Below are positions 1-27,507 of a DNA stretch of 27,507 nt, piece by piece. The translations under genes and the position numbers were made by a program. The stretch is taken from assembly GCA_040220235.1 (NCBI GenBank), contig JAVJTO010000074.1, one strand, 5' to 3'. Source of the stretch: Coleofasciculus sp. B1-GNL1-01. Lineage in GTDB: Bacteria; Cyanobacteriota; Cyanobacteriia; Cyanobacteriales; Coleofasciculaceae. The notes beneath the pieces are model-generated. The model saw only the letters and a list, made by a program, of their open reading frames with translations, had not been told where the DNA came from and made no database searches. Position 1 is the first letter of the stretch. Every line of letters begins with the position of its first letter.

Positions 1-126
1 AGTGATGCTAACTGGAAACGGTTGGGACAATTTACCGCCAAAAAAGTCCAGTTGTTGCAGCGAAATACCGGATTGGTATCAACAGTTGGATTGTCAAACC
101 TTACCACATCGAGTGGTAAGGTTTGA
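1..126 (+). CDS. isrB: C-terminal 41 aa of an IsrB/RRXRR-family protein (5'-truncated by the window edge)
   Basis: Frame 1 reads SDANWKRLGQFTAKKVQLLQRNTGLVSTVGLSNLTTSSGKV* (TGA 124-126). This resembles the C-terminus of cyanobacterial RRXRR/IsrB proteins as I recall it. Not in the ORF track. Confidence 0.8.
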   Translation, partial: SDANWKRLGQFTAKKVQLLQRNTGLVSTVGLSNLTTSSGKV

Positions 127-127
127 C
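93..127. repeat. Perfect 15-bp inverted repeat overlapping the isrB stop
   Basis: GTCAAACCTTACCAC-atcga-GTGGTAAGGTTTGAC. Confidence 0.9.
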
Positions 128-293
128 CTCTATCCCTCCCCACATTGCTTCGCTGAATGCGGGGTCTCACGAGACAAGCGATGAGGCTTTTGCCGGACAA
201 GCTCAACTGATCAGATTATCATCAGCAGTATCAATAACAATTGCTGCTTTTTCATCCCGGTGTCATTTTATTACCATCAGCCTACTATAAGCC

Positions 294-1451
294 ATGAAAG
301 TCAAGCGCCTGAAAATCAACTCGTTCCGTGGCATCGGCGATCTGACGCTGGAGTTCCATGAGACTGAACCGACAGTCTTGGTGGGGATCAACGGAACGGG
401 AAAATCCAGTATTCTCGACTGTATCGCACTCCTGCTTTCCCATTTTGTGGCGGAACTTCAAGATCCGATTGGAACGGGACATTTTATTAACGAACAGGAT
501 ATTACGGAAGAACGGAAAATTCCGCGACATTTTTTTCGTCAGGGAGATATCGCCAATGGTGCCCATCAAACCAAAAATGAGATCACGATTTCCCTGAGAG
601 AACGGCAGATCAGTTGGTTTCTCTCGTTATCTAATACTAAGGGACGACCCAGAGGCGGGAACATTCGAGAATTAGAAGGAATTTGTTTGCGAATTAAGAA
701 TCAGTTGCAAAACAATCTGAATGTGAATTTACCCGTCGTGGTTTACTATCCCGTCAACCGCCAGTTTTGCGACAAGGTTACCCAAGAAGCAACGAAATAC
801 TATTGGTCAAACCAACTAGCGATTTATGACCACGCATTAACGGGTGTGTCGATTAACTTTAGCAGCTTCTTTGAGTGGTTTAAGGATCTGGAGGATCTAG
901 AAAACGAATGGCGTCGAGATAATCCCGAACACCGCGATCGCCTCCTAGAAGCTATCCGACAAGCGATATCCTCTCTGTTACCCGGTTTTGCGAACTTGCG
1001 GGTGCGACGCGCCCCTTTACGGATGACAGTGACGAAACAAGGTCGAGAATTAGTCGTTAATCAACTCTCAGAAGGAGAAAGAGGCTTGCTAGCCCTCGCC
1101 GCCGATTTAGCCAAACGATTAGCGATCGCGAATCCGGGGTTAGGGAATCCCCTAGAAGGGAATGGTGTGGTTCTGATTGATGAGATTGAACTCCACCTGC
1201 ATCCGAAATGGCAACATGAAATTGTGCCAGCACTGACTCGCACCTTCCCCAATTGTCAGTTTATTGTGGCGACTCATTCACCCCAGGTGATTGCCAATGT
1301 TAATCCGGAACAGGTTTACCTTCTCCAAGCTATCCCGGATAGTGATATGGGAGACACGCCGATGATTATCGCCAAACATCCAGAACCGTCAATGAGTCAA
1401 GATAGCAATTCCTTGATCAAAGAACTGATGGAGGTTTCGGTTACGTTGTAG
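294..1451 (+). CDS. ABC/AAA_21-type ATPase, PtuA (Septu/retron effector)-like, possibly C-terminally shortened
   Basis: Walker A GINGTGKS, signature LSEGE, Walker B VLIDEIELHLHP, H-loop ATHSP, and YYPVNR and FFEWF motifs typical of this family. Confidence 0.85.
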   Translation: MKVKRLKINSFRGIGDLTLEFHETEPTVLVGINGTGKSSILDCIALLLSHFVAELQDPIGTGHFINEQDITEERKIPRHFFRQGDIANGAHQTKNEITISLRERQISWFLSLSNTKGRPRGGNIRELEGICLRIKNQLQNNLNVNLPVVVYYPVNRQFCDKVTQEATKYYWSNQLAIYDHALTGVSINFSSFFEWFKDLEDLENEWRRDNPEHRDRLLEAIRQAISSLLPGFANLRVRRAPLRMTVTKQGRELVVNQLSEGERGLLALAADLAKRLAIANPGLGNPLEGNGVVLIDEIELHLHPKWQHEIVPALTRTFPNCQFIVATHSPQVIANVNPEQVYLLQAIPDSDMGDTPMIIAKHPEPSMSQDSNSLIKELMEVSVTL

Positions 1452-1494
1452 TCGAGGAAGATAGAGGGGATGGGATGGGTGCATGTCAACGCAA

Positions 1495-1570
1495 GTAGGT
1501 TGGGTGGAGTAACGTAGGCGAAACCTTGTCGTACTCGCCTAGGAGAACCCGAAGGGTAGAGTAACCCAAC
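1495..1570. repeat. GTAG-type REP-like element with internal hairpins
   Basis: GTAGGTTGGGT...ACCCAAC arms enclosing TAGGCGA...TCGCCTA and ACCC-GAA-GGGT. A degenerate relative lies at about 9546-9577. Confidence 0.6.
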
Positions 1571-1720
1571 TTATCAGGTGAGCGTGAACATTATGTCAAA
1601 CTTGACATGTTCCCAATGCGATTTCCGTTAGTGACCATCACCTGGGTATCTGTAATCAGTTGTTGATTGGTTTCAACATATTCCTTAATGCCAAGGCAAA
1701 TCAACGCTCGGATTACACCC

Positions 1721-1800
1721 GCGATCGCGATCGCACAACCTGTTCCCTCAAACTTAATATCTTCAATCCTATCGCCTGTCGGATTCAGTTGTATCGTCAG
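1721..1800 (-). pseudogene. Internal fragment of a SufU/IscU-type Fe-S scaffold gene
   Basis: Translates LTIQLNPTGDRIEDIKFEGTGCAIAIA, containing the FEGxGCAI motif. Similarity is lost on both sides. Confidence 0.7.
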
Positions 1801-1818
1801 TGAGATGCAAAGGATTAA

Positions 1819-1881
1819 GGGCGGGTTTTGTAGAAAAGTTATCGGCATCGATTCAAACTAAATCCCTAAACCCGCCCCTAC
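1819..1881. repeat. REPIN-like element of the GTAGGGGCGGGTTT family
   Basis: Arms GGGCGGGTTT and AAACCCGCCCCTAC. Same family as 2211-2272, 5981-5998 and 17352-17444. Confidence 0.8.
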
Positions 1882-2210
1882 ATGAAGGTTAATGCTGAGG
1901 ATTCAAACGCTGCACAAACGCCTGATGTTCTGCTACAGCTTCCACTAATTTTATTGCGGTTGTTAATCATTTTGATGTCATCTGAAGTTCCCCCAGTCCA
2001 GATGTACTACACCCAGCGCCAAGCCTTATCCCGTAGTAGTTTTAGCGATCACTATCTCAAAAGTTGTACATAAGTAGCCCACGGTTACTCTTACTTCCTT
2101 TCCCAGAGTAATTTCCGGATGTATCCCTCTCGTGCAACCGTTGCTAAGATAAGAGAGATTGAACTGAACCCAAACAGAACCAGTCTGTACAATCACAACT
2201 GAAACCTTCT

Positions 2211-2272
2211 CTAGGGGCAGGTTGAGTAAAATCGGGGCGGAAAAAAAACGATAATCGTGAACCCACCCCTAC
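2211..2272. repeat. Degenerate REPIN-like element
   Basis: TAGGGGCAGGTT ... AACCCACCCCTAC. Confidence 0.6.
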
Positions 2273-2345
2273 ATTCGGAAAAACTCCTTCATCCCGATGT
2301 ACATAGCAACGGAAAAATGCTGGATGTGGCTTACCCACTATGGCT

Positions 2346-2406
2346 AAAAAAAAATCCCTAGCCCAAATCAGTGAGCCAGGGAACGTCAATCAGGGTGCAT
2401 CTACCA
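2346..2406 (-). ncRNA. nsiR1: NsiR1-like small RNA (~60 nt)
   Basis: Minus strand reads UGGUAGAUGCACCCUGAUUGACGU, then an 11-bp hairpin (UCCCUGGCUCA/UGGGCUAGGGA) and U9. The 5' part matches the NsiR1 core as I recall it. It lies upstream of and opposite to hetF, behind a DIF1 promoter. Confidence 0.75.
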
Positions 2407-2412
2407 TTTCAC

Positions 2413-2441
2413 TCTTCTGGAATAGGCGGGGTTTATCCGGA
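2413..2441 (-). promoter_or_regulatory. DIF1-type (HetR-dependent class) promoter
   Basis: TCCGGA (2436-2441), exactly 18 nt, then GAAGA (2417-2413), matching TCCGGA-N18-GWANA. TCCGGA sits about 35 nt upstream of the sRNA start. Confidence 0.75.
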
Positions 2442-2708
2442 ACAATCCTGGATCAGTTCCTCAATTGAGTTCAGTAGCATCCGTCGCCGAAAAATTCCAG
2501 CGTTCTCAACCAGGGTTAATGTCTCGCCCCTCATCCATACGATCAAAAGGTCTCATTGAATACATCACTCGCGTCTGAGTCCCTAAACTCTATAAGGAAA
2601 CTTTCATAGAATTAAATCAATCTATATCTAAAGACACTATGAATGCGATAAATCTTGAAAACCCAGTAAAAACCCTTGACATTCAGCAAACTTGACCAGG
2701 CAATAGCA

Positions 2709-5237
2709 GTGGCACAGGAATTCCATATCTCTGTGACCCCTTTGGGGGATGACCAGCATCTAGTGCGGATTGAACGAGTCGCACCCGGGGTGCCTTTGGC
2801 AGAAGAACAAGTGCGTTGGCCCATGGATGAGTGGTTAATGCAAGCGAGACAATTGATGAATGATCCCCTCCTGGGCTTGTTACAAGGGGGGGCTGGCGGT
2901 ATAGATGAGCTGTTTTTCTTGCCTAATTCCGATCAGCAAGTGCGTCAATCCTGCCAAAACTTAGTGGCGCTGGGTCAGGAACTCTATAATGCCTTATTCC
3001 AAGGGAGCTTACGTGATAGCTGGATGATGGCACAAGCGATCGCGCAAAATCAACGTACTGTATTACGACTGCGCCTGGGACTCAAGGGGAATCGCTTACC
3101 TCGCTTACCCTGGGAAGTTCTCCATGCAGGCGATCGCCCTTTGGCAACCGGGACGGATGTCGCCTTCTCCCGATATCAACTCAGCACCGGGTTGATGCGA
3201 CCGATTCATTCTCTCCCCCCTCAACCCAATCCTGTCCTGAAAATTCTGATGGTCATTGCTGGACCGAGTGACCAAGAGAGTTTAGAACTGGCACAGGAAG
3301 CCGCACATCTACAAGAAGAACTCAAAAACCGTTCTCGCCAAGAACCCCCGGCGATTCAACTCACCATTCTCGAACAACCGGGACGAGAACAACTGACCCA
3401 AGCCTTAGAACAAGGTCAATATCAAGTCTTCCATTATGCAGGTCATAGTAGTCTGGGAGATTCTGGCGGTGATGTTTATTTAGTGAGTAATAAAACTGGA
3501 TTAACGGAAACCTTAAACGGCAATGATTTAGCTGGATTGCTAGCCAATAATGGCGTGCAATTAGCCGTATTTAACTCCTGTCGTGGTGCCTATACAGCCA
3601 CCTCAGACCCTTTAGACAATGGCAAAGAGCGCAATTTAGCCGAAGCCTTGGTCAAACGAGGAATTCCTGGGGTTTTGGCAATGGCAGAGCGAATTCCCGA
3701 TGAAGTAGCACTCACCCTCACTCGCCTCCTTTATCGGAATCTCAATCAAGGCTATCCCATTGATCTGAGTCTGAGTCGAGCGCGACAGGGGCTAATTTCT
3801 GCCTATGGCTCTAACCAATTATATTGGGCGTTGCCTGTACTTTACCTGCATCCCGAATTTGATGGATTCCTCACCAACGTGGACGATGACTATCACCATC
3901 GGGAAGAACGATTACAGTTACCGGAACCACCAGATATGCCATTAGTCTCTGATGAAAGTGACGCTGAACTATTCACACGAGAGATGTTAAACACAACGAG
4001 GTTAGAGGATGAGGATGAATTCCTGGAGGATAAACCTCCCCATGCGAAGTATGAGTATCAACCGAGGCAAAATTGGCTCGATGAGACGCCCTCAGAGGAG
4101 ACTCCCTCGGAGGAGACTCTCTCAGAAGATGAGCCGGATGATCCGTCTAGCTTTATTAAGAATTTACTCGAACAACTGGATAGTGAGCCGGAGATCGAGG
4201 AACCTAAATTACCTCCCCTAGATCCGAACCATCCCCCACAACCAGCGCCTGAACAAAAGAATCAGGACGTACCCAAACCGCCGCCTCAGCAACCCACAGT
4301 TTCCTCAGCAGCGCCAGCACCAACGTCTGTGCCAAAAACAGCAACGCCGTCATCTGAACAGACGGTAATGCCGAAACCCGCTCCAGTGGAATCGCCTGAA
4401 AAGGGATGGCGTTCTTGGCTGGTTGCGCCTAAACTGTGGATTGGATTGGGGGTTGGTGCTGTTGCGATCGCACTGTTGAGTTTTGCCCTAGTTTGGAACC
4501 GTCAGCCGCCACCGGATAGGCTCAGATCACAGTCTGAGTCTCCTGTGCCGAGTTTACCCCAACCCTCAGACTTGGATGGAATCAACTTAGACAAAGCCGA
4601 AACCAGTGACGTCACCGCTTTCGCGATCGAACAATTTGGTCAAGGGAATATCGACGCCGGAACTGAAGCTGTCGAAGCGTTGCTGAATCGAGGTGCGTTG
4701 TCTCAAGCCGATGCAGCTTTAAAAGCTGTTTCTCCCTCCCAATTGGATAATCCAACCATCAGTTTCTTGAGAGGGCGTCTGGCTTGGCAATCGCTTCAAA
4801 CTGGAGATACAAACTATAATATCAGCGATGTGCGACGGTATTGGGAAACGGCGGTTAAAGCCCAACCTGACTTGGCTAACTATCATAATGCCCTTGGCTT
4901 TGCCTACTACGCAGAAGGAGATTTCGAGCGAGCCAACAATGCCTGGTTAGATGCTCTTACGTTAATTGAACAAGATCAAATCGATGCAGATGTGGCAGGA
5001 AATGGGGCGAAGAAAGAAGCGTTAACAGCCTATGCAGGATTGGCGTTAGGATTCTGGAAATCCGCTCAATCACAGCCAGCCGAAAAGCGCACCAATCTTT
5101 TAAATGAATCGTTGAAACTGCGGCAAAAAGTTCTCCAAGATGACCCTGTGAATTTTCAACCCGACGCCCTGAGTCAGAATTGGCTTTGGTCTGAGCAGGC
5201 GATCCAAGATTGGCGATCGCTTTTAGGAGAAAGTTAG
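2709..5237 (+). CDS. hetF: HetF: CHAT-family cysteine protease with a TM segment and C-terminal TPR-like region
   Basis: GTG start giving (M)AQEFHISVTP...RVAPGVPLAEE, the HetF N-terminus. Catalytic motifs FHYAGHS and FNSC, an acidic/Pro-rich linker, TM LWIGLGVGAVAIALLSFALVW, and TPR-like NALGFAYYAEG. Confidence 0.9.
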   Translation: MAQEFHISVTPLGDDQHLVRIERVAPGVPLAEEQVRWPMDEWLMQARQLMNDPLLGLLQGGAGGIDELFFLPNSDQQVRQSCQNLVALGQELYNALFQGSLRDSWMMAQAIAQNQRTVLRLRLGLKGNRLPRLPWEVLHAGDRPLATGTDVAFSRYQLSTGLMRPIHSLPPQPNPVLKILMVIAGPSDQESLELAQEAAHLQEELKNRSRQEPPAIQLTILEQPGREQLTQALEQGQYQVFHYAGHSSLGDSGGDVYLVSNKTGLTETLNGNDLAGLLANNGVQLAVFNSCRGAYTATSDPLDNGKERNLAEALVKRGIPGVLAMAERIPDEVALTLTRLLYRNLNQGYPIDLSLSRARQGLISAYGSNQLYWALPVLYLHPEFDGFLTNVDDDYHHREERLQLPEPPDMPLVSDESDAELFTREMLNTTRLEDEDEFLEDKPPHAKYEYQPRQNWLDETPSEETPSEETLSEDEPDDPSSFIKNLLEQLDSEPEIEEPKLPPLDPNHPPQPAPEQKNQDVPKPPPQQPTVSSAAPAPTSVPKTATPSSEQTVMPKPAPVESPEKGWRSWLVAPKLWIGLGVGAVAIALLSFALVWNRQPPPDRLRSQSESPVPSLPQPSDLDGINLDKAETSDVTAFAIEQFGQGNIDAGTEAVEALLNRGALSQADAALKAVSPSQLDNPTISFLRGRLAWQSLQTGDTNYNISDVRRYWETAVKAQPDLANYHNALGFAYYAEGDFERANNAWLDALTLIEQDQIDADVAGNGAKKEALTAYAGLALGFWKSAQSQPAEKRTNLLNESLKLRQKVLQDDPVNFQPDALSQNWLWSEQAIQDWRSLLGES

Positions 5238-5268
5238 ACGAACAGGCGAAGCTGTTTTTGAACAAACC

Positions 5269-5299
5269 CCATCGTCAGTGATGATGATGGTTTTTATTT
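5269..5299 (+). terminator. Probable intrinsic terminator of hetF
   Basis: CCATCGTCA-gtga-TGATGATGG followed by TTTTTATTT. Confidence 0.7.
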
Positions 5300-5833
5300 C
5301 TGCCTTGTCTGTGTCAATCTGTGTCCCTCACACTTCAGTGTAATCTGTGTTCTTGTCAATACTTAGTCATCATTTTTATCAAAACTTTAAAAAAATACAT
5401 GCGTCCAAGGGGAAATGGGGTGTGAGACAAAAAACGAGAAATTATACAAAGTTTTACGACGATTCAAGGGGTTTAGCTTGGTCTAGATTATTTTTGCTCA
5501 TAAAATAACCACCATAAATAATATACCTGAAAATCGCACAATTTTCTCACAAGCACCGTAACCCTTGAAAATTCGTATATTTTTCTGGAAAAGGGGTAAA
5601 AAATGAGCAATTATGACGTTTTGTTGAGGCGGCGACCGGATTGGAAAATTTAAACCGTTCTGGGGAAAAGGATAGTTTTAATTATCAGAACTTGACAAGT
5701 TTAGCCGAAACGACATTTAGTAAAACGAAAGAAATGTCAGTAGCGAAGGATACAGAAAGGCAAAGTGGTATGTAGGGAATAGTCGTTATCTCCACGGAAA
5801 TAGCATTTCCCGGCTGATTCAGACTCGATGTGA

Positions 5834-5904
5834 TACACAGTTTCCAAAAGTAGAGAAGCACTGTCTCATCGTTGCTGTACTACACCGTGTTAGAACGTGC
5901 TGTA
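5834..5904. mobile_element. Degenerate MITE, TACAGC...GTACA terminal family
   Basis: The right end (reverse complement TACAGCACGTTCTAACACGGTGTAGTACA) has the same 29-nt pattern as the ends of 10319-10540. The left end TACACAGTTTCC is decayed. Confidence 0.5.
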
Positions 5905-6081
5905 TACTCAAGCTCAAACATAACTTAAAATCCTTACCAGTAGGAGAGATAACGACCAGTTGTCTCGACGCGATTCTAGTAGTGAACCCCGCCCCTACTT
6001 CCGGAAAAACTGGTGCGCGATCGCATCTTCCCGTATCGCCTTAATCTATTAAAAGAAAGGTATCAAGGGAAAATAGTAACC

Positions 6082-6765
6082 ATGGCAAAAGTAATCGTGA
6101 TTACAGGTGTCAGCCGAGGTTTAGGTCGAGCAATGACTGAGGGATTTATCGCTCAAGGACATACGGTTTTGGGTTGCGCTCGAAACGAGGCGGCAATCAA
6201 GGATCTCAATCAAGCCTTTGGTCAGCCCCATAATTTTACCGTGGTCGATGTTGCTGATGAAGATCAGGTCATGGCTTGGGCAAAACTTCTGCTCAACGAA
6301 TACAGTCCACCGGATTTGCTGATTAATAATGCGGCGATTATCAATAATCTAGCACCTCTGTGGGAGATTCCTAGCCAGGATTTCTCCCATCTGATTGATG
6401 TCAATATCAAAGGAATCGCCAATGTGATTCGCCATTTTATCCCAGCAATGATTGACCGAGGAAGCGGTATTATTGTCAATCTGAGTTCAGGATGGGGACG
6501 CTCAACCTCGCCCCAAGTCTCATCCTACTGTACCTCTAAATGGGCAATTGAAGGGATGACGCGATCGCTAGCTCAAGAATTACCTAAAGGAATGGCGGCG
6601 ATTCCTCTGAGTCCCGGTATTATCCATACCGAGATGCTAGAAGTTTGCTACGGCGCAGAGGCGGCGTCTTATACAGCCATCCAAGATTGGAAGAAAAAAG
6701 CAGTTCCCTTCTTGCTGCAATTGACTCCGGCTAATAATGGTCAACCCTTAACTGTCCCCGCATGA
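6082..6765 (+). CDS. Short-chain dehydrogenase/reductase, pterin-aldehyde-reductase-like
   Basis: TGVSRGLG, NNAA, SSGWGRS and YCTSK motifs. ATG 6082 is preferred over GTG 6013. Confidence 0.9.
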   Translation: MAKVIVITGVSRGLGRAMTEGFIAQGHTVLGCARNEAAIKDLNQAFGQPHNFTVVDVADEDQVMAWAKLLLNEYSPPDLLINNAAIINNLAPLWEIPSQDFSHLIDVNIKGIANVIRHFIPAMIDRGSGIIVNLSSGWGRSTSPQVSSYCTSKWAIEGMTRSLAQELPKGMAAIPLSPGIIHTEMLEVCYGAEAASYTAIQDWKKKAVPFLLQLTPANNGQPLTVPA

Positions 6766-7064
6766 TATAATCAGAAGTTCGACTCTGTGTTTGAGGCGAG
6801 ACGGCAATTATCTCGCTTCAACCTAAAAACAGCAGGTAGAGGAGAAAAGCGGGAGCTATACAAAGTTTCACAAATAAAGCCTTGGGAAACCTCGCTGAAA
6901 TCAGCTAAAATCGACTAATCATGTCAAATATTTGATAGTACGACGACAGAAAAAAGGCGAGATTTTCAAACGTAAGCTATGGGGAAATTACCGTTCAAGG
7001 CAAAGTCCTGGACTCTAAACCAGGGTTTAGTACAGCATCAAGAATCAGGGAGGATTAAAAAGTA

Positions 7065-7373
7065 GTGGATAACGTTTATAAACGCCACTCTTATAAGGCA
7101 AACTTCGATCAAGCCGAACGCTACCACACCCATTGGGATGAATATTTAATTATTCCGATTTGGGAGAGAAAAACAGGGCGTTGGACAGTAACGTGGCTCG
7201 AATCAGAACAGTTGCTCGAACCGACCATTATTGATCCCTTTGGCGGTTTTGATTTCCCCACAGCTCAAGCTGCGATATCGGCGGCAAAATCTCTCATTGA
7301 TCATTGTTCAGATGTGGCGGCTCGGAATGCTTTAGAAGATAGGCTGATAGAAATTTTAGAAGGGAAGGGATAG
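7065..7373 (+). CDS. Hypothetical protein (102 aa)
   Basis: GTG start with GGAGGA upstream, plausible composition, no motif recognised. Confidence 0.6.
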   Translation: MDNVYKRHSYKANFDQAERYHTHWDEYLIIPIWERKTGRWTVTWLESEQLLEPTIIDPFGGFDFPTAQAAISAAKSLIDHCSDVAARNALEDRLIEILEGKG

Positions 7374-7480
7374 GGGAGATGGGGGAGATTTCATTTTGGA
7401 TACATTTTTGGAGTTCAATGTCTTCTTGCTGCCATATTTTATGATCTACTGATTGTCGATAACTGGTTGGTTTTCCCTCA

Positions 7481-7560
7481 TATCATGTCCGGCTGTATAG
7501 TTCGTCTATCGTAGCCGTAATTACTTGGACGGAAGCATTATCCTTCTTCCGGACTTAATA
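7481..7560. mobile_element. 80-bp MITE abutting the SDR stop codon
   Basis: Terminal inverted repeats TATCATGTCCGG / CCGGACTTAATA (10 of 12 match). The same left terminus occurs at 22871. Confidence 0.7.
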
Positions 7561-8295
7561 TCACCAAGCCATAGGCTGACGACGATTAAAAAAGCCACCC
7601 GTGGGTCCATCATCGGGTAAAGTTGCCAGCCATACAGGGGTATCAGCACCTTGCTCAATGTTTAGCGGTGCAGCTTCAGAACCCATATCCGTTTTCACCC
7701 AACCCGGACAAGCCGAATTGATTAAAATATTGGTTCCTCGCAACTCCTTGGCAAGCAAAGCTGTAACCGCATTGAGAGCTGTTTTAGACAGTCTGTAGGT
7801 AGGAGTGAGAATATCATAATAAGGCGAACTTGGATCACTCATTTCTGCAAAAGAACCAAGGGTACTAGACATATTGACAATGCGACCATAATTTGCTTTT
7901 TTCATCAAGGGAATGCACGCTTGACACATTAGAAAAGCGCCATAAAGATTTGTTTGCAGGGTTCGCGAGAGTGTATCAAAATCTACATCCAATACAGACG
8001 TTGTTCTATCGAGTAGCACCCCGGCATTGTTCACGAGGATATGCAGTTCACCAAGTTCTTGTTTAAGCCAACTAACGGCTTTGTCAATACTCTCATGACT
8101 GTTCACATCTAAAAGACAGAAATCTACGTCTAATCCCTCTTGCTTAAGTTTTTCGTAGGCTTCCCGCCCCTTGGGGGCATCTCTGGCTCCTAGAATAACG
8201 TGGATGCCTTTTTGGGCGAGTTGTTTACTAATTTCAAACCCTAACCCTTTATTAGCGCCTGTCACTAATGCAATTTTACGGGTATGATCGTTCAT
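7561..8295 (-). CDS. SDR, carbonyl-reductase-like
   Basis: TGANKGLG, NNAG, YRLSK and CPGWVKTDMG motifs. The start at MNDHTRK is preferred. Confidence 0.92.
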   Translation of the reverse strand: MNDHTRKIALVTGANKGLGFEISKQLAQKGIHVILGARDAPKGREAYEKLKQEGLDVDFCLLDVNSHESIDKAVSWLKQELGELHILVNNAGVLLDRTTSVLDVDFDTLSRTLQTNLYGAFLMCQACIPLMKKANYGRIVNMSSTLGSFAEMSDPSSPYYDILTPTYRLSKTALNAVTALLAKELRGTNILINSACPGWVKTDMGSEAAPLNIEQGADTPVWLATLPDDGPTGGFFNRRQPMAW

Positions 8296-8460
8296 GTCTT
8301 TGTCCTGAAATGTTTTCAGCAACCTGCTGCCTTGAGGTTCCAGCTAATTGTACCTGGGATAGACGCCAAGACTCTGCCAAAACGTAGAAGATTTGATGGG
8401 ATTGGCTTATCAGTTAGTCCCTTATTCCAGTTAAAATTGTCTAGATTACAGAAATTGGTT

Positions 8461-9426
8461 ATGGAAACGCGACCTTTAGGAACTTCCGATATCAAAATCA
8501 CACCGATTATCATGGGTACCTGGCAGGCGGGTAAGAGTGCCTGGGTGGGGATTGAAGATGCGGAAACGATTAAAGCTATCCGAGCCGCTTTTGAGGCAGG
8601 TATCACGACAGTGGATACCGCAGAAATCTATGGTAAGGGGCATTCTGAGCAGATTGTCGCCCAGGCATTATCCGATGTGCGCGATCAGGTGGTTTATGCG
8701 TCCAAAGTGTGGGTGGGGAATCTGAAACACGATAAAGTTATCGAAGCCTGCGATCGCTCTCTGAAAAATCTCCAGACGGACTATATTGACTTATACCAAA
8801 TTCATTGGCCCCCCGGAACATTTAATACTGAGGTAGTGCCGCTTGAGGAGCCAATGAGCGCCTTGAATAAGCTAAAGGAACAGGGCAAAATTCGGGCAAT
8901 TGGTGTATCGAATTTCTCCCGCGCTCAGTTAGAAGAAGCGGCACAGTATGGGAAGATTGACAGCTTGCAGCCCCCCTACTCCTTGTTTTGGCGTAAAGTC
9001 GAGCAGGATGCCCAACCCTACTGCATTGAGAATAATATATCAATCTTGGCATACTCATCTCTTGCCCAAGGATTGCTCACCGGTAAATTTGGACCCGATC
9101 ATCAATTCCCAGAAGGCGATCATCGTGCCAAAAATCGTCTGTTTCAAGGAGACAACTATAAACGAGCGCAGCAAGCTTTAGATAAACTGCACCCGATTGC
9201 CGAACGCCATAATTGTAGTCTGGCTCAATTATCCTTAGCTTGGTTAATTGCCCAACCGCAAACGAATGCGATCGCGGGGGCGCGTCATGAGGGACAATCC
9301 TCTAGTAATGCTAAGGCGGCTGAGGTCAACTTATCTCCAGAAGAACTGCAAGAAATTGACGCGATCGGACGTATTGTCACGGATCACCTAGATGATAATC
9401 CCGTGATGTGGGATTGGGATTCATAA
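8461..9426 (+). CDS. Aldo/keto reductase
   Basis: METRPLG start, DTAEIYGKGHSE, ASK, IDLYQIHWP, IGVSNF and YSSLAQGLLTGK motifs. Confidence 0.95.
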   Translation: METRPLGTSDIKITPIIMGTWQAGKSAWVGIEDAETIKAIRAAFEAGITTVDTAEIYGKGHSEQIVAQALSDVRDQVVYASKVWVGNLKHDKVIEACDRSLKNLQTDYIDLYQIHWPPGTFNTEVVPLEEPMSALNKLKEQGKIRAIGVSNFSRAQLEEAAQYGKIDSLQPPYSLFWRKVEQDAQPYCIENNISILAYSSLAQGLLTGKFGPDHQFPEGDHRAKNRLFQGDNYKRAQQALDKLHPIAERHNCSLAQLSLAWLIAQPQTNAIAGARHEGQSSSNAKAAEVNLSPEELQEIDAIGRIVTDHLDDNPVMWDWDS

Positions 9427-9448
9427 CAGATAAATAATCAGAATAACC

Positions 9449-9498
9449 GCCCGGAGTTCAAACTCCGGGCTAATAGCTTAAGTCCATTGAAATGGACT
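9449..9498. repeat. Double hairpin between convergent genes (dispersed palindromic repeat or terminator)
   Basis: GCCCGGAGTT-ca-AACTCCGGGC and AGTCCAT-tgaa-ATGGACT. Confidence 0.65.
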
Positions 9499-9675
9499 AA
9501 AACTCTGATCTAGTCGTATGCCAGACGAATGCCAGCTTTTGGTGTTTTGGGTTTCATGACGCTCTTGTTACCCAACATCCACTCCTGTCCAACATAGCAT
9601 CAATGCCAAATGTAGCATTCGCACTTCAACGCTAGTGAGGATAGCGATCGCACCTTCAGTTATATTGTCACAAGA

Positions 9676-9939
9676 TTACTCATAATGAGTCCACATACGC
9701 AGAATCTTCACTGTATTCTCTGACTCAATCACTTCATACACGAGACGATGCTGGATATTGATGCGCCGCGAGTAAGCACCAGATAAATCACCCACCAGCT
9801 TTTCATAAGGTGGGGGATTCTGAAATGGATTGATTTCAATGATATCGAGTAGTGCTTGCGCTTTGTCTCGTAAATTACTTTGAGACAGCTTCTTGGCATC
9901 TTTCTGAGCCTGTTTTGTGTAGACAAGTTGCCAAGTCAC
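9676..9939 (-). CDS. yoeB: Txe/YoeB-family mRNase toxin
   Basis: NPFQNPPPYEKLVGDLSGAYSRRINIQHRLVY...WTHYE. The GTG start overlaps the antitoxin TGA (GTGA). Confidence 0.93.
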   Translation of the reverse strand: MTWQLVYTKQAQKDAKKLSQSNLRDKAQALLDIIEINPFQNPPPYEKLVGDLSGAYSRRINIQHRLVYEVIESENTVKILRMWTHYE

Positions 9940-10181
9940 CACTCCAACTCTCGATCACATTCTTCAATCGGAGTCGCCAAACCAGTACGAATTGATTCCC
10001 GCATTCCCGGTATCGAAAGTAGATACAGCGTTTCTTGAATCGCTAACCAATCTGCTTCAGACAGTAAAATCGCATTGCTGCTTTGAGAAGCAATGACAAT
10101 CGGCTGATGGGATTGACTCACAGCATCGATCAAGTCTTGCAATTGCTGTTTGGCTTCATTAATAGGAATCATCGCCACCAA
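9936..10181 (-). CDS. yefM: Phd/YefM-family antitoxin (true start possibly 10178 or 10172)
   Basis: EAKQQLQDLID...AILLSEADWLAIQETLYLLSIPGMRESI, translationally coupled to the toxin. Confidence 0.92.
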   Translation of the reverse strand: MVAMIPINEAKQQLQDLIDAVSQSHQPIVIASQSSNAILLSEADWLAIQETLYLLSIPGMRESIRTGLATPIEECDRELEW

Positions 10182-10214
10182 CTTAGTAAGGTTTAAACTA
10201 ATTACACTTTCATC

Positions 10215-10317
10215 TATAGCAATCCTATTTAGGTCGTGGCAATTTTCAAAAATGAAACCCTTGCTATACCTGGGTTTCGAGCATTTCGCTTATTGCATCC
10301 TATTTAGGATTGCTATA
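10215..10317. mobile_element. MITE with TATAGCAATCCTA termini
   Basis: TATAGCAATCCTA ... TAGGATTGCTATA is a perfect 13-bp inverted repeat. Confidence 0.8.
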
Positions 10318-10318
10318 T

Positions 10319-10540
10319 TACAGCGCTTTTCGCTGTAATAAAGTACAGTAGATCAAAGTCCCCCTTCAGATCCCCCTCCCGTCCCCCTATTAGATCCCCC
10401 TCCCGTCCCCCTTCAAAAGGGGGAAGCTAGCTGATGCTTCGCTTTTTGTTCCACGGGGGAAGCCAAAGGATGCTTCGCTTTTTTTGCACGGGGATTTAGG
10501 GGGATCGACAATGTACCGCATAGCAGAGCAAACTGCTGTA
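10319..10540. mobile_element. TA-flanked MITE containing C-rich/G-rich internal repeats
   Basis: Imperfect 29-nt ends TACAGC...GTACA / TGTAC...GCTGTA. Internal duplications AGATCCCCCTCCCGTCCCCCT x2 and GATGCTTCGCTTTTT x2. Confidence 0.7.
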
Positions 10541-10788
10541 TGAGCGATTAGCGCGAGCTATGCGTGACGCTAGCGCTGCTGCTTTCAGTAGATTGTACTC
10601 AGGAGTGTCATGACGTAGGCTTCCCTGGTGCGTCGTTCTGCTTCTAAGCGATGGATTTCTGGAAGTTCAGGTAAATTTCCTGTCAGTTTAATGTCCAATT
10701 TGAGTTTTTGGGTTGACATAGTATTTCAGAGTAGTGGTGTGACAAAACTCAATTTGCATGCTTTCTTTCACCGCGAATCCTAAACGGC

Positions 10789-12843
10789 TTAATTATCATC
10801 CAGAGGCAATTCATGTTCGGGTGGTTCGAGTGGAGGTTGAGCATCTGTACCCTGAGGAACCACCACAAGCGGGGGAGGCGGTTCTAAAATCCTTTGCCAT
10901 TCTTGAATTGACACTTGAGCCGCACTATAGGCTTCGGTTCCCGAAGGAATCATTTTAGCCAGTCGAATCGCTTCAGTTAAGCTAAGAGCGGCTCGATCTT
11001 GAGCCAGTGCCAACAGTTGATAACTCCAGCGATTAACCGCCGAGACTGCATCACCTCTAACTTTGGCGGAACTGGGAACTTGTCTGGCTAAGCGAATTGC
11101 CTCCACAATAGCGTCGGGGGTACCGGGAGTGGCAGCTCGATAGGCTTGTTGCAAGCGCTGTTGTCCCAAAACTTCTGTTTTCCAGCCCTTAATCAGGCTT
11201 TGTGCTTCCCCATAGAGTACCCGTCCGGATTTGATTTGTTCAGCCGCCGCGATCGCAGCCGAAAGATTTCCGGAATTGGCAAGGGTACGAGCTTGATCAA
11301 GATAGGGTTGGTCTTCTAGGCGTTGAACCGTGCGCGTCCAGTCTTTGATTTTACTCTGCGCTTCTGAGTAAAGAGCGCGATTGGGGGCAATCCGACGGGC
11401 TTCTTGGATGGCTTCTCGTAAGGATTGGACTCCGCCAAAGCTGGCAAGTTGGGTGGCGCGATCAAGATAGGGCTGATCTTCTATGGTTTGGATCTGACGA
11501 GTCCATTGGCTAATCTCCGCCCTCGCTTCCTGGTAGCGGGGATTACGGCTGGGAATCAGTTTGGCTTCTGCGATCGCGATCTGTAAATCGCTGACTAGCC
11601 CAGAACTGGCAAACGTCCGCGCCCGTTCCAGTCTAGCCACGTCCTCAATTTCCCGTTGCCATCGATCAATTAATTCCTGACCTTCATCATATAGAGGACG
11701 ATCAGTACCCAGTTTCTGCGCCGAGGCGATCGCGATTTCCAAATCCCCAATGCTTCCCGATTCAGCCAGGGATATGGCATTGGCTAAGTCAATCAAATCT
11801 GCCTTAACATCTGGTAATTTCACGCTAGCGGGTAACTTATTGGCAATCTCTAACACCCCTTGCCAGTTCCGTTGTTCTAAGCGACTCGTCGCCAGTTTGA
11901 GTAATTTATTCCCACTCTCAGCAATTAAATCTTGAGCTTCTTTGTAGGCAAAACTCTTGGGCGTGATTTTCTCGGCTGCTTCAATCGCCTTTAAAATATC
12001 ATCGACGCGACCCGTTTTACTCAGCCGATAGGCTTCATCCAACTTCTGACTATCGTCTCGTCCGATTTGAATCAGATCCACGAGTTGGTTGTACTTGACG
12101 GCTGCCCAATACTGATTATCTATCGTTGTCAGCTTAACCGCTTCTCGAAATGCTAATGTCCAATTGGACTGTCTCAGGTGTTCCTCGGCTTGTTCATAAA
12201 TCCCTGAAGCCTTTTGCCACAGCGTTTCCCATTCCTTAATTTGTTCTTTGACTAGCGTAAACGCCGGAACATCCCTAGGAATCCGGTTGGCAATCTCAAT
12301 CGCTTCCTCTAGCTGACCGGCTTGAAACTTTTCTTCGCCAATGGCTAAAATCTCGACTGACCACTCTTCGATATGGCGATTAATTTCCGGGCGCAAGGGA
12401 TGGTCTTTCGGTAAAGCATCGATGAGTGCGATCGCTTCTAGCAAATCCTTGGTGGTGCGCTTATTTGCCGCAAGCTGGGAGCAATAGAGGCGTACTGATG
12501 CCGAAGCCGTGGGCCAAAAAATTGAGGGACAATTTGGCACGGCAGGTAGCTTAAGCAAAAGGGCAACGGAAGAAAATCCAATCCCACCTGAGACTAAAAT
12601 AATCACCGTCATCCAAAATGTCCAGCCCAAGGTAAAGCGGCGTCTTGGTTCTTTCGGCTGTTGAGGAGAGGGGGGGGCTGGCTTCGTCGTCACTTGTTGG
12701 GGAGTGGTTTGACGATGAGAGGTTGAATGTCCGACCCGATGAGGATCAACAGCATTCTTCTGGTGTTGCCAATCCTGGCTCCAACGGGGTTGGGAAGACC
12801 GAGTAGCATACCAATGATTGGGCATTTTTCGATTTCTAGTCAT
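10789..12843 (-). CDS. Conserved cyanobacterial membrane-anchored alpha-helical repeat protein
   Basis: One TM segment, LPAVPNC..IFWPTASAS.RLYC motif, and repeated AI..A..I....Y.EA...I..W units. No Walker A seen. Confidence 0.85.
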   Translation of the reverse strand: MTRNRKMPNHWYATRSSQPRWSQDWQHQKNAVDPHRVGHSTSHRQTTPQQVTTKPAPPSPQQPKEPRRRFTLGWTFWMTVIILVSGGIGFSSVALLLKLPAVPNCPSIFWPTASASVRLYCSQLAANKRTTKDLLEAIALIDALPKDHPLRPEINRHIEEWSVEILAIGEEKFQAGQLEEAIEIANRIPRDVPAFTLVKEQIKEWETLWQKASGIYEQAEEHLRQSNWTLAFREAVKLTTIDNQYWAAVKYNQLVDLIQIGRDDSQKLDEAYRLSKTGRVDDILKAIEAAEKITPKSFAYKEAQDLIAESGNKLLKLATSRLEQRNWQGVLEIANKLPASVKLPDVKADLIDLANAISLAESGSIGDLEIAIASAQKLGTDRPLYDEGQELIDRWQREIEDVARLERARTFASSGLVSDLQIAIAEAKLIPSRNPRYQEARAEISQWTRQIQTIEDQPYLDRATQLASFGGVQSLREAIQEARRIAPNRALYSEAQSKIKDWTRTVQRLEDQPYLDQARTLANSGNLSAAIAAAEQIKSGRVLYGEAQSLIKGWKTEVLGQQRLQQAYRAATPGTPDAIVEAIRLARQVPSSAKVRGDAVSAVNRWSYQLLALAQDRAALSLTEAIRLAKMIPSGTEAYSAAQVSIQEWQRILEPPPPLVVVPQGTDAQPPLEPPEHELPLDDN

Positions 12844-13135
12844 AACTCACTCCACCACTCGCTAAGCCTAATGCTGTGGGTTTTATAGCACCCTCAGTTG
12901 TTGCAATACTACTCTCGTTAGACAGAAAAAGCCATATTCTCCCTGAGACTTGATCGGGAATGGGAGCTAGGACAGTTGCCGTTAAGATGAGACTGATTGC
13001 TCTTATATCGAATCACTAACGCCATACCTCCCAGGCAGAAAACTACCCAAATTGGTGTTCATACATATATAAAGACAGACTAGAGCCAATCAACTCTCAC
13101 CTTTCCTATTCCCAATTCCCCTAACTCAATCTCGA

Positions 13136-14035
13136 TTAAACGGACTCAGCTTTTAAATCCTGAATCAGTTGAGCCAGTTCATCTCCACTCGCTTGGTAAA
13201 CTTCCCCACAGAAGTGGCAAGTTGCTTCAGCGCCTTCGTCTTTTTCAATCATATCCTGAAGTTCGGCTTCACCTAGCATTTTCAGCGCTCCCAAAACCCG
13301 ATCAAACGAGCAACCGCAGTCAAAACGCACCATTTGGATTTCGGGCAGAATTACCAAGCCCAAATCCCCCAATATCTGTTCAAAGATAGCCGGTAACGTT
13401 TTACCTTCCTGCAACAGAGGCGTGAATCCGGATAGCTTGGCGATGCGAGATTCCAAAATCTGCACTAAAGACTCGTCTTTAGCCGCTTTCGGTAAAATTT
13501 GGATTAATAGCCCTCCCGATGCGGTTACGCCTTCAGCGCCGACAAATACACCCACAATCAGCGCTGATGGGGTTTGTTCAGATGTGAGCAGGTAATGAGC
13601 AATGTCATCGCCAATTTCCCCTGACACCAGTTCTACTGTACTGGAATAGGGATAGCCATACCCTACATCCCGGATCACATAGAGATAACCGTCACGCCCA
13701 ACAGCACCGCCAACATCGAGTTTGCCAGAGTCGTTGGGCGGTAGTTCAATGGCGGGATTATCCACATATCCTCTAACCGTACCATCTAAGCCCGCATCAA
13801 CCAAAATTCCGCCCAAGGGACCATTTCCTTTCACCCGAATATTTACCCTTGACCCTTCCCGCTTCATATTAGACGCCAACAACAAGCCAGAGGACATCGT
13901 GCGCCCCAGGGCAGCCGTTGCCACATAAGAGAGCTGATGGCGCTGACGGGCTTCTTCGGTGAGGCGCGTGGTAATCACACCGACGGCGCGGATACCCCCT
14001 TCTGCTGCGGTGGCGCGAATTAACTGATCAGCCAT
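13136..14035 (-). CDS. hslO: Hsp33 redox-regulated chaperone
   Basis: AALGRTM, ELVSGEIGDD, SEQTPS, and Zn motifs CGCS and CHFC. Confidence 0.97.
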   Translation of the reverse strand: MADQLIRATAAEGGIRAVGVITTRLTEEARQRHQLSYVATAALGRTMSSGLLLASNMKREGSRVNIRVKGNGPLGGILVDAGLDGTVRGYVDNPAIELPPNDSGKLDVGGAVGRDGYLYVIRDVGYGYPYSSTVELVSGEIGDDIAHYLLTSEQTPSALIVGVFVGAEGVTASGGLLIQILPKAAKDESLVQILESRIAKLSGFTPLLQEGKTLPAIFEQILGDLGLVILPEIQMVRFDCGCSFDRVLGALKMLGEAELQDMIEKDEGAEATCHFCGEVYQASGDELAQLIQDLKAESV

Positions 14036-14229
14036 GAAACAACCTTACACTTCTTAACATACTCCCTTTTTATTTTAGGTTGGGTCGTTAGCATAAGGCG
14101 CGATCGCACCGTTGATAGTCGGTGATGGATTCACAGCCGTGCTGTCCCTGGCGATTAAAAGGATTAATATAATGTAATATCGAGAGTTACGCTCTTGAAC
14201 AACAGACCTATTGTTTTTGGACACAGATT

Positions 14230-14616
14230 ATGTTGGGAACCTTTCAACAAAGTCACCTCCGCATTGAACTCGAAGCTCCCCATACTGTTATCCGAGACAG
14301 TCTGCTGCATTCAGAAAAACTGCGCCAATGGTTACCGACTCAACGCCTTTCCCCTGGATTACCAGAACAACTCTATCCCGGAGTCACCTTTACCAGTTGG
14401 ATTGGTCCGCTTGCTATCCAACATCAGGTAGAGGTAGCTGAGTCTTACGGGTTACGACTGCTGTTGAGCCAGGGAATCGATGGCTATCACGAATGGTGTT
14501 GGGGTGAAGGATGGGTACAGTCTCGTTTAGAGGGGGTGTCTCTGTTCCCGTTAAATATGGGTCAAACCCTGAGTTTGCTAAGGCTACGGGAATTTATCGC
14601 CACCCAGCGGGGATGA
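14230..14616 (+). CDS. Conserved hypothetical protein, possibly SRPBCC-like
   Basis: ATG ORF divergent from hslO. QSHLRIE, LRQW, GIDGYHEW and VQSRLEG motifs; the fold is a guess. Confidence 0.75.
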   Translation: MLGTFQQSHLRIELEAPHTVIRDSLLHSEKLRQWLPTQRLSPGLPEQLYPGVTFTSWIGPLAIQHQVEVAESYGLRLLLSQGIDGYHEWCWGEGWVQSRLEGVSLFPLNMGQTLSLLRLREFIATQRG

Positions 14617-14756
14617 GGAAGCTGGGGAAGATGGGGGAAATGGGGGAGATGAGGGAGATGGGGAAGATGGGGAACAGAAAGAAGAATTATTTCAATGAAC
14701 CATGCACAATCAACAAATAACGAATGACAAATGACAAATGACGAATGACAAATGAC
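14617..14756. repeat. Purine-rich 9-mer tandem repeat plus STRR2-like heptamer repeat
   Basis: GGGRAGATG-like units (about 14617-14672) and AATGAC(A/G) x5 (14722-14756). Confidence 0.85.
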
Positions 14757-14789
14757 ATTCCCACCACTAGCTTTAGTTTTTTGACCTAC

Positions 14790-15500
14790 TCAACGCCGCT
14801 TTAATTTCTTGGGGATCGCGATATTCATCCGATTGTGAAAGTCTTCCTGTACCTTGTGACTTAGGCGGCGAGACACTTGGCGGACGATTTGTTGCAACAG
14901 GCGATCGCCTGTACTTTGAATCAAAGACTGGGGTAACTTGTGGATAAACTTAGGAAACCGTACACCAACGATTAAATCAAGCTCCCACTCGATACGGGTA
15001 ATGGTGGGGGGAAGTTCTAGTCCCTCAAGCTGTTGCTCAGAAAAATACTCGTGAGTTGGAATCGGCACAAACCCTTGATTCGCCTGAAAGTCAACCTCAT
15101 AGCCAGGAGGATTGTAACCGGGGACAGGGATCGTCTGAATCTTATAGATCCCATCCTGGCGCGGAAGTAGTTCTAGCCCGATTTTTGGCTCAACTTCGTA
15201 GCCGAATGACCCAAAACGCCCAATCGTTAAAGCATAACCATTGGCTCCAATCGGTTCAGCCTTCATCGGCTGGGCGCAGTCACGAAACCATTCTTGGTGA
15301 GTATCCAGATAGGCAGTCACTCGTTCCGGTTCGGCATACATCTCTACACCATTTTGGAAGTGACCGTAAAACTGAGTCAACTCAGGCGCTAATTGGCATG
15401 ATTGGGACTCGTCTCTCTCAGGTTCGGTAAAAGTGGATTGGGTATCTAGATGCACTGGCTCGATTGTGATGGGTTGCTGGTTAAGGAATTGGGACTGCAT
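14790..15500 (-). CDS. DUF1997 family protein
   Basis: YLDTHQEWFRDCAQPM, GRFGSFGYEVEPKIGL and LIQSTGDRLLQQIV motifs. Confidence 0.85.
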   Translation of the reverse strand: MQSQFLNQQPITIEPVHLDTQSTFTEPERDESQSCQLAPELTQFYGHFQNGVEMYAEPERVTAYLDTHQEWFRDCAQPMKAEPIGANGYALTIGRFGSFGYEVEPKIGLELLPRQDGIYKIQTIPVPGYNPPGYEVDFQANQGFVPIPTHEYFSEQQLEGLELPPTITRIEWELDLIVGVRFPKFIHKLPQSLIQSTGDRLLQQIVRQVSRRLSHKVQEDFHNRMNIAIPKKLKRR

Positions 15501-15740
15501 AATTGCTCCACGGTGTCAGTTCGGGTTGGTGCCTATTACTAGGATGCCCACTGGCAGTTGTTCATTCTCTCTTTCATCTTCACGAATTTACGGTATAAAT
15601 CTGCACATCTGGTAAAACTTCATTGATAATTTATAGAATTGAAAAGAGAATGTTAAGGAATCGAATCCAAAAATACTGGCTCTTTACAGCATAACTTGTG
15701 TATCTTGCCGTCAACTCTCACTGTTGAAGGAAATTTCTAG

Positions 15741-16400
15741 ATGAAAGCATTGGTAGCCGGAGCGACAGGTCAAACAGGACGCCGAATCGTCAATGAACTG
15801 GTCAAACGCAATATCCCCGTTCGCGCTTTGGTGCGTAACTTGGAGAAAGGGCAGGAAATTTTACCCCCTGAAGCCGAGTTAGTCGTTGGGGACGTATTAA
15901 AGCCTGAGAGTCTCAGCGCTGCTATGGGAGATAGCACCGTTGTTTTTTGTGCCACAGGTGCTACACCCAGCTTCAATCCCCTAGAACCCTACCAAGTGGA
16001 CTATGAGGGGACGAAGAACCTGATCGATATTGCCAAAGCCAAAAACATTGAGCATTTTGTCATGGTTTCTTCACTTTGCGTCTCTCAACTTTTACATCCC
16101 CTAAATCTGTTTTGGTTAATTTTGGTTTGGAAAAAGCAAGCCGAGGAGTATCTCCAGAAAAGTGGCTTAACCCATACCATTGTCCGACCTGGGGGGCTGA
16201 AAAACGAAGATACGCCTGATTCTGTGGTAATGTCATCAGCAGATACACTGTTTGATGGGAGTATCCCCCGCACGAAAGTGGCACAGGTTTGCGTCGAGGC
16301 GCTCTTTCAAGACGAGGCACGTAATAAGATTGTAGAAGTGATTGCCCGTCCAGAAGCGAGCGATCGCAGTTGGCAAGAACTATTCGCTAATGTTGCCTAA
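15741..16400 (+). CDS. Atypical SDR / NmrA-like NAD(P)H-binding protein
   Basis: VAGATGQTG, ALVR, VDYEGTKNL and TIVRPGGL motifs. Confidence 0.93.
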   Translation: MKALVAGATGQTGRRIVNELVKRNIPVRALVRNLEKGQEILPPEAELVVGDVLKPESLSAAMGDSTVVFCATGATPSFNPLEPYQVDYEGTKNLIDIAKAKNIEHFVMVSSLCVSQLLHPLNLFWLILVWKKQAEEYLQKSGLTHTIVRPGGLKNEDTPDSVVMSSADTLFDGSIPRTKVAQVCVEALFQDEARNKIVEVIARPEASDRSWQELFANVA

Positions 16401-16410
16401 TCCAACTGTA

Positions 16411-16517
16411 GTGGCGTGGCACAGCTAAAGTGGTGGAATAGATTTGACAGTTAAATCTGGCGCACATCTGTGCGCCCCTACAATTGGTAATCTACCAAAT
16501 TAGGCGTGTCACGCCAG
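16411..16517. mobile_element. 107-bp MITE with TA duplication, inserted in a REP palindrome
   Basis: Ends GTGGCGTGGCACAGCTAA / TTAGGCGTGTCACGCCAG. TA at 16409-16410 and 16518-16519. Confidence 0.75.
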
Positions 16518-16674
16518 TAGAAACGTTCCATGCAGCGTCTCTACAGTCTATGGGTCAAATTGTATAACGATGGAGTTATCGCTGTTTCCATAAAGGTTAG
16601 GACAGATTGAACGGTTCTTGCACCCACGTACTTGTACTAAATTTTCTGCCCTAGAGCCTTCTGCCTTTCACTAT

Positions 16675-17310
16675 ATGAAACGTCTAATTAAATGGATTAA
16701 TATCCTTATTTTAATGATCCTATTCCTCGAACTGCGTGAAGAATTTCAACGAGGGGAATGGAGTTTTAATGATCCCAGAGGTGAAAAGGGGACTCAACCG
16801 TTAGTCATGCGAGGTGGTGATCCTTATATTCGGGCGCTGATGCGAACAATTTCCGCAAGTGAGGCAAATGTGTCTCAACCTTATTCGGTACTGTATGGAG
16901 GAGAGCATGTTTGGGATTTGAGCGATCATCCTAACCGCTGTGTGCCGATTGTCGCAGGTCCCAATGTGGGTAATTGTACCACCGCCGCCGGACGATATCA
17001 GTTTATTAACACGACTTGGTATAACAAAGCCAGACGTTATCATCCTCAGCCTTGGCAACTATTTTGGTGGAGTAACTATAGCTTTGAGCCACAATATCAG
17101 GATGCGGTCGTTTATGCTTGGCTGAGTGATAATCAAGCGTGGGGAATGGATATTTCCCAACAATTGCGCCAAGGTAAAGTGGATCAAGTATTGCGGCGAT
17201 TGTCAGGAACCTGGACAAGTCTGGGTTATGGTATTGAAACCAATTCAATGTCTCGATATTTACCGGGGATTTATCAGCGAATTCTTCAGGAAGAATTACA
17301 ACAAAGTTGA
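16675..17310 (+). CDS. Lambda-type lysozyme/transglycosylase (GH24/GH104-like) with N-terminal hydrophobic anchor
   Basis: RALMRTISASE, TAAGRYQF, F.PQYQD and W.SL motifs. ATG 16675 is preferred. Confidence 0.88.
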   Translation: MKRLIKWINILILMILFLELREEFQRGEWSFNDPRGEKGTQPLVMRGGDPYIRALMRTISASEANVSQPYSVLYGGEHVWDLSDHPNRCVPIVAGPNVGNCTTAAGRYQFINTTWYNKARRYHPQPWQLFWWSNYSFEPQYQDAVVYAWLSDNQAWGMDISQQLRQGKVDQVLRRLSGTWTSLGYGIETNSMSRYLPGIYQRILQEELQQS

Positions 17311-17351
17311 ACAAAAGCAAAGGAGAAATGTTAAATTTATAAACTATAAGT

Positions 17352-17444
17352 CAATTGTAGGGGCGGGTTTAGTCACAATTGTAGGGGCGGGTTTAGGAAC
17401 TACAGTCAGCTATTGCTGAAATAACTGAACAACAAAACCCGCCC
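17352..17444. repeat. REPIN-like element with a duplicated left arm
   Basis: CAATTGTAGGGGCGGGTTTAG twice (17352, 17376), then AAAACCCGCCC. Confidence 0.85.
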
Positions 17445-17540
17445 TAGCTCACCGATAACTGCTATATCATTTTTTTCTGTCATCTGCCTTCTACCTTCTG
17501 CCCTATTTTTCTGTAAGTATTCAATCGAAGTTCAAATAAA

Positions 17541-17831
17541 ATGCCAAATCAATCACAGGAACAAATCCGCGCCCACGTTTTCATTTCTGGACAAGTTCAA
17601 GGCGTTGGCTATCGTCTTTCAACCGTCAGTGAAGCTCGTCGATGCAGTGTAAATGGTTGGGTGCGAAATTTGTCCGATGGTCGAGTGGAAGCGGTGTTTG
17701 AAGGGGATAAATCAGGAGTTGAGGACATGATTAATTGGTGTCATCAGGGTCCTTCTGCTGCTGTGGTGAAAGATGTAGCGGTGGAATATGAGGAACCGGA
17801 AGGGTTGAGCGGATTTGAGACAAGGCGGTGA
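17541..17831 (+). CDS. acyP: Acylphosphatase
   Basis: SGQVQGVGYR, GWVRNLSDGRVE and GP.AA.V motifs. Confidence 0.95.
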   Translation: MPNQSQEQIRAHVFISGQVQGVGYRLSTVSEARRCSVNGWVRNLSDGRVEAVFEGDKSGVEDMINWCHQGPSAAVVKDVAVEYEEPEGLSGFETRR

Positions 17832-17846
17832 GGAACAGGAATCATA

Positions 17847-17874
17847 GTAGAGACGTAGCATGCTACGTCTCTAC
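17847..17874. repeat. Perfect 28-bp GTAG-REP palindrome between convergent genes
   Basis: GTAGAGACGTAGCATGCTACGTCTCTAC. Relatives at 16517-16544 and 25760-25787. Confidence 0.9.
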
Positions 17875-17877
17875 AAA

Positions 17878-19290
17878 TCAGTTATATTGCCCAGCATTAC
17901 CTTTAACTGAGCTAAAATATTGACGATATAAATCACAACTTGGTATCACTTGATTTTCTCGCAGATACACTAATCCCATACTGTGTAACTGCAATGCCAG
18001 TCCCCAATCTATTTCCACAGATGTTGGTGAACTGACAACGTAAGTAAAGGCTTGATAAAGGTCTGGATACTGGTGTAAATTTGTTAATTGCTGACGTAAA
18101 TGTTGAGCGTAGATTTTTCCTTTTTTTGCACATTTTAGTAACAACTGCTCTAGAGTGACATCCTGCTGCCAGATGTGATACAGGGCTTTCCGGATTAGAT
18201 AGGGATGACCTCCGACTAAAGACATAAGTTGCTCTACCTGATTAGCTGACCAGTTAAGTCGGTGACGTCTTGCTAAATCTTGTACCTGCTTCCTGCCAAA
18301 TGTTGATAACTCAATCAAGAGTCCAATATTAAACGCTGAGTGATTGATATTCGATAGCATATCCACGTCCATGTAATGTACGATAACAAAGCGCAGTTTT
18401 TTCCAGATAGAACTGTAACGATTTCCATACTTAGCTTTTTCATGCCAGGTTCGCAACAAGCCCAAAAAATTTAAGGTAATGTCTGGATATTGAAATATGA
18501 TATCCAAATCATCTAAACTCAGCACAACAGGAGTGTCAATTTCTGCTAAGAGATAGTTCTCAAAATAATCAGTACTACTAGAATTACTGCCCAAAATCTC
18601 ATCCCAACAGTCAGCTACGTGATTCGGCAACCCTAAGCTTTTACCAACACTGGCGCAGAACCACTGTAAAAATCGATCAAGACTAGAAAATATCTGGCTA
18701 TTGGCAAGCTGCAAGTTTAACGTTACTGTGCGATATCCTTGCCATCTGGCTTGCTCCAGAATTCTTGCCATCAGAGACGTTTTGCCCCATTGTCGGGGAG
18801 CATGAATGCGAATTAATGCTCCCGGTTGCAAAATAGTATCATAGCAGCGTGCTTCAATGGGGGGACGCTCTACATAAAAGGGAGAATCTAGAGGAACTTG
18901 TCCTCCGGGTAATTCTACTGTGGGAGTGGCGATGGCGTTCAGAGTGGATATGGTATTGGCAAAAGACAACGATTTTGGCGGAAATGATAACGGCTTCGCT
19001 ACATCCATTAACTCATCAGCTAGCTGCCATTCTCTGGCTTTGCGTTCTAGGACAACACGAAAATTCTTTTTATTAACTTTGGCGGCAAGTACTGAGGATA
19101 GAATGTCCCATAACTGGGCACCAACCGCTTTGGCATGAGAGTAAGAAACGCAGTGTGTCTGGGCAATTTGCTCGTAGGTGTAATTATTCCAAACGCCCCG
19201 CAGGACGGCAATTTGTAGGTTATTTAAGTGCTGATGGGTTTGGGCAAAGAGGAAAGATTGCAGGAGTTCAAGTGCTTCTTCAATACTCAT
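17878..19290 (-). CDS. N-terminal HTH plus AAA_35-like ATPase domain protein
   Basis: HTH-like LRGVW...TYEQIA...GAQLW, SPFYVERPPIE, Walker A APRQWGKTS, Walker B LSLDDLD, and GGHPYL. The start at MSIEEAL is preferred. Confidence 0.88.
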   Translation of the reverse strand: MSIEEALELLQSFLFAQTHQHLNNLQIAVLRGVWNNYTYEQIAQTHCVSYSHAKAVGAQLWDILSSVLAAKVNKKNFRVVLERKAREWQLADELMDVAKPLSFPPKSLSFANTISTLNAIATPTVELPGGQVPLDSPFYVERPPIEARCYDTILQPGALIRIHAPRQWGKTSLMARILEQARWQGYRTVTLNLQLANSQIFSSLDRFLQWFCASVGKSLGLPNHVADCWDEILGSNSSSTDYFENYLLAEIDTPVVLSLDDLDIIFQYPDITLNFLGLLRTWHEKAKYGNRYSSIWKKLRFVIVHYMDVDMLSNINHSAFNIGLLIELSTFGRKQVQDLARRHRLNWSANQVEQLMSLVGGHPYLIRKALYHIWQQDVTLEQLLLKCAKKGKIYAQHLRQQLTNLHQYPDLYQAFTYVVSSPTSVEIDWGLALQLHSMGLVYLRENQVIPSCDLYRQYFSSVKGNAGQYN

Positions 19291-19535
19291 TAGCTGAATT
19301 CCCTTAGTTGGATTGTCACTACCTAGTGCGCCGATCGAGTAAGAGTAGTCGATGATCACAACAAGTCACAAAAAAGAATTATTTCGTATAAAAGGCTACA
19401 TTTTTGCGGACTTACACGAGATGATTCGATTACTGAACCAATGTTCTAGCTTACCATTTCACCTTATTTCTGAGAAAATGTAGCTTATGCAGTTTGATTA
19501 CTCTGTAGCTCTAATAACTTGAATCGGTGAGAATA

Positions 19536-19671
19536 TTCATAAGCTTTATTTATAGTATTAATAAGCAAAAGTTATATTAATTCCTACTTCTTCACAAGAA
19601 CTTCATAATCGCTCCTACCATTTCATATAAACTTCATAAAACCCTTCATTTAAGGTTCATACTATTTCATG
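19536..19671. promoter_or_regulatory. Helically phased TTCATA direct-repeat array
   Basis: TTCA(T/C)N copies at 19536, 19591, 19602, 19622, 19633, 19645, 19656 and 19666. Confidence 0.6.
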
Positions 19672-19772
19672 CCGACAAGGAATAGGATAACCGTGTACTT
19701 TAATCAATAACCAATAAAAATTATTGGTTGGCAGAACACTTAGCACTTTAGGCTTTACATAGTCGTCCAATT

Positions 19773-20578
19773 ATGAAACTATTTGCCGCTACTCGTTCAA
19801 CTTTTGTTGCTGCATCTTTGGGTCTATCCCTCTTAGGGCTTTCAAATAACATAACGCGAACGCCGCTGATCTGACACCTGTTGATCTGGAATTATCTTTC
19901 CTAGTTGACGTGTCGGGGAGCGTCAGTAATAGCGAATTTAATCTGCAACGAGATGCCTATGAAACTGTTTTTAATGATGCAAACCTTTTTGAAGATTTTA
20001 TTTCTCAAGGAGAGCTGGGTACAATTGCGGTGAATCTAATCTACTGGTCTAGTTCAGGTCAGCAAGAAGAAGCAGTAGGCTGGACTCTCATCGATAGTGT
20101 GGAAGCTTCACAAGATTTTGCTAGTGCTGTTGCTGCAGCGCCCCGTAATTTCTCAGGTTTGACTGCTCCTGGTTCTGCCATTGATTTTGCTACGCCCCGC
20201 TTTTTCAACAACGACTTTGACGGAACCCGCTTAGTCATGGATGTGTCGGGTGACGGTCAAGAAAATGACGGTTTAGATACAGCAACAGCAAGGAATAATG
20301 CAATTGCAGCCGGCATTGATTCTATCAACGGACTAGTAATTGGGAATAATTCTTCTGTTCTCAACTTTTATGAAAATGAAGTCAAAGGTGGTTCCAATAG
20401 CTTCGTTTCTCAGGTCGATGACTTTACAGGCTTTGGCGCTGCACTCCAGAATAAGATCGAAATCGAAATCAGCAACGGTAATGGTCAAGATGTTCCCGAA
20501 CCTGCTTCTGTCATCAGTCTTCTAGCATTGGGTGTCCTTGGTACGGGTTCAGTACTAAAGCGCCAAAAGAAAGAGTGA
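19773..20578 (+). pseudogene. DUF1194 (vWA-like) PEP-CTERM surface protein, frameshifted by a 5-bp duplication
   Basis: The signal peptide from ATG 19773 is out of frame with VDLELSFLVDVSGS...VPEPASVISLLALGVLGTGSVLKRQKKE. Removing one ATAAC (19846-19855) restores a 266-aa ORF. Confidence 0.88.
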
Positions 20579-20611
20579 CTTTAGGATAATAGGTAAAAAC
20601 ACCACGTTGAT

Positions 20612-20635
20612 GGGGCGCAAGGCTTGCGCCCCTAC
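20612..20635. repeat. REP palindrome downstream of the PEP-CTERM gene
   Basis: GGGGCGCAAG-g-CTTGCGCCCC-TAC. Confidence 0.85.
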
Positions 20636-20830
20636 CAAACAATTCTAATCCCGATTCAACCAACAATAACTGCTAAACGATAGATTAGACGTTTATATTG
20701 ACCGCGTATCTCTTGTCTCACGTTGACGACGCTCGACAGACAGGGATTTCTACGACGAGACGGGTGTTTTCGATAGTAGCGTTCACGGAGATTTACCAGT
20801 ATATTAGTCAAAAAGCTTGCCGACTCAGCT

Positions 20831-22360
20831 ATGGTTGCTCCTATCCCAGACGGTACTGAAATCGAGCGTCACAGGGCTGCAATAGTCCGCACTAACTTAT
20901 CTAAGCCTGTGCGACTAGCCCTAGAAAGTGCAATTCTGACTAAAGATACTTCATTTTTTGACTACGGCTGTGGTCGTGGTAGTGACATCAACCGTCTGCG
21001 TCGGCAAGGCTATACCACGGCGGGTTGGGACCCCTACTACCATGGCGGCAATTCCCTCGTACCCTCTGATATCGTTAACCTAGGCTACGTAATCAACGTC
21101 ATTGAAAAGCCAGGAGAACGTCGCCAAGCCTTACTAAAAGCCTGGGAACTCACCCAAAAGGTGCTGATCGTCTCTGCCCAAGTTTTAATTGATGACCGTA
21201 GTTCTGGGCAAATTGCTTATGGTGATGGTATTGTCACCCGCCGGAATACGTTTCAGAAATACTACGAACAAGAAGAACTCAAAGCCTACATTGACCAAGT
21301 ATTAGGGGTTGATGCTATTCCCGTTGACTTGGGCATCTATTTTATATTCCGAGATTCCACTCAAGCCGAAAGCTTCCGGGCATCCCGCTTCCGTTCTCGT
21401 ACCATTACCCCCAGAATCCGGGTTAGCGTGAAGCGGTTCGAGGACTATCAAGATATGCTTGCTCCTCTGATGGCATTTGTCACCGAACGGGGACGCCTTC
21501 CCAGTCCCCTGGAACTCACCAATACCGAAGAAATCCTCGAAGAATTCGGCACCCTACGCCGTGCATTTAAGGTTATTTTACAAGTGACTGAGCAAAACGA
21601 ATGGGATGCGATCGCAGATAAACGTCGCCATGATTTCCTCGTCTATCTCGCCTTGGCTAAATTCAATGGTCGCCCCAAGTTTGGTCAATTAGATCCTTTA
21701 GTCCAAAATGATATTAGAGCCTTCTTTGGCAACTATCAACAAGCCTGTGCTGCGGCTGATTTAATCCTCTTGAGTGTGGGCAATCCCGGCTTAATTGCCA
21801 ATTGCTGCAAGCGATCTCCAGTGGGAAAACTTCTTCCCACCGCCCTCTACGTCCACGTTTCGGCACTCGAAGCCCTCGAAGCGCCACTCCGACTCTACGA
21901 AGGATGCGCCAGCCGGACTGTTGGTCGCCTAGAGGAGGCAACCTTAGTCAAGTTTCATATTAATCAACCTAAAATATCCTACCTGTTCTATCCCAATTTC
22001 GATACTGAACCCCATCCAGAACTACACACAAGCATGAACATTGACTTGCAGGATTTACAGGTTACCTATCGCCATTACGATGCCTCCAGAAATCCCCCTG
22101 TCTTACACCGTAAAGAAACCTTCGTCACTCCAGATTATCCCCTGTACGAAAAATTTGCCAAACTTACTCGTCAGGAAGAAGACTGGGGACTACTGGATAA
22201 TACCCAAACTATCGGTACGCGCCAAGGCTGGCAACAATGCCTAATCGACCATTGCGCCCAACTCCAAGGGCATCGTGTTATCTGGCGCAAAGATGCTGAT
22301 CCTTACCGCCTTAAACTACGCCAAGCGGCACACCGTCAACGGACGAAACGCCAGGTTTAA
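20831..22360 (+). CDS. DNA phosphorothioation-associated putative methyltransferase family protein
   Basis: ERHRAAI.R..LSKP, SAM-binding FDYGCGRG.D, GWDPYY, VNLGYVINVIE, TFQKYYEQEEL and NPPVLHRKE motifs. Confidence 0.85.
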   Translation: MVAPIPDGTEIERHRAAIVRTNLSKPVRLALESAILTKDTSFFDYGCGRGSDINRLRRQGYTTAGWDPYYHGGNSLVPSDIVNLGYVINVIEKPGERRQALLKAWELTQKVLIVSAQVLIDDRSSGQIAYGDGIVTRRNTFQKYYEQEELKAYIDQVLGVDAIPVDLGIYFIFRDSTQAESFRASRFRSRTITPRIRVSVKRFEDYQDMLAPLMAFVTERGRLPSPLELTNTEEILEEFGTLRRAFKVILQVTEQNEWDAIADKRRHDFLVYLALAKFNGRPKFGQLDPLVQNDIRAFFGNYQQACAAADLILLSVGNPGLIANCCKRSPVGKLLPTALYVHVSALEALEAPLRLYEGCASRTVGRLEEATLVKFHINQPKISYLFYPNFDTEPHPELHTSMNIDLQDLQVTYRHYDASRNPPVLHRKETFVTPDYPLYEKFAKLTRQEEDWGLLDNTQTIGTRQGWQQCLIDHCAQLQGHRVIWRKDADPYRLKLRQAAHRQRTKRQV

Positions 22361-22415
22361 CCGCAATGCTGAAATAGAAGGCTGTAGGGTAGAGGGCAGA
22401 AATACTGGTTAAGAG

Positions 22416-22478
22416 GAGCAGGGGGAGCAGGGGAAGCAGGGGGAGCAGGGGGAGCAGGGGAAGCAGGGGGAGCAGGGG
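22416..22478 (+). repeat. (G/A)AGCAGGGG x7 tandem repeat
   Basis: Seven consecutive 9-mers read directly. Confidence 0.95.
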
Positions 22479-22583
22479 GAGAACAATTCCAATTAGAGCT
22501 TGCAGTATTGGGGCATAAGGTTTATTAGAGATACGTGTTCATTTCAGCCATCAAGAACATCCTAACCTTTATACGAAAGCGAT

Positions 22584-22660
22584 AAAAAAAACCCCTGGCA
22601 GTCGGAGAATACTACCAGGGATTGCCATCTACAACTGAGAGCTTGCATTTTTTCGTTGCC
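22584..22660 (-). ncRNA. Candidate sRNA A (~76 nt)
   Basis: -10-like TATCGT (22671-22666), 10-bp terminator stem CCCUGGUAGU/ACUGCCAGGG plus U8, and no upstream gene to terminate. Confidence 0.6.
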
Positions 22661-22694
22661 TTTATACGATAACGATTGTGGGAAACCAACAGAA

Positions 22695-22752
22695 TCCGGG
22701 AAATTAAGGAATTATCAAACTGGACTTGGGCAAAGATCCCAGAATTTACGGA
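22695..22752. promoter_or_regulatory. Two related TCC-N10-GGA boxes in the divergent promoter region
   Basis: TCCGGGAAATTAAGGA (22695-22710) and TCCCAGAATTTACGGA (22737-22752), 12 of 16 identical. Confidence 0.5.
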
Positions 22753-22787
22753 TCTCATTGAGTCGGTGAAACCAGTAGGCTCAAGAT

Positions 22788-22855
22788 TGAGACCGAAAAA
22801 TACATTGGGAGTTTGATGCCCCTGGCAGTTTAACCACTGATCAGGGGATTTTCTT
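22788..22855 (+). ncRNA. Candidate sRNA B (~68 nt), paralog of A
   Basis: -10-like TAGGCT (22776-22781), stem CCCCUGGCAGU/ACUGAUCAGGGG plus AUUUUCUU, and colinear similarity to A. Confidence 0.55.
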
Positions 22856-22870
22856 GTGGGTGATTGTTCA

Positions 22871-23211
22871 TATCATGTCCGCCTAATACCAAGTTGCGTT
22901 CAAAGATAGCAGATATAGCGCTACGCGCTAGGCAATGGGCAATAGGCAATGGGCAATAGTGAAGAAAAACACTGACTCATCAAGGGATTGAGCGATTTAA
23001 ATTTTTCTTCTTTTGTCCTAACCTGTGTGCGTAGTGCTATAGAGTAAATGGGGTGAGGGGGTGAGAGGGAGATAGGGAGAAAAAGAAAGTTCTACATTAG
23101 ACGGCAACTTGGTATAAACAGTAATTATTTTATTCTGCCTTCTGCCTTCTTGAAGTCCTCTGCCCTCTACCTTGTTTCCACCAAAGTGTAAGTATTCAAC
23201 CGGATTTAATA
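22871..23211. mobile_element. Three nested MITEs
   Basis: Outer TATCATGTCCG/CGGATTTAATA; middle 22887-23114 TACCAAGTTGC/GCAACTTGGTA; inner 22914-23041 TATAGCGCTACGC/GCGTAGTGCTATA. Confidence 0.75.
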
Positions 23212-23553
23212 TCAAAGGTGGTTAACAATGTTGCCTAAATGTCCGGAGTTTTTGCCAGAACCCTTGAATAAGGGTATTAAGCGGCATTTTATTGATGCCG
23301 ATAACTGAGTATGCAGAGCCATCAACTACCCCGCCCATAGCCTAGTGCAGCGGGCATGAAAATACTTGAGCAGCTTCGTAAATAGGATGAAGCTGGGGGA
23401 GCTGAGGGAGATATTAGCTGTTCAGTTATTTCTGCCTTCTTGCACTAGCTATGGAGGTTAGCGCTCTATAGCGTTTTATGGATAAGGATCAGTAGGTGGA
23501 CATAATTAAAGTTAACGGTTTCTTGTCTTGTCAATTAATTGAGGTTTAATCGT

Positions 23554-23656
23554 TAAGCTGTCATGCATTTAAATTGGGTATTAGTAGCGAGCAAGATACT
23601 CGCACTACAAGGATTTCATGATTATTGATATTAAGGTTTAAATGCCGAACAGCTTA
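23554..23656. mobile_element. MITE carrying an internal GTAG-REP-like palindrome
   Basis: TAAGCTGTCATGCATTTAAA / TTTAAATGCCGAACAGCTTA (17 of 20 match). Internal GTAGCGAGCAAGATACTCGCACTAC at 23584-23608. Confidence 0.8.
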
Positions 23657-24006
23657 TCTAAAAAAACTAAATATTAGGATTTTTTTAAATACAAAAAAAT
23701 AAAAATTGCTTAAAAATACCTACAAAAAATAATGCGACCCTCTAATGACACTATACAGAAATAAGGTAAATTTTTATTTATTCAGAGAAAAACAAAGCGG
23801 CGCTTTATCGAAAAAATACAATATTTGGCTGATTCCTTTGGTAAATTTAGTGGGTATACTAGATCCTTGATACTTTCATTCAATTTAATCTTTGAATAGA
23901 GAAGAATCTATCCCTATCAAAGGAGTAATACAATGCTTTGCGGATCAAAGAATTGAAATCACGAAAAGTCCTTAAACTGTGATCCTTTATATCTGTGGAA
24001 AAACTT

Positions 24007-25698
24007 ATGAAAGTAGCGCCAATCCATATCTCAAACCTTGAGAATCAAGAGTTTTTACAAGAATCCTCTGAGAGGGTAGAACTGATAGAGCAGTTACTGG
24101 CAATTGGTACAGCCCTTTCGAGTAGTAATGATTTGGAGGAATTACTCCGACTAATTTTATCCAAAAGCCGGGAAATTACGTTTAGTGATGCAGGTAGTCT
24201 GTATCTGATCGATCACACTCAGGCGGAGCCGAGATTGTTATTTAAGGTGGCACAGAATGACTCGCTACCCAACAAGCCATTCAACGAGTTCGTAATGCCT
24301 CTCAACCGTAAAAGTTTGGCGGGGTACGTCGCGCTAACGGGTGAAAGTTTAAAGTTGGCAGATGCGTATAAATTGCCTGCCAATGTGCCTTATGCCCTTG
24401 ACCGCAGTTTTGACACGAATATGCCCTATCGGACTTGTTCGGTATTAGTTTTGCCGATGCAAAAACCAGACGGAGAAATTATTGGCGTATTACAACTGAT
24501 TAATCGCAAGCGCCGCCCTGATGTCATGCTCACAGCCAAAAACGCTGTGGACGTGACCCAGCCCTATTCAGAATGGGAAGAGCGGATTGTGCGATCGCTG
24601 GCGTCTCAGGCGGCAATTTCCATTGAACGCAATCATCTTCAAGAAAGTATCGAAAATCTGTTTGAGGGCTTTGTCAGAGCCTCTGTGCAAATTATTGAGA
24701 CACGGGACCCGACAACCTCTGGTCACTCGGAACGGGTGGCAGAACTCACCGTGCGACTGTGTGAAGAGACGTCGGCAATCACCAAGGGTTCTCTGAGTTC
24801 CGTGTATTTGAACGATCGCCAAATCCGAGAACTTCGCTATGCGGCATTGTTACATGACTTTGGCAAAGTGGGTGTCCCAGAAGCCATTTTGGGCAAGCGC
24901 AAGAAACTCTATCCCTCACAGCTAGAGGTGATTCTCCATCGCTTTGCCCTAGCGCAGCGCACTCTGGAAATGGAATGCGCTCAAAACAAGTTCAAGTATT
25001 TACTCGAACATCCTGACCATCGCCATGACAATAACAATTCAACTTCGAGCTGTCCTCACTGCCAAAAACTAGAACAGCTTGATACACAACTGGCTCAAGC
25101 CATTGAAACAATCAAGCATTATCGGGAATTTGTGCAACAACTCAATGAGCCAGAAGTACTGCTAACTCGCGATTTTCAGGCATTTACAGAGGAAACATTA
25201 ACTCAACTAACTGTTTTATCCCAATACACCTATCGAGATGTAGATGGTCAACTCAAACCCCTGATTACCAAGGCAGAGATGGTTCAATTGCTTGTGCCAA
25301 AAGGAAACTTAACCCCTGAAGAGCGTCTGGGCATTGAGTCTCATGTTACCCACACGTACCATTTTCTCCAACGCATTCCCTGGACAAAGCATCTCAAAGA
25401 CGTTCCGATAATTGCCTATGGACATCACGAGAAACTCGATGGCAGTGGTTACCCCAGGGGCTTAAAGCAAGATGAAATTCCCATCCAAACCCAAATGCTC
25501 ACCGTTGCCGATATCTATGACGCCCTCACCGCCAGCGATCGCCCCTACAAGCGGCGGCTACCCCTGGAAACAGCACTGAAAATCCTTCGCCAAGAAGCCA
25601 CCAAAAATAAAATTAACGGTGACTTAGTGGAGTTATTTGAGCAACGCCAGGTTTTTCGCGTTTTGGGTCATTCCCTCAACATTGACTCTGTGGCTTGA
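24007..25698 (+). CDS. GAF plus HD-GYP cyclic-dinucleotide phosphodiesterase
   Basis: GAF IIGVLQLIN; GHSERV, LLHDFGKVG, HHEKLDGSGYP and ADIYDALT..DRPYK motifs; a long insert containing CPHC. Confidence 0.93.
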   Translation: MKVAPIHISNLENQEFLQESSERVELIEQLLAIGTALSSSNDLEELLRLILSKSREITFSDAGSLYLIDHTQAEPRLLFKVAQNDSLPNKPFNEFVMPLNRKSLAGYVALTGESLKLADAYKLPANVPYALDRSFDTNMPYRTCSVLVLPMQKPDGEIIGVLQLINRKRRPDVMLTAKNAVDVTQPYSEWEERIVRSLASQAAISIERNHLQESIENLFEGFVRASVQIIETRDPTTSGHSERVAELTVRLCEETSAITKGSLSSVYLNDRQIRELRYAALLHDFGKVGVPEAILGKRKKLYPSQLEVILHRFALAQRTLEMECAQNKFKYLLEHPDHRHDNNNSTSSCPHCQKLEQLDTQLAQAIETIKHYREFVQQLNEPEVLLTRDFQAFTEETLTQLTVLSQYTYRDVDGQLKPLITKAEMVQLLVPKGNLTPEERLGIESHVTHTYHFLQRIPWTKHLKDVPIIAYGHHEKLDGSGYPRGLKQDEIPIQTQMLTVADIYDALTASDRPYKRRLPLETALKILRQEATKNKINGDLVELFEQRQVFRVLGHSLNIDSVA

Positions 25699-25759
25699 CC
25701 CCTGGAAATTCCAGAGAGGTGCGGGGAAGCAGGGGAAGCACGGCGAACAAGACCCGCAA

Positions 25760-25787
25760 GTAGAGACGTGACAGGTCACGTCTCTAC
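25760..25787. repeat. GTAG-REP palindrome
   Basis: GTAGAGACGTGAC-ag-GTCACGTCTCTAC. Confidence 0.9.
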
Positions 25788-25896
25788 TTCTTTTGAGTGT
25801 GAACTGTGGGGACTGGATCGACGCCCTAAAGCTGATCCGAGTAGTATTGATCCGTGTATCGATCCGTCCCCGATCAAACAATTTGCAATTCTTATC

Positions 25897-26033
25897 TTTT
25901 CACCTAGTTTTCCCCACTAGATTCCCCAGTGTTTCCACATGAAATTTCCAAGTTTTCCACAAATTACATAAGGTTTTCCACAGGGATGAACGGCGGGATC
26001 GAGCCTATCCCCTCATGTTGGGGATTTTCCCCA
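25897..26033 (+). promoter_or_regulatory. Cluster of DnaA-box-like nonamers
   Basis: TTTTCCACA at 25953 and 25974, one-mismatch copies at 25908, 25931 and 26025, and weaker ones at 25897 and 25920. Confidence 0.55.
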
Positions 26034-26065
26034 TCAAGGATATGGAGGCGATACTCAACTGAATT

Positions 26066-26083
26066 TGTGTAAACTTGTGTAAC
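26066..26083 (-). promoter_or_regulatory. HLR1-like (RpaB-type) direct repeat
   Basis: Minus strand GTTACACA-AG-TTTACACA, one mismatch per half against KTTACAWW-N2-KTTACAWW. Confidence 0.4.
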
Positions 26084-26362
26084 GAAAATCGGATTCAAAG
26101 GCTGATTCTATCGTTAGCATTTTGGCGATTTGAGTGACCTTGTAATATTTCGTATCATTGACAACCCCACCCCATCTCAGTTGAGAATAGTGCGACCTAC
26201 CCATAAAAAAACTTGAGACAAGCAAAAGCAACAAGAGCAGTGGGTGCTGTGTCTAAGTCTATTTGCCGCTAGGTTTTAGCTACATTAGCCGATTTCCACA
26301 GACATGTAGAGAGCGAGCAAGGTGGCTTTTGTCCCAACACGCTATTCGATAGAGAGGTAACT

Positions 26363-26587
26363 ATGAACGCAACCGTCAGCATTTTGGCAGAAATCCCTGA
26401 AGACCTACACGAGTCCCTTAAGCGCTACTTAGAAACCCATCCTACTTGGGATCAAGACCGGGTTTTTGCCGCAGCGCTATCGCTGTTTTTGCTCCAAAAT
26501 GGGAGTGGTAAGACACCTGAAGCCTCCCAGACCTATCGGGCTTGCGCTCGTGTCTACTTAGAATCTCTATTTCAGTCTCCGGCTTGA
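26363..26587 (+). CDS. DUF2811 family protein
   Basis: VSILAEIPEDLHESL..YLETHPTWDQDRVFAAALSLFLLQN, with RBS AGAGG upstream. Confidence 0.9.
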   Translation: MNATVSILAEIPEDLHESLKRYLETHPTWDQDRVFAAALSLFLLQNGSGKTPEASQTYRACARVYLESLFQSPA

Positions 26588-26599
26588 GTAAAGTAGTGA

Positions 26600-26826
26600 G
26601 TTCAACAACCCTAACCTAGCTATCGCTTGAGGCTAGGGATTGCCAGAGACAGGTCTGGTAACGCAAGAGTTGAATAGACCATGGGTTCCGTTAGTTGGTA
26701 CGTACTTCCAGGTACTTCCCCATCCTGGACTATCTACAAGTCTGCTTGTCATAGACGCTTTAAGAGAGGACATCTTGCTAACGGTGGTCGAGGGGACTGA
26801 CAACTTTACACGAAAGGCTTATACCC
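26600..26826 (+). ncRNA. omegaRNA (HEARO-like) scaffold of IsrB
   Basis: Complementary pairs TTCAAC/GTTGAA (26601/26669), CCGTTAG/CTAACGG (26688/26778) and TCCAGG/CCTGGA (26707/26724). Pseudoknot-type pairs GACCA/TGGTC and TCCCC/GGGGA. Directly upstream of a PLMP ORF. Confidence 0.85.
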
Positions 26827-27369
26827 ATGATTCGTGTTCCAGTTTTATCGCCAGATGGTGAGCCACTAATGCCAGCTAAAGCCAGCCGTGTTCGGCGATG
26901 GTTAAAGTCAGGTAAAGCCAAAGTCATACACAACGATTTGAGTATTTTTCAAGTCCAGTTACTAGAGGAGCCATCGGGCAGGGAAACCCAAGACATCGTA
27001 GCCGGAATTGATCCAGGTAAACTGTTCACCGGGATTGCTGTCCAGTCAAAGAGTGTCACCTTGTTTCTGGCACACCTGAACCTACCCTTTAAAACCGTGA
27101 CCAAGCGGATGACCCAACGGGCGATGATGCGACGGGGACGGCGAGGGCGACGGATTAACCGGAAGGTTCCTTATGACCAACGCAACCACCGCGAGTGCAG
27201 ATTCGATAACCGCAAGGGTCACAAGATACCCCCTAGCATCCGGGCTAATAAGCAGTTAGCACTACGGGTGATCCAGGAGTTATCAAAGATTTACCTGTTC
27301 ACCGATGTAGTGGTGGAGGTGATTAAAGCCAGAGGTGACAAGGGTTTTAGTCCGGCAATGGTCGGTCAG
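26827..27369 (+). CDS. isrB: IsrB RNA-guided nickase, 5' exon (181 codons), interrupted
   Basis: PLMP motif, RuvC-I GIDPG, Arg-rich bridge helix RRGRRGRR, RFDNR, PPSIRA and RuvC-II VVVE. No HNH seen before the interruption. Confidence 0.88.
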
Positions 27370-27507
27370 GTGCGATTCGTTGGCTAGAAATCAGCCAGAG
27401 TTCTTCTGAGAGCCTAGGTTTGAAGGATTAGCCGCAAGGGAAAATGACGGGATAACACCCAACAGAACCTTGACAACTTAACAGCCATGTTGGTGAGGGT
27501 CAGTATC
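27370..27507 (+). mobile_element. 5' end (domain I) of a group II intron, truncated by the window edge
   Basis: Begins GTGCGATTCGTT (GUGYG consensus) exactly where IsrB similarity stops. Followed by hairpin TGGCT/AGCCA and a CC-GCAA-GG GNRA loop. Confidence 0.75.

Follow-up and report, generated by a model that had tools for sequence, protein, structure and literature searches.

The window analyzed here, i.e., the whole 27,507-nt stretch of Coleofasciculus DNA, contains a gene for a small RNA of ca. 60 nt at 2346 to 2406 on the minus strand, opposite to hetF (2709 to 5237, plus strand). A preliminary description had called it an NsiR1-like sRNA, and this was confirmed with the Rfam model of NsiR1 (RF02399), which matches 2347 to 2406 (minus strand) along its full length (model positions 1 to 60 of 60) scoring 73.9 bits where the gathering threshold is 39 (E value of 3.9e-13). 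It was the sole gathering-level Rfam match within the window. The start, placed at 2406 from the promoter spacing and the Rfam model, is followed by a largely single-stranded 5' seed (2388 to 2406), the predicted pairing region common to all copies, and by an intrinsic terminator (2346 to 2382) with an 11-bp stem (2382 to 2355), a 6-nt loop and nine T at 2354 to 2346 (U9 in the RNA). The length of about 60 nt, the terminator stem, the U9 and the strand opposite hetF thus stand as first described. The predicted fold has an energy of −19.6 kcal/mol (z of −2.7). An 81-aa open reading frame overlying the RNA gene (2144 to 2389) was rejected as a gene (no family match, or repeat read-through).

The promoter on the minus strand reads TCCGGA-N17-AGAA-N8-T. 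The −35 element is the DIF1 motif TCCGGA (2436 to 2441), invariant in 18/18 aligned hetF-linked copies, and the −10 element AGAA (2415 to 2418) lies 17 nt after it and 8 nt before the predicted start. The published DIF1/sigma-HetZ consensus is TCCGGA-N16-17-TGNA-N7-9-T (PMC13342950), from which the window promoter departs at the first base of the −10 alone; AGAA is also found in the nsiR1 promoters of a named Nostocaceae genome (locus L075). The complete DIF1 promoter proposed initially, TCCGGA at 2441 to 2436 with GAAGA 18 nt on at 2417 to 2413, therefore holds and is conserved in the homologs. Promoter and start together form a pattern that has a single occurrence in the window, and no shuffle out of 100 reproduced it. 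Across the alignment of 18 homologs linked to hetF, no change is seen in the −35 block, in the AA pair of the −10 or in 17 consecutive seed columns, whereas the spacer varies. The terminator stem has both-sided changes in 5 of its 11 pairs and 98% of 198 cells paired, a percentage that comes from related sequences and so is not a probability. A second TCCGGA is located at 2114 to 2119, 230 nt past the RNA end; no NsiR1 seed follows it, and it is altered in locus L014.

The hetF gene encodes a CHAT-family protease (NF045509, E value of 6e-283; PF12770). Its reading frame is open from 2676, and the GTG start was inferred by alignment within a conserved start region. The NF045509 score of 941 bits is under the cut-off of 1200, which only Nostocaceae-type genomes reached. 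The NsiR1 gene lies 303 to 362 nt before the inferred start, on the opposite strand. A sigma-70 scan detected no promoter across 1900 to 2750. A weak candidate extended −10 (2142 to 2150, plus strand) would give hetF a long leader overlapping NsiR1, and such a motif within 260 nt was found in 9/23 hetF-linked loci versus 6.5 expected, i.e., not above chance. Another candidate promoter, from which the hetF message would not overlap NsiR1, is a two-block element, GGAAAC ... TCAATCTA (2596 to 2624, plus strand). It sits between NsiR1 and hetF, about 113 nt ahead of the latter, and was found in 21/24 Coleofasciculaceae-type loci (positions −109 to −125 relative to the hetF start) and in 0/24 other loci; it is possibly a family-specific promoter for another sigma factor, and it presumably resembles ECF promoters. 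Elsewhere in the window there are a PtuA-like ATPase (294 to 1451, plus strand; NF041760, below cut-off) with no partner nuclease open reading frame of at least 80 aa seen right behind, a NifU/SufU-like fragment (1591 to 1848, minus strand), a DNA phosphorothioation-associated methyltransferase (20831 to 22360, plus strand; TIGR04096) and a short IscB/IsrB-like open reading frame with an RRXRR domain (26827 to 27387, plus strand).

The host had been suspected to lack heterocysts, which its placement and gene content support. HetF shares 97% identity with its counterpart in Coleofasciculus sp. E2-BRE-01 and falls among the Coleofasciculaceae, apart from the Nostocaceae group, in a quick HetF tree. 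In the assembly (8.66 Mb, 100% complete) we found no match over cut-off to PfaA/HglE-type or PfaD/HglA-type proteins or to HepA, envelope markers of which PfaD is present in 10/10 Nostocaceae-type genomes. The genome carries hetR, nifH, a patX-like open reading frame with RGSGR upstream of hetR, hetZ with two relatives, and two hetP-family genes. By this genomic proxy, which is not microscopy, the host is most likely a non-heterocystous diazotroph.

Although the window gene had been described as single copy, this is true of the hetF locus and not of the genome. RF02399 gave at least eight matches in the host genome, seven over cut-off, among the 150 of 1909 candidates that were scored. Seed-like 12-mers number 36, and behind 12 of them there is a terminator; these seed-plus-terminator genes fall into two promoter classes. 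Seven have DIF1-type promoters: the window copy, four DIF1-NsiR1 units of 104 bp, repeated in tandem between lgt and cobM (contig C85:39353-39753), and one copy each on contigs C157 and C98 (the latter with one mismatch). A close relative (locus L009) has six tandem units versus the four of the host. Open reading frames running through the array were repeat read-throughs or lacked a family match and were rejected as genes. The other five, which we call sisters (C70:145725, plus strand; C103:537 and 406, minus strand; C130:9014, plus strand; C153:12820, minus strand), have a sigma-70-like −10 and a HetR-type box, GGGGT-N3-ACCCC, centered near −33 and overlapping the −35 position. Units of this class from other genomes mostly match RF02399 only below the gathering score (18/20, 27.8 to 36 bits). 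A third HetR-type box, without a seed, follows at C103:302, and a one-mismatch seed match at C100:28772 (minus strand), with no terminator and neither promoter type, is possibly a decayed copy. The box occurs 28 times in the host genome, versus 11 to 15 in three letter-order controls and 0 to 8 for other spacings, and is mostly intergenic; several of the 28 are nearly identical to the hetP HetR site. They may be considered a candidate HetR regulon of a non-heterocystous host.

Both promoter classes are widespread. We searched 401 genomes drawn from the phylum for the exact pattern TCCGGA-N29-32-seed and found it in 99: the host, 98/185 other Cyanobacteriia and 0/215 of the remaining genomes; the reversed control gave none in the 401. 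The 98 carriers span 16 families, with 46 in one family (f5) taken as Nostocaceae and 52 outside it. Among non-heterocystous genomes, Lyngbya PCC 8106 has five occurrences, Lusitaniella four and Spirulina one; shortening the pattern by one base gave one in Planktothrix, five in Limnothrix, two in Prochlorothrix and one in Jaaginema. In a subset of 80 of the 185, picked to span families and not random, the exact DIF1-seed pattern was present in 46 genomes, all within the 49 with a HetZ-family match, and two more genomes have a one-mismatch copy at hetF. In this subset the HetR-box pattern was found in 38/50 genomes with hetR and in 1/30 without it, three hetR-positive, hetZ-negative genomes have the HetR-box class alone, and one class or the other is present in 50/50 hetR genomes. 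Within the host family the HetR-box class is found in 52/52 genomes (51/51 without the unpublished G405). Each promoter class thus seems to track its predicted regulator, with the reservation that the genomes are related, so that these counts overstate independence.

A survey of hetF upstream regions outside the heterocyst formers, which had been suggested as a check, retrieved the single antisense copy in distant lineages. It is present in 24/25 of the Coleofasciculaceae-type loci whose flank exceeds 300 nt (two further loci of this type were left out for too short a flank), and NsiR1 copies are at hetF in 3/38 other loci, some with short flanks. In 40 further genomes, arrays are located at hetF in 7/8 of the Nostocaceae type, and hetF-linked antisense copies appear in 7/32 non-Nostocaceae (five singles at 155 to 410 nt, one at 1770 nt and one array); in the other 25/32, no NsiR1 copy lies in the roughly 2.5 kb preceding hetF. 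In the quick HetF tree, which has 43 rows and an outgroup, the hetF-linked state changes nine times, at least five of them forced by strong branches. This tree has a long outgroup branch, its root is unreliable and it does not fix the order of events; for this reason, that the linked state is ancestral is something we infer. The link is patchy yet scattered across orders and therefore likely ancestral, and repeated loss from a linked ancestor is likely a simpler history than repeated arrival at the same place and on the same strand. Because distant lineages share the arrangement of one antisense copy ahead of hetF, the hetF-linked copy is likely old, with an origin before heterocysts. The ancestral one-copy DIF1-NsiR1-hetF circuit proposed at the outset thus keeps its likely pre-heterocyst origin and loses its "one-copy" qualifier, given the 12 seed genes in the genome.

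When the 19-nt seed was scored against 6192 host start regions, the gene at the patU position ranked 21, hetZ 57, hetZ' 98 and the third hetZ relative 908, with hetF, hetR and the hetP genes at 1146 or lower; the two hetP-family starts, at 4471 and 5779, have no good seed site. It should be noted that no family model matched the patU-position protein, which is named by its place after hetZ alone. Small proteins without family matches at C16:24060-24518, C47:35278-35871 and C44:49170-49763 also have starts that score high. The one on C16 (rank 2, the top non-self target) was dropped, being patchy (17/66 genomes), with a mean of −13.3 kcal/mol over 28 loci and a site that is not conserved. A duplex scan of 30 hetZ loci of 1.8 kb each (one truncated locus was left out) gave the patU start and the hetZ start as the two best seed windows. 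Predicted pairing at the patU start averages −18.7 kcal/mol, versus −9.9 (standard deviation of 1.7) for shuffled seeds, none of 300 being as good; at the hetZ start it is −16.2 kcal/mol across the 30 loci (again 0/300). For hetZ' it is −16.5 kcal/mol in 20 genomes (0/150 shuffles as good), with the matching motif upstream in 19/20. The controls were poorer, with −12.6 kcal/mol for hetR (71/150 shuffles as good) and −9.7 kcal/mol for hetF in 50 loci. A further seed-like site in the hetZ leader was found in just 8/30 loci. In 23/23 cases the Ala within the patU site is encoded by GCA, whereas a nearby Arg uses six codons. The conservation of this site could have other causes, because it doubles as the spacer of a perfect sigma-HetZ promoter and encodes the HetZ C terminus: the TCC GGA and GAA codons at the 3' end of hetZ, invariant in 30/30 loci (C154:4475-4510 and L086 to L115), form a consensus sigma-HetZ promoter with its predicted start just inside the patU-position open reading frame. 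Moreover, the CCCU run of the seed resembles an anti-Shine-Dalgarno and may favor any start region.

Our preferred reading, to which we give a probability of roughly 0.55, is that NsiR1 is transcribed by sigma-HetZ in a host that likely lacks heterocysts, and that its seed pairs in trans with the starts of patU, hetZ and hetZ', tuning the balance between sigma-HetZ and its likely inhibitor, PatU. By analogy with Anabaena, where sigma-HetZ reads DIF1 (PMC13342950), HetR would turn on hetZ and sigma-HetZ would then fire the NsiR1 promoter. In that organism, the nsiR1 array has a HetZ ChIP peak that is lower in a hetZ mutant (PMC13342950, supplement file 3); nsiR1 expression is listed as "up" in the hetZ mutant in the same dataset (PMC13342950), which does not fit simple activation. 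On the long hetZ-patU message, the seed would cover the patU ribosome-binding region, the strongest predicted site, with weaker ones at hetZ and hetZ'. NsiR1 would thereby lower the translation of PatU and, to a lesser degree, that of HetZ and HetZ'. A short patU message, made from the sigma-HetZ promoter within the hetZ end, would begin downstream of the site and so escape. The net effect might be a shaped timing of the pulse of HetZ activity, not an off-switch for a single gene. The five HetR-box sisters, with the same seed, could bring the same targets under direct HetR control, repression being the more likely sign, and cis-antisense damping of hetF, as for NsiR1.1 in Nostoc, may be secondary here. 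In a filament without heterocysts, division arrest through PatU would be the likeliest output; PatU has been linked to division (PMC9457339). In short, NsiR1 probably exerts feedback on the HetR-HetZ-PatU module in trans. A broader version, which we hold tentatively and at somewhat less than even odds, would see NsiR1 not as a heterocyst RNA but as a core component of the HetR-HetZ-PatU-HetF module found in filamentous cyanobacteria, with one seed under two promoter classes (sigma-HetZ and HetR box) feeding back on patU, hetZ and hetZ'. The hetF-linked copy would be the ancestral gene expanded in Nostocaceae, and its promoter would mark a cell state, patterned or transient and not described so far, of filaments that lack heterocysts.

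Three other explanations have to be weighed against these. The window copy might act chiefly in cis, pairing as an antisense RNA with the hetF leader as Nostoc NsiR1.1 does; with less HetF, PatU would accumulate and arrest division. Its orientation and position are those of NsiR1.1 (PMC9045159), PatU3 is cleaved by HetF (PMC9457339), the single antisense copy is kept in nearly all Coleofasciculaceae-type loci (24/25), and antisense copies recur in 7/32 non-Nostocaceae genomes of other families. We nevertheless regard this as unlikely. The upstream hetF −10 that it would need a leader from is not above chance (9/23 versus 6.5), the conserved element downstream of the RNA gene (21/24) could start a hetF message skipping NsiR1, and 25/32 non-Nostocaceae genomes have no copy in this region (about 2.5 kb upstream of hetF). 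A fixed sequence is unneeded for cis pairing, yet the seed is invariant, and in Anabaena a hetF-gfp fusion hardly changed when the −10 box of nsiR1.1 was removed (bioRxiv 10.1101/2020.09.09.290692).

Alternatively, NsiR1 could be made and act in trans on other conserved messages, the hetZ and patU matches being a by-product of the anti-Shine-Dalgarno likeness and of promoter and coding constraints. Twenty host start regions do outscore patU, the patU site overlaps promoter and coding sequence, and alr3234 is a validated trans target in Nostoc (PMC9045159). This appears decidedly improbable, given that conserved sites are found at three separate genes of one circuit and not at the hetR and hetF starts, and that the best other match, the small protein on C16 (rank 2), has a site that its homologs do not conserve (mean of −13.3 over 28 loci). 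Finally, the lineage might make no use of the circuit, the locus being a silent relic or a terminator that arose by chance. Contigs from eight sequencing runs reveal neither strand, start nor level: those of X1 to X4 and X7 are long and flat, span the RNA gene as well as hetF, and may contain DNA, those of X9 to X11 are found only from 2490 onward at low depth, and none ends at the NsiR1 RNA boundaries. Invariant promoter blocks and seed beside a spacer free to vary, compensatory changes in the stem, and the retention of the sister HetR-box class in 52/52 genomes of the family make a relic very improbable indeed. Trans-acting feedback on the HetZ circuit thus remains the reading that we prefer.

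NsiR1, its array and two Nostoc targets are known from heterocyst formers (PMC9045159, PMC4030482, and PMC6596454). The view of the preliminary description that the RNA is restricted in print to such organisms does not hold, since BLAST homologs were listed in 38/89 genomes, 27 heterocystous and 11 not, with marks for Trichodesmium, Arthrospira, Oscillatoria and Microcoleus (PMC4734099, Table S3), and an NsiR1-like RNA162 was reported in Limnospira indica (PMC8400943). The presence of NsiR1 outside heterocyst formers is therefore not new; the family is known and this type of host has been listed before, although not studied. As far as these two sources were covered, the records come without promoter, hetF linkage or target, and Coleofasciculus is not in the head row of Table S3. 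Two supplement files of a Trichodesmium transcriptome (PMC4143802) had no mention under the terms searched. Among the papers that our search listed, none dealt with promoters of NsiR1 or its linkage to hetF outside Nostocales, with sisters of the HetR-box class, or with targeting of hetZ/patU; the primary papers of 2010 (Ionescu et al.) and 2020 (NsiR1.1-hetF) were beyond its coverage and may discuss non-heterocystous homologs. The role of HetR and HetZ in filaments without heterocysts has been called a mystery or unknown (PMC11298460 and PMC12669612), and a DIF1 promoter was predicted for patX-hetR in Leptolyngbya BL0902 (PMC11298460). A promoter-RNA unit of 100 nt, conserved in HetZ-bearing lineages, would be a ready reporter for where and when sigma-HetZ fires in such filaments.

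With NsiR1 of Nostoc/Anabaena sp. PCC 7120, where copy NsiR1.1 is antisense to the hetF leader (PMC9045159), the window gene shares the 60-nt size, the 5' seed, the terminator, the TCCGGA promoter spacing, and the position and orientation at hetF. It differs in that PCC 7120 has 12 copies at hetF and the window locus one, the tandem array of the host being elsewhere (lgt-cobM), unlike the hetF-adjacent array of heterocyst formers. Pairing of the NsiR1.4 type with a hetP-like message, as in Nostoc, is not predicted in the host, where the two hetP-family starts rank so low, and the host of NsiR1.1 forms heterocysts whereas the window host likely does not. HetR binding at the hetP promoter follows the rule GGG-N5-CCC (PMC4192349), which the predicted GGGGT-N3-ACCCC box of the host sisters fits; unlike the hetP site, this box precedes an NsiR1-seed RNA and overlaps the −35, outside the window locus. 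With the HetR-PatX/HetZ-PatU core circuit (PMC13342950), the host shares hetR, the patX-like open reading frame, hetZ with the patU-position gene downstream, hetZ', the hetP family and hetF. The sigma-HetZ regulon and HetF-PatU3 proteolysis were described in a heterocyst former (PMC13342950 and PMC9457339), in accounts that, in the parts covered, do not mention small-RNA control of hetZ or patU; the predicted patU and hetZ sites would add an RNA layer to this recently defined core circuit.

Follow-up and report, generated by a model that had tools for sequence, protein, structure and literature searches.

In 2016, Kapitonov, Makarova and Koonin (PMC4810608) suggested that IscB and Cas9 acquired their HNH domain when a group II intron entered an HNH-less ancestor. 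Supplementary Fig. S9 of that paper presents 2511-bp RT-GIIM-HNH introns in the tnpB ORFs of IS605 and IS605B elements of Coleofasciculus chthonoplastes PCC 7420, with occupied and empty tnpB copies side by side; in the portion of the paper available to us, the insertions are in tnpB only. As far as that portion describes them, these introns closely resemble the one reported here: both are cyanobacterial, about 2.5 kb long and encode an RT/GIIM/HNH protein of about 600 aa; both have a specific insertion site and lie, sense-oriented, in an IS200/IS605-superfamily element, within its nuclease ORF; and both occur as near-identical introns in diverged hosts with empty copies alongside. They differ in host and site, which here are isrB (IscB1 in PMC4810608) and the boundary between the HNH linker and RuvC-III. 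RT-HNH introns in tnpB of this genus have been known since 2016, and isrB is a new host gene; in the literature on group II introns with IsrB, IscB or TnpB, we found no intron inside an isrB or iscB ORF. A sequence-only reading of the locus had called the arrangement unusual; introns of this kind were already in print from tnpB of the genus.

Among solved structures, the best relative of the C-terminal 97 aa of the intron protein is the 'Maturase reverse transcriptase' of a T.el4h-type cyanobacterial intron RNP (PDB 6ME0; E 1.3e-06), with which it shares an RT-X-D-En architecture. The host protein resembles the DtIsrB-omegaRNA nickase, as presented in the part of its description at hand (PDB 8DMB; Hirano et al. 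2022, PMC9581776), in lacking HNH and in its length of about 370 aa, and the conserved region upstream of it has weak HEARO-like matches; unlike that of DtIsrB, the gene studied here is split by an intron, and its product is a predicted nickase. IStrons (PMC4227781, PMC10690162) also combine a self-splicing intron with an OMEGA-type transposon. By the sections of those reports at hand, however, an IStron is a single chimera, and its group I ribozyme cuts the entire transposon out of host transcripts, whereas the present intron is an independent group II retroelement inside a nuclease ORF and would remove itself only. We rejected an IStron as the identity of this locus: its ribozyme belongs to group II and is located within the ORF.

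The window, by which we mean the whole stretch of 27,507 nt analysed, is a complete contig (C74) of an 8.66-Mb Coleofasciculus assembly in 172 contigs (G000). Near its 3' end, positions 26827..27369 on the plus strand hold the 5' exon of an isrB gene, whose 181 codons encode the PLMP, RuvC-I, the bridge helix, RuvC-II and most of the HNH linker. Residues 4-167 of this exon match Pfam RRXRR, the IscB/IsrB N-terminal family (E 9.4e-46), and the exon as a whole is 87% identical to residues 1-181 of an uninterrupted IsrB encoded on contig C29. The 373-aa C29 protein matches the solved DtIsrB (PDB 8DMB) over residues 2-352 (E 1.3e-40), and a profile built from eight G000 paralogs does so with E 8.1e-63. 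A Pfam scan of the C29 paralog returned RRXRR alone, with no HNH between RuvC-II and RuvC-III, unlike the true IscBs of G000 (C165 and C122), which have an HNH block. By these marks the host gene is an isrB, encoding a predicted OMEGA RNA-guided nickase (IscB without HNH).

Directly 5' of isrB, at 26601..26826 (+), is a presumed omega-RNA scaffold, with which the sequences preceding the isrB genes of C14 and C29 align at about 83-84%. The HEARO model (RF02033) matches the equivalent region of C14 at full length with 40.9 bits and that of another genome of the genus (G004) with 30.5 bits, both below the gathering score of 83. Rfam returned no omega-RNA match for window positions 26540-26900 at E<=10, only a chance match to CoTC, and because the window itself has no Rfam match the scaffold at these positions is a putative one. 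At the other end of the contig, 1..123 (+) is the 3' end of another isrB copy (by tblastn, IsrB residues 328-365 match 1-114). This is a separate repeat break that does not belong to the interrupted gene; positions 1-184 are 99.5% identical to the reverse-complement end of C6.

Translation of the ORF at 26827-27387 gives ...KGFSPAMVGQ and then VRFVG*. In the C29 paralog, which lacks the intron, ...AMVGQ is joined directly to HWQIEQ (HWQIEQLASAGYTVH) in one frame. The sequence-only reading had IsrB similarity stopping at ...FSPAMVGQ and the insert starting at a codon boundary, and the arithmetic bears this out: 26827-27369 is 543 nt, or 181 codons, so that the break falls between codons. The inserted sequence GTGCGATTCGTT begins at 27370, and read from that position the contig is GTGCGATTCGTTGGCTAG... 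Group II introns have the 5' consensus GUGYG, and the boundary GTGCGA at 27370 fits it. Positions 27370..27507 (+) are thereby assigned to a 2522-nt group II intron, of which they form the initial 138 nt, at the start of domain I; the contig stops inside this intron. The TAG at 27385..27387 (+) is indeed intron-derived, as had been proposed; it is the sixth intron codon and closes the unspliced frame. Rfam gave no match on window positions 25500-27507 at E<=1, because 138 nt of domain I are too short for the library, and its D1-D4 models returned no match on either the window end or the complete intron of G004.

Is this break an insertion, or does isrB simply stop with the contig or run into unrelated sequence through a faulty join? 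The window ends only 138 nt past the break, and the whole G000 assembly lacks nt 139-2263, the interior of the intron, as simple truncation or misassembly would have it. However, the same junction occurs on C14, in the interior of a 134.7-kb contig of G004 (C194), in L033 and on seven metagenome contigs, and matching 3' junctions lie on C134 and C117, so that we consider an assembly artefact to have next to no chance of being right. Positions 27370-27507 are 100% identical to C14:3070-3207, the last 138 nt of that contig, whereas the isrB gene and leader upstream of the shared stretch are only about 83% identical to the window. The same 138 nt agree at 137/138 positions with the complete introns (2522 nt) that occupy this isrB site in L031, L121, L122, L126 and L127, and are 99% identical to the intron in G004:C194. 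Because this sequence stands, with at most one difference, behind the C14 isrB and in five other loci, the insertion break is more than a chance junction.

The other end of the intron is present elsewhere in the assembly. Contigs C134 and C117 (reverse complement) start with the last 259 nt of the intron, identical to each other at 258/259 positions, which comprise the 3'-terminal 41 codons of an HNH-containing ORF, then domain V/VI and the end ...CCGACCCAAAC. The Rfam model Intron_gpII (RF00029) matches C134:180-259, and likewise C117, with 58.9 bits (gathering score 40), nt 259 being the exact end of the match. From base 260 on, TAT TGG CAG ATT... (YWQIEQLEQAGYTVH..., YWQIEQ) continues IsrB in frame, so that the expected 3' junction is ...CCCAAAC|TATTGGCAG. 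The 3' exons of both contigs, outside the window, carry RuvC-III (...AAHAVDG...) and the TI domain and are open to the stop. When C74 and C134 were joined in silico, the product was 374 aa long and agreed with the C29 IsrB at 323/373 positions. The 3' partner of C74 is either C134 or C117, and two intron copies explain four contig ends in G000.

Full-length copies were sought in 40 relatives besides G000. In G004, of the same genus, the intron measures 2522 nt, with GTGCGA at its start and ...CCCAAAC at its end, and isrB exons adjoin it on both sides at codon boundaries; in G007, also of the genus, two contig ends carry its first 52 nt. The intron ORF of G004 encodes 596 aa from the first ATG, with Pfam matches to RVT_N (5e-35), RVT_1 (2.5e-45), GIIM (2.1e-19) and HNH (3.1e-11); the G000 assembly contains no more of the intron ORF than its last 41 aa. 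Six of the seven copies examined have an intact RT ORF (596 aa, YADD). A search of metagenome contigs for the exon-intron junction returned the seven positive contigs; the 5' flanks of all of them end in the isrB motif ...GFSP(A/V)MVGQ, and six of the seven flanks are long isrB exons from several subfamilies. Of these loci, L122 is the best proxy for G000: its 2522-nt intron is identical to the G000 ends at 137/138 and 258/259 positions, both of its exons are C29-type, and the product joined in silico (375 aa) agrees with the C29 IsrB at 310/373 positions. The sequence-only reading had placed a sense-oriented group II intron inside isrB and had proposed looking beyond the window for an RT/maturase ORF, domain V, an AY 3' end and in-frame resumption of isrB with RuvC-III; between C14, the 3' parts in G000 and the complete copies elsewhere, all of these are now accounted for.

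The catalytic parts are canonical. On G004, domain V/VI matches RF00029, and on C134 the end of the corresponding match coincides with the intron 3' end; domain V also matches the plastid group II D5 model RF04357 with 53 bits. When the last 83 nt were folded with ViennaRNA, domain VI showed an unpaired G-A, the bulged A of which is separated by 7 nt from the 3' splice site ...CCCAAAC|. The branch A of group II introns usually lies 7-8 nt from the 3' splice site.

How does the intron find its target? Since the interior is unassembled in G000, the RT, EBS1 and EBS2 of the G000 copies were read from near-identical proxies. On the exon side, complementarity to intron hexamers marks a candidate IBS1, GGTCAG (27364-27369, +), and a candidate IBS2, AATGGT/ATGGTC (27357-27363, +). 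On the intron side, full-length copies hold a candidate EBS2, ACCATT/ACCATG, at about intron nt 313-318 and a candidate EBS1, TTG(A/T)CC, at nt 352-357. In the fold of the G004 intron, a hairpin at about nt 341-367 presents the EBS1 hexamer in a loop of 8 nt, UUUUGACC. G004 has UUGACC as this hexamer, whereas six other copies have UUGUCC; the hexamer complements the final six bases of the exon, GGnCAR. Pairing is by six Watson-Crick pairs in L031, five of six in L032, five of six with a U-U mismatch at -4 in L122 and L126, four Watson-Crick and two G-U pairs in L121 and L127, and only three Watson-Crick and two G-U pairs in L033. A candidate for the EBS1 that had been anticipated for GGTCAG is TTGACC, complementary to GGTCAG/GGTCAA, although the pairing is mismatched at several occupied sites; a second TTGACC six nt downstream of the first is an alternative EBS1.

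For EBS2, the candidate ACCAT(G/T) faces exon (C/A)ATGGT, and one position is altered on both sides between copies: G004 combines exon C and intron G; L032, L121, L122 and L126 combine exon A and intron T; and L127 combines exon G and intron T. In the minimum-energy fold the EBS2 candidate is paired within a stem rather than exposed in a loop. We regard the EBS1 and EBS2 assignments as plausible. They point to a target that would be the conserved nucleotide motif ATGGTnGGnCAR, encoding M-V-G-Q and recognised by EBS2/EBS1 pairing, and base-pairing to so conserved a motif would permit independent entry into several diverged isrB paralogs. The C29 site has the same 12-nt IBS2-IBS1, ATGGTCGGTCAG, yet is empty, which the first 3'-exon base (C there, versus T in C134 and C117) would account for only if that base matters. 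Several metagenome loci share the 5' exon end ...KARGDKGFSPAMVGQ, for which co-conversion was considered and dropped, as their DNA differs at many synonymous sites; these loci are simply short-linker subfamilies.

A six-frame scan of G000 for FSP[AVI]M[VTAI]GQ, by which isrB copies were defined, gave 14 copies, two occupied (C74 and C14) and 12 empty. The multicopy homing target foreseen from the window alone is therefore there, and in metagenomes several isrB subfamilies are occupied. Identical intron ends in exons that are only about 83% alike mean that the intron is much younger than the paralogs. They also argue for separate entry, or spread by conversion, rather than carriage by a transposing isrB composite, so that the suggestion that isrB serves the intron as a vehicle is not supported. 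In all likelihood, the 3' end of the window is the 5' end of a recently active mobile group II intron whose target is conserved, multicopy and dispensable. The intron would have retrohomed in the sense orientation into isrB, and its splicing in vivo would restore the 374-aa IsrB. Without splicing, translation would end five codons into the intron and yield a 186-aa fragment lacking RuvC-III; production of IsrB from this gene would hence depend on splicing. The relationship would be one of a parasite on a parasite, in which the intron does not cooperate with IsrB.

Does the intron still splice? Because the exons and the RT are intact and the catalytic parts canonical, we infer that it does. Some observations favour the rival reading of a dead-end insertion, that is, a real intron that no longer splices efficiently, with both occupied isrB copies decaying. 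In L033 (Floridaenema) a copy at the same site, with 94% RT identity, has its RT truncated to 481 aa and a degraded 5' exon end and IBS1, ...VMVGL instead of ...VMVGQ; the other isrB-borne intron of G000, on C34, begins CTGCGA and not GTGCGA; and 12 intact empty paralogs make any single copy dispensable. RNA and DNA sequencing runs were examined as contigs, and no run contained more than 0.27 of the words sampled from the window. In RNA run X13 a 2524-nt contig covers exactly the intron (G004 locus; L029 1981-4502), and in RNA run X7 two contigs cover it. These contigs do not show excised intron, since any assembly is expected to break its contigs where a repeat begins or ends. Among the RNA-run contigs listed, none joins the two sides of the intron, and RNA contigs that reach the 3'-exon border may come from intron-less paralogs. 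DNA run X1 yielded a 2604-nt contig over the intron whose loose end is a ...GFSPVMTG-type 5' exon, and in DNA run X3 the loose ends at the 3'-exon border are empty C24-type sites. Against decay, all exons of both G000 copies are open, and their joined products align full-length to an intact paralog; the insertions are recent, given intron ends that are 100% (138 nt) and 258/259 identical in exons about 83% alike; the RT is undamaged in all but one of the near-identical copies; and the intron has a canonical domain V, domain VI and branch A. A dead end is therefore unlikely, and we continue with an intron that is probably still competent to splice.

The sequence-only reading had also raised a composite system in which an RNA-guided nickase and a retroelement work together, and nothing points to one. 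A functional composite could take the form of hitch-hiking, of splicing-gated IsrB expression or of recombination bridges that swap isrB halves. The site does lie at a domain boundary, and three of the four complete 2522-nt loci have 5' and 3' exons from different isrB subfamilies: L031 joins a 5' exon 90% identical to C29-type to a 3' exon 93% identical to C11-type, L126 joins 87% C29-type to 83% C71-type, and L127 is also mixed. However, these mixed loci come from short-read assemblies across a 2.5-kb repeat, for which reason they are probably chimeric, and L122 and L126 share an identical 5' exon and differ in the 3' exon, as in an assembly chimera. In the case of C74 and C14, hitch-hiking is opposed by intron ends that are identical in exons only about 83% alike. 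The same intron clade also occurs in tnpB, iscB, a DDE transposase gene and others, which argues that nothing about it is specific to IsrB function. We therefore give a functional composite very little credence next to an independent mobile intron.

Where on the protein does the intron fall? For DtIsrB, the part of PMC9581776 at hand defines the 'HNH linker' as residues 161-179 and names F119, R124, V161 and F174. With these four residues as anchors, a chain-to-protein offset of 150 places the intron site between DtIsrB K181 and T182. In the window gene the intron lies between the codons for Gln181 and the next residue, 17 residues past the RuvC-II glutamate and two past the HNH linker, so that RuvC-III (...HAVDG...) and the TAM-interacting (TI) domain fall in the 3' exon. 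By sequence, the HNH insertion point was not located, as the alignment of the IsrB profile with solved IscBs stops at the RuvC-II glutamate and a MAFFT alignment with the G000 IscBs is unreliable past the intron site; the mapping accordingly rests on DtIsrB numbering. The match of the intron site with the HNH linker position is real.

This position bears on the origin of HNH nucleases, since an intron of the same type is now found in isrB, the presumed ancestor lineage of the HNH-origin scenario. The intron encodes an HNH itself, and the linker between RuvC-II and RuvC-III that it occupies in the HNH-less gene is where the HNH domain of IscB and Cas9 is located. Decay of the intron with in-frame capture of its En domain could give rise to an IscB-like gene, and introns acting as recombination bridges may swap guide-RNA-binding 5' halves and TAM-reading 3' halves between isrB paralogs. 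That the locus is a living example of the postulated IscB/Cas9-origin intermediate, or that its introns act as such bridges, is a bold reading that we think improbable. The HNH of the intron has no specific likeness to that of the G000 IscBs (BLASTP E 44-67), and against Cas9 HNH fragments in the PDB it reaches E 0.72 only. This lack of likeness, together with related introns at other isrB, iscB and tnpB positions, is why we rate the HNH-origin reading low. As far as the scenario is set out in the portion of PMC4810608 available to us, the isrB intron does not prove it but supplies natural material for testing it.

There are practical consequences as well. Gene callers will label such isrB copies truncated, assemblies break at such introns, and surveys of cyanobacterial OMEGA nucleases undercount intact genes unless the introns are removed first.

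G000 holds seven group II introns in all, including the copies on C74 and C14. The one on C34 splits another isrB after ...GIDPGKCYS, the RuvC-I motif. On C161 an intron lies in tnpB at ...EQQ|NC..., the site published in 2016, and on C45 in tnpB at ...HFDHA[D]KQAARNI. C83 carries two in tandem, with no open frame across their junctions, and their host genes are unreadable.

Related RTs were collected from one-genome-per-species contigs, and the best 80 of 322 were considered. Their 3' flanks contained 37 ORFs of at least 40 aa, 29 of which were scanned with Pfam; seven were left out because they came from domain-V patterns matched elsewhere than at the end of the intron (L038:4638, L056:1318, L070, L077:4256, L082, L094 and L110), and the ORF of L105 because it is full of X. 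The 29 comprise six TnpB, one IscB, eight members of other families (RNR small chain, SNase, DDE transposase, HD_4, HNH, UbiA, EPSP synthase and pentapeptide), some of which may be neighbouring genes and not hosts, and 14 without a family, including two IsrB 3' exons. By tblastn with the G000 IsrB and IscB proteins, the flanks of six of these best 80 of 322 relatives match. L031 and L033 have isrB at the same site as the window; in L045 the intron interrupts an iscB with HNH after residue 37; in L084 and L104 an entire iscB begins about 200 nt past the RT; and the flank of L109 carries a weak HNH-only match.

Of four complete loci with the 2522-nt intron in isrB, three (L031, L126 and L127, as against L122) have 5' and 3' isrB exons from different paralog subfamilies. 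The 5' exon of L122 is identical to that of L126, but their 3' exons differ. How did the mixed exons in L031, L126 and L127 arise? They reflect either recombination through intron copies or chimeras of assembly.

The Coleofasciculus genome (assembly G000) carries further group II introns. Another isrB copy, on the minus strand of contig C34 (G000:C34:56110-53542, locus L015), holds an RT-bearing group II intron of 2569 nt that is distinct from the window's intron. Its insertion site lies directly after the RuvC-I motif (...GIDPGKCYS|GIGVQS...), with the reading frame kept, and its 5' end, CTGCGA, begins with C and not the usual G. Two group II introns were found in tnpB genes. The first (G000:C161:11988-9961; site ...YFEQQ|NCLPEFK...) occupies the same site as the intron described for Coleofasciculus IS605 in the 2016 report of Kapitonov, Makarova and Koonin (PMC4810608). 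The second (G000:C45:9094-6548) interrupts the RuvC-III region at ...CGHFDHA[D]KQAARNI; locus L011 has a cobalamin riboswitch (RF00174, 64.8 bits) close to this intron. Two tandem group II introns of 2660 and 2501 nt, separated by ~115 nt, are also present at G000:C83:17857-12583; no open reading frame was found across either of their junctions.

Relatives of the window's intron, identified through its RT, are associated with iscB elsewhere. A related intron in a Calothrix MAG (locus L045) is inserted within an HNH-bearing iscB, after residue 37. At two other loci, L084 and L104, a complete iscB begins ~200 nt past the RT stop codon, and the intron may therefore be located in the omega-RNA or leader.

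The window contig itself begins within a further isrB copy, in the 3' part of that gene. Its positions 1-184 are 99.5% identical to the reverse-complemented end of contig C6, so that isrB-related repeats break the contig at both ends. On contig C29, which carries an uninterrupted isrB paralog, a second, partial copy of the omega-RNA and isrB start (G000:C29:13267-13542, 87% identical to window 26601-26879) lies ~100 nt upstream of the intact element and looks like a tandem partial duplication.

The genes adjoining the interrupted isrB encode a 567-aa GAF and HD (HD_5) protein (23995-25698) and a 74-aa DUF2811 protein (26363-26587), the stop codon of the latter falling ~14 nt before the presumed omega-RNA. 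Upstream of the DUF2811 gene, five 9-mers resembling TTTTCCACA, which we take to be the cyanobacterial DnaA-box consensus, are clustered on one strand within 126 nt (25908-26033), two of them exact and three with one mismatch; a further such site lies at 26292-26300. This cluster could represent an oriC-like or DnaA-regulated region. Across the whole window, TTTTCCACA matches with at most one mismatch number 19 against 10.0 expected, a count reached in 1 of 100 shuffles.
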